In this document: piece by piece, positions 1 through 54,638 of the stretch
Layout: each line of letters begins with the position of its first letter
Position numbering within the stretch: the stretch's first letter is position 1
Assembly (NCBI GenBank): GCA_965655465.1
Contig: CBFHGY010000005.1
Span: 1-54,638, forward strand
From: Bacteroidia bacterium
GTDB lineage: Bacteria; Bacteroidota; Bacteroidia; NS11-12g; UBA955
DNA length: 54,638 bases
Direction of reading: 5' to 3'
Made by a program: the position numbers and the translations under genes
The notes under the pieces: generated by a model
What the model was told of the DNA's origin: nothing
Database searches by the model: none
The model's input: the letters and a program-made list of their open reading frames with translations, nothing else

Positions 1-1072
1 CCATTTGGAAACGGCGTTCTAAGGCACCGTCTTTTTCAATATATTGGCGGTATTCATCTAAGGTGGTGGCTCCTATGCATTGGATTTCGCCTCTTGCGAG
101 AGCGGGTTTGAACATATTAGAAGCATCGAGCGAACCAGACGCTCCACCTGCACCCACGATGGTATGTATTTCATCGATGAATAAGATTACATCTTCGGCT
201 TTCTCCAGTTCCATCATAAGGGCTTTCATGCGCTCTTCGAATTGCCCTCTGTACTTGGTGCCCGCAACCATACTCGCCAAATCTAAACTAACTACCCGTT
301 TATTAAACAGCACCCGAGATACTTTTCTTTGGGTGATGCGCAAAGCCAATCCTTCGGCAATAGCGGTTTTACCCACACCGGGTTCTCCGATTAAAACGGG
401 ATTATTTTTCTTACGGCGTGATAAAATTTGGCTCACGCGTTCGATTTCTTTTTCTCTACCTACAATAGGATCTAACTTACCTTCTTCTGCAGCCTTGGTT
501 AGGTCGCGACCAAAATTATCTAAAACGGGAGTTTTTGATTTGGTTTTAGCTTTAGAAGCTGACTGCGCCTTTTGTTCCTCGCGATAATATTCTTCAGGCG
601 TTTCTCCATCGTCGTTGGAGGCTTCTCCACGAATCGTATCTATTCCTTCTTCCAAGGCGCTTTTAAATACGTCGTAACTCAATCCATATTGGGCTAAAAC
701 TTTAGAGGCCACATTGTCTTCATCTCTTAAAATTGAGAGCAATAAATGTTCGGTACCGATCAGATCCGTTTTGAAAATTTTCGCTTCCAAATAGGTAATT
801 TTCAGGGCTTTTTCAGCCTGTTTGGTCAAGGGAATATTACCTAAATTGCTGGTTTTGGTAGCCGTTCCCCGAATAGCATCTTCGATACTCTTTTTAAGTC
901 GTAAGGACTCGATATCTAAGACGCGCAGCGTTTGAAACGCTTTTCCTTCGCCTTCCCGGATAATTCCGAGAAGCAAATGTTCACAACCGATATAGTCGTG
1001 GCCTAATCGAATGGCCTCTTCCCGGCTGAATTGTATCACTTCTTTAACGCGTGGTGAAAACTTAGCTTCCAT
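1..1072 (-). CDS. clpC: ATP-dependent Clp protease ATP-binding subunit ClpC, 5' part (runs off the window start; absent from the ORF track)
   Basis: Manual minus-strand translation from ATG at 1072: [25 protein letters not shown], two Clp-N repeats ([14 protein letters not shown]), [22 protein letters not shown], Walker A GEPGVGKT, Walker B ILFIDEIH. Confidence 0.95.
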
Positions 1073-1081
1073 AATCTTCTT

Positions 1082-1089
1082 CAAATATA
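1082..1089 (-). promoter_or_regulatory. Bacteroidota sigma-A -7 element (TATATTTG) of clpC
   Basis: Exact TAnnTTTG match 9 nt upstream of the clpC ATG. Confidence 0.6.
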
Positions 1090-1154
1090 ATTATTAGTTT
1101 TTCGAATTGCTATTAGCCTCTGACAAGTGGCGTATATTTAGGACAAACGGCAGA

Positions 1155-2141
1155 TTAAAACGAATTGGCTATGCCGTAAAGATAATTCCGATAGGAGGGT
1201 AAACAAGAATTCCGGTATAACTCTTGACGGAACTCCTGTGCTCGCGATGTGTCTTTAATTCGTGAGAAAAAAGAGGTTTTACAGGCTAAGAAAACAGCGT
1301 TTTCCAGACTTGCAACAAAGGGATTTTGAAGTAAATTCAAATGTAGTGCAGGTCCCAAGAACTCCATTACTTCCTGAATTTGCTGCGTATTTGCTCCAAA
1401 TCGCACTAAAATAGGCAATGGTTCCATCGCAAAGGGCATCAAATACTCAAGGGGCTCCTCTTTCAACACTTCAAACCAATCTTGAACCAAATCAGATTGT
1501 AGGGCTCCCGTTTTCAACATTTGATGGATGAATTTCGCAGCCCATACCCGACCGTTTATAATAGGAAAATAATTTTTATCGGTTGGGTATCGAGACAGGG
1601 CCTCACTCCATTTGCGCATCATTTGTACATTTCCATCGAGGTAATACCCGGTTAAAATTACCGATTTTTTAAAGGTTTCCTGTTCCAAATTCTGCGGATC
1701 CATTTCCGCTACAAGCCGGTTATAATATAAATCTTTGTGTAAGGTATCGTAATCCACAAAAGAATGTAAAATCCAATTTCTCAATACGGGGTTATTGGCG
1801 ATGAAATTCAGTTCATGATCTTTAAAATTGCGGAATCGCAGACTCTCCCCAATATGATTTAGGAGGTAACCTTTCAAATAAAATTCCATTAATTCGGCAT
1901 CGTTTAAGTTCAAGCGTTCAAAAAACGCAACCCAAGACTGCACTTTGGTCTGAGCAATATTCTTCCGAGCCCAAGTAATCAATTGCAAAATACTGGGAAT
2001 ATGCCGTTGAAGAGCATTTTCACGCACTAATTGAAAATCCAAGTCAGACACCCGCGAATGGTCCAAACGAAATTTCTTGGAGGTTTCAAATTCAACCTCT
2101 ACTTCCCACAATGCCGGTGCAACCAGTGTAATTTTCTTCAT
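1155..2141 (-). CDS. Hypothetical protein, predicted mostly alpha-helical
   Basis: Long uninterrupted ORF; start moved to ATG 2141 (MKKITLV); no family motif recognised. Confidence 0.7.
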   Translation of the reverse strand: MKKITLVAPALWEVEVEFETSKKFRLDHSRVSDLDFQLVRENALQRHIPSILQLITWARKNIAQTKVQSWVAFFERLNLNDAELMEFYLKGYLLNHIGESLRFRNFKDHELNFIANNPVLRNWILHSFVDYDTLHKDLYYNRLVAEMDPQNLEQETFKKSVILTGYYLDGNVQMMRKWSEALSRYPTDKNYFPIINGRVWAAKFIHQMLKTGALQSDLVQDWFEVLKEEPLEYLMPFAMEPLPILVRFGANTQQIQEVMEFLGPALHLNLLQNPFVASLENAVFLACKTSFFSRIKDTSRAQEFRQELYRNSCLPSYRNYLYGIANSF

Positions 2142-2287
2142 GCTATATCTGCAATTTATGGCATCCTGATTTGAATTACTAAACGGATTCCGCAATGTTT
2201 TAGGATATTTATCAAACGAAAATGTGAAAAACTATTTCGTTTGTAGAAGTTTTTTTGAAGCTCGAAAATATCGACCTTTGGAAGGTT

Positions 2288-3964
2288 ATGGAAAACACGA
2301 AGATTCCTAATTCTTCCAATAAGAAAAAAGTAATTCCCAAAGAATTTTTCGACGATCGTATGGGGCGTATGCCGCCAAACGCTCGTGAATTGGAAGATGC
2401 CGTATTAGGGGCTATGATGTTGGAACGCGAAAAGATTTTTCAGGTTATCGATATCCTTACTAAAGACCATTTTTACGACCCTAAAAATCAAATCATTTTT
2501 GAAGCCATCGAAACCTTATACAAGGCGGGAGACACCGCGATTGATTTACTTACGGTTTCGAATTATCTTAAGAACCATAAATTACTCGAAATTTCGGGTG
2601 GTTATATGTACTTGGCGCAACTAACGAACAAGGTAACCTCTGCCGCCAATATTGAATTTCATGCACGTATTTTAACCCAAAAATTCATTCAGCGATCACT
2701 TATTAAAGTGGCGGGTGAGATTCAATTTAATGCCTACGATGACACGGAAGATTCTTTCGAGTTGTTGGATGATTCCGAAGCCAAGTTATACGAAATTAAA
2801 AATGCGGGACTTAAGCGTAATTATCAAGAAATTAGCACGTTGATTGGCAATTCCTTGAAGGATATCGAGGCGCGAATGAACAGCGAAAACAACGGAATCA
2901 CCGGTGTTGCTTCTGGTTTTAGCGATATCGATCGTATTAACGGCGGATGGCAACCCTCAGATTTGGTCATCCTTGCTGCCCGTCCTGCAATGGGTAAAAC
3001 AGCCTTTGCTTTGAGTTTGGTGCGCAACGCCGCGATTGACCATAAAAAGAGTGTAATGGTTTTTTCACTAGAAATGGCCGACATTCAGCTTGTGAATCGT
3101 TTGATCTCCGCAGAAGCTCAAGTTCCTGGAGAAAAAATTAAAAAAAGCAGCCTCTCTGAAGAAGAATGGATCCGACTTCAAAACCAAACTACGGTTTTGG
3201 GGGAAGCTAAAATTTTTATCGACGATACACCCCAGTTGAATATTTTTGATTTGAATGCAAAGTGCCGTAGAATTGCTTCCCAACAAGGGTTGGATATGGT
3301 AGTTGTGGATTATTTGCAATTATTGCGCGCCGATGTTAAGTCACAAGGAAATCGAGAGCAAGAAATTGCCTTTATTTCCCGTTCCTTGAAAGGTTTGGCT
3401 AAAGATTTAAATATACCCATAATTGCGTTGGCGCAATTAAGTCGCGAAGTAGAAAAACGTGCAAACAAAAGACCTCAATTATCCGATTTGCGTGAATCTG
3501 GTTCTATCGAACAAGATGCCGATATGGTAATGTTCCTATACCGAAACGAGTATTATGAAAAAATGGGTATGGATAGCGAAGCTCCTTCTGATTCTGATGA
3601 TTTAGACGCTGATATCAAAGGTCTAACTGAGGTAATCATTGCAAAGAACAGGCATGGAACAGTGGGTTCAGCCTTCTGTAAATTCATTGGAGAATATTCT
3701 AAGTTTCAGGATTTAGATCATTACGAACGTGATATGATCCGCCAGAAAAACCCTGAATATGGTTACAGTCCCGATACTCCTGTTCAAACCACCAAAGTAT
3801 TGCCTTCCAAAATGAATCGAGATCAGGATATATACAATCAACCGGGCAGTGCCTCTCCGTTTGATGACGGTCCGTCTAACTTTCCTGATAAGGGATCTTG
3901 GAGCGGAGGCATTCAACCGCCAACGGGTCCCAGTTTCTTCCCTCCGAATATTACGGAAGAATAA
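2288..3964 (+). CDS. dnaB: Replicative DNA helicase DnaB
   Basis: PPNARELEDAVLG N-domain, Walker A AARPAMGKT, DYLQL, LRESGSIEQDAD, KNRHG; ATG 2288 preferred over upstream TTG. Confidence 0.97.
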   Translation: MENTKIPNSSNKKKVIPKEFFDDRMGRMPPNARELEDAVLGAMMLEREKIFQVIDILTKDHFYDPKNQIIFEAIETLYKAGDTAIDLLTVSNYLKNHKLLEISGGYMYLAQLTNKVTSAANIEFHARILTQKFIQRSLIKVAGEIQFNAYDDTEDSFELLDDSEAKLYEIKNAGLKRNYQEISTLIGNSLKDIEARMNSENNGITGVASGFSDIDRINGGWQPSDLVILAARPAMGKTAFALSLVRNAAIDHKKSVMVFSLEMADIQLVNRLISAEAQVPGEKIKKSSLSEEEWIRLQNQTTVLGEAKIFIDDTPQLNIFDLNAKCRRIASQQGLDMVVVDYLQLLRADVKSQGNREQEIAFISRSLKGLAKDLNIPIIALAQLSREVEKRANKRPQLSDLRESGSIEQDADMVMFLYRNEYYEKMGMDSEAPSDSDDLDADIKGLTEVIIAKNRHGTVGSAFCKFIGEYSKFQDLDHYERDMIRQKNPEYGYSPDTPVQTTKVLPSKMNRDQDIYNQPGSASPFDDGPSNFPDKGSWSGGIQPPTGPSFFPPNITEE

Positions 3965-3991
3965 TCCGAAATATTCCTCAAGAATATACAA

Positions 3992-4025
3992 CAAAAGAGG
4001 CGGCCCCATATGACCGCCTCTTTTG
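3992..4025. terminator. Bidirectional intrinsic terminator between convergent dnaB and htrA
   Basis: Perfect 12-bp arms CAAAAGAGGCGG / CCGCCTCTTTTG with A/T tracts on both sides. Confidence 0.85.
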
Positions 4026-4047
4026 TGTTTGTTAATTTATGATTCGA

Positions 4048-5571
4048 TTATTCTTCGCTTTTTTCGGCCTTTGACGGAAGTTTTACCGCAAATATTTTGT
4101 CTTCTCCAGACTTGGTTTTGCCTTCCACGACGATAGCTCCACTTAAATTAGAAAACATCGATATTGCACCTTGTGGTGAATAAACGCGCTCATTATTAAT
4201 ATGGGTAATTACAAATCCCTTGGGTATGCCTGCTGATTCGAACGCGCCCTTATCTAGGTTCTCTACTTTAGCTCCTCCTTTTATTTTGAGCTTTTCGCGT
4301 TCTTCCTTAGAAACTACTCCCAAGTTCAATCCCATATAGCTTTTTGCATTGGCGGGAGCCGCAGCACTTAGCTTCGTTTCTCCGTCTTTACTTAATAAGG
4401 TAGCGTTAAGCTCTTTAATCGATCCCGATCTGCGCAGCGTGATGGTAATTTTATCACCGGGGCGGTATTTACCTACTTTTTCTTGCAATTTGCTCGAGCT
4501 GTTCACTTCTTCGCCATCGATCTTCAAGAGTACGTCGTCCTTTTTTACACCTGCTTTATCGGCAGAACCGCCTGCGACCACATCGGCGATATACACACCT
4601 TTTAAGTCGGGCAAATTCTTTTGTTCGAGTAATTCTTGACTTACATCTTGAATTGAAACGCCCAAAATAGCCCTTTGAACTTTACCGTATTTCATGATGT
4701 CGTTCACAACCTTTTTCATCAAATTAACGGGTACTGCGAAGCCATATCCCGCATAAGAGCCGGTTTGAGACGCAATAGCCGTATTTATACCTATTAACTC
4801 TCCGGATACATTGACCAAAGCTCCCCCAGAATTACCAGGATTAATAGCAGCATCTGTTTGAATGAAATTTTCAATGGCATATTGATTTCCTTGAGAACGC
4901 AATAAATCAATGTTTCTTCCCATCGCACTTACGATCCCTAAGGTAACAGTACTGTTCAAATTGAATGGATTTCCTACAGCGACTACCCATTGGCCTACTT
5001 TTACATCGTCTGAGTTCCCTAATTTCAAGAAAGGCAAATCGCTATCTGAAATCCGCAATACCGCCAAATCGGTATTTTTATCTGTACCCACCAATTCTGC
5101 GATATAACTGCGTTTATCATTCAAAACCACCTCTATTTTATTGGCATCGGCGACTACGTGATTATTCGTAACAATATAACCATCTTCTGAAATAACCACT
5201 CCGGAACCGGAGGCCATTTTAGGACCTGGACTGTCGAATCGAAAATTGGGGCCGTTGAAAAACTCAAAGGGATCGAAAGGTGTTCCATTTTGGGGTTGTC
5301 GTGACTGACTTCCGCCAGAGGTAGTTTTGATATGAACCACTGCAGGATTCGCTATTTCTGCTACTCCCGTAAAATCAAATCCAGGAGAGCTGCTCAATGC
5401 CGCGTATCGCGCCATTTGGGCACTGGCGGTTTGATATTGGTCGGAATTCGAGCGCTTAAATAATTGGGGCGCTAATGCGTAAAAACCGAATAAACTGATA
5501 AGTCCTCCTACCAAACCGGCAAAAACCAAGTTAGCAATTGTGTGTTTTTGAAAAAATCTTGACTTCATCAT
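4048..5571 (-). CDS. htrA: HtrA/DegP-family periplasmic serine protease with two PDZ domains
   Basis: TNNHVV (His), DLAVL (Asp), TDAAINPGNSGGAL (Ser), two PDZ-like segments, N-terminal hydrophobic anchor; start moved to MMKSRFF. Confidence 0.93.
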   Translation of the reverse strand: MMKSRFFQKHTIANLVFAGLVGGLISLFGFYALAPQLFKRSNSDQYQTASAQMARYAALSSSPGFDFTGVAEIANPAVVHIKTTSGGSQSRQPQNGTPFDPFEFFNGPNFRFDSPGPKMASGSGVVISEDGYIVTNNHVVADANKIEVVLNDKRSYIAELVGTDKNTDLAVLRISDSDLPFLKLGNSDDVKVGQWVVAVGNPFNLNSTVTLGIVSAMGRNIDLLRSQGNQYAIENFIQTDAAINPGNSGGALVNVSGELIGINTAIASQTGSYAGYGFAVPVNLMKKVVNDIMKYGKVQRAILGVSIQDVSQELLEQKNLPDLKGVYIADVVAGGSADKAGVKKDDVLLKIDGEEVNSSSKLQEKVGKYRPGDKITITLRRSGSIKELNATLLSKDGETKLSAAAPANAKSYMGLNLGVVSKEEREKLKIKGGAKVENLDKGAFESAGIPKGFVITHINNERVYSPQGAISMFSNLSGAIVVEGKTKSGEDKIFAVKLPSKAEKSEE

Positions 5572-5683
5572 AGTTAAATTTAGCATTTTTAGTTTGAAAA
5601 CAACGCAAAAATCGATTCCTTCCTTTAATTTGCATAACAAATCGTTTACCTTTTTCGATAAAGTCGTATAGATAGTCCGTGAA

Positions 5684-6247
5684 ATGCCTAGGCAATCAAC
5701 AACAACACTTCCACCCATTGAACGCTTGCAACAAGGCGAAAGGGAGGTACTCATTGAACTTTACAGGGAAAACGAACGAATGGTACGCAAATACATAACC
5801 GAAAATAATGGCACTGCAGATGATGCAGAAGACCTCTTACAGGATGCTTTGGTTGTGTTGTGGCAGAACGCGCGTAAGCCCAATTTTGAATTACATGCAA
5901 AAATTAGCACCTATTTGTTTGCAATAATTCGCAACCAGTGGCTGAAGACTTTAGAAAAACGCAAACGAGAAAATGGCTCTTTGGAAGTCGCCGGGGAAGG
6001 TCCTACAAGTTTCCCAAATGAAACCCAAATGGATCTTAAAATTGTACGAGATTATCTCAACGATATGGGTGATTTATGTCGCAAGGTGCTTTTGATGTAC
6101 TATTTCGATGGTTTCGATATGCAAACCATTGCCTCTGCAAATAATTTAGCCAACGCCGATACTGCAAAATCTAAAAAGTATCAGTGTTTAAAAGAATTAG
6201 GCAGCCGCATCAAATCTAAGTTTAACGCAACCGATTTTTTGAGATGA
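5684..6247 (+). CDS. ECF-type RNA polymerase sigma factor
   Basis: Region 2 DAEDLLQDALVVLW...TYLFAIIRNQWL; region 4 LLMYYFDGFDMQTIA; 187 aa. Confidence 0.92.
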   Translation: MPRQSTTTLPPIERLQQGEREVLIELYRENERMVRKYITENNGTADDAEDLLQDALVVLWQNARKPNFELHAKISTYLFAIIRNQWLKTLEKRKRENGSLEVAGEGPTSFPNETQMDLKIVRDYLNDMGDLCRKVLLMYYFDGFDMQTIASANNLANADTAKSKKYQCLKELGSRIKSKFNATDFLR

Positions 6248-7401
6248 TGAACGAGATAGACGAACGCATTATCCGTTACTACGACCAAGAGATGTCGGCT
6301 GCCGAGGTGGAACAATTCATGCAGGAAATAACCACTGATGCACAATTAAAGCAGGAATTTGAATTTTATGGAACCGTCATAGAAGGCATTCGCGATGAAG
6401 GGGCAATTGAATTGAAGGAGTACATCAAAGAACATTTGCAAACTGATGAACTCAGTTCTCAAAGCAATTTATGGATGTATGCCGCAGCGAGCGTCACGTT
6501 ATTGCTGCTGAGTTATTTTGCCATATATTCCTATTTAGAAACAGGTAACATTCAAGAAGCTGCTGAAATTATAACACTTAAAGACGAAAAATCCGATAAG
6601 TTTAAATTCTGGAAACGCAATAAAAACAAAACGGCAATTCAAAATCTCGATACCACATCGATATATAAAGACTCCTTGTTGGCATTAGAGCAAAAAAGAA
6701 ATTCCGATTCAAGTGTATTATTAGCCATGGAGATTGTAGAGGAAGATGACGACAAGATAACGGAAAACTACAGCGCTGAAATGGCCCCTGCACCAGAAAA
6801 TCCCCTACCCCGAGCTATCCTAATTACTCAAGTTTCTGTAATTCCGATTAAACTTATGTCGACCGAGGTGGTGGCTGAATCCTCACTTGACATGGGAACC
6901 CAAACCCGTCAAATGAATAAGGTACAAGGGGTTCAAATGGGTAAAGAAAGAAATAAAGCAGACGAATTACAAGTAAATGGAGCCGAACGACTTAAAAGCA
7001 AGTCTACGACAGCGGTTACCACTAAAAAAACGAGTGATTCCTACCCCGCTACAGCCGAGTTCGAAAAAAAGACTGACACGGCACAGCTTAAAAAAAGCAT
7101 AGCCATGCCTAAATCCAAACCAACCCGTTTTAAGCTCATGCATTTCGAAGATGAAAAAGGCAAACCTCATGCGATAGTCACAAAAAGCGGCAATGAAATG
7201 ATCGTTTCAATTTATAATATTTGGGGTGAAAATCCATTGGTCTTCGAAATCAATCAAGAATTCTACCTCGATTTAGGAACCTCCGAAAACAATACGGCAA
7301 AGGAACCTTCAAGAATATGGAAATTACCGATAAGCTCAGGAAATTATGAAAATATTGATTGGGTTACTAATAAGCGCATTATAGAACAGATTCGGAATTA
7401 A
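6244..7401 (+). CDS. Putative single-pass membrane anti-sigma factor
   Basis: 4-nt overlap with the ECF gene; N-terminal IDERIIRYYDQEMS..E...F helical domain, one TM segment (WMYAAASVTLLLLSYFAIYSYL), long low-complexity C-terminal part. Confidence 0.6.
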   Translation: MMNEIDERIIRYYDQEMSAAEVEQFMQEITTDAQLKQEFEFYGTVIEGIRDEGAIELKEYIKEHLQTDELSSQSNLWMYAAASVTLLLLSYFAIYSYLETGNIQEAAEIITLKDEKSDKFKFWKRNKNKTAIQNLDTTSIYKDSLLALEQKRNSDSSVLLAMEIVEEDDDKITENYSAEMAPAPENPLPRAILITQVSVIPIKLMSTEVVAESSLDMGTQTRQMNKVQGVQMGKERNKADELQVNGAERLKSKSTTAVTTKKTSDSYPATAEFEKKTDTAQLKKSIAMPKSKPTRFKLMHFEDEKGKPHAIVTKSGNEMIVSIYNIWGENPLVFEINQEFYLDLGTSENNTAKEPSRIWKLPISSGNYENIDWVTNKRIIEQIRN

Positions 7402-7407
7402 TTTTTA

Positions 7408-8178
7408 ATGGAAATACCCTTTGTAAAATACCAAGGAACTGGCAATGATTTTATATTGATAGATGCCAGAAACCACACCCCTAAATTGGATGTAGCCCAT
7501 TGGTGCGATCGCCGTTTTGGCATTGGCGCAGATGGTTTAATGTACCTTCAAAACTCTTCAGAAGCCGATTTCGAAATGATTTATTATAATTCGGATGGCA
7601 ATCTCAGCAGTATGTGTGGAAACGGTGGTCGTTGTTTGGCACATTGGGCAATGGAATTAGGTATTGGGGATGGCAATTCGGTGCATTTTAAAGCTCCGGA
7701 TGGATTTCATACTGCACAAAAAACATCCAATGGGATTGAACTGAGCATGAATCCAGTTCCCCAGATAAACACCATTAATTCCACCGATGTTTCATTAGAC
7801 ACTGGATCCCCGCATTTTGTTCGGAAATGCCTTGATATACCAGGAAATTTCGTAGAACAAGCGCGGGATATTCGCCAATCTGCAACGTATAAAACAGCCG
7901 GTATAAATGTAAATTTCTATCAAGAAATCAATAAAAACCACTTAAAATGCCGCACGTTCGAACGCGGAGTAGAAGACGAAACACTTAGCTGCGGAACTGG
8001 TGTTACTGCAGTTGCTTTAGCCTATGCTCGAGAACAAGGTTTATCAAACGGGAAGATTGAAATTGAAACCCAAGGAGGAATCCTTCACATTTCCTTTCAA
8101 AGTGCGGAGGATGGTTCCTATACCCAAATTTCACTTGAAGGACCTGCACAATTCGTTTTCAAGGGTTTCATTGATTAG
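7408..8178 (+). CDS. dapF: Diaminopimelate epimerase
   Basis: FVKYQGTGNDF, MCGNGGRC, TFERGVEDETLSCGTG. Confidence 0.96.
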   Translation: MEIPFVKYQGTGNDFILIDARNHTPKLDVAHWCDRRFGIGADGLMYLQNSSEADFEMIYYNSDGNLSSMCGNGGRCLAHWAMELGIGDGNSVHFKAPDGFHTAQKTSNGIELSMNPVPQINTINSTDVSLDTGSPHFVRKCLDIPGNFVEQARDIRQSATYKTAGINVNFYQEINKNHLKCRTFERGVEDETLSCGTGVTAVALAYAREQGLSNGKIEIETQGGILHISFQSAEDGSYTQISLEGPAQFVFKGFID

Positions 8179-8378
8179 TGAAAACAACCTACCCTAAGGG
8201 TGCTCATGTAATAATTTAAGGAAGCTTATAATTGCGCTATATCCTAAAAAAATATTACGCTTTATATTTCAAAAGATACACAGACGCAGAGAATTCTTAT
8301 AATCGATCTAAAGTGATAGGATTATATGCCCCAAAGATTTTTCTCTAGATAGCCGCCCAGTAACGCGTTGACTATTTA

Positions 8379-8411
8379 ATAAAAAGGGCGATCTGAATCA
8401 GACCGCCCTTT
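8379..8411 (-). terminator. Intrinsic terminator of the T9SS-cargo gene
   Basis: AAAGGGCG/CGCCCTTT stem extended by TCTG/CAGA, followed by a T tract on the minus strand. Confidence 0.75.
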
Positions 8412-8431
8412 AAACCAAATTAAATTCAGAA

Positions 8432-11053
8432 TTAGTTCTTCAATAATTTACCGGTATGTTTTGTACCATCTGCACCGATTACCTTTACGAAGTAATAGCC
8501 ATTACTTAAGCTCTCGATATTGATGTTCAATTTGTTTTCACCTTTGTTGCCGTTGTAAGTACCAGACAATACTACTTGTCCATTTAAATTCAATACGCTG
8601 TATTGACTTGCGCCTGAAACTGCAGAAGCAAATGTAATTTGTGTTTGGGACGTACTTGGATTCGGAGAAATCTTCACATTTGTAGCGCTTTTGGCTGCAA
8701 TTTTCTTGGTATTGGTCAATAAATTCTCTGTTTTGAAATATCCACGACCGTGAGTACCTGCGTAAATAGTCATACCTTCCCAAGGTCTCCATTCGTAGCC
8801 GCGCAATTCAAATACAGGCACACGCGCTAAACCATCGTTTGCTTCATCCCAAGTTGTACCACCATTTTCTGTAACCCAAATACCCAAATCAGTACCAATA
8901 ACAATACGTTTTGCATCATCTACGTCGATTACGGCATCGTATACAGGCATTGCGGGCAAGTTCCCAGTAATATTAGTAAAGGTTGGATTCTCAGCCAAAG
9001 CATCAAAAGATTGCAAAACATAAACAGTACGACCATAAGCACCTAAGGTTATTACCACATGGTTTGGATCTGCTGGATTGATACTAATTCCAGTTACAGT
9101 TCTACCGATAATTGCTGGGATATCTAATTTCTTGATTGCAATTTCCTTTGGGATATCGTTGGAACCGGGATTGGCTTCTAAGGTAAATTCTGCGTTGTTC
9201 AAATTCTCTAATCTCCACAACGCACCTGTTTTTGCAATAAATAAGTGATCACCATCTGGAGTATAATCCATTTCCACAATGCGATCGTTACCTAAATTAT
9301 TCGCAACTAAAAACCAATTTACATCCGAAGCAAAATCTGTAGGATTGATTGCGCACCATACTTGATTATTTTTTGCAAGATATAAACGCGATGTTACAGA
9401 ATCTTTTTCCCACAGGTTGTATGTGGTATAAAAATCTGATTGTACAGTTCCTGTTTGACGGTCATCCCAGAAAGTAGAAGAAGATTGACCGCTATTGGCA
9501 GAGCGCACCACACGACCGTAATAGGTAGACATGAATACAATACGAGGATCGATGCGACTAAATTCAACGTCAAAACCGTCACCACCATAAATACTAATAG
9601 CTGTTTGTGAAGGCTTTCCGTTAATTGAATTCCCACTGAAATTAATCAATTGTGTTCCATTGTCCTGAGCACCACCAACTACGTGACCCAATTCATTTGC
9701 GGCAACATTGTAGAGTTGTAAAGTTGTAAATCCGCGGTTTATGCTCGTCCACGTATTTAAATCCTTAGAAGAGTATAGACCACCGTCACAACCTACGATG
9801 CAAGTAGCTGGACTGGTACGCGTATTCCAAGTGATCAAGTGTTTGTCGGCATGCACATATTGACGATTCCAGGGAACATTGAACATGCTTGCCATCTGGC
9901 GATATCCATTAATGCTATCCCATTGTGCAAGATCTACTCCTCCTAAAATTACTTTATTTTTATCTGTTGGGAAAACACTGATACAGTTATCATACCAACC
10001 TTGACGGTTTGAACCGAAAATATCGTTTGATGAATTTCCTTGCATTAAGACGGTCCATGTTTTTCCACCATCTGTGGTACGAGAAAGATTGCCCAAACTA
10101 CCATCACCCTTCGCGCCTAAAGCATAAACGGTGTTGATATCTTGAGGAGCAACCGCTAAAGAAGTACGACCACCGGTATTGGCTCCAGTATTCATTGCGG
10201 TAAGTGCGGTTGCGTTTGCTTCCTTTTTATAAATAATTCCATTAGAAGTTGCACACCAAACGTTTGCATCTTTATCGATAACCAAGTCGCGAATTACCAA
10301 ACCGGCAATACGATTTAATTTAACCGGTGTGCTGCTGAAATCCAAATCAAACAGTCCAGATTCTGTAGCTACATAGATGATATCTTTACTTGGATGCGCA
10401 ACCATAGCATTACACTGCCAAAAACGATTATCCTTTGCAATGTCGAGTAGTGAGAAATCGGTTCCCTCATCATCGCTACTTACAAAAAGTCCAGATCCGT
10501 AAAAAGCGGGAGAACCGTTTTTGGTTCCTGCAAGGTTGGTAAATCCACCTTCACCGGTACCGTACACGATTTTTCCACTTCCGGATAATTGGGCCACACA
10601 AGTTACATTTAAATTTTCCTGCATATCATTTACAGGAGCCCAGCTTTGACCATACGTGTTTGATCGGAACAACCCACCACTAACACCTCCTGCAAACCAA
10701 ATTTCAGGTTTGCTTTGATGCATTAAGAATGCGCGAATACGCCCACCCACGTTATCGGGTCCCATACTCTGCCATTCGATTTTTTTATTAAGTCGTTTGG
10801 ATACGGACTGCATCGCGTCTGCTTGGGCAATTGCCGCAGCAACCCATTCAGGTTCTAAGGTATGGGTTTCTTCGTTCAAACGCATGCTATAGATAGACTC
10901 GATAGCGCCACGAATGCTTTGTTCTTTTTGGGTTTCCGATTCGTTGCTTTGCGCAAGGATGCCTTTGGGAGTGGTTTCATAGCTTCCCCAAAAAGCAATA
11001 CCAGCGGCTAAAGCTGCGGTAGAAAGTATAGGTAATATTCTTTTCATACTCAT
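8432..11053 (-). CDS. Secreted BNR/Asp-box beta-propeller protein with a T9SS type A C-terminal sorting domain
   Basis: N-terminal signal segment; Asp-box repeats (RSNTYGQSW, RTTDGGKTW, TENGGTTW); CTD ISPNPS...LSNGYYFVKV...TGKLLKN. Confidence 0.85.
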   Translation of the reverse strand: MSMKRILPILSTAALAAGIAFWGSYETTPKGILAQSNESETQKEQSIRGAIESIYSMRLNEETHTLEPEWVAAAIAQADAMQSVSKRLNKKIEWQSMGPDNVGGRIRAFLMHQSKPEIWFAGGVSGGLFRSNTYGQSWAPVNDMQENLNVTCVAQLSGSGKIVYGTGEGGFTNLAGTKNGSPAFYGSGLFVSSDDEGTDFSLLDIAKDNRFWQCNAMVAHPSKDIIYVATESGLFDLDFSSTPVKLNRIAGLVIRDLVIDKDANVWCATSNGIIYKKEANATALTAMNTGANTGGRTSLAVAPQDINTVYALGAKGDGSLGNLSRTTDGGKTWTVLMQGNSSNDIFGSNRQGWYDNCISVFPTDKNKVILGGVDLAQWDSINGYRQMASMFNVPWNRQYVHADKHLITWNTRTSPATCIVGCDGGLYSSKDLNTWTSINRGFTTLQLYNVAANELGHVVGGAQDNGTQLINFSGNSINGKPSQTAISIYGGDGFDVEFSRIDPRIVFMSTYYGRVVRSANSGQSSSTFWDDRQTGTVQSDFYTTYNLWEKDSVTSRLYLAKNNQVWCAINPTDFASDVNWFLVANNLGNDRIVEMDYTPDGDHLFIAKTGALWRLENLNNAEFTLEANPGSNDIPKEIAIKKLDIPAIIGRTVTGISINPADPNHVVITLGAYGRTVYVLQSFDALAENPTFTNITGNLPAMPVYDAVIDVDDAKRIVIGTDLGIWVTENGGTTWDEANDGLARVPVFELRGYEWRPWEGMTIYAGTHGRGYFKTENLLTNTKKIAAKSATNVKISPNPSTSQTQITFASAVSGASQYSVLNLNGQVVLSGTYNGNKGENKLNINIESLSNGYYFVKVIGADGTKHTGKLLKN

Positions 11054-11112
11054 AAAGACTTTTTCTAGATAGGTTTATTTATTCTGCTCGACTTGCAAAT
11101 AAAGACAAATAA

Positions 11113-11145
11113 GTGCTGTTTTCCAACGAATAGAAATCACAGCAC
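11113..11145 (-). terminator. Probable lipA terminator hairpin
   Basis: GTGCTGT/ACAGCAC inverted repeat followed on the minus strand by TTATTTGTCTTT. Confidence 0.45.
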
Positions 11146-11199
11146 CCTGCTTTTATTGCCATTTTTTATTCATAAAATCAAAAAGAATCCCAATGACTC

Positions 11200-12078
11200 T
11201 TATAAAACATGTTTTTCGGCATGATAGGAACTTCGAACTAAGGGTCCACTTTCAACAAAACGGAAGCCAAGTTCTAAGCCATACTCCTCCCAAAATTTAA
11301 ACTTATCGGGATGGATATATTCAGCAACGGGCAAATGCATTTTAGTGGGTTGCAAATATTGTCCTAATGTTAACACATCGCAACCATGTTCGCGTAAATC
11401 ATTTATAAGTTTTTTTACTTGGTCATCGGTTTCACCGCACCCTAACATGGCCCCACTTTTAGTTCTGCGACCGTATTCTTTGGTCCTTTTAATTTGTTCC
11501 AAACTTCGAAAATATTTGGCTTGGGGTCTTACCAATCGATACAATTCCTCTACCGTTTCCATATTGTGCGAAACCACTTCCGGTTTCGAATCCAATACCA
11601 AATAAAGCAGATCCCATTGAGCCTTAAAATCGGGAATCAATGTTTCGATGGTCGTTTCGGGCGAATGTTGTTTTACTTGTTTAATGGTTTCAGCCCAAAC
11701 CGTAGCTCCTTTATCTTTTAGTTCGTCTCTATTTACAGAGGTAATTACACAATGTTTAACTCCCATCAATTTTACCGCCTCTGCTACGCGAGCAGGCTCA
11801 TCAAGGTCGTATTCGCCGGGACGTCCAGTTGCCACCGCGCAAAAGGAACAACTTCGAGTACACACATTTCCGAGAATCATGAAAGTGGCAGTTCCTGCAC
11901 CCCAGCATTCTCCCATATTAGGACATCTGCCATCTTCACAAATAGTATGAAGTTTATGTTCTTTAACAATGCGTTTTACACGGGTATAATTTTCTCCAAA
12001 AGGAATATCAATTTTAAGCCATTTTGGCTTGGTAGGTCCTTTGGGGGATTCTTTTTTTACTACGGGAAGTTCTATCAC
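11200..12078 (-). CDS. lipA: Lipoyl synthase
   Basis: [13 protein letters not shown] and CTRSCSFC cluster motifs, C-terminal PLVRSSYHA; GTG start (MIELPVV) preferred, TTG 12144 is an alternative. Confidence 0.96.
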
Positions 12079-12130
12079 GTTTGTATTTTTTATAGATAAT
12101 AAGAATGTAAATGTTAGGACAAAGTCAACT

Positions 12131-12856
12131 TCATTCGTTTCCAAATCCTATCGCAAAGTTAATAAATAGCGCGGGAAGGTTTTGAGGATTTACATTTATT
12201 GCATTCAAAAGCGGCAATTCTTGAACAAAAAAATCATTCATAAAACCAATACTTAGGGTATTGCTTATGTTGCGATAGTTCCCCCACTCCATGCTGATTG
12301 CCGCAGAGACCCCTATGCCGGGAATAATTTTACCCTCTGATATGCCTCTTGTATAAGACGATTCCCCACCAATAAATTGCACATCGTGTACTTCAGGATT
12401 GTATCGAACTTCTTCTACCGCGTCAAAAGGCAAATTTGAGCGGTACACCCAAACATAGATTGGCCAAGCATAAGCAAAAGGGATGTGTGCTCCCATTTGC
12501 AGGGAAAGGCCTACATCAAAGCGGGAACGACGTTCGGAAAGCATCCAAGATCGGGCATAATAAGGTCTAAATACCCAAATTCTATTGATTTTATCCATTA
12601 CAAAGGGTTCACTAGCGGGCAAGGTTTGATTTACCACCAAAATTTCCTTTGGGTGCAAAATATTCCCCATCCTCAATCCAAACGTTTCTGTAATTTGATC
12701 GGGCTCCCAAGTGGTTTTTATTCCCACTCCTGCATCGAATCCATAATTACGTATTTGCGCATCTACCACAAAAGATCGCACAATCTGCGCGTTTATCCCA
12801 CCGAAATTACTCAGAAAAAGCATCAAAAGCAGTCGATAAATGGTGGATAAGGACAC
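12131..12856 (-). CDS. Hypothetical exported protein, possibly an outer-membrane beta-barrel
   Basis: Signal-peptide-like N-terminus; alternating hydrophobic beta-strand pattern; C-terminal FINFAIGF. Confidence 0.6.
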
Positions 12857-12945
12857 GTATCAAATATAAGGATAAATTTTCCTGATTGTAACATTACTGA
12901 TTTTGCGAAAAATCAACCCACTTTCTCCCACAAGCTTGAAAACGC

Positions 12946-12975
12946 TTGCAAATAAGGGAATCTGCCTTATATTTG
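12946..12975 (+). promoter_or_regulatory. Probable dcw operon promoter (TTG-N19-TATATTTG)
   Basis: Exact TAnnTTTG at 12968-12975 with TTG at 12946-12948, matching Bacteroidota -33/-7 geometry. Confidence 0.7.
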
Positions 12976-13027
12976 TGGCCTGCAGAATGCCATCTAAATC
13001 ACCAAAACCAAAGAAAAACCCAGTATT

Positions 13028-13083
13028 GTGGGGGCTTGTGGATAACTGGTGGTTAATTTTGGGAGAATGTGGGAAATAGTGGG
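13028..13083 (+). promoter_or_regulatory. Array of MraZ-binding direct repeats (six GTGG/TTGG boxes, about 10-bp period)
   Basis: Boxes start at 13028, 13038, 13049, 13059, 13069 and 13079, between the promoter and the mraZ start. Confidence 0.8.
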
Positions 13084-13122
13084 AAAATCTGTAGTTATTT
13101 AGCAGATGAAACCAACACACGT

Positions 13123-13587
13123 ATGTCTGGACTGATTGGAGAATATTATTGCAAGCTGGACGCCAAGGGGCGCTTGTCCCTTCCATCGCGTTTACGCACT
13201 CAAATTCCTGAGGCGGCTGGCAATGTACTCGTAATCAACCGGGGATTCGAAAAGTGCTTGGTGTTGTACACCAAAGAAGACTGGCTCAAGGAAACCGAAA
13301 AACTCAATGCTGTTGACGATTTTATGAGTCCGGAAATTCGTAGATTCAAACGTATTTTCACCAATGGTGCCAACTTGCTACCGATTGATAACGCACAGCG
13401 AATCTTGCTTCCCAAAAAACTCATGGAATATGCAGGACTCGACGACGAAATCGTTTTAAGCGCATTTGGCAACAAAGTAGAAATATGGAGTAAAGAATTA
13501 TACGAATCCGAATTGGATGTGGAATCAAACGAGCTAAGCGAATTGGCCCGCAACTTTCACAACCAAAAGAAAGCTTTAGGCGAATAA
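13123..13587 (+). CDS. mraZ: Division/cell wall transcriptional repressor MraZ
   Basis: GEYYCKLDAKGRLSLP, NRGFEKCL, DNAQRILLP, EIWS; start moved to ATG 13123. Confidence 0.95.
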   Translation: MSGLIGEYYCKLDAKGRLSLPSRLRTQIPEAAGNVLVINRGFEKCLVLYTKEDWLKETEKLNAVDDFMSPEIRRFKRIFTNGANLLPIDNAQRILLPKKLMEYAGLDDEIVLSAFGNKVEIWSKELYESELDVESNELSELARNFHNQKKALGE

Positions 13588-13621
13588 CACCCACCCTCGT
13601 GTTGGTCTCAATGTTAAAACC

Positions 13622-14536
13622 ATGGAGACTTCATACCACATACCCGTTTTATTTCAAGAAAGTCTTGACGCTTTGGTATTAAACCCATCCGGGATATATG
13701 CCGACCTTACTTTCGGAGGTGGTGGACATTCCCGTGGGATTCTTGATCGTTTGAACGCCGAGGGTCGCCTGATTTCCTTCGATAAGGATACCGATGCCTA
13801 TCAAAATCATATTAACGATCCGCGCTTCACCTTAGTTCAGCACAATTTTAGATACCTCAAACAATACCTTTTATATATGGGTATTCCTAAACTCGACGGA
13901 ATTTTGGGCGACTTAGGAATTTCTTCACACCAAATCAATACCGATCAACGGGGATTTGCACATCGCTTTGATGGCCCGCTCGACATGCGAATGGATCCTG
14001 AAAGCCCCCTCCGTGCCTCGGATATCTTAGATACCTATTCCGAAAAGGAATTGCTGCGGGTATTTAATGAATATGGTGAAATTAAAAACGCCTATAAATT
14101 GGTTCAAAATATTTTACCTCAACAGCGCATGGGGCGATTTAACACTGTTGCACTTTTCAAACAGTCTATTTCGTCGTTAATTCCACAAAAAGACCCTTCG
14201 AAATACCTTTCTCAAGTATTTCAAGCCTTGCGCATCGAAGTAAATCAAGAAATGACGGATTTACGCACCCTCTTAGAGGATGCCGCTGATGTAGTAAAGG
14301 AAGGTGGTAGATTGGTAGTGATATCCTACCACTCTTTAGAGGACCGTTTGGTAAAAAACGTGCTTTTGAACGGCCAATTACAAGGCAAAGTACATGCAGA
14401 TGTATTTGGTCGTGTAAGTCTTCCCTTTAAAGCCGAACCGCATAAAGCCATTATTCCCACCGAAGAAGAAATTTTACGTAACCCCCGTTCACGCAGCGCC
14501 AAAATGCGTGTGGGAATTAGAACCGCTAATCCATGA
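13622..14536 (+). CDS. rsmH: 16S rRNA m4C1402 methyltransferase RsmH
   Basis: YHIPVL, DLTFGGGGHS, DLGISSHQ, SYHSLEDRLVK, NPRSRSAKMR. Confidence 0.96.
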   Translation: METSYHIPVLFQESLDALVLNPSGIYADLTFGGGGHSRGILDRLNAEGRLISFDKDTDAYQNHINDPRFTLVQHNFRYLKQYLLYMGIPKLDGILGDLGISSHQINTDQRGFAHRFDGPLDMRMDPESPLRASDILDTYSEKELLRVFNEYGEIKNAYKLVQNILPQQRMGRFNTVALFKQSISSLIPQKDPSKYLSQVFQALRIEVNQEMTDLRTLLEDAADVVKEGGRLVVISYHSLEDRLVKNVLLNGQLQGKVHADVFGRVSLPFKAEPHKAIIPTEEEILRNPRSRSAKMRVGIRTANP

Positions 14537-14868
14537 GCACAGAAAAACAAGAACACGACAACGCCCAAGAGCCAAAAAACACTACTTCATTCTTTGAAGG
14601 ATTGGACACTTGGCGCATAATCAAATGGGTATTAATCGCATTCCCAGTTTTGGTATTCTATATCTATAATTCCTTACACACCGCAAAAGCGATAAAAAAG
14701 AAGAATGAATTGAGTGCGAGTTTAAAAGAACTGCATTCTGAACGCATCAGTCTCGAAAGCGAAATCACCCAAGCAAGCAAACAAACCCGCCTAGCTGAGC
14801 AATTAGAATCCAAGGGATTGAAAGAAATCAGCACCCCGCCTAAAAAAATCATCCGTGACCGAAAATAA
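14533..14868 (+). CDS. ftsL: FtsL-like cell division protein
   Basis: Lies between rsmH and ftsI; one TM helix followed by a leucine-rich coiled coil. Confidence 0.75.
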   Translation: MSTEKQEHDNAQEPKNTTSFFEGLDTWRIIKWVLIAFPVLVFYIYNSLHTAKAIKKKNELSASLKELHSERISLESEITQASKQTRLAEQLESKGLKEISTPPKKIIRDRK

Positions 14869-16975
14869 GATCAATACACGCAAAGAAATCCTTAATCGCG
14901 CCCGCATCATTTTTGCGCTGGTAGCGCTTTTTGGTATTTTCATCGCGGTTTCCATATTCCGTTTGCAAAATGGCATGGCAACGGATTTTAATATCAAAGA
15001 AGAACGGAAAAACACACGCACAACTACCGTTTCTGGTATACGTGGCAATATCTATGATGCTGAGGGTGGACTGTTAGCCACTTCAGTACCCACGTACGAT
15101 ATCATGTGGGATTCTCGTATTAACGCCCTAACTGACGCGCATTTCAATGAAAAACTTGATTCTTTATCGTTTCTCTTAGGGAAAAATTTCAAGCAACGTA
15201 CTGCGATAGAATGGCGCAATAAACTAATCAATTTGCGTAAAATAGGCCACCGTTACTACACCCTTTTATCGGATGTTTCTTTCGATAAAGTGCGGGAAAT
15301 GAAGAGATCCTGGCCCTTAATTCGTGAGGATAAATACAAAGGCGGATTTTGGTCTATTGAAAAGGGGAAGCGCATGTATTTTATGGGAGAGATGGCCAAA
15401 CGCGCTATAGGCTATACTCGTAATGGCGTAAATGTTGGTTTGGAAGGCGCTTTTGACAGCCTGCTAAAAGGACAAACCGTTGACGTTTTGTTGCAACGAC
15501 TGCCCGGAAACATTTGGAGACCTGTAAAAGTTGGATCAGGATTTGAAGCAGAAAATGGGAAGGACATCGTAACTACTTTAGATACGCGCTTTCAAGACAT
15601 CACTCAACATGCACTAAACAAAGCATTAAAACAGCACGGTGCCGATCACGGGTGTGCCATCGTAATGGAAGTTGAAACCGGGCAAATTAAAGCCATGGCG
15701 AATTTGAAACGGGGTAAAGATGGAAATTATTACGAATCGATGAATTACGCGGTAGATCAATTTATGGAACCTGGATCTACCTTTAAAATCATTTCTGCCA
15801 TGGCCTTGTTGGAAGATGATGAAATCAGTTTAACGGATTCCATTCCAACGCATAAAGGAAAAATCAAGTTTTACGATACAGAGTTCAAAGACGACGAACA
15901 CAACAAGAGCATCCCCAATGCCTATACCCTTCAAGAATGCATCGAACAATCTAGCAATGTGGGTATTAGCCAATTTGTACATAATGCCTATAAAAACAAT
16001 CCCAAGAAATTCTTAAGTCATTTGGAGCGATTGGGATTGAGTTTAAAACCCAATTTTGACATCCCTAGTTCGAATCATCCTGTAATTCTAGATCCTAGTC
16101 ACCCCTTGTGGTCGGGTGTTACCTTACCTTCTATGAGCATCGGATATGCAACTCGATTGTCACCTTTACAGATGCTAAGTGTTTACAATTCAATTGCAAA
16201 TAATGGCACCTTAATGAATCCGTATTTAGTAAAGGAAATCCGACAAAACGGCAAGGTTTTGACCAAGATCTCCCCAAAAATAATCCAAAAAAAGATTTGC
16301 AGTAAATCTACGAATGAAGCCCTAAAAGACATGTTACGCGGTGTGGTATTGCGCGGAACCGCTCAAAAAATATTCAAGGAAAGTTTGGTAGAAGTTTCGG
16401 GAAAAACGGGAACAGCCCGGATTATCAATTCCAATGGACGCGGATACTCAAACAAACACATGGCTTCTTTTGTGGGGTATTTCCCAGCAAACAAGCCTAC
16501 GTATAGCATTATCGTGGTCGTGAACGAACCCTCAAGCGGAGATATTTATGGGGCAAGTGTAGCCGCACCGGTATTTAAAGATATTGCCAATAAAATTTAC
16601 AGTGCACATATAAAAATCCAGCCAGAGCTTATCGCACAAGTGAAACGAAGCAATCCCAATATTTTAAATTCAGAGACTCAAAAAATAATTGAAAATTTAG
16701 AATCCTTAGAAATACCATACACCTGTTCGGATGAAACTGCCCGATTGTCTAGCGCAAGACTTAAAGATGGCACTATTCAATTAACCGCTCTTCCTATAAA
16801 AAATGGAGTTGTGCCAGACTTCAGGAAAATGGGTGCAAGACAGGCCATGATTCTGGCTTCAAAATTGGGACTGCGTGCCAATATCTCCGGATTCGGCCAG
16901 GTTCATATGCAAAGTATTAAACCCGGCACTCGCATTCACAATCGTTTAAACTTAACGCTATACCTAAAACCGTGA
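14855..16975 (+). CDS. ftsI: Penicillin-binding protein 3 / FtsI with a C-terminal PASTA domain
   Basis: RGNIYD, SxxK (STFK), SxN (SSN), KTGT, PASTA-like VPDFRKMGARQA; GTG start. Confidence 0.93.
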   Translation: MTENKINTRKEILNRARIIFALVALFGIFIAVSIFRLQNGMATDFNIKEERKNTRTTTVSGIRGNIYDAEGGLLATSVPTYDIMWDSRINALTDAHFNEKLDSLSFLLGKNFKQRTAIEWRNKLINLRKIGHRYYTLLSDVSFDKVREMKRSWPLIREDKYKGGFWSIEKGKRMYFMGEMAKRAIGYTRNGVNVGLEGAFDSLLKGQTVDVLLQRLPGNIWRPVKVGSGFEAENGKDIVTTLDTRFQDITQHALNKALKQHGADHGCAIVMEVETGQIKAMANLKRGKDGNYYESMNYAVDQFMEPGSTFKIISAMALLEDDEISLTDSIPTHKGKIKFYDTEFKDDEHNKSIPNAYTLQECIEQSSNVGISQFVHNAYKNNPKKFLSHLERLGLSLKPNFDIPSSNHPVILDPSHPLWSGVTLPSMSIGYATRLSPLQMLSVYNSIANNGTLMNPYLVKEIRQNGKVLTKISPKIIQKKICSKSTNEALKDMLRGVVLRGTAQKIFKESLVEVSGKTGTARIINSNGRGYSNKHMASFVGYFPANKPTYSIIVVVNEPSSGDIYGASVAAPVFKDIANKIYSAHIKIQPELIAQVKRSNPNILNSETQKIIENLESLEIPYTCSDETARLSSARLKDGTIQLTALPIKNGVVPDFRKMGARQAMILASKLGLRANISGFGQVHMQSIKPGTRIHNRLNLTLYLKP

Positions 16976-18429
16976 ATTCTTTAAAAAACATCCTCGCCGA
17001 CTTAAATTTAAGCCATACGGGAAATCCGGATGTGGTATTAAATGATATCTGCATTGATAGCCGGAAGGTACAGACCGGAAGCTTGTATGTGGCCATCAAA
17101 GGTACACAAGTAGACGGTCATGCATTTATCGATGCCGCTATTGAAGTTGGAGCTGTGGCCATTCTTCACGAATCAGCCATTGCCCAGAAAATAGAGGGTA
17201 TTTGCTATGTGCAAAGTGATGATGTACCCGAGACTTTGGGTGCAATTTTATATGTGTTTAACGATCGCTGTCTTGATGATTTAATTATCATTGGAACTAC
17301 GGGAACCAATGGTAAAACTACCGTTAGCACCTTACTTTTCGACTTATTTACACAATTAGGGTATAAATGCGGATTAATCAGCACCGTAAGTTTTAAGATT
17401 GCCGAAGCAACCTTTACAAGTACGCATACCACCCCTGATGCAGTATCCTTACATGATTTATTTAAGAAGATGCATGAAGCCGGCTGCACGCATGTGTTTA
17501 TGGAAGTGAGCTCGCATGCCATTCACCAAAAACGCATTGCGGGCATTCCCTTTACGGGAGGGATTTTTACCAATATTTCTCACGACCACCTAGATTATCA
17601 TGGAAGTTTTGAAAATTACATCAAGGCGAAGAAAATGTTCTTCGACCAATTGGGTCCTAATGCCTTTAGCTTAACAAATAAAGACGATCGCAATGGATTG
17701 GTAATGTTACAAAACACCCGATCCACACGATATACCTATGGATTAAATGGAACCGCAGATTTCAATGCAAAAATTTGGGAAAGCGACTTCAGTGGCATGC
17801 ATTTGCGTTTATCGGAGAAAGATCTTTGGTCTCCCTTAGTTGGCAAATTTAACGCGTATAATATGCTTGCTGTTTACGCCGCGGCGACTCTAATTACAGA
17901 AGGAAATGAAGAATTGGAGGTTGCCATGAGTGGATTGGGCCGTGTATCCGGTCGATTTGAAACCTTAAATGGACCTGGAAACAGAACTGTTATCGTTGAT
18001 TATGCCCATACGCCTGACGCGCTAGACAACGTAATTAAAACCATTAAAGAAATCCAAAAATCAGCCTCACAGCTTATAACTGTTGTGGGATGTGGTGGAA
18101 ATCGCGATACTGAAAAACGACCTGAAATGGGGCGTATTGCTAGTGCACAAAGTCAGCGTTGCATTTTCACAAGTGACAATCCTCGTAACGAAGATCCGAT
18201 CCGCATAATAGAGGCTATGTATACAGGGGTTTCCCCAGTCGATGCTCGTAAAGTACTAAAAATAACCGATCGTGGCGAAGCCATTAAAACTGCCATTGCC
18301 CTATCATATCCCGGGGATGTTATTCTTATCGCTGGCAAAGGCCATGAAACCTATCAAGAAACCCAAGGAGTTCGCACAGATTTCGACGATCGCATTTGGG
18401 CCCAAAACGCATTAAACGATATTTTATAA
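16972..18429 (+). CDS. murE: UDP-MurNAc-dipeptide--diaminopimelate ligase MurE
   Basis: GTTGTNGKTT, MEVSSH, DYAHTPD, DNPR (meso-DAP recognition motif), AGKGHE. Confidence 0.96.
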   Translation: MNSLKNILADLNLSHTGNPDVVLNDICIDSRKVQTGSLYVAIKGTQVDGHAFIDAAIEVGAVAILHESAIAQKIEGICYVQSDDVPETLGAILYVFNDRCLDDLIIIGTTGTNGKTTVSTLLFDLFTQLGYKCGLISTVSFKIAEATFTSTHTTPDAVSLHDLFKKMHEAGCTHVFMEVSSHAIHQKRIAGIPFTGGIFTNISHDHLDYHGSFENYIKAKKMFFDQLGPNAFSLTNKDDRNGLVMLQNTRSTRYTYGLNGTADFNAKIWESDFSGMHLRLSEKDLWSPLVGKFNAYNMLAVYAAATLITEGNEELEVAMSGLGRVSGRFETLNGPGNRTVIVDYAHTPDALDNVIKTIKEIQKSASQLITVVGCGGNRDTEKRPEMGRIASAQSQRCIFTSDNPRNEDPIRIIEAMYTGVSPVDARKVLKITDRGEAIKTAIALSYPGDVILIAGKGHETYQETQGVRTDFDDRIWAQNALNDIL

Positions 18430-19562
18430 TGTTATACTATTTATTCAGATATCTCGACGAAATTGGAGTTAGCGGTGCTGGTGTTTTTAATTACATCACT
18501 TTCCGAGCTTCCTTGGCGGGTATTTTCGCATTATTATTTGCATTAATTGCAGGAAAACGCATTATCGAATATTTGCAAAAATTGCAAATTGGTGAAACCA
18601 TCCGTGATTTGGGCCTCGAGGGTCAGATGCAAAAAAAGGGGACACCCACTATGGGGGGCGTTATCATCATTTTCGCCATCCTTATTCCAACGCTATTATT
18701 CGCGAAACTCAACAATATCTATGTCATAATCATGCTGTTGAGTACATTATGGATGGGAATTATAGGCGGAATCGACGACTATATCAAAGTCTTCAAGAAA
18801 AATAAAGAAGGCATGAAGGCCACAACCAAGCTAATTGGCCAATTAATTTTAGGGATTATAATAGCTGCGACCATAGATTACACCCACAGCTCCAATAACA
18901 TACCCTTAGCGACAAATCTTCCTATCACCAAATTACAACTTAATTATTCTGAAATATTACCTGGCGAGGGAAATGCTTGGCTCCTTTTTATCCCTATTAT
19001 CATTTTCATCGTTATGGCACTTACCAATGCGGTGAATTTAACCGATGGCATCGATGGTTTAGCCGCAGGAACCAGTGCGATAGTGGGGGCAGGCTTAGGG
19101 ATATTAGCTTATTCAACCGGTCACAGAGAAATCGCAAGCTATTTAAATATTATTTACGTGCCAGACAGTGGCGAGGTGGTAATTTTCTTGGCTACATTAA
19201 TTGGCGCGTGTTTGGGCTTTTTATGGTATAACGGATTCCCCGCTCAAGTATTCATGGGTGATACAGGAAGCATGGCATTAGGTGGTGCTTTGGCAGCAGT
19301 TGCAATCATCATCAAAATGGAATTATTACTGCCAGTCTTATGCGGAATATTCTTCGCTGAAAGTTTAAGCGTGATTATTCAAGTAAGTTATTTCAAATAC
19401 ACCAAAAAGAAATTTGGTGAAGGGAAACGCATTTTCTTGATGTCGCCCTTGCACCATCATTATCAGAAAAAAGGGATACCTGAAAGCAAAATCACCTTAA
19501 GATTTTGGCTCATCACTGTAATTCTTGTACTGGCCACGTTGGCATTAATCAAATTGAGATAA
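18429..19562 (+). CDS. mraY: Phospho-MurNAc-pentapeptide transferase MraY
   Basis: KKGTPTMGG, DDY, NAVNLTDGIDGL, FMGDTGS, PLHHHY; ATG overlaps the murE stop (TAATG). Confidence 0.96.
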   Translation: MLYYLFRYLDEIGVSGAGVFNYITFRASLAGIFALLFALIAGKRIIEYLQKLQIGETIRDLGLEGQMQKKGTPTMGGVIIIFAILIPTLLFAKLNNIYVIIMLLSTLWMGIIGGIDDYIKVFKKNKEGMKATTKLIGQLILGIIIAATIDYTHSSNNIPLATNLPITKLQLNYSEILPGEGNAWLLFIPIIIFIVMALTNAVNLTDGIDGLAAGTSAIVGAGLGILAYSTGHREIASYLNIIYVPDSGEVVIFLATLIGACLGFLWYNGFPAQVFMGDTGSMALGGALAAVAIIIKMELLLPVLCGIFFAESLSVIIQVSYFKYTKKKFGEGKRIFLMSPLHHHYQKKGIPESKITLRFWLITVILVLATLALIKLR

Positions 19563-19570
19563 TCATAAAT

Positions 19571-20908
19571 ATGCAACAAAGACTTTCCATATTGGGTTCA
19601 GGGATAAGCGGAATGGGTTCTGCTATTCTTGGCGTGCGCCAATCATGGAAGGTTTTTGTTTCTGATAGCAAGGAAATTTCCCAAGAAAACAAAATAGCCT
19701 TGGAGCAACTAGGGGTTGATTATGAAGAAAACGGACATCATTTAGAAACGCTATTAAATTCTGATTTAGTCGTAAAAAGTCCAGGAATTCCTCGCAGTGC
19801 CCCGATTGTTGAACAACTGCTCGCTGCAGGGATCCCCGTAGTATCTGAAATGGATTGGGCGAGCCGATTCACAAATGCTACGTTAATTGGAATTACGGGC
19901 ACCAACGGCAAAACTACAACAACCCTTCTCACCTATCATATATTAAAGGAAGCAGGCTTCAGAGTTGCATGTGTGGGAAATGTAGGAACCTCGTTCGCTC
20001 AAATGGTAGCTGAGGATCCTCAAGATTATTACGTAATTGAAGTGAGTAGTTTTCAACTCGACGATACGTTCAGTACCCGTTTCGATATTGCCTGTTTATT
20101 GAATATTACCGAAGACCATTTAGACCGTTACGACGGGAAAATGGCAAACTATATCGATAGTAAATACCGTATAACTCAGCATCAAACTGAAGACAATTAT
20201 TTCATTTACGGCAGCGACTGTCCAATATTAAAAACCGAAAGCTCGAACCGAGAAATACAAGCCAATACCATTGGTTTCGGCTTTGAAGCAGTGGAGGCTC
20301 AAAATGCTGTTTTAAAAGGCACGCACATCGAAATTACCCGAAAAAATAAAAAATACACCATAGATATGAACAACTTTAACTTAAGAGGAAAACACAATCA
20401 GTACAATGGAATGGCAGCGGCTATTATTGCGAACATTTTAGAAGTACGTAACGAATCCATTCGCGAAAGCATGAGCAGCTTCCAGAATATGGAACATCGC
20501 TTAGAAAGTATCGCAAAAGTAAACGGAGTAGAATACATCAATGATAGCAAGGCTACAAATGTAAACTCCACGTGGTACGCCCTAGAAAGCATGGATAAGC
20601 CATTGATTTGGATTGCGGGAGGTGTAGACAAAGGAAACGATTACAAGGATTTAAAACCATTGGTTCGCGATAAAGTTAAGTTGATCATATGCTTGGGATT
20701 GGATAATATTAAAATTCACCGAGCATTTCAAGGGGATGTAGACATGATTATCAACACCAGCAGCGCAAAAGAAGCCGTTCACGTGGCTTCACGCATGGCT
20801 GAATCTGGCGACGCCGTTTTGCTTTCTCCAGCTTGTGCTAGTTTCGATCTGTTCGATAGTTACGAAGATCGTGGACGTAAGTTCAAGCAAGCTGTTAGAA
20901 GTTTATAA
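19571..20908 (+). CDS. murD: UDP-MurNAc-L-Ala--D-Glu ligase MurD
   Basis: VKSPGI, GITGTNGKTTT, EVSSFQL, NDSKATN, LLSPACASFD; start moved to ATG 19571. Confidence 0.96.
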   Translation: MQQRLSILGSGISGMGSAILGVRQSWKVFVSDSKEISQENKIALEQLGVDYEENGHHLETLLNSDLVVKSPGIPRSAPIVEQLLAAGIPVVSEMDWASRFTNATLIGITGTNGKTTTTLLTYHILKEAGFRVACVGNVGTSFAQMVAEDPQDYYVIEVSSFQLDDTFSTRFDIACLLNITEDHLDRYDGKMANYIDSKYRITQHQTEDNYFIYGSDCPILKTESSNREIQANTIGFGFEAVEAQNAVLKGTHIEITRKNKKYTIDMNNFNLRGKHNQYNGMAAAIIANILEVRNESIRESMSSFQNMEHRLESIAKVNGVEYINDSKATNVNSTWYALESMDKPLIWIAGGVDKGNDYKDLKPLVRDKVKLIICLGLDNIKIHRAFQGDVDMIINTSSAKEAVHVASRMAESGDAVLLSPACASFDLFDSYEDRGRKFKQAVRSL

Positions 20909-20917
20909 AAATCAAAC

Positions 20918-22120
20918 ATGAACACGTTTAAATCAATATTCAAGGGCGACGTTTATATCTGGGCCATAGTATTTATACTTTCGGTTATTGGTGTATTAAC
21001 CGTTTACAGCTCAACTGGAAACCTCGCGTTTGCCAAACAAGAAGGCGATACCGAATTTTTCCTACTTCGCCATTTGGGGTTTATCGTGGTTGGTTTGTTC
21101 ATCATGTTTGTGGTTCATAACATACCATTTAAATTTTATTCAAAGGTTTCTAATGGATTGTTATATCTGTCTATAGGACTTTTATTATTAACCCTCATGG
21201 TAGGGTATAAAATCAATAACGCACAACGGGTTATCCCCATTTTTGGATTCACTTTTCAACCTTCAGATATGGCTAAGGTGTTCTTGGTTATGTATATCGC
21301 CAGATTCTTAAGTAAACGCCAAGATGGGGTGCATGATCCGAAAGTGTTCTGGAGATTAATGGGAATGATAATTTTAGTAATCGGGCCTATAATTCCCGAA
21401 AACTTGAGTACGGCTTTGGTAATTATGGCTACCAGTACGATTTTGATGTTTATCGGGAGAATAAAGTTAAAATTCATTCTCATGCTGATTCTTTCTGGGG
21501 CACTAGCGGCTCTGAGCTTTTATGGCTTCCTGAAAATGATTGACATGGATAAATATCAACATACCCGTCTGCCAACATGGGAAAGGCGTATTGATAGTTA
21601 TTTGGGAGAAGATAAAAGTGGCGATAGCAATTATCAAAAAAACCAAGCTAAAATAGCCGTTGCAACTGGGGGTTTCTGGGGGAAAGGACCGGGAAATTCC
21701 ACACAAAGAAATTACCTGCCCCATCCATATTCCGATTTTATATTTGCAATTATCGTAGAGGAATATGGACTTTTCGGGGGCTTGATACTGATTGCATGTT
21801 TTATTGGATTAATTATTAGGGCACTGAAAATGGTTGTAGAAAGCCAAAGATCCCTTGCGGCGCTCATTGTTTTAGGGATAGCTATAAGCACTTCCTTTCA
21901 AGCTTTGGTGCACATGGGCGTAAGTGTAGGGCAGCTTCCTGTTACAGGGTTAACGCTACCACTTGTAAGTATGGGAGGAACCAGTATTTTATTTAACAGT
22001 ATTGCCTTTGGTATTATGTTGGGAATTAGTCGCCATATTCAAGAGGAGAAATTGAAAGCCAGCACCAGCGGACCTGGAAGTATTCAAAAATCGGAGGAGG
22101 ATAAAAATGAAGGCGCTTAA
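20918..22120 (+). CDS. ftsW: SEDS peptidoglycan polymerase FtsW
   Basis: Multi-pass membrane protein; FQPSDMAK, GKGPGNS, PHPYSDFIFAII, LPLVSMGGTS. Confidence 0.94.
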   Translation: MNTFKSIFKGDVYIWAIVFILSVIGVLTVYSSTGNLAFAKQEGDTEFFLLRHLGFIVVGLFIMFVVHNIPFKFYSKVSNGLLYLSIGLLLLTLMVGYKINNAQRVIPIFGFTFQPSDMAKVFLVMYIARFLSKRQDGVHDPKVFWRLMGMIILVIGPIIPENLSTALVIMATSTILMFIGRIKLKFILMLILSGALAALSFYGFLKMIDMDKYQHTRLPTWERRIDSYLGEDKSGDSNYQKNQAKIAVATGGFWGKGPGNSTQRNYLPHPYSDFIFAIIVEEYGLFGGLILIACFIGLIIRALKMVVESQRSLAALIVLGIAISTSFQALVHMGVSVGQLPVTGLTLPLVSMGGTSILFNSIAFGIMLGISRHIQEEKLKASTSGPGSIQKSEEDKNEGA

Positions 22121-23180
22121 GATAGTTTTCACTGGAGGTGGCACGGGCGGTCATATTTTCCCCGCAGTAGCCATTGCCAATGCCTTAAAATCCCAGTATC
22201 CCGAAACGGAAATTCAATTTGTAGGGGCATTAGGAAAAATGGAAATGCAACGTGTTCCCGAAGCTGGATATCCCATTTTAGGACTCCCCGTGCGTGGGTT
22301 AATCCGCAGCTTCAGTTTAAAAAACATCCGCATAATCATCGATGCCATTCGGAGTTATCAAAAAGCGAAATCTTTTCTTAATTCTTTTCAAGCCAACTTG
22401 GTAATAGGCACTGGAGGGTATGCAAGCCTACCTGTGTGCTTAGCTGCTTCAAAAATGAATATTCCTTTATTTATATGGGAAGGCAATAGTTTCGCAGGTC
22501 TTACAAATAAGTTATTACGCAAATCAGCAAAACGAATTTACTGTGGATTTGACGGTATGAATTCGCAATTTCCTAATGGCAATTGGATACATTCCGGAAA
22601 TCCTATACGCAGGGAACTACTTTCAGGAGTAAATACCAATGACGCGCTAGCCTATTTTAATTTTAAAGAGAAAACACCTTGTGTATTTATCACCGGCGGG
22701 AGCTTAGGAGCTAAAAGCATCAATGAAGCTGCAGAAATGAGCATCGAGGCTTGGCTCAAAAAAGGATATTCAATTATCTGGCAAACTGGCACAAACTATG
22801 TAAGCAACCGCAACCATCCGCGCCTATATTGCAATCCTTTCATTTCAGAAATGAAATATGCATATCATTTAGCCGATGTTGTGGTTTCACGATCAGGTGC
22901 ATTAAGCGTGTCTGAAATCATGGCATGTGGCGTACCTGCAATCTTCTGTCCATCTCCCAATGTTACAGATGACCATCAAACAAAAAATGCGCTAAAGGCA
23001 GTAGAGAGCAAGGGAGCAATATTAATTACCGACGCTCAAATTAGGCGTGATTTACAAACTGAAGTTTGTAGACTTCTGGATGATGTGCACACACTAGAAG
23101 CCATGAAAAACTACCTCTTAGAGGCCGCTAAACCCAATGCTACGAGTGAAATCGCGGCAGATATTTTGAACCATATATGA
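22107..23180 (+). CDS. murG: Lipid II GlcNAc transferase MurG
   Basis: GGGTGGHIFP, GTGGYAS, GNPIR, GGSLGA. Confidence 0.96.
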   Translation: MKALKIVFTGGGTGGHIFPAVAIANALKSQYPETEIQFVGALGKMEMQRVPEAGYPILGLPVRGLIRSFSLKNIRIIIDAIRSYQKAKSFLNSFQANLVIGTGGYASLPVCLAASKMNIPLFIWEGNSFAGLTNKLLRKSAKRIYCGFDGMNSQFPNGNWIHSGNPIRRELLSGVNTNDALAYFNFKEKTPCVFITGGSLGAKSINEAAEMSIEAWLKKGYSIIWQTGTNYVSNRNHPRLYCNPFISEMKYAYHLADVVVSRSGALSVSEIMACGVPAIFCPSPNVTDDHQTKNALKAVESKGAILITDAQIRRDLQTEVCRLLDDVHTLEAMKNYLLEAAKPNATSEIAADILNHI

Positions 23181-24565
23181 AACCTATTTCTGAATATACA
23201 CACGCATATTTTTTAGGAATCGGAGGCATTGGAATGAGTGCCATTTGTAGGTATTTGCATGAAATAGGCCTCACAGTTGCCGGGTACGATAAAACAGAAA
23301 CCCCATTAACCCGTGAATTGGCTGCGATGGGAATTAAAATAACCTATGAAGAAGGCACCCAACATTTTCCCACTTGGATGGAGCCGGAATTGGACCATAC
23401 TTTATGTATTATCACCCCTGCAATTCCCTCCAATCACCCACAATGGAATTGGCTTCAGAATCAGAATGTTCCTATTTTTAAACGGGCAGAAATCTTAGGA
23501 ATCATATCCCAAAATAAAACATGTTTGGCAGTTGCTGGAACACACGGAAAAACCACCACTTCTACCCTTTTAGCGCATATATTAAAGGAATTGAATTTTA
23601 ATTTCAGCGCCTTTCTCGGGGGGATCTCAAGCAATTTTGGATCCAACTATATTCGTAATCGCGTTGAAGAAACCCGAGTTGAACCTGAAATTATTGTGGT
23701 TGAAGCCGATGAATTTGATAGAAGTTTCCATCAATTGCATCCAAGCGCAGCAATTATTACCGCGATAGATGCCGATCATTTGGATATTTATGAAACCGAA
23801 GCTGCATTTAAACAAGCCTTTGAAATTTTCGCATCCCAAGTTAAACCATCTATCCAACCGCATTTATTTCTTTCTCAATCCTTACAATGGCCAACAGCAG
23901 CGGGAAATAATACCTATGGCGAGGATACGGAAACTACGTATCGCATTACACGAATTGACATCAAGGAAGGACATTATTATTTCCAACTACAATTTAAAGA
24001 CCAGATTCATAACTACAAAGCCGGACTACCCGGCTACCACAACGTTTGGAATGCCGCAGCTGCAATAGCGCTTTGTCACGGATTTTTGAATATTCCATTC
24101 GAATCTCTACTAAAACCAATTGAAAATTTCAAGGGAGTTAGACGCAGATTCGAGTATTTAATCCAATCGGAAGACTTGGTAGTAATTGATGACTATGCCC
24201 ATCATCCCACAGAATTAAACATGATCATTACTTCGGTAAAGGATTTATATCCTCAAAAGAAGGTCATGGGAGTTTTCCAACCCCATTTATTTAGCCGAAC
24301 TCGTGATTTTGCGCATGAATTCGCCAAGGCATTGGATCATTTAGATATTGTTTATTTGCTTGATATTTATCCGGCGAGAGAAGAACCCATACCCGGAATC
24401 ACTTCTGAATATTTAAAAGGTTTGATGCAACATCCTGGTGTAACCGTGATTAAGCAGGAAACTCTATTAAACGAATTAAAAGGGCAAAAGCCCGAAGTTT
24501 TACTCCTTTTAGGTGCAGGCGATATTGATCGATTGCGCCAACCAATAATGGATATATATGGATAA
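23177..24565 (+). CDS. murC: UDP-MurNAc--L-alanine ligase MurC
   Basis: GIGGIGMS, AGTHGKTTT, EADEFD, DDYAHHPTE, FQPHLFSRT. Confidence 0.96.
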   Translation: MKPISEYTHAYFLGIGGIGMSAICRYLHEIGLTVAGYDKTETPLTRELAAMGIKITYEEGTQHFPTWMEPELDHTLCIITPAIPSNHPQWNWLQNQNVPIFKRAEILGIISQNKTCLAVAGTHGKTTTSTLLAHILKELNFNFSAFLGGISSNFGSNYIRNRVEETRVEPEIIVVEADEFDRSFHQLHPSAAIITAIDADHLDIYETEAAFKQAFEIFASQVKPSIQPHLFLSQSLQWPTAAGNNTYGEDTETTYRITRIDIKEGHYYFQLQFKDQIHNYKAGLPGYHNVWNAAAAIALCHGFLNIPFESLLKPIENFKGVRRRFEYLIQSEDLVVIDDYAHHPTELNMIITSVKDLYPQKKVMGVFQPHLFSRTRDFAHEFAKALDHLDIVYLLDIYPAREEPIPGITSEYLKGLMQHPGVTVIKQETLLNELKGQKPEVLLLLGAGDIDRLRQPIMDIYG

Positions 24566-25364
24566 AATACGTATGGCCTTCAGTAAAAGACAGTGGATGA
24601 TTAGTGCGGTAATTATTGCATTTATACTCATCTTATTTACATGGAGTCGCATGAATTTCGCGGGGAAAAACAGAATTATTTCCGACGTTAAAATAGAAAT
24701 TAATAATCCTATTAAAGATTTTCAATTATTAACCAATCAAGAGATCAGCGAACGCATTCAAACCGCTATCGGCAATCCCATAGGTAAGTCTGCTGCAGAT
24801 GTATCACTTACTAAACTAGAACAGGCGTTGAATCAAAACCCAGAAATCCAAAACAGCACAGTTTATGTAGCGTTTAATGGCAGTTTGCACGTAAAAATTA
24901 CGGAACGTCAACCTATCGCCTTAATGGTAAATATTAAGGGTGATCGCTGCTATTTAGATACGAGTATGCGCATGATACCCTATAAGCACAATTCTCCTGC
25001 TCCGGTAATTGTTTTAAATGGGGCTATCAACCAAAAAATTGTTATTGGGAAAAAACTCAGTAAAAAATGGCAAGGAAAACTTAAGAGTCTACTTATATAT
25101 ATTCATGAAAATTCCTTTTGGGATAATCTCTTTGAACAATGTTATGTAGATAAGTTAGAGCGCATTTTGTTGTATCCCAACATCGGAAAGCATAGCATTG
25201 TTATGAACAACGCCGATAACGTAGATGAAAAACTCGCAAACCTCCGTCTTTTCTATGAGAAAGGGCTCAATCACGTGGGATGGAACACCTACCACACTAT
25301 CGATATATCATACCGAAATCAAATCGTAACGAAACCCCGTGTTTCCAATACTGAACACAATTAA
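24558..25364 (+). CDS. ftsQ: Cell division protein FtsQ/DivIB
   Basis: One TM helix, POTRA-like segment, ITERQPI, IDISYRNQIV; between murC and ftsA. Confidence 0.82.
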   Translation: MDKIRMAFSKRQWMISAVIIAFILILFTWSRMNFAGKNRIISDVKIEINNPIKDFQLLTNQEISERIQTAIGNPIGKSAADVSLTKLEQALNQNPEIQNSTVYVAFNGSLHVKITERQPIALMVNIKGDRCYLDTSMRMIPYKHNSPAPVIVLNGAINQKIVIGKKLSKKWQGKLKSLLIYIHENSFWDNLFEQCYVDKLERILLYPNIGKHSIVMNNADNVDEKLANLRLFYEKGLNHVGWNTYHTIDISYRNQIVTKPRVSNTEHN

Positions 25365-25403
25365 AAATACACTGTCCAAAAAGCACAACACACCGATACC
25401 ATC

Positions 25404-26780
25404 ATGAAAGGAGAAAAGAATAACATTATTGTAGGTCTCGATATCGGGACGACCAAAATATGCGTTATTGTTGGCCAGCTGGCCGAAAATGGCAAGATTA
25501 ACATTCTCGGAATAGGAAAATCCTCGAGTCAAGGAGGCGTATCAAGAGGAATGGTCGCAAACGTAAGTAAGGTAGTACAAGCCATTCACGAGGCCGTAGA
25601 ACAAGCAGAAAAGGCAAGCCACGTTAAGATAAGCACTGCCTATGTTGGCATCGCGGGCCATCATATAAAAAGTTTACAGCATCGCGGAACCTTAAACCGT
25701 CACAACGGTGATGATGAAATTAAAAAGGAAGAACTTCTTCGTTTGGAACAAGAAATGGAGAACTTGGTATTGCAACCTGGATTGGACATTCTTCACGTAA
25801 TTCCCCAAGATTATACTATTGATGGCGAGGAAGGCATTCGCGATCCCGAAGGACGTATAGGTGTACGTGTAGAATGCAATTATCACATTATTACTGGTGA
25901 AACTTCACGAGCAAAAATTATTGGGAAAGCGGTAAAAAATGCACAATTAGAGGTTGCTGATCTTATCGTAGAACCCGTAGCTTCTGCTACTGCCGTTTTA
26001 TCTCAAGATGAAATGGAGGCAGGTGTTGTATTAGTAGATATCGGTGGAGGTACCACAGATATTTGCATTTTTGAAAGCGGATTTATTTCCCATACGGCAA
26101 TCATCCCTATCGGTGGCGATCGAATTACCATGGATTTACAAGAGGCTTTTGGAATTCTGAAAGCACAAGCAGAGGAAGTCAAGGTGATGTATGGTAGTTG
26201 CTTCCCCACAGAACAAATGAAGAATGAAGTTGTGGTAATCCCAGGCTTGCCCGGCCGAGAACCTAAGGAAATTAGCGTTTACGCTATTTCACAGGTAATT
26301 AGAGCCCGAATGGAAGACATCATTCACAAAGTGGAATACGAAATATCAGTTTCCGGAGTAGATAATACCTTAAATGGAGGTATTGTATTAACAGGTGGCG
26401 GATCAAGTTTAAAAGAAGTAAAATCATTATTCAGCTTTGAAACCGGGTTTGATGTGCATATTGGAACTCCTGGTCAACATTTAGGTCGAGGTCAAGTTGA
26501 AGAAGTTCGTAAACCTTTATATGCTACAGCGATAGGATTGGTCATGAAGGGAATTGAAATAGAGCATACCTATGGCAGCCAATATGCACCCAATAAAATG
26601 GTCGACATAGAAACCAAAGCTGAAAATCTTCAAGAAGAGGAATTGGAAGTAGTGGAAGATCGTGGCCCCAGAAAGCCCCGAAAAGGACCTAGCTGGAAAA
26701 GTACGTATAATATGTCCATGTTTTCAGATTTGCTCAGACAATGGTTCAGCGATGAGGAAGATATAGATTTCAAAAATTAA
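25404..26780 (+). CDS. ftsA: Cell division protein FtsA
   Basis: GLDIGTTKI, DIGGGTTD, VLTGGGS. Confidence 0.96.
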   Translation: MKGEKNNIIVGLDIGTTKICVIVGQLAENGKINILGIGKSSSQGGVSRGMVANVSKVVQAIHEAVEQAEKASHVKISTAYVGIAGHHIKSLQHRGTLNRHNGDDEIKKEELLRLEQEMENLVLQPGLDILHVIPQDYTIDGEEGIRDPEGRIGVRVECNYHIITGETSRAKIIGKAVKNAQLEVADLIVEPVASATAVLSQDEMEAGVVLVDIGGGTTDICIFESGFISHTAIIPIGGDRITMDLQEAFGILKAQAEEVKVMYGSCFPTEQMKNEVVVIPGLPGREPKEISVYAISQVIRARMEDIIHKVEYEISVSGVDNTLNGGIVLTGGGSSLKEVKSLFSFETGFDVHIGTPGQHLGRGQVEEVRKPLYATAIGLVMKGIEIEHTYGSQYAPNKMVDIETKAENLQEEELEVVEDRGPRKPRKGPSWKSTYNMSMFSDLLRQWFSDEEDIDFKN

Positions 26781-26800
26781 TAAACCAAAACACACACACA

Positions 26801-28276
26801 ATGGAAATGGAATTTCAACCAGAAGTTACGTTAGATAAAATCATCAAGGTAATTGGTGTTGGCGGTGGCGGAAATAACGCCGTCAACTACATGTATAAAC
26901 AAGGTATTGAAGGCGTGGATTTTTACGTTTGCAATACGGATATTCAAGCATTAAGACATAGCCCTGTTCCAAATAAACTTCAATTGGGAGCCAGTTTAAC
27001 TTCTGGATTAGGAGCAGGTTCCTCAGCCTTGCGCGGCGAAGAAGCTGCGGTAGAAAGTGAAAAAGCAATTGAAAACATGCTTTCTGATGGTACCCGGATG
27101 GTGTTCATTACGGCTGGCTTTGGAGGAGGAACAGGAACGGGAGCAGCCCCCGTAATTGCCGGAATTGCAAAAAAGTTAAATATCCTAACTGTGGGTATTG
27201 TTACGATGCCGTTTAGCGATGAAGGCCAAGAACGCCAAAGGCAGGCTACAGAAGGAATTGAAAGAATTCGTCCACATGTAGATGCCCTTATTACGGTGTC
27301 CAATGATCGTATCGTAGATATGTTTGGAGATCTTACCTTCCTAGAAGCCTTTGCACAAGCAGATAATATTTTGTGTACTGCCGCTAAAGGTATTGCCGAA
27401 ATCATCTTTAAAACCGGTCACTTAAACGTAGACTTCAAAGATGTTGAGACTGCCATGACCAATAGCGGTCGTGCGCTAATGGGTACCGGTCGTGCAGGTG
27501 GCGAAAATCGCGCAAAAGACGCCGTTACTGCAGCGATCAAAAGTCCCCTTCTAGACAATACCAAAATTACCGGCTCTAAGCATATTTTAATCAACATCAC
27601 CTACGGAAGTAAAGCACCGACCCTTAGTGAAACCCGCACTATAATGCATTTCTTGCAAGAAGAAGCCGGTCATTCTGCCACTGTAAAAATGGGAATTACA
27701 TTAGACGAAAATCTTCAAGATGAAATTGCAGTTACCGTTATAGCCACCGGTTTTGAATCTAACGAAATTACCGAAGTTCCCGTATTTGAAACCGAACACA
27801 AAGAGGCATTTGTATCTAGCATTACTCAAAACAATATAGACGATGATATTATCATTGAAGATATTAACAGTATATCAGCACCATCTGATAATACACCAAG
27901 CCCAATAAACGAAACGGAAATTGATATTTCAAGCATTTATAAGGGATTTGAAGCGGAAGAATCCGAAATCGAATTGCCCATAAACAATCAAATCAAACCG
28001 ATAGAACAACCTCGAATACCTATTCACCAACACGAACCCAATCTAATACCATCACAACCCATAAACGATATCAGGATCAAACAAGATTGGCGTATGAAAC
28101 AGGAGAATGACATGAACATTCCCGCGTACAAACGCAGGAATATCCAACTCGCTAATGCACCATCAAGCCAAACCAGTCACGTTGAAAAACTCAATATCTC
28201 TCAACGTAATGATGCACAAAACGAACCCACTTTTCAGTTCACACCGAATAAGATGTTACATGACAATGTAGATTAA
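26801..28276 (+). CDS. ftsZ: Cell division protein FtsZ
   Basis: IGVGGGGNNAV, GGGTGTG, NVDFKDV; long linker; PAYKR and terminal LHDNVD. Confidence 0.97.
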   Translation: MEMEFQPEVTLDKIIKVIGVGGGGNNAVNYMYKQGIEGVDFYVCNTDIQALRHSPVPNKLQLGASLTSGLGAGSSALRGEEAAVESEKAIENMLSDGTRMVFITAGFGGGTGTGAAPVIAGIAKKLNILTVGIVTMPFSDEGQERQRQATEGIERIRPHVDALITVSNDRIVDMFGDLTFLEAFAQADNILCTAAKGIAEIIFKTGHLNVDFKDVETAMTNSGRALMGTGRAGGENRAKDAVTAAIKSPLLDNTKITGSKHILINITYGSKAPTLSETRTIMHFLQEEAGHSATVKMGITLDENLQDEIAVTVIATGFESNEITEVPVFETEHKEAFVSSITQNNIDDDIIIEDINSISAPSDNTPSPINETEIDISSIYKGFEAEESEIELPINNQIKPIEQPRIPIHQHEPNLIPSQPINDIRIKQDWRMKQENDMNIPAYKRRNIQLANAPSSQTSHVEKLNISQRNDAQNEPTFQFTPNKMLHDNVD

Positions 28277-28301
28277 ATTTCCTAGTGTATGTGTTTGTTA
28301 G

Positions 28302-28328
28302 AACCCTCAGTGAAAACTGGGGGTTTTT
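28302..28328 (+). terminator. Intrinsic terminator after ftsZ
   Basis: AACCCTCAG/CTGGGGGTT stem (one G:U pair) followed by a T tract. Confidence 0.7.
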
Positions 28329-28331
28329 CAT

Positions 28332-29597
28332 TTATTCAGAAGCTAATACCTGCTGATAGAGTTCAGCATAGGATTTAGCAACTACCGCTTCATCGTATTT
28401 TCTTTCTGCACTTTCCCTTGCATTCGAACTCAACTGAGCGTATTTCGCTGGCTTCTGCATCAAATCTAAAACCCCTAGGGCCATGGATCTCCAATCACCT
28501 TTGGGATAGGTAAAACCCGTAACATCATTTTCGATCAATTCGGGTATTCCACCGATTTCATAACCCATTGCGGGTAAACCCAAAGCCAAAGCCTCCATTA
28601 CCGTAGTAGGCAAATTATCTTCCAAGGAAGTAGTAATATAAAGATCTGCAGCACCCATTAATTCATTAATCTTGTTTTTGTCTGATACATATCCCGCAAC
28701 AAAAGTATCTATAAGGGCCGGGATCTCGTTCTTCGAAGGTCCAATTATTATCGATTGTACCTTTTCCATTTTAAGTAAATTCACAATTTCGATAAAATCA
28801 CTAAACCCTTTTGCCCTGTTATCCAAATTTGCAGCTGCAAAAAGCAAGGTAAAATAACCCGTATTTAAATTTAATTCCTTGCGAATTTCTTGCTTTTCTA
28901 ATTGATTGAGAACATGAAAATCACCGGTTTTAATGGGATTAGGGATGCATAAAAATGGAGAATTAGCCTTGATAACAGGGCTGGTTCTAGCTATTTTGCG
29001 CAACCAATTACTTGGAGAGACCCAGAAAATTCTTACATCATTAAACATTTCAACTTTTTGCTTCAAACTAAATGATGATAGATCATTCGTTTCGGGGATC
29101 CCCAAATATGGACATTCCCCACAACATTTAGTAAGTCGCTCACATCCCCATAAATAAAAACACCCGCCAGTAAACGGCCATAAATCATGACATGTCCAAA
29201 CGATGGGCTTCCCCAAAAGAATTAATTTTTCAAGGCTTTCAAAAGAAAGAAATCCTTTTAAGATCCAATGAATATGGATAATATCTGCTGCTTGAATTAA
29301 AGGGTGCTCATGAATTTCGACACCCATGCGTGCATGATTAAATTGAAATCGAATGGAAGCTTCCCTTTCATATTGAAGGAAATCGAATTTATCCAGTGCG
29401 TGATTTACAAAAGCACGAATTTTCCTCCAAAATGTATGGGCCCAAACATACGTATTCACATCGACTTTCGATGAATGAGCATCAAAAATAAAGTGCGTTG
29501 ATTGAATACCTGTATATACATTCAAAGCCTGATTCAGACGTTGAGCAACAATGGAAGCCCCACCTTTATCCGACGCATTTAAATGTACAACCCGCAT
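28332..29597 (-). CDS. GT4-family glycosyltransferase (WcaC-like)
   Basis: GGASIVAQRL, WTCHDLWPFTGGC, EDNLPTTVME (EX7E), GGIPELI. Confidence 0.88.
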   Translation of the reverse strand: MRVVHLNASDKGGASIVAQRLNQALNVYTGIQSTHFIFDAHSSKVDVNTYVWAHTFWRKIRAFVNHALDKFDFLQYEREASIRFQFNHARMGVEIHEHPLIQAADIIHIHWILKGFLSFESLEKLILLGKPIVWTCHDLWPFTGGCFYLWGCERLTKCCGECPYLGIPETNDLSSFSLKQKVEMFNDVRIFWVSPSNWLRKIARTSPVIKANSPFLCIPNPIKTGDFHVLNQLEKQEIRKELNLNTGYFTLLFAAANLDNRAKGFSDFIEIVNLLKMEKVQSIIIGPSKNEIPALIDTFVAGYVSDKNKINELMGAADLYITTSLEDNLPTTVMEALALGLPAMGYEIGGIPELIENDVTGFTYPKGDWRSMALGVLDLMQKPAKYAQLSSNARESAERKYDEAVVAKSYAELYQQVLASE

Positions 29598-29601
29598 AAA
29601 A

Positions 29602-30828
29602 TTATGCTTCTTTAGAGATTAGTTTCAACTTCCTTACTAATAACCATGAAAGCAAGAAAGTAATTAACATTAAAAGCCCCCCTGAGAAATATGGCAAATG
29701 ATAATTTTGTGCGTATAAGAATCCACTTGCCAATGGACCAATTGTTCGTGCTAATGAGCCTAAGCTTTGTAAAATACCCAACATTTTGCCCTGAGCATCT
29801 TTGGGCGCATACAAGGAAACCAAACTATTAATTGATGGCATTAACAACCCATTTCCGATGGCCAAGAAAAATATAGCTAAGATTTGTACTGGATAAAACC
29901 ATTCAATTGATGGCAAAGGAATTATAGTCAAACCTAAACCCGCTATCGGACAACCCCAAAGTAACATGCGATTCAATCCTACTTTCTTTTGGAAATACCC
30001 AATTAGCCCGCCCTGAACAATGGCCGAAAAAATCCCTATTACGCCAAAAATATTACCAATAGCCTTTGGCGTGAGGGAATAATGTTCTTTCCAGAGCACC
30101 GCAGCATTGATTTGCATCATACTAAAGGCCGAAATATAAATGAAATTTATTAGCAATAACTCTCCGATGATGTCGATGTTCCAAGCCTGAATCATCCCTT
30201 TGAAGGTATCTTTAGGTTTACGTTTTACTCCGCCCATTTGGGTATTGCTTTCAGGAAGTAAAATAAAAGCCAGCACAAAATTTAAGATACATAAAAATGC
30301 CGTAAATACGCCTACAAATACCATTCCTCCATAAGAGGATTGAGCACCGGCTGAATATAACCAACCTCCCAAGGGAGGGCCGAATACAAATCCCAGACCA
30401 AATGCAGCTCCAATAATCCCCATTTTCTGAGCCCGATCTTTGGCATCAGTAATATCGGCAATATATGCTTGTGCCGCGCTTATATTAGCACTTCCAAAAC
30501 CAGATACAATTCTAGCTAACAATAAAATCCAAAACGAGCCTGCAAATCCAAAGAGTATATATCCTATTGCATTTACCAAAATAGATCCTAAAATTATTGG
30601 CCGTCTACCGATACGATCAGAAAGGGCTCCAAATAATGGCGCAAAAACAAACTGAATAATGGAAAATACCGCCGCAACCAAACCCACCGCAATATCCGGA
30701 TTAAGTCCATTTGCCGTCGCGGATGCCATGGTTTTGGCCAAATTAGGCAAAATGGGTATTACGATACCAAAGCCGAGTAAGTCAATAAAAATAGTAAGAA
30801 AGAGAATAGCTATGCGTTTGTCTTTCAT
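29602..30828 (-). CDS. MFS transporter, DHA1/TetA-like
   Basis: About 12 TM segments; IDLLGFGIVIPILP, motif A GALSDRIGRRP, motif C GFVFGPPLGG; ATG 30828 overlaps the upstream stop. Confidence 0.9.
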   Translation of the reverse strand: MKDKRIAILFLTIFIDLLGFGIVIPILPNLAKTMASATANGLNPDIAVGLVAAVFSIIQFVFAPLFGALSDRIGRRPIILGSILVNAIGYILFGFAGSFWILLLARIVSGFGSANISAAQAYIADITDAKDRAQKMGIIGAAFGLGFVFGPPLGGWLYSAGAQSSYGGMVFVGVFTAFLCILNFVLAFILLPESNTQMGGVKRKPKDTFKGMIQAWNIDIIGELLLINFIYISAFSMMQINAAVLWKEHYSLTPKAIGNIFGVIGIFSAIVQGGLIGYFQKKVGLNRMLLWGCPIAGLGLTIIPLPSIEWFYPVQILAIFFLAIGNGLLMPSINSLVSLYAPKDAQGKMLGILQSLGSLARTIGPLASGFLYAQNYHLPYFSGGLLMLITFLLSWLLVRKLKLISKEA

Positions 30829-31295
30829 ATTGTGATTTTGGGAAATGCCCAAGACTGGGAAAGTGGAATGTAAAGTTGTTCTCTTGCTTCATGCAGAGTA
30901 GCCACTAAAGGATTCAAAACCAAAGTATTGGAATCAATAAGTTTTTCACTGAAGCCTCTTTTGGCCTCGTCTAAATTGAAAACTTTCGCGGTGTTACAAA
31001 AGGGTTGCCAAATCCGCAACCGTTGAAAAAAATCTACCGGAAAATCACGCAGCAATTTAAAAACCTTATCAATACTGCATCCACTTGGTGGGGTTACGGT
31101 TTCATCAACGGCAACGATTAAAAACGCATCATGTAATAAGGCATAACTCGCAGTTAGGTCCGCTCCATGTGCTTGCCAATCCGAAACGAACTGGTCCATT
31201 TGAATACTGAGCTCTTGGATTTGTTGAGCAGTCAATACGTGTGCAGCGCCAAAACACCATACACGACAATGGCCGGGCATATGTGGTATTATCAT
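30825..31295 (-). CDS. Conserved Bacteroidota small protein with WxAHG and SGCSID motifs
   Basis: RVW...WQAHG...SGCSIDK; no Walker A motif; ATGA overlaps with both neighbours. Confidence 0.8.
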   Translation of the reverse strand: MIIPHMPGHCRVWCFGAAHVLTAQQIQELSIQMDQFVSDWQAHGADLTASYALLHDAFLIVAVDETVTPPSGCSIDKVFKLLRDFPVDFFQRLRIWQPFCNTAKVFNLDEAKRGFSEKLIDSNTLVLNPLVATLHEAREQLYIPLSQSWAFPKITI

Positions 31296-32071
31296 TTGAC
31301 GTGTTGATTTACCAATTCTGCAATATCCATAACCGCCACTTCATTTTCTTTTTCAAAATGTTTGGTACCATCTCGCATCATGGTCATGCAAAAGGGACAA
31401 TTTACTGCAATTATATCCGGGTTGTCCTGTAAGGCTTCTTCTGCACGTTCTACATTGACTTCTTTATGTCCGTTTTCTGCCTCTTTAAACATTTGAGCTC
31501 CACCAGCTCCACAACATAAACCATTGGTCTTACATCGTTTCATTTCTTGTAAATCAGCATCTAATTTTTCGATTACCATTCTTGGTGCTTCATAAATTCC
31601 ATTAGCGCGACCCAAATAACAACTGTCGTGATATTTTATTTTCTTACCAACAAAAGGGCCACCTTCCACGGCTAATCGACCTTGGTCAATAAGTTCATTT
31701 ATAAATTGGGTATGATGAACTACCTCATAATTACCACCAAGAGAAGGGTATTCATTTTTTAATGTATTAAAACAATGGGGGCAAGCGGTTACTATTTTCT
31801 TGATTTCATATCCATTCAAAACTTCAATATTTTGCATGGCTTGCATTTGAAAGAGGAATTCATTTCCAGCACGTTTTGCAGGATCCCCTGTGCATCCCTC
31901 TTCAGCACCGAGAATGGCGAATTCCACTTGTGCCTTTTGTAAGATTTCTGAAAAAGCTCGGCTCACACGCTGCGCACGTTCGTCAAAACTCCCAGCACAA
32001 CCCACCCAGAAAAGGATTTCGGGAGTTTTACCTTCTTGAATAAACGATTGAATTTCTTTAATTGCCTGCAT
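31292..32071 (-). CDS. CCG-domain (Fe-S)-binding protein, GlpC/HdrD-like
   Basis: WVGC, CTGD, ACPHC, YHDSCYLGR, CCGAGG, CPFC. Confidence 0.9.
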   Translation of the reverse strand: MQAIKEIQSFIQEGKTPEILFWVGCAGSFDERAQRVSRAFSEILQKAQVEFAILGAEEGCTGDPAKRAGNEFLFQMQAMQNIEVLNGYEIKKIVTACPHCFNTLKNEYPSLGGNYEVVHHTQFINELIDQGRLAVEGGPFVGKKIKYHDSCYLGRANGIYEAPRMVIEKLDADLQEMKRCKTNGLCCGAGGAQMFKEAENGHKEVNVERAEEALQDNPDIIAVNCPFCMTMMRDGTKHFEKENEVAVMDIAELVNQHVK

Positions 32072-32405
32072 CTAGCCGCAATTTCGCTATTTTTTTTGCG
32101 ATTTCCGCAAAGAAAAACTCATTTAGTTTTTGCACATTTTGCAAGTCAATGTGAGCCTTTTATTCAGCTCCCTTGAGATTTTCAAAAATTATTTCATCAA
32201 AGGGGCAATTTCAAATGGAATAATCAAAGCAAATCCCTTGTTTATCATACGTGTTCGAAAATTGGAAAATTCAACAAAAAGATTTATTGAGACAAACCTA
32301 TTTGATTTTAGACCTTCGAATAATATCCATTTCAATTGATAATTAACAGATGGCTTTTTTGCTGGGGGATAAAGTACCTTATAAATACTCGTTAAATACC
32401 TGTAT

Positions 32406-32432
32406 AAAAAAGGCCTCCTTTCTCAGGAGGCC
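32406..32432 (-). terminator. Intrinsic terminator of the usp-like gene
   Basis: GGCCTCCT/AGGAGGCC 8-bp stem followed by a T tract on the minus strand. Confidence 0.85.
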
Positions 32433-32453
32433 CAGTCATTTAGATTTTTGACA

Positions 32454-33260
32454 TTAATAACCTACACCACCCATACTGGTTATTTCCATAAAGGGCATAA
32501 TCAGAATCGGTACTGCAGATTTTTCACACACTCTTTGGAATGCACTGGTTTTAAACACCCCCTCACTATTGCTTACGGCACTTATCCAGCAAGGCTTCAT
32601 GGACTCTGAATGATCAATTACGACTTGTGCGCATTCTTTTGATGCCACTTCCTCAATAGAGGTCTTGATCTTTCGTTCTTCCATGTAAGCTTGTCCTTGC
32701 AGGCTATAAGCATGTACATAACGGATATCTTCTTTATCCGAAGGGCTACTTACACCCAATACATGTACTTTAGCACGAGTAAATTGTGCCCATTCAGAAA
32801 CCCGATAAAATTTTTGACGTGTTTCCGACTGACCATCTAGGGGCATAATAATTACATTGGGAGGTGCCCATGTTGTTGTTGCATTTAAGTACAACAAGGC
32901 ACTTTTAAATGTTTCAACCGTTGAGGACATCCCCCCTCCTAAAAAACCTGACTTAACACAAGCCGCTCCAACTACTACCATGTTGCAATCTTGTTCATCG
33001 GCTACCTTTGCCAGAGTTTTCCAAAAGGACCCTTCCGCTCGGATATATTCAAGATCTTTAAAATGAGTGCGTTTAAACTGCGCTTGATATTCCGCAAGAT
33101 TAGCCCCTGAGGTCAAATCTACGGAATCTGAGGTTTGTACATAGGTTAGACTCAAGTTTGATTTTTTACTCAAGTACACTGCTGCATTCAATGTGTGTTC
33201 TGCATTTACATTTTTGTCAATGCTAAATAAAATTCGTGTAGTTTTTTTATCCATAGGCAT
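32454..33260 (-). CDS. Tandem-domain universal stress protein (UspA-like)
   Basis: RILFSID...AVYLSK start, MVVVGA, second domain IIMPLD, terminal PILIMP. Confidence 0.6.
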   Translation of the reverse strand: MPMDKKTTRILFSIDKNVNAEHTLNAAVYLSKKSNLSLTYVQTSDSVDLTSGANLAEYQAQFKRTHFKDLEYIRAEGSFWKTLAKVADEQDCNMVVVGAACVKSGFLGGGMSSTVETFKSALLYLNATTTWAPPNVIIMPLDGQSETRQKFYRVSEWAQFTRAKVHVLGVSSPSDKEDIRYVHAYSLQGQAYMEERKIKTSIEEVASKECAQVVIDHSESMKPCWISAVSNSEGVFKTSAFQRVCEKSAVPILIMPFMEITSMGGVGY

Positions 33261-33360
33261 TCTTGGGTTGTTTATTCAAATAACGTTGAAATTACACAAA
33301 AAAACAACCCTTAAAAAAGACTTAACAAACTGAAAACATGTATGTTCAAAAAACAGATTA

Positions 33361-34074
33361 CTAAGCGAATAGATTGTACTTCAAAATACAATAAATGGCT
33401 CTAAAGCCATCTTTCCATCCTATTTTCTTTCCTTCATCAAAGGTTCTACCGTAGTAACTGATGCCAACTTCGTATATCCGTACGCCTTTAATTCGAGCAA
33501 TTTTTGCAGTTACCTCGGGTTCAAATCCAAATCGCTTCTCTTTTAACGATAAAGACTGCAACATCTCTGTACGAAACATTTTATAGCAAGTTTCCATATC
33601 TGTAAGATTAAGATTGGTAAACATATTTGATAAAAAAGTCAAAAACTTATTCCCGATACTATGCCAAAAAAATAATATTCTATGGGGATTTCCTCCCATA
33701 AAGCGGCTTCCGTAAACCACATCGGCCACTCCATCTACGAAGGGCTTTAGTAGGATATTATATTCCTGTGGATCGTATTCTAAATCGGCATCTTGAATGA
33801 CCGTAATTGTGCCTTTTGCAGCCATTATTCCCGTGTGCAAGGCAGCACCTTTTCCTTGGTTTTTTTCATGACGATTCAGGTTAATCTGCATATGCGGATT
33901 TTTATCTTTATACGCCAATAATGCTTCATAAGTGCCGTCTTTTGAACAGTCGTCGACAATGATTATTTCTTTTTGAAATCCTCCAATTAAGGAAACCTCT
34001 TCAATCTTATCAAGAATGAAATGTATCGTTTTTGCCTCATTATAGGCAGGTATTACGATTGACAATACTGACAT
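33361..34074 (-). CDS. GT2 glycosyltransferase (DPM1-like / polyprenol-phosphate sugar transferase)
   Basis: [42 protein letters not shown]. Confidence 0.92.
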
Positions 34075-34089
34075 TGGTTCAAAATTAGT

Positions 34090-34701
34090 TTAAAGTTTGG
34101 GTTTTACCTCCATGAGTCCAGGCACAAAATACCACTTACCTGTTTTCAATTCCTTGCATCTGAATCGACTGCGGAGTTTTGGCCCCCTTTCAAATTCACG
34201 ATCCTCAATGTAAAAATGTGCACCTTCAGGAATATTTTCGACCCACATTTTCAATTCGGCTTTCGAGTCATACTGCTTCAAAGTTCGCACCAGCTCTGGA
34301 CTTGTGCAGCTGCTTGCCGCAGGATTTCGGATATAATTTCCTACTGCAGATAGTACATCCTCGGGCAAAAATTCTTGGGTTAATATAGGTTGTGCAACCT
34401 CTTTAAATTCAAGTTTCCACTCAATACCATGAGGTTTAACCCGAAATCCTTGTTTTTCAAAATTTATCAAATGTGCAGTTTCATGCAAAAAGGTAACTAA
34501 AAAGGAATATGGGTTAAGATCGTTATTAACGCTTATGCGGTGGGGTTCTCCCGGTCGTGGAGGCCGATAATCTCCTAATTTAGTTTTTCTGGGCTTTTTG
34601 ATATGTAATTGAATACCGTATTTCCACAAAAGTTCATAGGCATATTGAGAACTACCCGGTGGAAGGTATTTTTCGAGAGTGCTCAGGAGGCTTTTACTCA
34701 T
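34090..34701 (-). CDS. SprT-like zinc metalloprotein
   Basis: RKTKLGDYR, FLHETAH (HExxH), PHGIEWK. Confidence 0.88.
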   Translation of the reverse strand: MSKSLLSTLEKYLPPGSSQYAYELLWKYGIQLHIKKPRKTKLGDYRPPRPGEPHRISVNNDLNPYSFLVTFLHETAHLINFEKQGFRVKPHGIEWKLEFKEVAQPILTQEFLPEDVLSAVGNYIRNPAASSCTSPELVRTLKQYDSKAELKMWVENIPEGAHFYIEDREFERGPKLRSRFRCKELKTGKWYFVPGLMEVKPKL

Positions 34702-34713
34702 GGAATAAAAATT

Positions 34714-35904
34714 CTAAAAATCCAGGCGTTCGGCCACTGTAAGTCCAATAGATAGAGAAGAAGTTGCTGCTGGACTAGGTGCATTTAATACATGAATAAA
34801 ATAGGTACTTTCTTGAATAAAAAAATCATCTAATAGATTCCCATCTTTATCTACCGCCTGCGCCCTTACCCCTGCAGAAGCAGGTTCTAAGTCGTTTTCT
34901 TGAATTTCAGGAATTAGCTTTTGTAGGGCTTTCGTGAAAGCCGGCTTTGAGAAAGATCTGTAGTACTCACCAATACCCGTTTTCCAATATTTCAATGCTA
35001 CTTTTTGGAAACCCCTCCAAGAGATACTTCCCCAAAAATCCGAAAAGTCAAAACTCGTTTTATGATACCCTTCCCTTTTAAACGCAAAAACTGCATTCGG
35101 TCCCGCTTCTATTTCACCTGTAATTCTACGGGTAAAATGAACCCCTAAAAAAGGAAATTGCGCATCGGGAACTGGATAAATTAAGGATTTTACTAAACCG
35201 GCTTTCTCCGGTTTAATGGTATAATATTCTCCTCTAAAAGGAATAATCCGTACATGTAATTCTTCTCCTGACAAAGCTGCAATTTTATCACAAAATAATC
35301 CGGCACAGTTTACCACCTTATCGGCACTAATTGTTCCTTTGGTTGTTGTAATCGCAACTTTTTCGTTGATGATTTCAAATCCAAGAACTGACTCATTAAG
35401 ACAAATTGAAACCCTTTCGCTTTGATTAAGAACCTGAGCCATGGCCTCTGTTAATTGACGGTAATTCACAATGCCTGTTTGGGGTACAAAGATGCCTTTT
35501 AACCCATTTGCATGAGGTTCATACTCTTTTATTTGATTCGCATCTAACCATTTCAAACCTTCCAAGCCATTTTCTACACCACGATGGTATAAGGTATTTA
35601 GTGCTGCAAATTCAGACGTATGCGTAGCCACAATGACTTTCCCGCATAATTCGTATGGTATGTTTTGTTCATCGCAAAATTCCAAAAGCATTTGATAGCC
35701 TCTCAAACAATTTTTAGCTTTCAAACTACCAGGTTTATAATAAATCCCCGAATGAATAACACCGCTATTATGACCGGTTTGATGCGAAGCTAAGGTACTT
35801 TCTTTTTCAATAATGGTTATGTTTATATTGGGATTTTGTTTCCAAATTTGATATGCAGTAGCGATTCCAACGATGCCTCCACCCACTATAACCAATTGTT
35901 TCAT
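34714..35904 (-). CDS. lhgO: L-2-hydroxyglutarate oxidase
   Basis: GGGIVG FAD motif, QTGHNSGVIHSGIYYKPGSLKA, PFLGVHFT, NAPSPAATSSL. Confidence 0.92.
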   Translation of the reverse strand: MKQLVIVGGGIVGIATAYQIWKQNPNINITIIEKESTLASHQTGHNSGVIHSGIYYKPGSLKAKNCLRGYQMLLEFCDEQNIPYELCGKVIVATHTSEFAALNTLYHRGVENGLEGLKWLDANQIKEYEPHANGLKGIFVPQTGIVNYRQLTEAMAQVLNQSERVSICLNESVLGFEIINEKVAITTTKGTISADKVVNCAGLFCDKIAALSGEELHVRIIPFRGEYYTIKPEKAGLVKSLIYPVPDAQFPFLGVHFTRRITGEIEAGPNAVFAFKREGYHKTSFDFSDFWGSISWRGFQKVALKYWKTGIGEYYRSFSKPAFTKALQKLIPEIQENDLEPASAGVRAQAVDKDGNLLDDFFIQESTYFIHVLNAPSPAATSSLSIGLTVAERLDF

Positions 35905-36160
35905 GCTACAAATGTATGAAAACTTCGTATGTCATATTCGAGCCTATATTTTTCTTGTCGGTTTTATACACTATTAATTTCCAACTGTACTGCTCCACTT
36001 GGGTCATTTGCGTAACACCTACAATTATTCATGCCTTCTTTTAAATTTGTAAATGACCCCTATATTCGAATCTTATATTGCTCTCAAATTCTAAATATTG
36101 GATATAGATTTCACTTAATCTACAAACTTAAAAATTCGAATACGGGTAAAATTCAGGTTA

Positions 36161-37363
36161 TCATAGATTCCATAATGACTGACCAATTTTACAATGTGAG
36201 CATCTTTTTTGTGCACAAAAATGCCGGCTTTGATGGATCAAACCAAAACTTAATAGTTGCGTATTTTTCTGTGAGGGAAGCAAGATCCGAATCTCCGAAG
36301 TAATGCGATTCAGTTCAAAGGTTCCTGATTCCAAAATATTTAAAAGTTCACCATCTATAAAACACCCAAGAAACATACGTCGTGCGCCCCAAATAGGAAG
36401 TATGGCGTTTTGAATCAACTTTGCCCTGTGTAATTCTCTCCAAGCAGGACCTTTTAATGAATTATCCAATAGATCAAATGTCTGCTCTAATAATAATGCA
36501 TCCCAATAACCTTGACGTTGGTCGACCCAAGTAAGAAATTGCAAAATACGTTCCATTGGATAAGACCCTGGTCTTAAATTCCGATGATGCCAAGCTCCAA
36601 TGCCACTTATTTGAGGAAAAACATTCTGTTTATATAATTTGATAAACTTTTCGAATTGTTTTTGAATCTTTTGGGGACTGGAATGCCACAAGCCCGAATC
36701 CATGAGAATCCAACCTATATAATCCGAAGCTTTATACCTTCGAAATACCTTTAAAGGCAATTGGCGGGCTAAATTCAAAGCATTCATCCGGTTTTGGGGA
36801 TCTACACAATACGCAAACAGTCTTATAAACAAGGTCCTTTCCCAATCAAAATTGATGGAAGCCGCCAATTGAAAACATTCCTCAGATTGTTCTAAAAAAC
36901 CCGTTATTGCGGCATCTTGTATTTGCGCATTCCGGATATCTGGTTTAACTTGATTGAGCAATTTTAAACATGGAAAACGTATTTTCTGATCATTCATTAT
37001 TTGCATTTTATGCAAATCTTTTTCGCAAAAATGATCTTCCAAACAAAGGGTTGGGATATGATATCCAAAATTATTGCAAACTTCTCGATCATGTAACCAT
37101 ACCACATGAAGTACTACTTGATTGTATCTGGGATCCAATTGATGGTGGTGCTCATCCCAATTAGAGGTGTGTATATGGATCTCTACAGATCCGTGATAGG
37201 TGATTCCATTTATTTCAACCTCAGCCCCTATGAAATCTGGGCCTTGCAATGGATTTAATGTCCCAAAATTCAGAATTCTAATTGTTTCAAGTTGGGTACC
37301 GGTAAAGGTGTTTTTTTTGAGCCAAATAGGATTCCAAAATTGGTGTAATAGGTCTTCTTTCAT
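36161..37363 (-). CDS. DUF2851-family protein
   Basis: MKEDLLH, QGPDF, GSVEIH...W..HHHQLDPRYNQVVLHVVW, HHRNLRP, FCAQKRCSHCKIG. Confidence 0.85.
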   Translation of the reverse strand: MKEDLLHQFWNPIWLKKNTFTGTQLETIRILNFGTLNPLQGPDFIGAEVEINGITYHGSVEIHIHTSNWDEHHHQLDPRYNQVVLHVVWLHDREVCNNFGYHIPTLCLEDHFCEKDLHKMQIMNDQKIRFPCLKLLNQVKPDIRNAQIQDAAITGFLEQSEECFQLAASINFDWERTLFIRLFAYCVDPQNRMNALNLARQLPLKVFRRYKASDYIGWILMDSGLWHSSPQKIQKQFEKFIKLYKQNVFPQISGIGAWHHRNLRPGSYPMERILQFLTWVDQRQGYWDALLLEQTFDLLDNSLKGPAWRELHRAKLIQNAILPIWGARRMFLGCFIDGELLNILESGTFELNRITSEIRILLPSQKNTQLLSFGLIHQSRHFCAQKRCSHCKIGQSLWNL

Positions 37364-37567
37364 ATCTCTTTCCACTAACGAGATTGAATTTAAGCTTAAT
37401 TACAGACTTTACCAATGTCGCAAACATTTGGACCATTGCTGGAATTTTGGCCAATTTATAATGGTTATTACCGTAATTAATTAAGGAATTGGGCAATTAT
37501 TAAACGCTTCAATCCTAGTTAGATACCGATCTAAAATGGAAAAAGCCCTATTGAATGATTCGACCGA

Positions 37568-38434
37568 TTAATTATACCTACAAACCGTTTCAATGGTAGT
37601 ATGTGTAACGCGATAGGATTGTAAGAGTTCTTTAATTTGCGATTTTATTTGGGCTTGTTCTTCCGCACCTTCACAGTCAACTTGAACGCAGGCAGTAAAG
37701 GCATTACGCGTAGTACTTATTGCCCAAAGATGTACGTTATCGATAGCAGAAACCCCATCAATGGAATTGATTTTATATGATAAATCTTGTAGGTCTATAC
37801 CTTCTGGAACGCCATCTAGGCTCAATCGTAAACTACTTGCAAAAAGACGCCATGTCCCTATAAAAATCACAATACAAATACCTAATCCTAGCAAGGGATC
37901 AATCCATATACCCATACCTATCGACATCAACCACCCCCCCACTATAACCGCCAAACTCACTAAAGCATCTGCCGCCATGTGAAGAAACGCTGCTCGATTA
38001 TTTAATTCGTTGCTATTCACAAATAAAAACGCGGTTATTGTATTTATCGCTACGCCGATTCCAGCTATCCACATAATTGAATTGGGATCTGGTGCAACTA
38101 AGTGCAACAATCGATAAGAGGCAGATTGTGCCATATAAATAATAGCTAAGAATAATAATATTGCATTAGCAAGTGAAGCAAGTATGGTGCCCTTACTAAA
38201 TCCGTACGTATAAATACCGCTTGGAGGAATTGCCGCCATACGAAATGCAACCCAACTAATCACCAAACCTAAGACATCACTGAGATTATGCCACGCATCG
38301 GCTTGAAGGGAAATCGAATTGATTTTCCAACCGTAATATAATTCAACTAAAACAAACACCACGTTCAACATGATACCAAGCAGGAATTTATTTCCCATCA
38401 GTACATGATGATCGTGGTGTTCGTGATTATGCAT
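37568..38434 (-). CDS. Cation diffusion facilitator (Zn/Co/Cd exporter, CzcD-like)
   Basis: His-rich N-terminus, DAWHNLSD, AFLHMAAD, about 6 TM segments, C-terminal domain ending HTTIE. Confidence 0.92.
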   Translation of the reverse strand: MHNHEHHDHHVLMGNKFLLGIMLNVVFVLVELYYGWKINSISLQADAWHNLSDVLGLVISWVAFRMAAIPPSGIYTYGFSKGTILASLANAILLFLAIIYMAQSASYRLLHLVAPDPNSIMWIAGIGVAINTITAFLFVNSNELNNRAAFLHMAADALVSLAVIVGGWLMSIGMGIWIDPLLGLGICIVIFIGTWRLFASSLRLSLDGVPEGIDLQDLSYKINSIDGVSAIDNVHLWAISTTRNAFTACVQVDCEGAEEQAQIKSQIKELLQSYRVTHTTIETVCRYN

Positions 38435-38435
38435 A

Positions 38436-39695
38436 TTACAATCCTAAAAGTGCTTCTTCGGGGCGTTTACCGCTAAGTAACATTTCAGGATTCTCTAGTA
38501 AGTTTTTAATCCGAACCAGGAAACTCACGCTTTCACGACCATCAATAATTCGGTGGTCGTAACTCAATGCTAAATACATCATGGGTCTAATTACCACTTG
38601 ACCTTTTTCAGCAATAGGTCTTTCCACGATGTTATGCATCCCAAGAATTCCACTTTGGGGAGGATTTAAAATTGGAGTACTCATCATAGATCCAAAAACA
38701 CCTCCATTGGTAATGGTAAATGTACCTCCGGTCATTTCATCAATACTCAATTTGTTATCGCGGGCTTTTAGAGCAAGTCGCTTTACTTCCTTTTCAATTC
38801 CGTCTAGCGTTAGGGCTTCAGCATTGCGAATAACAGGCACTACTAGGCCTTTAGGCGCACTCACGGCAATAGAAACATCACAATAATCGTGATACACAAT
38901 TTCTTCCCCATCTATGCTCGCATTTACTGAGGGCCACTCTTGAAGGGCAATACAAACTGCACGCGTAAAGAAACTCATGAATCCAAGATTAATACCGAAT
39001 TCTTCTTTGAATTTGTCCTTATATACATTGCGCAAATCCATAATTGGCTTCATGTTCACTTCGTTAAAAGTAGTGAGCATGGCAGTATCATTTTTTGCTG
39101 CTACCAATCGCTTGGCAACTGTTTTACGCAGGTTGGACATTTTTTCGCGACGGGGTTCGCGGGAAGCAGCTACCCCAAATCCATGACCGGCATTTTCTTT
39201 TTTAGAAACACCTTGAGAAACTATGGCCTCTAAAACATCTATCTTCGTTATACGGCCATTTGAACCTGAACCTTTAACGGTTTGTGGGTTTACGTTATAT
39301 TCTGCCATCAATTGCTTCGCAATAGGCGACGCAGATAAATCACTAAAATCAGCAGCAACTGGAACTTTGGCAGGTTCTATAGGAGCCGATACCGGCTCTG
39401 ATTTTGCAGGACTTGCTTTAGGCTCCGGAGCTGGAGCTGCATTCGCAGGCTTTTCGGCGGTGTCATCGATCACGGCCACTACTGAATTCACTTCGATTGT
39501 ATCGCCTTCAGCACCTTTAAGTTCCAGTATGATACCCGCTTTTTCAGCATTAACTTCGAATGTTGCTTTATCGCTTTCGAATTCGGCTATGGGATCATCC
39601 ATATTCACCCAATCACCGACTTTAACCAACCATGCAGAGATGGAAACTTCGCTTACGGACTCCCCAGGTGCGGGGACAATTATTTCAATAGACAT
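38436..39695 (-). CDS. sucB: 2-oxoglutarate dehydrogenase E2 (dihydrolipoyllysine succinyltransferase)
   Basis: Lipoyl domain ESDKA, E3-binding [30 protein letters not shown]. Confidence 0.96.
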
Positions 39696-39712
39696 ATACC
39701 TGTGTTCTCAGG

Positions 39713-39720
39713 CAAAGTTA
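39713..39720 (-). promoter_or_regulatory. -7 element (TAACTTTG) of sucB
   Basis: Exact TAnnTTTG 17 nt upstream of the ATG. Confidence 0.6.
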
Positions 39721-39792
39721 CGATAATTCAGTAAGTCACCCAAAACACGAAATTTTAATCTTTAAAGGAAATCGAAAAGCCGTTTAATAACA

Positions 39793-39818
39793 AAAAATCC
39801 CACTCTCGTGGGATTTTT
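39793..39818 (-). terminator. Intrinsic terminator closing the gldL/M-like operon
   Basis: Perfect 11-bp arms AAAAATCCCAC / GTGGGATTTTT. Confidence 0.85.
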
Positions 39819-39835
39819 AAAACCTTATTGTTTTT

Positions 39836-42031
39836 TTATAATTTCTCTTTGAGTGGGATAAAAGTTTTCCCCGTATCATCAGACTTGTTTAGGATGTATG
39901 ATAATCCCATATGCAATTGAAAATACCAATCATTTAAGCCGTTGGTTGATCTTGCGGCCGTGGATGAAATCAAGTCATGCGTCGTTGAACCACCTGATAT
40001 TTTTGATAATTTCGCCGTTTGAAGACCATTATCTGCTCGAATGAATCCATTATCAGGATTTGAGAAATATTCATCCGACATTAATACTTCTAACCATCTA
40101 TCGTAATCACCACCGTACCAAACTCCGGGACCGTAATCATCCAAATAGTCCGTAAAGGTGTATACGGCCTTCATCTCACCTTTAAACGCCCAACGTTTGC
40201 GCAAATACGCCAATTGCCATGATAGCCCAATATTCCCTGAAAACAATCCATAGGGCTTCTTGTTTTCTAAGAAATTCTGTCCTTCCATTCCTAGTTTACG
40301 CAAGGAGGTGCGCTCTTCACTCCATAAACGTGCCTTATAATCTGAGTAAGATTCCTTACTTCCTTGATTTCTGTATGAGATACGATAAGGGGTATAGGTA
40401 AAAACACCCGCGCTAATTCCCATACTGTTGACAAACTTCCACTTTTGACCAGGCTTTAGATTGTATTTGCCAATATGCCATAAGCCCTCAATATCCCAAA
40501 TAACCATAGGTGTTACAAACATCAAAGGCCATGTATTTTTATAAATCTGAATTTTATCATAATTGGCTCCTTCTACAAAAGGAACTTTACCGCCAGAAAG
40601 CAATCCAGTTGCCCATAAATTATGCATGGAAACCGTAGAATGGTACAAATTTGATTTTACAGAAAATCTATTGGTAAAATTATATTGTGCATATCCTCCA
40701 TAACTAATTTCGATGGTACTTGGCATAGGAGCAAATTTGTGGCCGATATCTCCGCCACCGTAAATGGAACCGCCACCCCAAAAACCAAACTCCCAAGTTT
40801 TCAATTTTACGATGTCTTCTTTTTTACCAAACATCGGAACGATTACCATAAATCCGATTTTCGCTTTCAACGTTGTATCTGGCCACTCGGGACTAATTAA
40901 AGTGGTATCTACTTTGCGGTACAATGGAGGAGGTAATTGTGCCGGTGTCAATTTAGGAAGTTTGTACTTAACCCCATTTTGCATAGTAACCTCGGTAGGA
41001 TTACCCTCTAAATACGTAACATTCAACGTATCTGAAGAAAGCTTCTGATTAATATTAACGCTTCTGTTAAATGAATCCCTCACCGCTACTAATTTCACAT
41101 CTCCCACTACGTCTAAAACAATTTTGCCAAACTCATGCGTTGCGCCTAATATGAAAGGTTCGTTCCCTTTTCTCTCCTTCAAAGAACTTACCGCATCTAC
41201 TTTTATTTTAGGCAAACTGTTATCCATACGATTGTCGAATACGACATCGTTAATACTTGCATTTGAATAAATTGCCCCAGCATTGATTTCTAGAGGCAAG
41301 CCTGAACCACCGCTAACAGACAAACCCACATTAAAAAACCCAGAGTAATTATTTACAAAAGTTAAACTACCTAAATCGATATTTTCAGGGTTTGAATTGC
41401 GCGCAATATCCAAGTGCAATATACCCATACTTGAATTTTCACCCTCAATTTCATTATCGTTAAAAGTTAGGTCTTTCAAATGGTATTCGATTCCTTCGCT
41501 ACCCACCTTCTCCAAAATGATATTACTTCTATTGTTGTAAAAACGAGAATTGGAAATACTAAAATTGATAGATTTAGACTCCCTTAAATCTAAGTAGGGA
41601 TTTGATGTATAAAGTATAGGCTCCTTGTAATTAATGCTATGAATCTGAGCATTGCTAATTTCGACATTCTTACGATACCAAAATGGATCAAATCTCAAGA
41701 ACTGAACCAGTTCTTTTACATCTACATTCTTGAACTTTATATTTTGAGTTTCATTAATCCCACCAATAACTATACCTAATCCCGGATTGTTATCATCTTG
41801 AGATTTAATTTGAACCGGATTATCTACTGTACCCGTTACTTCCAAACCTCCATTCACAATAATTCTTGCCCCTGGTTCAAATACCAACGTTTGTCCTGCC
41901 TTTATTCGGAAAGTTTCGCCCGCTTCAATGGTTTTGGTCCCTGAAACCAAAATTTCATCGTTTTGCGCACTTACTACATCGAACATTACCAATGCGATGA
42001 TTATTGAAATGATATGAATTTTCTTTTTCAT
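39836..42031 (-). CDS. Fusion of an N-terminal beta-helix-like domain and a C-terminal DUF6089/PorG-like outer-membrane beta-barrel
   Basis: Signal peptide; TLVFEPGARIIVNGGLEVTGTVDNPVQIKS beta-helix entry motif with N/D-rich rungs; Pro-rich linker; barrel motifs WEFGFWGGGSIYGGGD, LRKLGMEGQ...KPY, YTFTDYLDDY, NDWYFQLHMGLSY. Confidence 0.7.
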   Translation of the reverse strand: MKKKIHIISIIIALVMFDVVSAQNDEILVSGTKTIEAGETFRIKAGQTLVFEPGARIIVNGGLEVTGTVDNPVQIKSQDDNNPGLGIVIGGINETQNIKFKNVDVKELVQFLRFDPFWYRKNVEISNAQIHSINYKEPILYTSNPYLDLRESKSINFSISNSRFYNNRSNIILEKVGSEGIEYHLKDLTFNDNEIEGENSSMGILHLDIARNSNPENIDLGSLTFVNNYSGFFNVGLSVSGGSGLPLEINAGAIYSNASINDVVFDNRMDNSLPKIKVDAVSSLKERKGNEPFILGATHEFGKIVLDVVGDVKLVAVRDSFNRSVNINQKLSSDTLNVTYLEGNPTEVTMQNGVKYKLPKLTPAQLPPPLYRKVDTTLISPEWPDTTLKAKIGFMVIVPMFGKKEDIVKLKTWEFGFWGGGSIYGGGDIGHKFAPMPSTIEISYGGYAQYNFTNRFSVKSNLYHSTVSMHNLWATGLLSGGKVPFVEGANYDKIQIYKNTWPLMFVTPMVIWDIEGLWHIGKYNLKPGQKWKFVNSMGISAGVFTYTPYRISYRNQGSKESYSDYKARLWSEERTSLRKLGMEGQNFLENKKPYGLFSGNIGLSWQLAYLRKRWAFKGEMKAVYTFTDYLDDYGPGVWYGGDYDRWLEVLMSDEYFSNPDNGFIRADNGLQTAKLSKISGGSTTHDLISSTAARSTNGLNDWYFQLHMGLSYILNKSDDTGKTFIPLKEKL

Positions 42032-42037
42032 TTTGAT

Positions 42038-43408
42038 TTACTTCACTTGAATCAATAATGGAGATTCAAACTCCATATTCTTTATTTCATTATTTATATC
42101 TGCGGATTCCACCACTACGTATCTCAGATTTTCTAAACCCTCTTTGGGTAGTTCAATAGTTTCAGTAGCAGAAACCATCAATTCATTAGATATCCCAACT
42201 AAACGATACCTCAAATTAGAGATTTTGTATTTAAAATTCTGCAAATCGGGATGACTTGCATATACACTCAATTTGTTATTTAAACGCAATCTAGTTTTTG
42301 CAATTGACCCTCCACTCACTCCTTTGGCATTTACAAATGGCCTTGGCAAGTTTTGAACATAAACCGAATCACGCAAAAGCAAACCACCCGTCGCATTATT
42401 TATTTGGAATTTACACCAACCAACGCGTTCTGGTGTAAAGATCACTTTGCTCTGTTGCTTATTAATAATTGGGTCTTTATCACAATCGCATGACAAATTT
42501 CCAATATTTAACAGATTTACATATTGCAACTCCGACGTTTTTCCCTCAAAAAAGATATTGTACTTATTCTCTTTTTCTTTTTCGAAATTCTTTGCAACAG
42601 AAGTTACTTTCAAATTCTCTTCTACTCCATTTTTCTTGAAACTCAAGTCATAAACACCCACATATTGAGGAATAAACAGCAATGTATCACCAGCCCATTT
42701 ATTTAGGGGGAAAATCTGATTGTTTTGTTTGGCTTCAACTTTAATTTCTTCGTGGTTGAAAACCACCACTTTTACCGTATCACCCGGACGAACGGCTTCA
42801 ATATTAAACGCCATCAGTATTAAATAATCCCGATTTTGCTCTTCAGTTGTGATGATCCCTCCGTGTAATAACTTCATTTTAAGTTTCAAGTCGGCCATCC
42901 AGGTAACAACTACTCCAATGGGCACATGTTTAAACTTCCACTCTACCCATAGGTTCGCCTTTCCTGCTTCTAATCCATTCATCAAATCGCCAGAAAACAA
43001 CTCTCGAAATTCCTTCTTTTTAGGATTATTATCAGGCAAGCCAAGGTAATAATCTCGGAGAATCACTAATTTATCAAATAACCTGTACCCTTTTTCTAAT
43101 CTTATAAAAAAGTTATCGGTAAGGTTATAGGCATCTATTCCCTTATGTAAGGTTTCTTTATCATCGTATCCTACAAGTTTCCTAAAACCGCTCTCGATTT
43201 CAGTTACATTATCATAAACATCTTTAACCACAGGTTCGTCAAAAACTACTTTTGTGGATCGTTCCATATATTCTGCAAGCGTCACGTTTGTACGTAACCA
43301 TTCGATAGGAATTTGCAACATACTTAATGATATAAAAATCAAGTACATTACACTAATAAGTTTGAAGCGTAAAACTTTAGCCTTTTTAACTCTAACGTAA
43401 TTCCCCAT
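42038..43408 (-). CDS. GldM/PorM-like single-pass inner-membrane protein (paralog A)
   Basis: RFKLISVMYLIFISLSMLQIPIE aligns with the GldM TM motif RQKMINLMYLVF...E; helical domain then Ig-like domains; ends SPLLIQVK. Confidence 0.75.
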   Translation of the reverse strand: MGNYVRVKKAKVLRFKLISVMYLIFISLSMLQIPIEWLRTNVTLAEYMERSTKVVFDEPVVKDVYDNVTEIESGFRKLVGYDDKETLHKGIDAYNLTDNFFIRLEKGYRLFDKLVILRDYYLGLPDNNPKKKEFRELFSGDLMNGLEAGKANLWVEWKFKHVPIGVVVTWMADLKLKMKLLHGGIITTEEQNRDYLILMAFNIEAVRPGDTVKVVVFNHEEIKVEAKQNNQIFPLNKWAGDTLLFIPQYVGVYDLSFKKNGVEENLKVTSVAKNFEKEKENKYNIFFEGKTSELQYVNLLNIGNLSCDCDKDPIINKQQSKVIFTPERVGWCKFQINNATGGLLLRDSVYVQNLPRPFVNAKGVSGGSIAKTRLRLNNKLSVYASHPDLQNFKYKISNLRYRLVGISNELMVSATETIELPKEGLENLRYVVVESADINNEIKNMEFESPLLIQVK

Positions 43409-43409
43409 A

Positions 43410-44822
43410 TTATCCTTTGATTTTTAAAATTGGGCGGCCTTTTGAACTCACACCGCCCTCTTGACCCAACAAACGGATATTATCAAATATCAACACACTC
43501 CCCTTGGGGGCTTTTTCCTCCAATTCCCGCAAATCGTTTCTCAAAAAACGTGTGGTAGAATGTATTTTTTTAAATTTACCATCGGGATATGTAACACTCA
43601 TATCAAAATCAACTACTTGCCAAAATGGATTTACTGATTCCAATTTATTTGCGTTTCCTAATTCGGAAATTTCACCGCTTACACCCATTAAAGCAACCGT
43701 TTCATCCGGCTTTAAAGTAGATACAAATGATGCCTTATCTATAATGTTATTCCCATTTTTCATTACAACATCAAATACTCCTTCTGATTCAGGTACAATT
43801 TGCAAAATCCATCCTTTGCGTGTAATTGAAGCTGCATTCGACTCAAAAGTCACCGCATTACCTCGTGGAACATAACTTGAATCTAGAGTAACGATGATAG
43901 GCTCCCCAACAAAACCAGAAATACTCGTTCCGCTATTGATATATCGAAACATTGGAGGTACCACTTTAAAATTCGTAAAAATGCGCTTTTCATTGGACAT
44001 TATTTCCAAAGAATACGCTCCAATTCGACTAGGTTTGTAAAGCAGATTGTAGGTAGCCACTCCAATAGAATCCAATTTTATAGGCATTCCATTAATTTTA
44101 GCGGATAATACATCACTCGCTGTTTTGGGTCTTAGTTTAATACTGAGGGGTTCTCCAAGAATTAAGTTGCGTTTGAATTTCTGAATAAATTCAGTTTCAT
44201 CTAAAGATACAATTTCAAACTTGGGTAATTCGGATTCTTTATTTTTTAAGGTCAGTATCGTTTCATAAAGCATCACAGTTTTAAAATGCTCTATTATCGA
44301 AGGAACGACTCCATTAGGAGTTCCTTTGAAGAAATAATATACCGCTTCAATATCTTGGCCTTCCGTAGAGGTGTAGGTAACAAACTCCTTTTTTAAGTTT
44401 TTATTACCGATAGGACTATAGGCTTTTAAATATCTTTCAAAAATTCCTCTTAATTCAGGAGCCCATTTGCCATTTCGCACTTGAATTTCAGCAAATTTAT
44501 TTTCTCTTAATCGATCCCCTATTACGCCTGTATTCTTTTTGAAATCATCGTATGCTTTCGCTATTACTTCAAGTTCTTGAATACAAGAAAGGGTCGCCTT
44601 TTTAAGTGCGATTTCTTTTTCTCCCTTGGCTTTAAAAACGTTAAGTTCAGAAATCAAACGTTCGTTCACCATGATTTGAGATCTTGCAACATCTGGATAC
44701 TGCAAAACATACATACCTGGGGAGGTAAAAAAGATTTGTACAATGAAAATCAAATAGAACAAAGACAATCTCATAAATGAGATATTCTTTGACTTTGTGA
44801 CTTTTACGGTGAGATTTCCCAT
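43410..44822 (-). CDS. GldM/PorM-like single-pass inner-membrane protein (paralog B, divergent TM)
   Basis: Shares the MGN start and YLIFI TM motif with paralog A; C-terminal WQVVDFDMSV...KGSVLIFDNIR resembles the GldM C-terminal domain. Confidence 0.68.
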   Translation of the reverse strand: MGNLTVKVTKSKNISFMRLSLFYLIFIVQIFFTSPGMYVLQYPDVARSQIMVNERLISELNVFKAKGEKEIALKKATLSCIQELEVIAKAYDDFKKNTGVIGDRLRENKFAEIQVRNGKWAPELRGIFERYLKAYSPIGNKNLKKEFVTYTSTEGQDIEAVYYFFKGTPNGVVPSIIEHFKTVMLYETILTLKNKESELPKFEIVSLDETEFIQKFKRNLILGEPLSIKLRPKTASDVLSAKINGMPIKLDSIGVATYNLLYKPSRIGAYSLEIMSNEKRIFTNFKVVPPMFRYINSGTSISGFVGEPIIVTLDSSYVPRGNAVTFESNAASITRKGWILQIVPESEGVFDVVMKNGNNIIDKASFVSTLKPDETVALMGVSGEISELGNANKLESVNPFWQVVDFDMSVTYPDGKFKKIHSTTRFLRNDLRELEEKAPKGSVLIFDNIRLLGQEGGVSSKGRPILKIKG

Positions 44823-44831
44823 TGTAGAAGA

Positions 44832-45335
44832 TTACTTCTTCAGAATATCGTTATACTGTTCGTTGATTTTTTTCAAATTTTCGTTGTAACCGGTCATTAA
44901 GTTATTGAACTCTGTAACTGATTGCTTCATGTTATTTGATTGTTCAACGTTAGACCGCATTTCCGTTTTAATTTCATTAACCGCCTTGGTCATTTCCATC
45001 AAACCGTTGTTCAACTCCTTTAAAGTTTCACTAAACTGCTGCATAGCAGACTGGTATCCATTGGTTTGAACTTCAACGCCACGCTCATCCACGTTATCCA
45101 ATTGTGGAAATACCTGCTCCCATTGATATTCTTTCTCGGTTACTTTTCTTTCAAAAGCTGAAATCAAGAACACGATTGCTTCAACCGTAAGACCCACGAT
45201 GAACATTTCGTTGGCATAGTTCCAACCTAAAAATTTGAACATCGCACCGACCAATACGATTGCAGCACCAACTCCATAGATAAAGGTAACGGTATCTAAT
45301 TTACCTTTTTGTTCTTTTTGATTCATATTACTCAT
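44832..45335 (-). CDS. GldL/PorL-like two-TM motor subunit (short)
   Basis: FIYGVGAAIVLVGAMFK...GLTVEAIVFLISAFE...YQWEQVFPQL followed by a coiled-coil tail. Confidence 0.88.
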   Translation of the reverse strand: MSNMNQKEQKGKLDTVTFIYGVGAAIVLVGAMFKFLGWNYANEMFIVGLTVEAIVFLISAFERKVTEKEYQWEQVFPQLDNVDERGVEVQTNGYQSAMQQFSETLKELNNGLMEMTKAVNEIKTEMRSNVEQSNNMKQSVTEFNNLMTGYNENLKKINEQYNDILKK

Positions 45336-45364
45336 ACTTGTAATTTTATAATGGGTTTTGTGTT

Positions 45365-45877
45365 TTACTTTTTAAGAATGTGTTCCTGAAATGAATTCCA
45401 ATTGGCAACATTTTGCTTCAAGGCTCTTTTAGTAGCTGCCTTGTTTAATATTACAAAGGCAACTAGCAATACGAATAAGGCACTTACCGAAACTACTAAT
45501 TGGTCTGCAAACTTCTTAGCCATCTCTTCCTTAACGCCATCAACTAATTTATTCTGTTGTTCGAATTTTTCCGCAAATTGATCCAACGCAATATTCATAG
45601 CGCGCTCATTCTGTGCTTGAAGTTCTAAACTTTTTTTCATCTCAGATTGAACCGCTTCTTTATTGGTCTGCAATTCAGTTTTCATTAAAAACAATGCACT
45701 TTCTAATTCGGTGATTCGTTGTGCATATTGCAAGTTTTGTTTTTGCAATCGTTCCAATTTTTGATCTAATTCGTTCGTTTTAATTGCATTATCTGTTTGA
45801 GCATAACTCAAAGAGCTTGAAATAAAAGCAATAACTAAGAGTATTAGTTTATACATTGTGATAGAGGGTTTATTCAT
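45365..45877 (-). CDS. Hypothetical coiled-coil protein with a signal peptide and a C-terminal TM anchor
   Basis: Start is ATG 45877 or 45856 (MYKLILLVIAFISSSLSYAQ); long heptad-rich region; hydrophobic VVSVSALFVLLVAFVIL near the C-terminus. Confidence 0.7.
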   Translation of the reverse strand: MNKPSITMYKLILLVIAFISSSLSYAQTDNAIKTNELDQKLERLQKQNLQYAQRITELESALFLMKTELQTNKEAVQSEMKKSLELQAQNERAMNIALDQFAEKFEQQNKLVDGVKEEMAKKFADQLVVSVSALFVLLVAFVILNKAATKRALKQNVANWNSFQEHILKK

Positions 45878-46070
45878 ACAAAAATCGCTGCGAAGATATG
45901 ACATATTTTGAAATTCAATGATGTTTTATATATTACGTTTATAACAATTGATTTTTTTTATTTATTAAAAACCTCGTTTACAATAAGCAGATTGCAAAAA
46001 TCAGACCAAACCCTATATCCCCAAATACCAATAATCCGTTACTTAAATTTATTCTTTAGTTTTGCATGTC

Positions 46071-48593
46071 ATGCGCACACATTTAACCACTTTTATAACG
46101 GCTTGTTTGCTGCTTATAGGCTCTTCGGGAATTGCGCAACCCGCTCAATACCTAACGATTGTTGTCACTGAAAAGTCTTCCGGTGACCCCATCCCCTTTG
46201 CCTCAATTTCTTTAAAGTCAAAATCGTTGCAAGTGGAAACTGACTTCAACGGGAAGGTTCGAATTGCTTTGCCTCAGACGGATTCGGACACCCTTGTTTG
46301 CTTTTTTACTGGTTATACAACGCTTAGTAAACCATTAGATTCCGTTCGAAAATCAACCTTTCTGAAATTAGAAATGGAACGCGAAATTGTTCGTAGTCAA
46401 TCCGTTTCTATTTCCTTAGGAATCAACCCTGCACACAGATGGATCCGATTAGCTCAACAAAATCGCAATCTACATAACCCCCTTAATTTTCCGGGCCATT
46501 CTACATTGCTGAGAACACAAAATACGATTGCCCTAAATAATATCTCTTCAAACTTCTTCCATAAAAAATTGGGCAGTTCTCTTCACGAACTTTCCGATAC
46601 GCTTAGTTATGTGAGTGGCGATTCTGCCCAACGTGTATTGCCCGTTTTCCATTCTGAAACGATCAGTAGAATTTTTCAACAATCGAACCCTTATAAACAA
46701 CAAGAGTTTATTCTAGGTAGCCGGGTTCACGGCGTTGGCGTCGATCAGGGCGAATTTATTTCGCAATTAACCGGTTCTGCACTCCTTACCTATAATATAT
46801 ATAAGCCTATCCTCACTTTTTTGGAAAAAGGAATTCCTTCTCCTATTTCCGATGCTGCCTTCAATGCATATAATTATGAACTTATTGGTGTCGATAAATC
46901 CAAAAAACTTCGTGAATTTTTAGTGCGTATTACCCCACAAAATGAACAAGATGTGGCTTTCAGTGGAATTATTTGGATACAAGAAGTTTCAGGTGCGATT
47001 ACCCGATTTGTACTCGAATTACAAGGTACTTCTAATTTGAATTACATCGATCGCATCAAAATTTCACAAGAACACGTTATCGATACAAACTTCCAGAATA
47101 GATGGGTCCTTAAACACGGAAGGATCTCCTTCGACCTAGAAGACTTGAATAAAAAGGCGGCAAGTATCATCGCGCTAAATGAAATTTCCGTAATTTCATA
47201 CCGATTAGAACCCTTTGTTGCCGATAGTATAGGAACTCAACGCATTGTTAAAGATGATGACGCCCATAATCGCGATACCAGTTTTTGGGCTAATTTTAAT
47301 TTTTTGAATCCCAATGAAGCCTACAAACGTATACACGAACAAATTGATTCCGTAAAAGCAATCCCAATTGTAGCCAAAGGGGTGAGCTTAGTTAATGTCA
47401 TGGTCGACGGATACTATGGACCCGGACTGCCCATTGAATTCGGGCCTTATTTCCTTATCGCCGGATACAATCCGTTAGAAGGCATTAGAACTCGATTGGG
47501 CTTCCGGACTTCCTACCGGCTGTCTGAAAAATGGCAGTGGGAAAGCTTTATTGGATATGGATTTAGAGATAAAGAAATCAAATACGGTGCTAAGTTCAGT
47601 TGGCATCCCAATCCTAAAAACGGCACTTATTTTAAACTTTCCCATGCACAAGATGTAGAACTTATTGGATTTTCCGATAACGATGCGGTTTCTAGTGGAG
47701 ATGCTTTAGTAACGGCCTTGAATATGTTCTCTAACACTTCGGTTACCTATTGCGAATCAGAAAAATTGGAGATAGGCACCGATATCGCAAGGGGATTAAC
47801 GCTTTCCAGTGTTTTGTCACATAGACGATATTCACTTCCCAGCAATCAACGCGTTCAACTTGCTTGGTACGATTCCTTACCCAGTCAACGCATTGGTTTT
47901 AACCTTAACAATGCTACTGCCACCTTAAAAATTCGCTACGAACCCAAAGTTTTTTACTTGATTCGCCGTGGTCGCCGCAAAAAAATAAGTCCTTCCGGAC
48001 CCATTTATACCCTTTCCTACATGCAAGGTATCAAAGGTTTCTTGGGAAGCCGATTTGATTATTTTCGGATAGCAACACAGGCCGACCACCAGAAAGTCTG
48101 GGGTCGATTTGGTCGCACCTTAACCCGTATTCAAGCCTCTAAAGTTTTTGGCGCCATTCCTTTCCCACTTTTAGATATCCCTTTGGGAAATCAATCCTTG
48201 GTACTCAATAACCGTTCATTTAATCAAATGCAGTTGTTTGAATTCGTTGCAGATCAAACCATTCAATGGCAAATTTCCCATCAATTTAACGGCTACTTTT
48301 TCAATCAAATCCCCCGACTTTCGAAGTTAAAATGGCGCGAAGTGATCCATACAAAAGGCATTTGGGGTAGTTTAAGTGCTGAAAACGCGGCATTTATCCC
48401 TCAGGAAATTCCAGGAGACCAACCCATTATTCCCATTCATGGATTCGGTGGGAAACCTTACCTAGAAGCGGGAGTAGGCATTGAAAATATGTTCCGATAT
48501 TTCAGAATTGATGCGATTTGGAGACTCACCCATAGAGACGCATTTCCCGATAGAAATTTTGGAGTGAAACTCTCGGCATTTGTAAAATTCTAA
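46071..48593 (+). CDS. DUF5686-family outer-membrane protein with an N-terminal CarboxypepD_reg-like domain
   Basis: GDPIPFASI...TDFNG...FTGY N-domain; SPISD, YNPLEGIR, PYLEAGVGIENMFRYFRIDAIWRLT, terminal Phe; TAGTTTTG -7 element at 46057-46064. Confidence 0.82.
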   Translation: MRTHLTTFITACLLLIGSSGIAQPAQYLTIVVTEKSSGDPIPFASISLKSKSLQVETDFNGKVRIALPQTDSDTLVCFFTGYTTLSKPLDSVRKSTFLKLEMEREIVRSQSVSISLGINPAHRWIRLAQQNRNLHNPLNFPGHSTLLRTQNTIALNNISSNFFHKKLGSSLHELSDTLSYVSGDSAQRVLPVFHSETISRIFQQSNPYKQQEFILGSRVHGVGVDQGEFISQLTGSALLTYNIYKPILTFLEKGIPSPISDAAFNAYNYELIGVDKSKKLREFLVRITPQNEQDVAFSGIIWIQEVSGAITRFVLELQGTSNLNYIDRIKISQEHVIDTNFQNRWVLKHGRISFDLEDLNKKAASIIALNEISVISYRLEPFVADSIGTQRIVKDDDAHNRDTSFWANFNFLNPNEAYKRIHEQIDSVKAIPIVAKGVSLVNVMVDGYYGPGLPIEFGPYFLIAGYNPLEGIRTRLGFRTSYRLSEKWQWESFIGYGFRDKEIKYGAKFSWHPNPKNGTYFKLSHAQDVELIGFSDNDAVSSGDALVTALNMFSNTSVTYCESEKLEIGTDIARGLTLSSVLSHRRYSLPSNQRVQLAWYDSLPSQRIGFNLNNATATLKIRYEPKVFYLIRRGRRKKISPSGPIYTLSYMQGIKGFLGSRFDYFRIATQADHQKVWGRFGRTLTRIQASKVFGAIPFPLLDIPLGNQSLVLNNRSFNQMQLFEFVADQTIQWQISHQFNGYFFNQIPRLSKLKWREVIHTKGIWGSLSAENAAFIPQEIPGDQPIIPIHGFGGKPYLEAGVGIENMFRYFRIDAIWRLTHRDAFPDRNFGVKLSAFVKF

Positions 48594-48602
48594 AAATTTC
48601 AA

Positions 48603-49019
48603 TCAAGAATTTCGATGTTGTATCAATCGAAATCCGCCCCAAAACCATGCGCCTATTAAAATCAATCCGCCTATGGGCGTAACCGCTCCCAAAATTCTAA
48701 AGCCCGATCCGATAACTTCGTTTAAAGATACCAATACCAGGGTACCCGTAAAAAGGATGGCTCCGATACCGATCCATCGCACTACCCCCCAAGGTTTATA
48801 AAATACCTTACTAAGTGCATCCCCTTCCTTGATGCGTTCCACAAATGCCAACAAAGCCATTATTCCCAGCATATTGTACATCCAATACTTCCATGCCGTT
48901 TCCCAAACAGACAAATAACGCGGGCTCAAAACACCTTCTAATGCATGTGCACCCAAAGCTCCTGCTCCTATTCCAAGGGCAAGGCCCATCATGGACCATG
49001 CAATACCATTCTTTCTCAT
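48603..49019 (-). CDS. DUF423 (YgdD/TMEM256) family membrane protein
   Basis: GALGAH, WETAWKY, LGAVTPIGG; four hydrophobic segments. Confidence 0.85.
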   Translation of the reverse strand: MRKNGIAWSMMGLALGIGAGALGAHALEGVLSPRYLSVWETAWKYWMYNMLGIMALLAFVERIKEGDALSKVFYKPWGVVRWIGIGAILFTGTLVLVSLNEVIGSGFRILGAVTPIGGLILIGAWFWGGFRLIQHRNS

Positions 49020-49174
49020 TTCAAAACCTATTTAAGAATAAATGCCCCATATCATAATTTACACAATCCCGTTTCAACCAATTGAGACCTATTATTTAAT
49101 GTCCCTCCTTAATTGAAACACGAATTTATTATTTTAATTACTACTTATTAACGTGTTTACAGCCATTACAAGAC

Positions 49175-51076
49175 TTACAATTGTGCCGCAATTCCCAAAC
49201 CTATCCATCTTGGCATCATGGGTACGCTGGCAATTTCTCGGTATTGTATATTGCCTAAATTCATCCCATTCAGATAGGCGTTCCAAGACTTCCCCCGAGA
49301 AAATTCCAATTTTGCATCGATTATATTGTAAGAATTGGAGCTAAATCGGGATATATGGCGCCAAATCCCGCTGAAATATAGTCCGGTTTGGTTCAATCCA
49401 TCGGGACCTTCCCATAATTTCACACGAAATCGCAGGGTATTTTGTAAGGGCATATAATTCAATGCATTTTTTGAATTCAAACCGGGCAAATCAAGTTGTG
49501 AGGATCGCAATACACACCCGTTCCAAACCAATTCAGTGCCCTCTGGCAAAATGGGTAAAAATTCCTTCAAACGGATTTCCCATTCGGCACCACGAAATTG
49601 CAAAGTACTTATATTTTCAGGCTTCCATTTCAAGGTATCGTTATTGCGGACCCAATCGATTATATCGGTATAGTCTTTTTGGAAAATCGAAAATTGCGCA
49701 CTCCATTTTCCTTTTTGATAACGGTAACCAAGCTCGGAATTGCGCGCTCGTTCCGATTTTAAATTCGGATTACTCAAATTAGCTCCGTCTTTATAATACC
49801 AATCGGTATAGGTGGGTAAGCGTTGGCCGGTACCAAAATTCCCCCATAACGAAGATGATTCCAGTATTTTGTACTGAAATTCTGCACCTGGATAAACCTT
49901 AAATCCTATAAAATCCGTATGTAAGGCATACCCCCCAATCGTCGTACTGAATTCGGGTGTCCATTGATGAATATATTCACCGTATACGCCTAAAATTTCG
50001 CGGCTATGATTGCCTAAATTATTACTCGTGATTTTTTCACTTCTGGATTCAATTCCAAAGGCCAATCTAGAATCATTGAAGAAATGCAAATAACTCGCTT
50101 CCATTTGAATTGCTTGATTCTGATGTTTATTTTGATAAAGTGTCGGATTGAATTGGGTATAAATATAATGGTCAAAATTCCATCTACCACTGGCCGTTAA
50201 CGTCAATTTATCTTTATCTCCCAAGTTAGATTGAAATTGTGCCGAAGCGAATTGGGTGTTTACCGTTTCTCGCGCATTGGAATCCCGCGGAGCCGCATAA
50301 AACAATCCCGCCCCAAAATCATTGTTATTGGTTCCGCCCAAAAGTGAAAATGAACCCAGTTCTCCTTCGTTCGATACCTTTAAAAAGGTGCGCAATTGTT
50401 CAAAATCCGTATTCCAACGATACCCGTTGCCCTTAAGTCCTTCTGCACCTCCCATTACCTGCCAGTTGCTAAATTCTCCTCCGGCAAATAATCGAAGTCC
50501 ACCATTGAGACCTGCATTCGGATTGTTATCCGTAATACCCATTCCAAAGCTCTCAAATGCGAAGGGCGTTTCGCTGTGTTTTTTAGTAATAATTTGCACG
50601 ACCCCACCTAAAGCATTTAGTCCGTAACGACGCGCGGCGGTACCCCGAATGACTTCGATGCGTTCAATCATTTGCAAGGGAACCGGTAAATTCATTTGGT
50701 GGTGACCGGTTTGAGGGTCTGTCATACGCACCCCATCAACCATTACTAAAACCTGATCAAAAGTACTTCCTCGAATACCTATATCGGATTGGGTGCCCAT
50801 GGGACCGCGTTGACGAATATCTATCCCACTTATGTAGGTCAATAATTCATTCACATTTTGTACAGGCAAGGCTTTAATTTCAGCTTGCGTAATAACCGTT
50901 ACGTGCATGCCAGATTCCGATAACCGCACGGGTAAGCGTGAAGAACTCAATTCAAGTTCGACCATAAGGCTGTAATCAGCGCCATTAAATTTCGAAGTGT
51001 CTGTGGTAGTTTGAGCCCTAATTAAGAAGCAATTAAGTGCGAAAAACGCAAAAAACAGTCGGGGGAAGATTTGCAT
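49175..51076 (-). CDS. TonB-dependent receptor (BtuB-like size, substrate unknown)
   Basis: Plug motifs IGIRGSTFDQVLVMVDG and IERIEVIRG; PTYTDWYY, NPNLKSE barrel motifs; start moved to MQIFPR. Confidence 0.9.
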   Translation of the reverse strand: MQIFPRLFFAFFALNCFLIRAQTTTDTSKFNGADYSLMVELELSSSRLPVRLSESGMHVTVITQAEIKALPVQNVNELLTYISGIDIRQRGPMGTQSDIGIRGSTFDQVLVMVDGVRMTDPQTGHHQMNLPVPLQMIERIEVIRGTAARRYGLNALGGVVQIITKKHSETPFAFESFGMGITDNNPNAGLNGGLRLFAGGEFSNWQVMGGAEGLKGNGYRWNTDFEQLRTFLKVSNEGELGSFSLLGGTNNNDFGAGLFYAAPRDSNARETVNTQFASAQFQSNLGDKDKLTLTASGRWNFDHYIYTQFNPTLYQNKHQNQAIQMEASYLHFFNDSRLAFGIESRSEKITSNNLGNHSREILGVYGEYIHQWTPEFSTTIGGYALHTDFIGFKVYPGAEFQYKILESSSLWGNFGTGQRLPTYTDWYYKDGANLSNPNLKSERARNSELGYRYQKGKWSAQFSIFQKDYTDIIDWVRNNDTLKWKPENISTLQFRGAEWEIRLKEFLPILPEGTELVWNGCVLRSSQLDLPGLNSKNALNYMPLQNTLRFRVKLWEGPDGLNQTGLYFSGIWRHISRFSSNSYNIIDAKLEFSRGKSWNAYLNGMNLGNIQYREIASVPMMPRWIGLGIAAQL

Positions 51077-51093
51077 ATTTCGCAAAAATAAGC

Positions 51094-53640
51094 CTAATCG
51101 TCTAAAGCCATATCAATAAGTTGCGCTACATGGTCTCGGTGTGCCCTTAACACATAGGTTTCTGTAACCCCTTTTGGCAAGGCCGATTGCATCCATTTTT
51201 CGATGCGCTTTACTTCTGCTAAAACATTGGCTTTTGTTACCCCATCAAAGCCGCTCTTTGCTTTCCAAATACCCAGTAGTTGCTCTGTATATGCTATCTG
51301 TAAGTTACGTCGCATGGTATTCGGCAAGGCGTCTAAATCTGACTTAAAAATGGCATCCGTTAGCGACTGTAGCATCTCCGATTGGGTGTACGTATTGCCC
51401 ACAAAATAGCTTTCATTAAGTCTGGATAAGGTAGTAGGATGTAATAAATGAGCCAACACCGATTTTTGGGTCATTAAAATACTTTGAAACACCGAAGGCA
51501 GTTCCGCTCTCGCAAAAAAGTCAAAACCGCGACGCTCAGATTGCAAATAATAGACCAATCCATCTGGGATTTTAAAAGCGTCCGGAGCAAAAATATGGGT
51601 TTCTAAAGCCTTCATAGCCCGTCGTTGATCTGCTGCCGCTACTGCTTGGTATGGCTTCTTATTATCGGTAAGTCCTGGCATAAACCGTTCAACATAAACC
51701 CCTCCGATATAACGAGAAATAATACCCGCATTCTTACCGTAATTCCCTAAGAGCAGATTGAAACTCTTACGCAATGGTTCGTAACTGTGTTGATCGTGTC
51801 CATAACGTGCCAATAAGCCCGGCATTAAAGACTCGGATAAGGCAATTTGTTGGGTGCAATGGGTAATGGCATCATTACTTAAATCGCCTACATTCACTCT
51901 GGGATCCATGGCTTTTCCGGGTGCCCGCATATCATCGGCATCGTTACCAAATGCATGTTCTGGCATAATACTGCGCATAGTAATTTGCTGTAAACGCGCT
52001 GCTTCAGCATCAGGATCCTCTAAAGCAACTGAATACCCGTAATCAATGGCCCACAAATCGTAGGGCCCTGGCTTTATTTGTTCATATTGCACTTTAATTT
52101 GATTATTCGGGGGAAGATTTATAGCCGGATAATCCATTACAGAACCTATTAGTCCGCGGTCGTAGGTCAATTCTGGATTCAACAATTCCTCAGGACTGTT
52201 CAACTGCGATGCTCTCATGTTGTGATTCAATCCTAATGTATGTCCCATCTCATGTAATATTAGATAGTGCACGGATTCTTCTAAAAGTCGGGTTAATTCA
52301 CCACTATCTAATTGGGTAATTTGGGCCCATGTTTGAGCTTTATTTAATTCCTCATGTAACAGTTTTCCAGCCGTACAAAATTCATGGTTTTCATGTCCTC
52401 TAGGAACCTCATAAACGTCGGTCAATCGCACTCTATTCGTTAGGAAAATATATTCGAGCATGATATCGGCACCGAGAATTTCGCCCGTGCGCGGATTCAC
52501 AAATGAGGGTCCATATCCGCCGAAAGGAGGATTGGGAGAGGAAGTCCATCTCAAAACATTGTAGCGAATATCACCCGCATCCCAAGTGGCGGTATCTGGT
52601 TGTTCATACACTTCAACCGCATGGATAAAACCGAGGGGTTCAAAGGCCTTATTCCATTCAAGAGCTGCATGTTTAATTATAGGTCTGAGGTATTTGGGCG
52701 TGGTATTTTCAATCCACCAAACGATGGGCTTCACGGGTACACTTTTTGCCAAATCTGGATCTTTTTTCTCCAAATTCCAACGGTGTATTACATCCTTATA
52801 ATTGGTATATCCCGTGGCTGTCATATCGTTAATTCTTTCGGTAAAATAACCAATTCGATAATCATCGCGACGGGGTTTGAAATTGTTTTGGGGAAGTTCT
52901 AAAATACTGTGTTGTAGGAGCACATTAACATAGCGATTGTCGGGAACAGACTCGCTGCCGCCTGTTGGTGCGGGATTATCGAATCCATAATTCACCACAA
53001 AATCTACATTTTCAGGATAGTTTTTAATGGTTTGATAAAAGGTTTTTTCCTTGGAAAGTTTTCCTAGTTTAAAGCCTTTCGCCGTACTGCGAGAGCTGGA
53101 ACCCACTTCGTGAAGTTTTTCAGTAAGAAATAAGGCATCCGCAGATATAAGTACGTTTCCAATAGTATCTTGTGCAGCTATTTTTTCAGAAGCAAGTATG
53201 GATTGGGAAATGTTGGCTTCAGCGGCTTTGGACACTTCGTTTTGGGGATCGAAGTAATAATTGGTATTGTGCTGAATGAGGTCGATTTGAGCATATCGGC
53301 GTTGAAAGCTGATAATTCTGCTACCGCGATAAGAGCCGCGGTGATGACCGGCTTCAATGACTCCATTTTCGGTATAGGTAAAGTGGATATATTCTTTGCG
53401 GAGTTGTTCCGGTTTTAACTTGAGGAAGAGTTCACCGCTTTGGGTATCTTGGTAAAGGTCAAAGATCCCGGGAATGTGTTTAAATCCTTTTATTTTTTCA
53501 GAGATATTGGGGATGGTATTGGGTGATTTTACTGCTTTGGGGGCTTGATTTTTTTTCGATTTTTTAGAACCAAACCATTGTGCATGAGCCGTATTAAGGG
53601 TTAAAATTGCGGCTACTAGACCTATACGAAATAAAGACAT
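51094..53640 (-). CDS. Secreted metzincin zinc metalloprotease (EcxA/DUF5117-DUF4953-like)
   Basis: HEMGHTLGLNH (HExxHxxGxxH), Met-turn SVMDY, WDAGDIRYN, NPRTGEILGADI; signal peptide from ATG 53640. Confidence 0.9.
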   Translation of the reverse strand: MSLFRIGLVAAILTLNTAHAQWFGSKKSKKNQAPKAVKSPNTIPNISEKIKGFKHIPGIFDLYQDTQSGELFLKLKPEQLRKEYIHFTYTENGVIEAGHHRGSYRGSRIISFQRRYAQIDLIQHNTNYYFDPQNEVSKAAEANISQSILASEKIAAQDTIGNVLISADALFLTEKLHEVGSSSRSTAKGFKLGKLSKEKTFYQTIKNYPENVDFVVNYGFDNPAPTGGSESVPDNRYVNVLLQHSILELPQNNFKPRRDDYRIGYFTERINDMTATGYTNYKDVIHRWNLEKKDPDLAKSVPVKPIVWWIENTTPKYLRPIIKHAALEWNKAFEPLGFIHAVEVYEQPDTATWDAGDIRYNVLRWTSSPNPPFGGYGPSFVNPRTGEILGADIMLEYIFLTNRVRLTDVYEVPRGHENHEFCTAGKLLHEELNKAQTWAQITQLDSGELTRLLEESVHYLILHEMGHTLGLNHNMRASQLNSPEELLNPELTYDRGLIGSVMDYPAINLPPNNQIKVQYEQIKPGPYDLWAIDYGYSVALEDPDAEAARLQQITMRSIMPEHAFGNDADDMRAPGKAMDPRVNVGDLSNDAITHCTQQIALSESLMPGLLARYGHDQHSYEPLRKSFNLLLGNYGKNAGIISRYIGGVYVERFMPGLTDNKKPYQAVAAADQRRAMKALETHIFAPDAFKIPDGLVYYLQSERRGFDFFARAELPSVFQSILMTQKSVLAHLLHPTTLSRLNESYFVGNTYTQSEMLQSLTDAIFKSDLDALPNTMRRNLQIAYTEQLLGIWKAKSGFDGVTKANVLAEVKRIEKWMQSALPKGVTETYVLRAHRDHVAQLIDMALDD

Positions 53641-53714
53641 AGGGTTGCAAATTAGCGTTTTAGGTGGAATATCGGGGCATCGAAAATATTTTTTAGACAC
53701 AAATATTTCAAAAC

Positions 53715-53747
53715 TTTGGACTAATTCCATTTTTTCAATTACCTTTG
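53715..53747 (+). promoter_or_regulatory. tRNA promoter, TTTG-N21-TACCTTTG
   Basis: Full Bacteroidota -33/-7 consensus with a 21-nt spacer upstream of the tRNA. Confidence 0.75.
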
Positions 53748-53793
53748 CACTCCGTTTGAGGGGAAAGAAATTCTCTTTTACATCAAACAAACC

Positions 53794-53867
53794 GCATGCG
53801 TAGCTCAATTGGATAGAGCATCTGACTACGGATCAGAAGGTTTGGGGTTCGAATCCCTACGCGTGCA
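53794..53867 (+). tRNA. tRNA-Arg(ACG)
   Basis: Acceptor stem GCATGCG/CGCGTGC, D-arm, anticodon stem TCTGA/TCAGA with ACG at 53828-53830, GTTCGAATC T-loop; CCA not encoded. Confidence 0.97.
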
Positions 53868-53872
53868 CGATC

Positions 53873-53900
53873 AAAGCCATCTTTTTAGGTGGCTTTTTTT
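53873..53900 (+). terminator. Intrinsic terminator after tRNA-Arg
   Basis: AAAGCCATC/GGTGGCTTT stem followed by a T run. Confidence 0.8.
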
Positions 53901-54351
53901 ATGCCTTTACCAGTGTTAATGCGTGTTTGGCCGATAGAAGAAAGAACGATTTAAAGTGCTTCTGCGCCAAACAAAATTAACTTAAAATGTGATAAAATCA
54001 TCCTTTTAACCTTGAAAATGAAGATTTTTGACGCAGTTTGAACGCAGTTTTCCTTTGGAACTTGCTAAAACCCAAACACTCACTAAAAAGAGTTAAGTCA
54101 CTGATTATAATAGGAAAAACACCAATATAAAACCCCAGAATCTCCTACCCTCACCCCCAAATTCCTATGTAAACGAGCGTGGGGGTTACTTATTCTTACC
54201 CCCCTATGTTGATTTCAGGATTCGGGTATTCCCCCGCTTTCCTAATATTTAAAGTTAATATAGCTATAGTTGAGTTAAACTTAACTAACCTAGCAACCCC
54301 ATATTAACAGATATCCTATTTTTCTTTCTGCTTGTGCTAAATAAAATAATT

Positions 54352-54638
54352 ATGAAAATTACAACAGCACAACGGAAAAGGGCTAGGATTCGATTGTCGA
54401 TTCAAGGTCCTAGTGGTAGTGGGAAGACGTTCTCTTCTCTACTTATTGCTAAAGGATTGGTAGGCGACTGGTCAAAAATCTGTGTTATCGACACGGAAAA
54501 CCACTCAGCTGATCTCTATTCTCACTTGGGAGCGTATAACGTTCTTTCTCTGGGGAAACCTTTCACGCCTGAGGCCTATGCTCAAGCCATTGAACTATGT
54601 GAGCAATCGGGTATGAAAGCCATCATCATCGACTCGTT
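54352..54638 (+). CDS. AAA_24-type ATPase, 5' part (runs off the window end; absent from the ORF track)
   Basis: Manual translation MKITTAQRKRARIRLSIQGPSGSGKT...CVIDTEN.SADLY...IIIDS: Walker A GPSGSGKT and Walker B IIIDS. Confidence 0.85.
   Translation, partial: MKITTAQRKRARIRLSIQGPSGSGKTFSSLLIAKGLVGDWSKICVIDTENHSADLYSHLGAYNVLSLGKPFTPEAYAQAIELCEQSGMKAIIIDS

Follow-up and report, generated by a model that had tools for sequence, protein, structure and literature searches.

A GldL/GldM paralog locus with a predicted beta-helix/barrel outer-membrane protein in a Bacteroidia genome: a probable self-contained motor beside the canonical T9SS

Ion-driven rotary motors of the 5:2 class comprise a pentameric ring around a dimeric axle. 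The canonical GldLM motor genes of the T9SS lie in a gldK-gldL-gldM-gldN operon, in which gldK encodes an FGE-sulfatase-like lipoprotein. In GldL, Glu49 is needed for secretion (PMC8986121), and the salt bridge between Arg9 and Glu49 is reported to be conserved (PMC8986121; bioRxiv 10.1101/2022.01.28.478170). Here we analyse a window of 54,638 nucleotides, i.e. the whole stretch of DNA under study, from a Bacteroidia bacterium (contig CBFHGY010000005.1), which carries five genes (g1 to g5) that include paralogs of gldL and gldM; we found no paper describing this operon. What the analysis shows directly is the order of the genes, their homologies and folds, the patterns of key residues, how far all this is conserved, and that canonical gldKLMN is present as well. 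We consider it probable that the locus encodes a separate, self-contained GldLM-type motor machine that works alongside the canonical T9SS and is not part of it.

The candidate operon occupies positions 39836-45904 of the minus strand. The ORF list places ORFs 1-5, all on this strand, at 45365-45904, 44832-45335, 43410-44822, 42038-43408 and 39836-42031, and these coordinates agree with the original prediction of five co-oriented genes separated, from g1 to g5 in order, by 29, 9, 1 and 6 nt. The predicted -7-like element in front and terminator at the end could both be located. A promoter-like element of the Bacteroidetes type, read from the sequence, lies at 45891..45919 (minus strand), with a -33-like TTG at 45918-45916 and a -7-like TATCTTCG at 45898-45891 (consensus TAnnTTTG); in the closest relative, L009, the corresponding sequence is TATCTTTG, which fits the Bacteroidetes -7 consensus without a mismatch and has a TTG ~17 nt upstream, although the conservation of this element is weak evidence because the two loci are so closely related. 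An intrinsic-terminator-like hairpin (AAAAATCCCAC-GAGA-GTGGGATTTTT, then a T-rich tail; 39793..39818, minus strand) with an 11-bp stem and a T-run begins 17 nt past the g5 stop codon. The start of g1 is most likely the ATG at 45856 (MYKLILL...), since this is the sole start in common with the homologs; the previously proposed start at 45877, and that of the longest ORF at 45904, are both less likely. The five genes probably form one operon.

The genome also holds a canonical system. A porP-gldK-gldL-gldM-gldN operon is found on contig C16, with each gene above its NCBIfam cut-off, together with one SprA (on C6) and 77 matches to Por_Secre_tail, the T9SS C-terminal signal domain; the T9SS C-terminal-domain protein that had been noted in the window lies at 8456-8671 (minus strand), and the expectation of a canonical T9SS elsewhere was thus correct. 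No GldK or GldN domain was found in the five-gene locus with Pfam or NCBIfam, g1 and g5 being without such a match, so the proposed absence of both genes holds, the true gldK and gldN being those on C16. The locus is accordingly an extra GldLM paralog beside the canonical system, and not the sole gldL/gldM pair of the genome. Trees place both the GldL paralogs (GldL') and the GldM paralogs (GldM') in clades apart from their canonical counterparts (SH-aLRT 100 each).

The second gene (g2; 44832..45335, minus strand) encodes GldL', a short GldL paralog of 167 aa with two TM helices. Its GldL-like nature, as first proposed, is evident from Pfam GldL_N (PF22827; E=2e-25, 89.2 bits against a cut-off of 24), and it scores 92 bits against TIGR03513 (cut-off 68.3), where only model positions 5-68 of 247 are aligned. 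The comparison with canonical GldL by hhalign (99.7%, E=2e-26) covers the TM hairpin and the membrane-proximal region (residues 14-117). Equivalents of Tyr13, Lys27 and Glu49 are each present in 115/115 GldL' paralogs, that of Glu49 being Glu52 in TMH2. His30, which is found in 17/17 canonical GldL sequences and was reportedly among the residues mutated in a study of F. johnsoniae, has given way to Gly in 113/115 paralogs, the other 2/115 having Ala; since a residue invariant in canonical GldL is replaced, the ion path of GldL' may differ from the canonical one. The cytoplasmic coiled coil/central region is shortened relative to canonical GldL, and a C-terminal motif seen by eye in most GldL' paralogs, NLKKINEQYNDIL, is related to the canonical NLxxLNxVYGxMLxAM.

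The third and fourth genes, also on the minus strand, encode M3 (43410..44822; 470 aa) and M4 (42038..43408; 456 aa), formerly termed 'GldM-like B' and 'GldM-like A', M4 starting 1 nt beyond the M3 stop codon. Alignment over the full length with canonical GldM by hhalign (M3, 98.0%, E=1.6e-13; M4, 99.2%, E=2e-19) confirms, at the level of sequence profiles, that both are full-length GldM homologs and that gldM is duplicated here, as the original prediction had it; the single-M proteins (Ms) of one-M loci are full-length homologs too. The curated GldM/PorM family cut-offs are not reached, in that neither M3 nor M4 matched TIGR03517, M3 gave no match to Pfam models, and M4 scored E=1e-3 and 19.5 bits against Pfam GldM_1st, under the cut-off of 25; more distant relatives of the module do match GldM_1st and GldM_4th. 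For M3, the more divergent of the two, an AF2 model (pLDDT 86.3) comprising a TMH (10-33), a helical D1 (38-193) and three beta domains confirms the predicted fold, its best PDB matches by Foldseek being PorM 7cmg (6e-16) and GldM 6ey4 (1.5e-14), whereas for M4 the fold is assigned by comparison of its profile with PDB GldM/PorM chains (7cmg, 7.8e-8; 7sau, 7saz, 6ys8).

The two paralogs are unequal. Both Arg9 and Tyr17 are kept in the M4 motif LRFKLISVMYLIF, and every M4 (17/17) and single-M protein (15/15) has Arg at Y-8, the Arg9 equivalent, as against 0/34 M3 proteins, which have Ser (as in this locus), Asn, Ile or Thr instead. All M3 proteins (34/34) carry Lys/Arg at Y-5, three residues deeper than the Arg9 site, and the Tyr17 equivalent is found in 34/34 M3 and 17/17 M4 proteins. 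Conservation in M3 and M4 peaks in the N-terminal/TM segment (60-62% identity vs 27-42% elsewhere), and it is the D4 tip of M3 that is the better conserved (42% identity vs 27% for M4).

These residue patterns bear on whether the complex moves at all. Replacement of His30 by Gly, the shortened cytoplasmic region of GldL' and the loss of Arg9 from M3 would each fit a static trans-envelope tether or scaffold, derived from GldLM, in which ion flow is no longer turned into movement and which serves to link the two membranes or to position g5. We regard this as improbable, however, given the invariance of the TMH2 Glu and of the Tyr13 and Lys27 equivalents across the GldL' paralogs, that of Arg9 and Tyr17 in M4 and the single-M proteins, and the concentration of M3/M4 conservation in the N-terminal/TM segment; buried charged residues so well conserved are hard to explain without ion coupling.

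The fifth gene (g5; 39836..42031, minus strand) encodes a predicted outer-membrane protein of 731 aa, with a signal peptide (1-23), a right-handed beta-helix (24 to ~260), an Ig-like sandwich (~275-357), a disordered linker (369-401) and an 8-stranded barrel (409-714) whose loops are long and conserved (LGxEGQN, TDYLDD). In Foldseek searches with the AF2 model (30 sequences, pLDDT 76.7) the barrel is of the OmpA/OmpW/OmpX/Ail type (9fzc, 3.4e-5, TMt 0.69) and the beta-helix weakly resembles tailspikes and the PL6 family of alginate lyases (E ~1e-3 to 1e-2). NCBIfam PorG (NF052316) matches g5 with E=7e-8 and 32.4 bits, the cut-off being 130, and Pfam DUF6089, to which g5 of the window itself has no match, is matched by 10/30 members of the g5 family (best E=3e-20). 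Together the model and the matches in relatives agree with the original description of a beta-helix fused to a DUF6089 barrel, and the profile matches make the barrel a probable member of the PorG/DUF6089 family. Barrels of this 8-strand type have both termini facing the periplasm, so the beta-helix of g5 would sit where the shaft tip is.

The remaining gene, g1 (45365..45856, minus strand), encodes a putative bitopic inner-membrane protein of 163 aa, in the order signal peptide (...SYAQ), periplasmic coiled coil (conserved motif, QAQNERAxNLALDxFxxKFEEQN), C-terminal TM helix and a short tail on the cytoplasmic side, in which the Trp/Phe of W-N-x-F are invariant. It gave only weak coiled-coil matches in Pfam and NCBIfam; an alignment of 12 homologs has Q98, E100, Q117, N118, W169 and F172 invariant. 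Among the loci compared, g1 is restricted to those carrying two M genes, and it would be an accessory of this two-M subtype, possibly an anchor or scaffold.

The core of the module, i.e. GldL', one or two GldM' and g5, is present in ~5% of 401 sampled Bacteroidia genomes, with full-length g5 in ~21/401, and all carriers seen are MAGs. The order GldL'-GldM'(x1-2)-g5 was found in 17/17 sampled genomes with flanks inspected, as well as in MAG loci from public collections; this synteny survey, of the kind that had been suggested, yielded more than 30 loci with the module order, spread over at least nine GTDB families, and the arrangement is therefore not due to chance. That the genes are a decaying gldLM duplicate, or lie together by chance, and do nothing of their own might be suspected from M3 and g5 of the window having no Pfam match above the gathering score, but all reading frames are intact, the AF2 models are confident, gene order is kept across these families, and dN/dS values of 0.02-0.10 for every gene (unsaturated pairs), indicative of strong purifying selection, contradict it, such that we find it barely credible.

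A more serious alternative is an accessory or alternative motor plugged into the canonical T9SS or gliding apparatus, whereby g5 would dock through its barrel with either the SprA translocon or the ring of GldK/GldN, and secretion or adhesin movement of some specialised kind would draw its energy from GldL'M'. The barrel probably belongs to a family of which NCBIfam names PorG a T9SS protein, the C-terminal motif of GldL', related to that of canonical GldL, could bind the same cytoplasmic partner, and every carrier has a canonical T9SS (gldL in 21/21 module genomes, with gldL-gldM-gldN confirmed in 16 of them). This co-occurrence is nevertheless uninformative, because GldL is present in 99/100 sampled Bacteroidia, and stand-alone DUF6089 barrels of 270-330 aa occur in 371/401 Bacteroidia genomes, so that a barrel of this kind does not point to the T9SS ring in particular. 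Furthermore, the module is fully equipped with an inner-membrane part, a shaft and an outer-membrane part of its own, only these three travel together, no T9SS gene is a conserved neighbour of the module, and the genome has a single SprA. We thus judge the T9SS-accessory role unlikely. Around the module loci there was also no conserved neighbour gene hinting at a substrate.

For the separate machine that we favour, GldL' would form an ion-conducting ring in the inner membrane, and a PMF-powered, rotary action of the GldL'/GldM' complex would arise from protonation and deprotonation of Glu52, driving movement relative to two GldM' TM helices at the centre. In the two-M subtype this pair would most likely be an M3:M4 heterodimer, to which M4 would contribute the canonical Arg and M3 the Lys/Arg one helical turn deeper; the adjacency of the genes (M3 stop and M4 start adjacent, or overlapping by 1 nt, in most loci), the congruence of the M3 and M4 subtrees, and complementary retention, with Arg kept in M4 and the conserved D4 tip in M3, all point this way. 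The four-domain GldM' shaft would cross the periplasm, its D4 tips engaging the beta-helix/Ig module of g5, itself held in the outer membrane by the PorG/DUF6089-type barrel, and g5 would replace the GldK/GldN ring; we infer both the stoichiometry of this complex and the contact between shaft and g5. As to output, our best guess is that the motor acts mechanically on g5 at the outer membrane, e.g. in the handling of a surface glycan or polymer.

More tentatively, the two-M subtype could be a naturally asymmetric motor, in which the axle inside the GldL' ring is always an M3:M4 heterodimer. A difference between the two halves of the power stroke would thereby be built in, M3 being specialised for the output tip and M4 for ion coupling. 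The Bacteroidales MAG L007 represents another two-M lineage and may have arrived at this state through a duplication of its own, in which case asymmetry would have been selected. If this reading is right, the family would be a class of GldLM motors that is independent of the T9SS and drives an outer-membrane beta-helix protein.

Compared with known systems, the module resembles canonical GldLM in its two-TM GldL_N hairpin with Tyr13, Lys27 and Glu49 equivalents, in the single TM with an R-x-K-x5-Y motif (M4), helical D1 and three beta domains of its GldM, and in having adjacent, translationally coupled genes that, within our sample, are confined to Bacteroidia. Unlike the canonical operon, it lacks gldK and gldN and has an extra coiled-coil inner-membrane protein; its GldL' is short (155-210 aa) with His30 replaced by Gly, its GldM has two dissimilar copies, of which one lacks Arg9, its outer-membrane partner is a beta-helix/barrel fusion, its proteins fall in separate clades, and the module is found in ~5% of genomes and always beside the canonical operon. 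The C-terminal 8-stranded barrel of g5, with its weak NCBIfam T9SS_PorG match, is like the PorG/DUF6089 barrels, but g5 differs from the stand-alone forms in its ~380-aa N-terminal periplasmic module (beta-helix and Ig-like). One ring subunit with two different axle paralogs is also seen in Myxococcus AglR/AglQ/AglS (TolQR/MotAB class), the known precedent for an axle that may be heterodimeric, although whether AglQ/AglS form a heterodimer is stated to be not known (review PMC9389320), and the AglRQS proteins belong to the MotAB/TolQR families, unrelated to GldLM, with neither a long shaft nor a dedicated barrel. Finally, as in the Ton (ExbBD-TonB-TBDT) and Tol-Pal systems, the genes for a putative PMF motor of the inner membrane, for a protein spanning the periplasm and for a partner in the outer membrane lie together; those systems have no sequence relationship to the module, whose shaft would be a rigid four-domain GldM-type dimer and whose partner combines an 8-strand barrel and a beta-helix, in place of a 22-strand transporter or a lipoprotein.

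The candidate motor operon comprises five minus-strand genes: g1, encoding a coiled-coil inner-membrane protein (open reading frame 45365-45904); g2, encoding a short GldL paralog (GldL', 44832-45335); g3 and g4, encoding two GldM paralogs (M3, 43410-44822, and M4, 42038-43408); and g5, encoding a beta-helix fused to an outer-membrane barrel (39836-42031). The five-gene layout of the original prediction stands, as do the gaps of 29, 9, 1 and 6 nt from g1 to g5 and the terminator, a hairpin-like element with an 11-bp stem and T-run just 3' of g5 (39818-39793); the start of g1, previously placed at 45877, is corrected by homolog alignment, in which the common, and likely, start is ATG 45856 rather than 45877 or 45904. 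A -7-like element, TATCTTCG, lies at 45898-45891, and at the aligned bases the closest relative locus (L009), whose proteins are 51-90% identical to those of the window operon, carries TATCTTTG, the Bacteroidetes -7 consensus, with TTG approximately 17 nt upstream. The same prediction held that the operon is an extra paralog beside a canonical T9SS and proposed a search for a separate gldKLMN/sprA locus; in the genome (2.56 Mb, 89% complete) we found porP-gldK-gldL-gldM-gldN on contig C16, every gene above its NCBIfam cut-off, a single SprA on contig C6 and 77 Por_Secre_tail matches. One of these matches lies inside the window (8456-8671, minus strand, E=8.5e-13), where it ends an 880-aa open frame and identifies the anticipated T9SS C-terminal-domain protein. 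A second complete T9SS was rejected, the genome holding one SprA and one gldK/gldN set. The most economical reading of the operon is a separate trans-envelope machine re-using the GldLM power unit, in which g5 would take over the place of the GldK/GldN ring.

GldL' contains the N-terminal two-helix domain of GldL (Pfam GldL_N, E=2e-25; TIGR03513, 92 bits, model positions 5-68 only) and, towards its C terminus, retains a motif similar to the canonical NLxxLNxVYGxML; its public annotations vary between GldL, YukE, methyl-accepting chemotaxis protein and prefoldin, and one review divides GldL proteins into two length classes. In F. johnsoniae numbering, the equivalents of Tyr13, Lys27 and Glu49 are each invariant in the GldL' paralogs (115/115), and are found in 16/17, 17/17 and 17/17 canonical GldL proteins (those of ordinary gldKLMN copies), respectively; His30, present in 17/17 canonical proteins, is replaced by Gly (113/115) or Ala (2/115). 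Secretion in F. johnsoniae needs GldL Glu49, and the salt bridge between Arg9 of GldM and Glu49 is described as a conserved GldLM/PorLM feature (PMC8986121; bioRxiv 10.1101/2022.01.28.478170). Glu59, reported to be necessary for SprB movement but dispensable for secretion, has Glu, Gln or Asp as its equivalent in GldL'; among the loci compared this is Glu itself in all main-clade two-M loci, but not in L007 (a Bacteroidales MAG with two M genes), and in only one one-M locus (L063). In several sampled genomes GldL_N also has a second, weak match (E 1e-6 to 1e-8) in open frames of 77-227 aa, e.g. G363:C11:678454-678780, G035:C1:777936-778064 and G243:C1:317483-317578; these frames may encode additional small membrane proteins of the GldL_N type.

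Pfam gives a sub-threshold GldM_1st match for M4 only, and none for M3. Profiles built from orthologs nevertheless align with canonical GldM, over the full length for M3 (probability 98.0%, E 1.6e-13) and M4 (99.2%, E 2e-19), and most strongly for the sole GldM paralogs of one-M loci (single-M; 100%, E 3.5e-48); M3 and M4 also match one another (99.7%, E 1.6e-26). By sequence, the M4 profile retrieves GldM/PorM chains of known structure (7cmg, 7.8e-8; 7sau, 7saz, 6ys8), and the AF2 model of the more divergent M3 (pLDDT 86.3), in which a TM helix is followed by a helical domain and three beta domains, has PorM 7cmg (6e-16), GldM 6ey4 (1.5e-14) and PorM C-terminal fragments as its best PDB matches. 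The two paralogs differ in the TM segment: at the position of GldM Arg9 (Y-8), Arg is found in M4 (17/17), single-M (15/15) and canonical GldM (17/17), whereas M3 has it in 0/34, with Ser (22), Asn (6), Ile (5) or Thr (1) instead; at Y-5, M3 has Lys or Arg (34/34), and M4, single-M and canonical GldM (17/17) a hydrophobic residue. Both are most conserved in the N-terminal/TM segment (~60% identity), and identity at the D4 tip is 42% in M3 versus 27% in M4. The possibility that the module is a static tether, spanning the envelope without a motor function, appears improbable, as buried Glu, Lys, Tyr and Arg residues that do not vary are more in keeping with ion coupling than with a link that is only static.

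Quick-search trees, which have long branches, split canonical from paralogous sequences at SH-aLRT 100, for GldL as well as for GldM. M3 and M4 each form a clade, the two being sisters (support 97) with congruent subtrees, a pattern that points to a single ancient duplication. The L007 pair falls outside both clades. A post hoc AU test, affected by long branches, disfavours placing the first L007 copy inside the M3 clade (p=0.026), and the GldL' of L007 clusters with those of one-M loci; these sequences tentatively suggest an independent M duplication. The M3 stop and M4 start adjoin or share one base in most loci, and an M3:M4 heterodimer is favoured, although not proven, by this tight gene coupling, by co-diversification and by complementary retention of features.

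In the AF2 model of g5 (pLDDT 76.7), the signal peptide is followed by a right-handed beta-helix and an Ig-like sandwich, which a disordered linker of 30 residues joins to an 8-stranded barrel whose loops are long. The barrel matches OmpA/OmpW/OmpX/Ail-type structures, and the beta-helix, weakly, PL6 alginate lyases and tailspikes. No Pfam domain was detected in the window's g5 and a PDB sequence search with its profile gave no match; by sequence the barrel is classed as PorG/DUF6089-like, given an NCBIfam PorG match under cut-off (E=7e-8) and DUF6089 in 10/30 relatives. An 8-stranded outer-membrane barrel has its two termini on the periplasmic side, which places the beta-helix module in the periplasm, hung from the outer membrane. 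The most conserved barrel-region motifs, LGxEGQN and TDYLDD (window 40130-40310 and 39995-40150; residues ~574-586 and 626-640), occupy long loops, one joining strands 5 and 6 and the other strands 7 and 8, which by strand counting should face outward. The first beta-helix turns (41734-41968, residues ~22-100) match a ~60-aa repeat present in 4-14 copies in giant proteins (1,000-7,663 aa) of a representative library, and some g5 relatives reach ~1,010-1,035 aa (L010:1108-4215; P0123, P0124) with ~300 residues beyond the usual 670-780 aa. In the g1 protein a signal peptide precedes a periplasmic coiled coil, in which the motif QAQNERA...LD.F...EQN is invariant, and a C-terminal TM helix leads into a short tail on the cytoplasmic side; the 344-aa protein at the g1 position in L007 is similar in architecture, with a g1-profile match restricted to the signal peptide and homology unproven.

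Short GldL' relatives (155-210 aa) number 131 in a collection of 5.8 billion proteins. Contexts taken from assemblies, named genome records and 401 evenly sampled Bacteroidia genomes have in common GldL', one or two GldM paralogs and g5; no conserved neighbour was found outside this core, and none pointing to a substrate. Named carriers (Croceimicrobium sp. MAGs, Flavobacteriales UBA7878, a Bacteroidales MAG and others) are all MAGs, no cultured carrier being identified among them. Full-length g5 occurs in ~21/401 genomes, a sample of some 400 among many thousands existing, from eight GTDB families (f1, f59, f67, f71, f80, f91, f101, f105), with a ninth (f2) added by the GldL survey; on its own, the barrel region matches stand-alone proteins of 270-330 aa in 371/401. 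GldL_N was not seen in other Bacteroidota classes (roughly 300 genomes). There are two subtypes, two-M with g1, as in the window, and one-M with a 510-590-aa GldM paralog and no g1. Distribution is patchy: the module is absent from three genomes of the window's own family, and four of its order (G426, G529, G659, G635) carry the one-M subtype whereas the window is two-M. Some one-M loci have a co-directional 617-875-aa gene directly after g5 (L063:11335-13317, L065:12321-14174, L066:12404-14392, L005:12414-15041, L053), which could be an extra component of this subtype. Seven loci, from both subtypes, have a PAS/HisKA sensor kinase near the module, in varying position and orientation (L004:13593-14648, L011:11772-12839, L012, L021, L063, L065, L066). 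Separately, L070 (G083:C1:521245-535379), from one of the sampled Bacteroidia genomes, is a second full gldK-gldL-gldM-gldN-like operon besides the canonical one, with a 161-aa GldL. For every module gene dN/dS is 0.02-0.10 over unsaturated pairs; that the genes are a decaying duplicate is scarcely credible. Canonical gldL is present in 21/21 carriers, with gldL-gldM-gldN confirmed in 16, but this co-occurrence says little since GldL was found in 99/100 sampled Bacteroidia; an accessory role within the T9SS is a minority possibility, and we regard it as unlikely.

To our knowledge, GldLM is one of few known classes of ion-driven envelope motor and has been described solely for type IX secretion and gliding. 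Full-text searches turned up no account of an operon of this kind, nor of DUF6089, and, judged on titles, abstracts and passages, none of the papers retrieved on GldLM or on GldL/GldM paralogs describes the present operon. The unequal GldM pair offers a natural experiment on the long-standing 5:2 motor question, i.e. how the five subunits of the ring are divided between the two of the axle, and whether both charged residues are needed. What holds GldL still is unknown according to reviews of such motors (PMC9389320), and g1 and the short GldL' tail are new candidates for this role. A conserved second module with the motor core would show GldLM to be a reusable power unit, like MotAB, ExbBD and TolQR: where canonical GldLM has the GldK/GldN ring, the module described here has a different outer-membrane partner.

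Follow-up and report, generated by a model that had tools for sequence, protein, structure and literature searches.

A beta-helix and PorG-like barrel fusion encoded behind second copies of gldL- and gldM-like genes in a Bacteroidia bacterium: a probable component of a second GldLM-class motor

[quoted passage not shown] The gene is almost always located just after a non-secretion copy of the GldL and GldM genes, and p731 is thus probably the part on which the motor acts. The secretion system itself is encoded elsewhere: a porP-gldK-gldL-gldM-gldN locus was identified on other contigs of the genome, as were two genuine porG genes, and the sole GldN match in the genome, on contig C16, adjoins gldM. 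The first-pass annotation had taken the GldK/GldN ring to be missing and the fused protein as its possible replacement, a premise contradicted by these genes. Since a normal porP-gldKLMN set and porG are present elsewhere, the p731 operon represents a second motor and not a T9SS that has lost K and N.

Gene, product and N-terminal module of p731

The p731 ORF extends over 39836..42031, starts with ATG and encodes a chain without a single Cys, in agreement with the ORF as first described, with the correction that it lies on the minus strand. The AlphaFold2 model, for which 36 homologues were the input, reached a mean pLDDT of 81.9 and orders the chain as signal-peptide helix, right-handed beta-helix, Ig-like sandwich, disordered Pro-rich linker and 8-stranded barrel of the OmpA/PorG type, the pTM being only 0.50, so that the placement of the domains relative to each other is unreliable. 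The architecture of signal peptide, beta-helix, Pro-rich linker and barrel, previously read from the sequence, was thereby confirmed by the model and by Foldseek. Searches with the p731 family profile against PDB sequences returned no match.

The signal peptide (aa 1-22; 41966..42031, minus strand) is modelled as a helix over aa 2-20 and is probably cleaved between A22 and Q23. Gln at position +1 is a known pattern of signal-peptidase-I substrates in Bacteroidota, and the conservation of Q23 in at least 90% of the 36 homologues agrees with this cleavage site. No lipobox was found in p731. At the other end of the chain, the C-terminal tail (aa 715-731, with the stop codon 39836..39889, minus strand) shows little conservation and lacks Cys; no T9SS C-terminal sorting domain (Por_Secre_tail or type B CTD) was detected in p731 with Pfam or NCBIfam models, the C-terminus being formed by a barrel strand and this 17-aa tail.

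The mature chain begins with the right-handed parallel beta-helix (aa ~23-262; 41246..41965, minus strand), a pectin-lyase-like fold in which short strands are arranged in a rung pattern, with confident rungs from residue 26 to about 260 and pLDDT mostly above 88. The motif RFDPFWYR at aa 113-120 is invariant. In Foldseek, the best matches of the N-terminal half were PL6 alginate lyases, polygalacturonase and phage depolymerase tailspikes, all of them weak (E 1.5e-3 or worse, TM 0.13-0.16), and the beta-helix profile also detected related rungs in proteins that match the Pfam models Beta_helix and NosD. Together with the invariant polar residues E39, Q110, R113, R120, E137, D148, N166, N167, E174, D266 and H299, these resemblances would suit an outer-membrane-anchored periplasmic enzyme or glycan binder of the AlgG, NosD or PL6 type, which the motor would position or regulate, or which would share an envelope-polysaccharide pathway with it. 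Such a function is considered unlikely as the explanation of p731: besides the weakness of the fold matches, the protein matched no Pfam lyase or hydrolase family and displayed no recognisable catalytic motif, the invariant Asn as well as Gly residues may be mere structural ladder residues, and the strict coupling to motor genes would be left unexplained.

The beta-helix is followed by the Ig-like beta-sandwich (aa ~263-360; 40952..41245, minus strand), with model strands at 275-357 and pLDDT of about 87-91, and by the Pro-rich flexible linker (aa ~361-408; 40808..40951, minus strand), where pLDDT falls below 50 at aa 369-397. The Pro-rich stretch KLPKLTPAQLPPPLY corresponds to aa 357-371. Within the linker, D375-T376 is invariant and is part of the motif YRKVDTTLIS.

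The barrel, its relation to PorG and its orientation

The C-terminal half, earlier suggested to be a beta-barrel, was modelled with eight long strands at aa 409-714 (39890..40807, minus strand), and is assigned as a PorG/DUF6089-like outer-membrane barrel on the basis of the model strands, Foldseek and the profile matches to PorG and DUF6089. Foldseek hits for this half were OmpA (9fzc_A; E 8.8e-5, TM-target 0.70), OprF, Ail, OmpW, NspA and OmpX. Against the NCBIfam equivalog model T9SS_PorG (NF052316), p731 scored 32.4 bits with a cut-off of 130, and the match covers only profile positions 3-57 (aa 412-469); in a six-frame search of the genome with the same model it reached 20 bits, compared with scores of 144 and 136 bits for the true porG pair. 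The T9SS_PorG model matched 29 of the 36 family members (best E 2e-17), and DUF6089 matched five of the 36 (best E 3.7e-8). No Pfam family, including DUF6089 (PF19573), matched p731 itself at gathering score, whereas fusions of a sister class pass the DUF6089 threshold with 42-68 bits, which identifies p731 as a diverged DUF6089 relative. The motifs TFTDYLDD and (N)DWY of p731 line up with those of the genome's own PorG. The DUF6089/PorG-type motifs announced by the first-pass annotation are thus present in a weak form, and the resemblance of the barrel to PorG and DUF6089, as judged from sequence, is real but weak.

As a member of PorG proper, p731 was rejected. It has the barrel topology; its score lies below the cut-off, the C-terminal Cys is lacking and it is not a small stand-alone protein, an N-terminal module of about 385 aa preceding the barrel in a chain of 731 aa. 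In PorG, Cys232 in a C-terminal extension bonds PorK, and the disulfide Cys linking the two proteins is essential in P. gingivalis (PMC12365241). The genome's own PorG proteins end in ...TTCFQF and ...PLICR, that is, with a C-terminal Cys. Cys residues in the 36 p731 homologues are nearly all within the signal peptide, and none is conserved in the mature chain. The lack of Cys had been connected with the absence of a GldK partner, and only part of this argument was retained: 88 of the 1381 long ORFs of the genome are free of Cys, which makes the absence of Cys as such a weak general argument, and it is the loss of the PorG C-terminal Cys that carries weight. Similarly, the description of p731 as occupying the gldN position is valid for the gene order, after the GldM-like genes, but does not extend to homology, as p731 matched neither PF19841 (GldN) nor GldK of the FGE-sulfatase type.

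On the side of the barrel that holds the termini, the model has turns of 2, 11 and 2 aa, and on the opposite side loops of 12, 35, 50 and 76 aa. The modelled topology is that of PorG (P. gingivalis PG0189; NF052316; DUF6089), which likewise has 8 strands and periplasmic termini, two of its periplasmic loops being very short and one 11 aa long (PMC12365241). Variants of p731 of ~1005 aa carry a second barrel in tandem with 33-36% identity, an arrangement indicating that both barrel ends are on one side. TSP3 repeats follow DUF6089 barrels, and an OmpA_C domain does so in one case. From the turn and loop lengths, the PorG homology, the tandem-barrel variants and the TSP3 repeats after DUF6089 barrels we infer that the beta-helix of p731 is periplasmic, a placement based on topology rules for outer-membrane proteins and on homology, and one that favours the periplasmic location already considered for the fused domain.

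The same features bear on the opposite placement, in which the beta-helix would be a surface-exposed passenger or adhesin carried or moved by the motor. Beta-helices are typical of autotransporter and adhesin passengers, giant repeat proteins of 2000-7700 aa are among the matches of the first-rung profile, and the barrel has long external loops with partial conservation. Nevertheless, the barrel has 8 strands and not the 12-16 of type V autotransporters, and hence lacks a pore through which a passenger could pass; the passenger would need to precede the barrel in the chain, although the termini of this barrel type face the periplasm in PorG; both the T9SS C-terminal domain and the lipobox are absent; and a periplasmic N-terminus is in keeping with the tandem-barrel variants. 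This alternative, already raised in the first-pass annotation, is therefore regarded as very unlikely.

The operon and its conservation

In order of transcription, the operon comprises p179, a gene for a GldL-like protein, a pair of paralogous genes for GldM-like proteins, and p731, followed by a terminator. The genes are separated by gaps of 29, 9, 1 and 6 nt, and p731 is separated from sucB by 140 nt. A terminator-like hairpin (39793..39818, minus strand) with an 11-pair stem and a subsequent T-run is located 18 nt past the p731 stop codon and likely marks the end of the operon.

The first gene, p179 (45365..45904, minus strand), encodes a protein that has a signal peptide and a coiled coil and ends in a TM helix plus a short tail, in which WNxFQ is invariant; its true start is probably M17 at nt 45856. 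The short GldL-like subunit GldL' (167 aa; 44832..45335, minus strand) matched Pfam GldL_N with E 2e-25 and TIGR03513 with 92 bits, and has an invariant Glu52 in its second TM helix; alignment with the canonical GldL of the genome demonstrated that the invariant TM Glu is retained. GldM1' (470 aa; 43410..44822, minus strand) and GldM2' (456 aa; 42038..43408, minus strand) are paralogues, and their family alignments matched each other in hhalign with a probability of 99.1% (E 1.2e-18, 360 columns). GldM2' consists of a TM helix with the invariant residue R14, one helical domain (D1) and three beta domains. GldM1' has an invariant K12, and its Ser15 is the counterpart of the invariant Arg14 of GldM2', both being located 8 residues before a conserved TM Tyr. 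Pfam GldM_1st matched 13 of the 21 GldM2' family members; in the GldM1' family, GldM_4th was matched by 4/19 and Filamin by 10/19. Profile searches against PDB sequences were uninformative, yielding nothing beyond filamin matches or GldM matches of marginal significance (E 0.4-0.7), so that fold comparison was needed: the model of GldM2' (pLDDT 80.5) gave GldM 6ey4 (E 2.7e-12) and PorM 7cmg (E 1e-11) as the top Foldseek matches.

A gene of the GldM2' type lies directly upstream of the p731 homologue in 30 of the 32 loci with enough upstream flank, and of the two exceptions one is real and the other is a frameshifted assembly. Where the upstream flank measures 3.9 kb or more (28 loci), the complete set of four upstream genes occurs in 27, a count inflated by the fact that the five-gene loci mostly belong to one lineage with conserved flanks. 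The linkage extends to loci of 31-34% identity and to those whose flanks are unrelated (L040-L047, L063, L064). The p179 gene was found in 27 of the 28 loci with this length of flank and, additionally, in the distant L063 and L064. Two homologues, P0102 and P0145, are at contig starts and their contexts are uninformative. Neither gldK nor gldN was present inside the p731 cassette in any locus examined.

In the sister class, a homologous fusion of beta-helix and barrel always follows gldL' and a single gldM', in five unrelated contexts, and p179 is absent from these three-gene cassettes. The fusion is thereby linked to gldL/gldM-like genes and not to the duplication of gldM; the association with such genes is upheld in 30 of the 32 informative loci and in all five informative sister-class contexts, while a constant co-occurrence with duplicated gldM, which had been raised earlier, does not hold. 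The p731 homologue of locus L045 has no adjacent motor genes, and its beta-sandwich and linker are deleted; in the corresponding genome (G401, 1.7 Mb), a GldL_N match was obtained only below threshold. The public sequencing runs found, with all run kinds considered, consisted of DNA only and were of marine plankton metagenome origin.

These data are also pertinent to a quite improbable explanation, according to which p731 is a PorG paralogue with an accessory domain that serves the canonical GldK/GldN ring, GldL' and GldM' being spare stator units of the T9SS. The barrel is homologous to PorG, and canonical gldL lies beside gldN in both genomes that were checkable (G000 and G347). Against such a role, p731 has no C-terminal Cys for the PorK bond, nor any mature-chain Cys conserved across the family; the genome already contains two full-score porG genes with that Cys; most domains of GldM1' and GldM2' have diverged from GldM beyond recognition by Pfam; and the module moves as a unit through changing genomic contexts.

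Proposed mechanism and related systems

In the favoured reading, with p731 as a dedicated component of a second motor, the PorG/DUF6089-type barrel would anchor the protein in the outer membrane and about 385 residues (beta-helix, Ig-like sandwich and Pro-rich tether) would reside in the periplasm. By analogy with the GldL5:GldM2 motor, a ring of GldL' would surround a shaft of GldM1' and GldM2', with p179 as a putative inner-membrane coiled-coil accessory. Proton flow through GldL' would turn or flex this shaft. Its distal Ig-like domains may extend as far as the outer membrane and contact p731 at the periplasmic module, and force or torque would then be delivered directly to the outer-membrane-anchored protein without a GldK/GldN ring. 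The contact between GldM' and p731, with GldM' tips docking on the beta-helix, is hypothetical, and equally hypothetical is the output of the motor, for which movement of p731 or of its surface loops, remodelling of the outer membrane, or handling of glycans may be considered. A wider generalisation, possible though doubtful, is that Bacteroidota possess unrecognised GldLM-type proton motors without T9SS, in which the shaft engages a single beta-helix and PorG-like barrel protein directly and the DT motif serves as a TonB-box-like point of force.

Compared with the GldLM/PorLM-GldKN/PorKN chain, the p731 operon likewise has a GldL-type TM Glu, a periplasm-spanning shaft of GldM fold and a gene for an outer-membrane acceptor right after gldM. 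It differs in that the shaft is composed of two diverged paralogues (one gene in the sister class), in that the acceptor is a fusion of beta-helix and barrel instead of a lipoprotein/GldN ring, and in the additional p179. With PorG, p731 shares the genetic tie to a motor of the GldL/GldM type, but there is no adjacent gldK or gldN. The Ton (ExbBD-TonB) and Tol-Pal systems follow the same logic, in which an ion-driven 5:2 inner-membrane motor acts through a periplasm-spanning protein on a specific outer-membrane protein, and p731 resembles the Ton system in having a flexible Pro-rich segment and a short invariant DT motif beside the barrel; the operon nevertheless has no homology to ExbB/D, TonB, TolA or the 22-stranded receptors, and the DT motif as an analogue of the TonB box is a speculation. 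In Bacteroidota OmpA-family proteins with a DUF6089-like barrel, e.g. a protein of 580 aa encoded in the same genome (C7:28829-30568), the barrel anchors periplasmic domains as is proposed for p731, but there the peptidoglycan-binding TSP3/OmpA_C part comes after the barrel, whereas the beta-helix module of p731 precedes it.

In a literature search, no description of such a system was found, nor any use of the terms "GldL-like", "GldM-like", "PorM-like" or "PorL-like" or mention of DUF6089. The active role of PorG was recognised only in 2025 (PMC12365241). How GldLM/PorLM hand over energy to the outer membrane is an open question for both type IX secretion and gliding, and a cassette of three to five genes, with a shaft of GldM fold and one PorG-related protein without a K/N ring, would be a much simpler hand-over system. 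If the proposed reading is correct, the cassette would constitute a minimal and tractable model for the coupling of a 5:2 motor to the outer membrane, and might reveal the role of PorG before the K/N ring existed. GldLM-class motors would then, like ExbBD and TolQR, serve more than one envelope task. For annotation, it is of practical relevance that proteins of the p731 type are all labelled "hypothetical" and that the gldL' and gldM' copies could be mistaken for T9SS genes.

The operon and the canonical T9SS of the same genome

The ORF at 39836-42031 was confirmed as a real gene of 731 aa with an ATG start (p731), although on the minus strand, and it is the final gene of a tight minus-strand operon consisting of p179 (45365-45904), GldL-like (44832-45335, 167 aa), GldM-like 1 (43410-44822, 470 aa), GldM-like 2 (42038-43408, 456 aa) and p731, with intergenic gaps of 29, 9, 1 and 6 nt. 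A hairpin of 11 pairs with a T-run was located 18 nt past the p731 stop codon, within the 140 nt separating p731 from sucB. At the other end, the operon is adjoined by a divergent gene (46062-48593, plus strand) for an 843-aa CarboxypepD_reg and DUF5686 outer-membrane protein, which is retained in the nearer relatives (loci L011, L013-L015, L021, L026, L030 and L045) and not in distant ones.

The GldL-like product matched GldL_N (E 2e-25) and has kept the invariant Glu in its second TM helix, which lines up with its counterpart in canonical GldL. GldM-like 1 and 2 are paralogues (hhalign probability 99.1%, E 1.2e-18). AlphaFold modelled GldM-like 2 (pLDDT 80.5) with one TM helix, one helical and three beta domains, and the top PDB matches of this model were GldM 6ey4 (E 2.7e-12) and PorM 7cmg (E 1e-11). 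In GldM-like 2, an invariant Arg14 precedes the conserved TM Tyr22 by eight residues, as R9 precedes Y17 in GldM, whereas GldM-like 1 has Ser15 at the equivalent of Arg14 and an invariant Lys12 instead; this difference suggests that the shaft may be an asymmetric heterodimer with only one proton-coupling Arg. The p179 product, restricted to the five-gene class of cassettes (p179-gldL'-gldM1'-gldM2'-p731), begins with a signal peptide that ends in AQ; its periplasmic coiled coil carries QELQAQNERAMNLALD as a conserved motif, and a C-terminal TM helix leads into a cytoplasmic tail in which WNxFQ is invariant. Translation probably starts downstream of the annotated ATG, since the homologues begin at the position of M17.

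The K/N ring, considered missing in the first-pass annotation, is in fact encoded in the same genome: contig C16 carries porP/sprF, gldK (FGE-sulfatase type), gldL, a four-domain gldM and gldN. The cassette is therefore an additional motor, not a T9SS lacking K and N.

Fold of p731 and its relation to PorG

An AlphaFold2 model of p731 based on 36 homologues (mean pLDDT 81.9, pTM 0.50) contained an N-terminal signal-peptide helix, a beta-helix with a rung pattern (aa 26 to ~260), a beta-sandwich (aa ~275-357), a low-confidence segment (aa 369-397) and eight long strands (aa 409-426, 439-453, 456-469, 505-519, 531-546, 597-611, 614-625 and 702-714). The Pro-rich string KLPKLTPAQLPPPLY (aa 357-371) belongs to a flexible linker of about 45 residues, in which D375-T376 is invariant. 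In Foldseek searches against PDB, the C-terminal half resembled classical 8-stranded outer-membrane barrels, i.e. OmpA (9fzc_A, E 8.8e-5, TM-target 0.70), OprF N-domain, Ail, OmpW, NspA and OmpX, and the N-terminal half returned weak matches to PL6 alginate lyases, phage tailspikes and polygalacturonase. Model domains and structural matches thus confirm the beta-helix and barrel anatomy proposed earlier. That p731 is an outer-membrane-anchored periplasmic enzyme or lectin is considered unlikely.

No match to p731 was obtained in Pfam, and in NCBIfam only a sub-threshold T9SS_PorG match (aa 412-469, 32.4 bits; the cut-off is 130). T9SS_PorG was matched by 29 of 36 family members (best E 2e-17; all scored well short of the cut-off) and DUF6089 by five. 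Pairwise, aa 544-711 were 24% identical to the PorG of the same genome, including the TFTDYLDD and last-strand DWY motifs. In the model, the strands are joined by turns of 2, 11 and 2 aa at the barrel end that holds the termini, and by loops of 12, 35, 50 and 76 aa at the other end. The published description of PorG mirrors this pattern (PMC12365241): its termini are periplasmic, its C-terminus is extended, and its periplasmic loops comprise two short ones and one of 11 residues. The conserved C-terminal Cys of PorG is disulfide-bonded to PorK and essential in P. gingivalis (PMC12365241).

The candidate identity of p731 as PorG itself was ruled out, as the score is far under the cut-off, the barrel does not stand alone, and the PorK-bonding C-terminal Cys is absent; a PorG paralogue serving the canonical K/N ring is quite improbable. 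Cysteines were indeed lacking in p731 (zero counted), and in most homologues they are confined to the signal peptide, with a few having sporadic Cys at unconserved positions of the mature chain. As an indication of an absent GldK partner, however, this lack is weak evidence, because 88 of the 1381 long ORFs in the genome are Cys-free.

Two full-score porG genes (144 and 136 bits) lie in tandem on contig C13 (18226-19891) of the source genome, each with a Cys a few residues before the C-terminus. On contig C7 (28829-30568, minus strand), a 580-aa OmpA-family protein combines an N-terminal PorG/DUF6089-related barrel (55 bits) with TSP3-like Asp-rich repeats and an OmpA_C-like end; barrels of the PorG type are thus general outer-membrane anchors in this genome.

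Sidedness and proposed function

From four independent arguments we infer that the N-terminal module of p731 is periplasmic, which was one of the options in the first-pass annotation. Firstly, the barrel is asymmetric in its turns and loops. Secondly, in PorG, to which the barrel is homologous, the C-terminal extension is bonded to PorK in the periplasm (PMC12365241), and an even strand number places both termini on one side. Thirdly, p731 variants of about 1005 aa (P0045, P0035, P0038 and P0027; loci L008 and L031) contain two consecutive barrels sharing 33-36% identity, and therefore both ends of the barrel must be on one side; two 8-stranded barrels in tandem in one polypeptide are unusual. 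Finally, other proteins have TSP3 repeats after a DUF6089-like barrel, and one of them, from the source genome, additionally has OmpA_C downstream, a periplasmic, peptidoglycan-binding domain.

The favoured reading, with a probability of roughly 60%, makes p731 the outer-membrane acceptor of a second GldLM-type motor. The GldM' shaft would reach the periplasmic beta-helix/Ig module, which would be tethered to the PorG-like anchor via the flexible Pro-rich linker; speculatively, the D375-T376 motif might be comparable to a TonB box. The module might also stand in for the K/N ring, oligomerise, act enzymatically or bind glycans. A surface passenger moved by the motor, the other option raised initially, is very improbable: the 8-stranded barrel has no pore for a passenger, and neither a T9SS C-terminal domain nor a lipobox was found in p731. 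The cassette parts are homologues of GldL, GldM and PorG; the beta-helix/barrel fusion, the cassette without K/N and its separate operon are undescribed, and the literature searched mentioned neither GldL-like or GldM-like paralogues nor DUF6089.

Gene linkage across genomes

Homologues of p731 formed 68 clusters at ≥37% identity, all unannotated, and a scan of species-representative genomes identified 43 loci, all in Bacteroidota metagenome-assembled genomes (MAGs) labelled mostly as Bacteroidia, Flavobacteriales, Cryomorphaceae or Croceimicrobium. Some cassette-bearing MAGs were titled "uncultured Rhizobium sp.", "Bifidobacterium sp." or "Chitinophaga pinensis", which look like wrong taxonomy in public records, since the genes they carry clearly point to Bacteroidia or Flavobacteriales.

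The GldM-like-2 gene was directly upstream of the p731 homologue in 30 of 32 loci with an upstream flank of at least 1.45 kb, and all four upstream genes were present in 27 of 28 loci with at least 3.9 kb, many of these loci not being independent because they have sucB and CDF transporter flanks in common. The module was kept despite differing flanks in L040-L043, L046, L047 and L052 (31-34% identity), and also in the distant L063 and L064. Of the two exceptions, L051 is a frameshifted assembly that retains module fragments. The sole genuine one, L045 (4964-9785), has a 633-aa homologue without the sandwich and linker, located after a T9SS-cargo-like gene for a BNR/sortilin-like protein with a T9SS C-terminal domain; gldL' and gldM' were not found in this locus, and the 1.7-Mb MAG returned only a sub-threshold GldL_N match.

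When 1.84 billion representatives were searched exhaustively with a profile, about 30 full-length p731 representatives emerged, together with a sister class of 690-1090 aa whose N-terminal beta-helix and DUF6089 barrel are each homologous to those of p731. In all five readable contexts (L062, the P0143 contig, G347/L073, L079 and L080), the order was gldL', a single gldM' and the fusion, with unrelated flanks; on the P0143 contig, the gene upstream of gldM' is truncated. The fusion is thus linked to gldL- and gldM-like genes generally, rather than to gldM duplication in particular. In genome G347, a canonical gldL adjoins gldN in addition to the sister-class cassette. The system is rare: this was the only genome with a relative in an even sample of 400 from the phylum.

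Giant proteins of 2000-7700 aa (P0095, P0105-P0114 and others) contained 5-17 copies of a p731-like unit corresponding to about profile positions 20-100, i.e. the first beta-helix rungs, with the consensus ISGT..V..GETFTI.AG..L.FE.GA.L.V.G.

Follow-up and report, generated by a model that had tools for sequence, protein, structure and literature searches.

Operon Layout and Constituents

The source organism is an uncultured freshwater Bacteroidia bacterium, and its genome holds a second GldL-type operon besides the locus encoding the T9SS motor. This operon lies on the minus strand of the analyzed window (the whole stretch of DNA, 54,638 nucleotides) and consists of five head-to-tail ORFs in the order X179-L167-B-A-O731. 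The features are as follows:

45365-45904, minus strand: X179, first gene of the operon; from the sequence, a signal peptide, a periplasmic coiled coil and a C-terminal TM anchor
44832-45335, minus strand: L167, short GldL-like stator subunit of 167 aa; two TM helices and a short cytoplasmic coiled coil
43410-44822, minus strand: paralog B, GldM-like, 470 aa, upstream ORF of the pair; Ser15, Arg18, Tyr23 and Met37; strongly conserved D4 tip
44709-44783, minus strand: TM helix of B, residues 14-38, the most conserved segment of B
42038-43408, minus strand: paralog A, GldM-like, 456 aa, downstream ORF of the pair; Arg14, Tyr22 and Glu36
43301-43372, minus strand: TM helix of A, residues 13-36, the most conserved segment of A
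39836-42031, minus strand: O731, which closes the operon; begins with a signal peptide and an N-terminal region described earlier as a beta-helix, and ends in a PorG-like outer-membrane barrel
39793-39818, minus strand: terminator-like hairpin, 11-bp stem and T run, 18 nt past the O731 stop codon

The residues listed for A and B are those named in the original prediction, and all of them were found in the respective ORFs. A single base separates the stop codon of B (TAA) from the ATG of A. The strong hairpin 3' of O731 indicates that the five-gene unit ends there.

L167 matches the Pfam family GldL_N (E=2e-25, 89 bits) as well as TIGR03513 (92 bits), and its sequence displays equivalents of GldL Y13, K27, E49, and E59. 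It is the sole L gene of the operon, the canonical GldL of 220 aa being encoded elsewhere in the genome. X179 gave no family match above cut-off when scanned with Pfam and NCBIfam/TIGRFAM-type profiles. In 25 related loci it precedes the L gene, and it is restricted to the form of the cassette with two M genes, being missing from the single-M cassettes described below. Residues 412-469 of O731 display a weak match to the NCBIfam model T9SS_PorG (E=7e-8, below cut-off). O731 follows A in every related locus with enough flanking sequence, and an O731-like gene follows the single M gene in most single-M cassettes. O731 is the probable output partner of the shaft.

Relationship to the T9SS Motor

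The original prediction took A and B to be the GldM of the T9SS. This is not so. The genome contains a canonical porP/sprF-gldK-gldL-gldM-gldN locus on another contig (C16), while the operon of A and B is a different one, with X179 and O731 as flanking genes and no GldK or GldN family match around the pair. A and B as the T9SS rotor could thus be rejected. The GldM encoded on contig C16 is 589 aa long and has the residues R9, Y17, and E31. It starts with MAGGKVSPRQKMINMMYLVLTALLALNVTKE, and the F. johnsoniae numbering used in the original prediction agrees with it and is correct. A canonical GldM is found in 30 of the 30 good-quality relatives. Judged by gene content, X179-L-B-A-O731 is most likely a second, T9SS-independent GldL-type proton motor cassette. 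The two-M cassette is undescribed in the literature; full-text searches on GldL-like, GldM-like and PorM-like proteins gave no account of duplicated GldM-like subunits or of another cassette of the GldLM type next to the canonical one.

A and B as GldM-Fold Paralogs

A pairwise BLASTP alignment of A and B is confined to the first 27 residues (E=0.002). When family alignments of 54 A homologs and 51 B homologs were compared as profiles, hhalign aligned 350 columns (97.1%, E=6e-11). In the AF2 models (pLDDT 76 for A and 74 for B) each protein has three beta domains besides a TM helix and a helical D1, and the top fold match in the PDB found by Foldseek is for both the periplasmic domain of PorM (7cmg; E=8e-12 for A and 2e-15 for B). 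For B there is in addition a match to GldM 6ey4 (E=3e-14). Taken together, the profile alignment, the models and the fold matches show a resemblance well beyond chance. A and B are GldM-fold proteins and mutual paralogs that have diverged past the curated family models. The tandem paralogy proposed from the two ORFs is thereby borne out by the profile comparison and the shared PorM/GldM fold. A GldL_N gene is found directly before the GldM-like pair in the window (L167-B-A), and the same holds for every related locus whose flanking sequence reaches far enough.

The extent of the divergence is evident from the searches with family models. A scores 19.5 bits against Pfam GldM_1st, where the cut-off is 25, B has no GldM matches in the Pfam scan, and neither protein matches TIGR03517. 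Searching PDB sequences with the A profile returned nothing, and the B profile found filamin-type Ig repeats only and no GldM or PorM. Sequence alone is thus insufficient for placing A and B, and both the fold and intermediate profiles are needed. Run against 1.84 billion representatives, the B profile retrieved some 20 clusters of full-length B, the remaining matches being giant Ig-repeat proteins; canonical GldM was not evident among these matches, for which names were not given.

Gene Order and Co-Inheritance

The search for related loci gave 32, all from uncultured Bacteroidia/Flavobacteriales MAGs, as are all cassette members found so far. Wherever the flanking sequence of a related locus extends far enough, the genes are in the order X179-L-B-A-O731, often followed by sucB. 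Across these loci the identity drops to 29% for A and to about 29-30% for B, and the distance from the stop codon of B to the start codon of A is in all of them 1-2 nt or an overlap.

Of 41 related genomes, 18 have both A and B, always adjacent, and both are missing in the other 23, so the cassette is dispensable. Three of the genomes that lack both are from the same genus and at least 96% complete. The two paralogous M genes, which share one GldL_N gene in the operon, are thus always inherited together, and neither a lone A nor a lone B was found among the 41 related genomes and about 30 loci. The original prediction had named absence or decay of B in related loci as speaking against it; neither was found, and B is present wherever A is. 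A decaying B was likewise rejected as an explanation, the gene being intact and conserved in all loci but L038. In this long-read MAG, where the contig name contains '_pilon', every match, whether to X179, B, A, or O731, is broken into fragments, which may be due to indels in the assembly.

Residues of the TM Helices

Related loci and the homolog search together provided 72 A and 57 B sequences for comparison of the TM helices. The positions below are given relative to the conserved Tyr, with the F. johnsoniae GldM residue in brackets where there is one:

Y-8 (R9): A, Arg in 72/72; B, Ser in 54, Thr in 2 and Ile in 1, basic in 0/57
Y-6: A, Lys, Arg or Gln; B, Met (sub-clade of the window B) or Lys
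Y-5: A, Leu in 72/72; B, Lys or Arg in 57/57
Y (Y17): A, Tyr in 72/72; B, Tyr in 57/57
Y+14 (E31): A, Glu or Asp in 72/72; B, Met, Leu, Gln and others, Glu in 2/57

Among the B matches listed from the 1.84 billion representatives, Y-8 is Ser, Thr, Leu, Ile or Asn, Y-5 is Lys except in P0116, and Y+14 is often Glu or Asp. To judge from these alignments, loss of the Arg at Y-8 is a defining feature of B, while loss of the acidic residue at Y+14 is a trait of the sub-clade of the window B only. The proposal that one copy has lost both Arg and Glu in a conserved manner therefore stands for the Arg, and falls for the Glu, since Glu or Asp is common in distant B proteins. The YL(I/V)FI core and a Pro at Y+12 are common to B, A, and the single-M proteins.

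The Glu36/Met37 contrast between the window proteins was rejected as evidence. The E31A mutant of GldM displays normal gliding in F. johnsoniae (PMC8986121), and with Glu or Asp at Y+14 in many B proteins this argument weighs little. For the Arg, by contrast, a salt bridge with Glu49 of GldL has been proposed, in one GldM copy at a time (10.1101/2022.01.28.478170). The basic residue noted at Y-5 in the window B has proved to be general, with P0116 as the only exception even in the wider search, and it is usually joined by a second Lys at Y-6. By simple helix geometry, Y-5 should be about 60 degrees round the helix from Y-8 and 4.5 A deeper, about one turn, and a Lys or Arg placed there could reach the same region as the Arg at Y-8. 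Hence B is not clearly charge-dead. The suggestion that an A:B pair would have a single proton-active helix is weakened by the invariant Lys/Arg at Y-5.

Conservation along the Two Proteins

In both proteins conservation is highest in the TM helix. In A 20 of the 29 columns of this segment are invariant (mean 0.90). The corresponding figure for B is 10 of 29, the mean frequency of the major residue being 0.80 compared to 0.59-0.78 in the other B segments. Such a level of sequence conservation suggests more than a mere membrane anchor. It fits, by analogy, the tight packing expected in an L ring that holds exactly two M helices in GldL5M2.

Outside the membrane the two proteins differ. The D4 tip has the lowest conservation of the domains of A (0.57), while D4 is among the most conserved domains of B (0.73; 27 of 96 columns invariant). 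The D4 of B furthermore aligns with that of the single-M proteins, including the motif (I/L)IF-x-NI(K/R). This contrast in sequence conservation hints at a division of labor between A and B.

Origin of the Two-M Cassette

A sister family of uncultured Bacteroidia (loci L040-L046) has a cassette with only one GldM-like gene, encoding a protein of 546-571 aa. The gene is placed between a short L gene and, mostly, an O731-like gene, and there is no X179. The three members of this group that were tested score above the cut-off of Pfam GldM_1st, and they also have matches to GldM_3rd and GldM_4th. The Arg at Y-8 and the Tyr are present in all eight single-M proteins aligned, and most of them have Asp at Y+14 and Pro at Y+12. 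Profile alignments connect the single-M proteins to A (E=1e-7) and to full-length B (E=1e-11).

In a maximum-likelihood tree with canonical GldM as outgroup, the single-M proteins branch as sister to A and B: canonical | (single-M, (A, B)). The clade of single-M, A, and B has 99% support, and grouping of A with B has an SH-aLRT of 92. The stems of A and B are very long and of the same length (2.0-2.1 substitutions per site), with subtrees that mirror each other. AU tests do not reject groupings of A or of B with the single-M proteins (p ~0.25), so the order of events with a tandem duplication rests on synteny and on the best tree. As the single-M cassette keeps the Arg, B is the changed copy at this position. 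Read in this way, the sequences point to one old duplication inside the cassette, with the ancestral TM charge pattern retained in A and the derived state at the Arg position in B.

A Possible Heteromeric Rotor

The canonical motor is a GldL5GldM2 complex where two M helices are found within ten L helices, making it inherently asymmetric (10.1101/2022.01.28.478170). With one L gene and two co-inherited and tightly coupled M genes, a rotor of the composition L5:A1:B1 would be the most economical reading of the cassette, and we consider the chances of it being right to be about even. In such a motor one A helix and one B helix would be placed inside a pentamer of the short GldL-like protein, the 5:2 stoichiometry being assumed by analogy with GldL5M2 and the A:B pairing suggested indirectly by the joint inheritance and close junction of the two genes, the conserved TM helices and the single L gene. 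A would pair its ancestral Arg at Y-8 with the equivalent of GldL Glu49, while B would have Ser in place of the Arg and its Lys or Arg one turn deeper, at Y-5. The paired periplasmic arms would then reach O731, mainly via the conserved D4 tip of B. We infer both this division of labor between A and B and the coupling to O731.

Several observations must be weighed against an A:B pair. The TM helices of canonical GldM homodimerize (PMC8986121), which makes the homodimer the ancestral default. A B2 dimer could also be functional on its own by means of the Lys/Arg at Y-5, and a machine that requires A2 as well as B2 homodimers would show the same co-occurrence and tight gene coupling as a heterodimer. 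These points would suit a cell in which one stator gene serves two separate motors, with A2 and B2 each occupying its own L5 ring and acting on the same outer-membrane partner, perhaps as two kinds of shaft that differ in tips or directions. The homodimerization of canonical helices, a basic residue in B that could stand in for the lost Arg, and D4 tips that are strongly unlike in conservation all agree with it. We nevertheless find such a pair of motors unlikely: loss of a single M was never seen over the 41 genomes and about 30 loci, a junction of at most 2 nt points to equal dosage, and B2 would have to work without the Arg at Y-8 that is invariant in A, in the single-M proteins and in the canonical GldMs examined.

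Somewhat less likely still is that A2 is the rotor in L5, with B outside the ring as a TolA/TonB-like force arm or paired with X179. A third single-pass protein is found at the periphery of the pentamer in the Tol, Exb, and Agl motors (PMC11761067), and B does lack the ring-facing Arg yet has a conserved distal tip. However, B has the YL(I/V)FI core and the Pro at Y+12 just as A and the single-M rotor do, it displays the full dimer-type GldM architecture, and the single-M cassettes work without such an arm. That B never has a basic residue at the Arg position might also be expected of a charge-dead, non-rotating copy serving as a plug, a brake or an assembly factor. This we regard as improbable, since B is conserved along its whole length, including the 10 of 29 TM and 27 of 96 D4 columns that are invariant, evolves at the same rate as A, and retains the basic residue at Y-5. 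The mixed A:B rotor remains the most likely of these assemblies. That it is an obligate L5:A1:B1 motor, and the first of the GldLM class to have a genetically fixed asymmetric rotor where proton coupling and force delivery are split between the two subunits, is a more demanding claim and can only be put forward tentatively.

Comparison with Other Motors

The closest known systems are GldL5GldM2 of F. johnsoniae and PorL5PorM2 of P. gingivalis, for which structures of the periplasmic part are found in PDB 6ey4 and 7cmg. The operon in the window shares with them a GldL_N stator with equivalents of Glu49 and Glu59, a single-pass M protein with the R-x7-Y motif in the TM helix (here in A only), a helical D1 followed by three beta domains, and an L gene directly before M. 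It differs in that L is shorter (167 aa vs. about 220), that there are two unequal M genes instead of one, and that an outer-membrane protein of the beta-helix/PorG-like type replaces gldK and gldN. The M proteins moreover score under the Pfam/TIGRFAM cut-offs, and the cassette coexists with a canonical gldKLMN locus. The single-M cassette has the short L, the O731-like partner, the YLIF core, the Pro at Y+12 and the clade in the tree in common with the operon, but differs by having one M that keeps the Arg, passes Pfam GldM_1st and usually has Asp at Y+14, and by the lack of X179.

A parallel to an A:B rotor is found in the AglR5-AglQ-AglS complex of Myxococcus gliding, a 5:2 motor of the Tol/Exb type for which a heterodimeric plug has been predicted (PMC11761067). 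There, too, one pentamer gene is combined with two paralogous genes for inner helices, and an unequal, heteromeric inner pair has been proposed, the heterodimer likewise being a prediction only (PMC11761067). The two systems belong to unrelated families, Agl being of the TolQ/TolR type, and the coupling residue is an Asp on the inner subunit in Agl, vs. an Arg facing a Glu of the outer subunit in the GldL-type motor.

Implications

Genes for an Arg-bearing and an Arg-less rotor protein have been kept strictly together for a long time, A orthologs having diverged to 29% identity. To our knowledge, the rotor is a homodimer within a five-fold ring in every GldLM/PorLM motor solved so far. The A/B pair may offer structural and biophysical studies a natural rotor with a single Arg, and it bears on how two identical Arg-bearing helices take turns in 5:2 motors. 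Should the obligate L5:A1:B1 motor prove real, nature would have provided a test of whether both inner-subunit charges are required for a 5:2 motor to step. The cassette further suggests that the GldLM motor is a reusable module, which in abundant uncultured freshwater Bacteroidia would be combined with a different outer-membrane partner and without a GldK/GldN ring.

Components and Surroundings of the Two-M Cassette

O731 occupies the position where gldN would be found in the canonical T9SS locus, and the NCBIfam model of PorG, the T9SS barrel, matches its C-terminal part weakly, with an E-value of 7e-8 and below the cut-off. The PorG of the canonical system is joined to GldK by a disulfide (PMC12635249). 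The window cassette contains no GldK, the canonical partner of PorG, and the A/B shaft may therefore drive the O731 barrel directly. X179 accompanies every two-M cassette and is found in none of the single-M cassettes of the sister family; it may have been gained at roughly the same time as the M duplication. The features in the window are:

38436-39695 (-), sucB, downstream of the cassette
39836-42031 (-), O731
45365-45904 (-), X179, with a signal peptide, a coiled coil and a C-terminal TM helix
46062-48593 (+), DUF5686/CarboxypepD_reg protein, upstream of the cassette and divergent

Among the related loci, about one third have the divergent upstream gene and about half have sucB downstream.

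Variation Among Related Loci

Some related loci encode a far longer O731 homolog (876 to about 1035 aa), in which the C-terminal barrel region is present twice, as seen from a second tblastn match to residues 431-716:

L016 5849-8872
L018 4385-7015
L021 1108-4215

The canonical GldM of the genus is 589-601 aa (locus L007 6688-8457; contig G000:C16 of the window's genome). Its match to TIGR03517 is split in two, 1-119 and about 170-522, and the protein therefore has an insertion in or after D1.

In the sister family, each genome contains three or four matches to GldL_N (G025, G033, G039, G026; locus L047). G026 carries a more divergent pair of L (159 aa) and M (523 aa) without an O731 gene. GldL-type modules seem to have diversified on several occasions.
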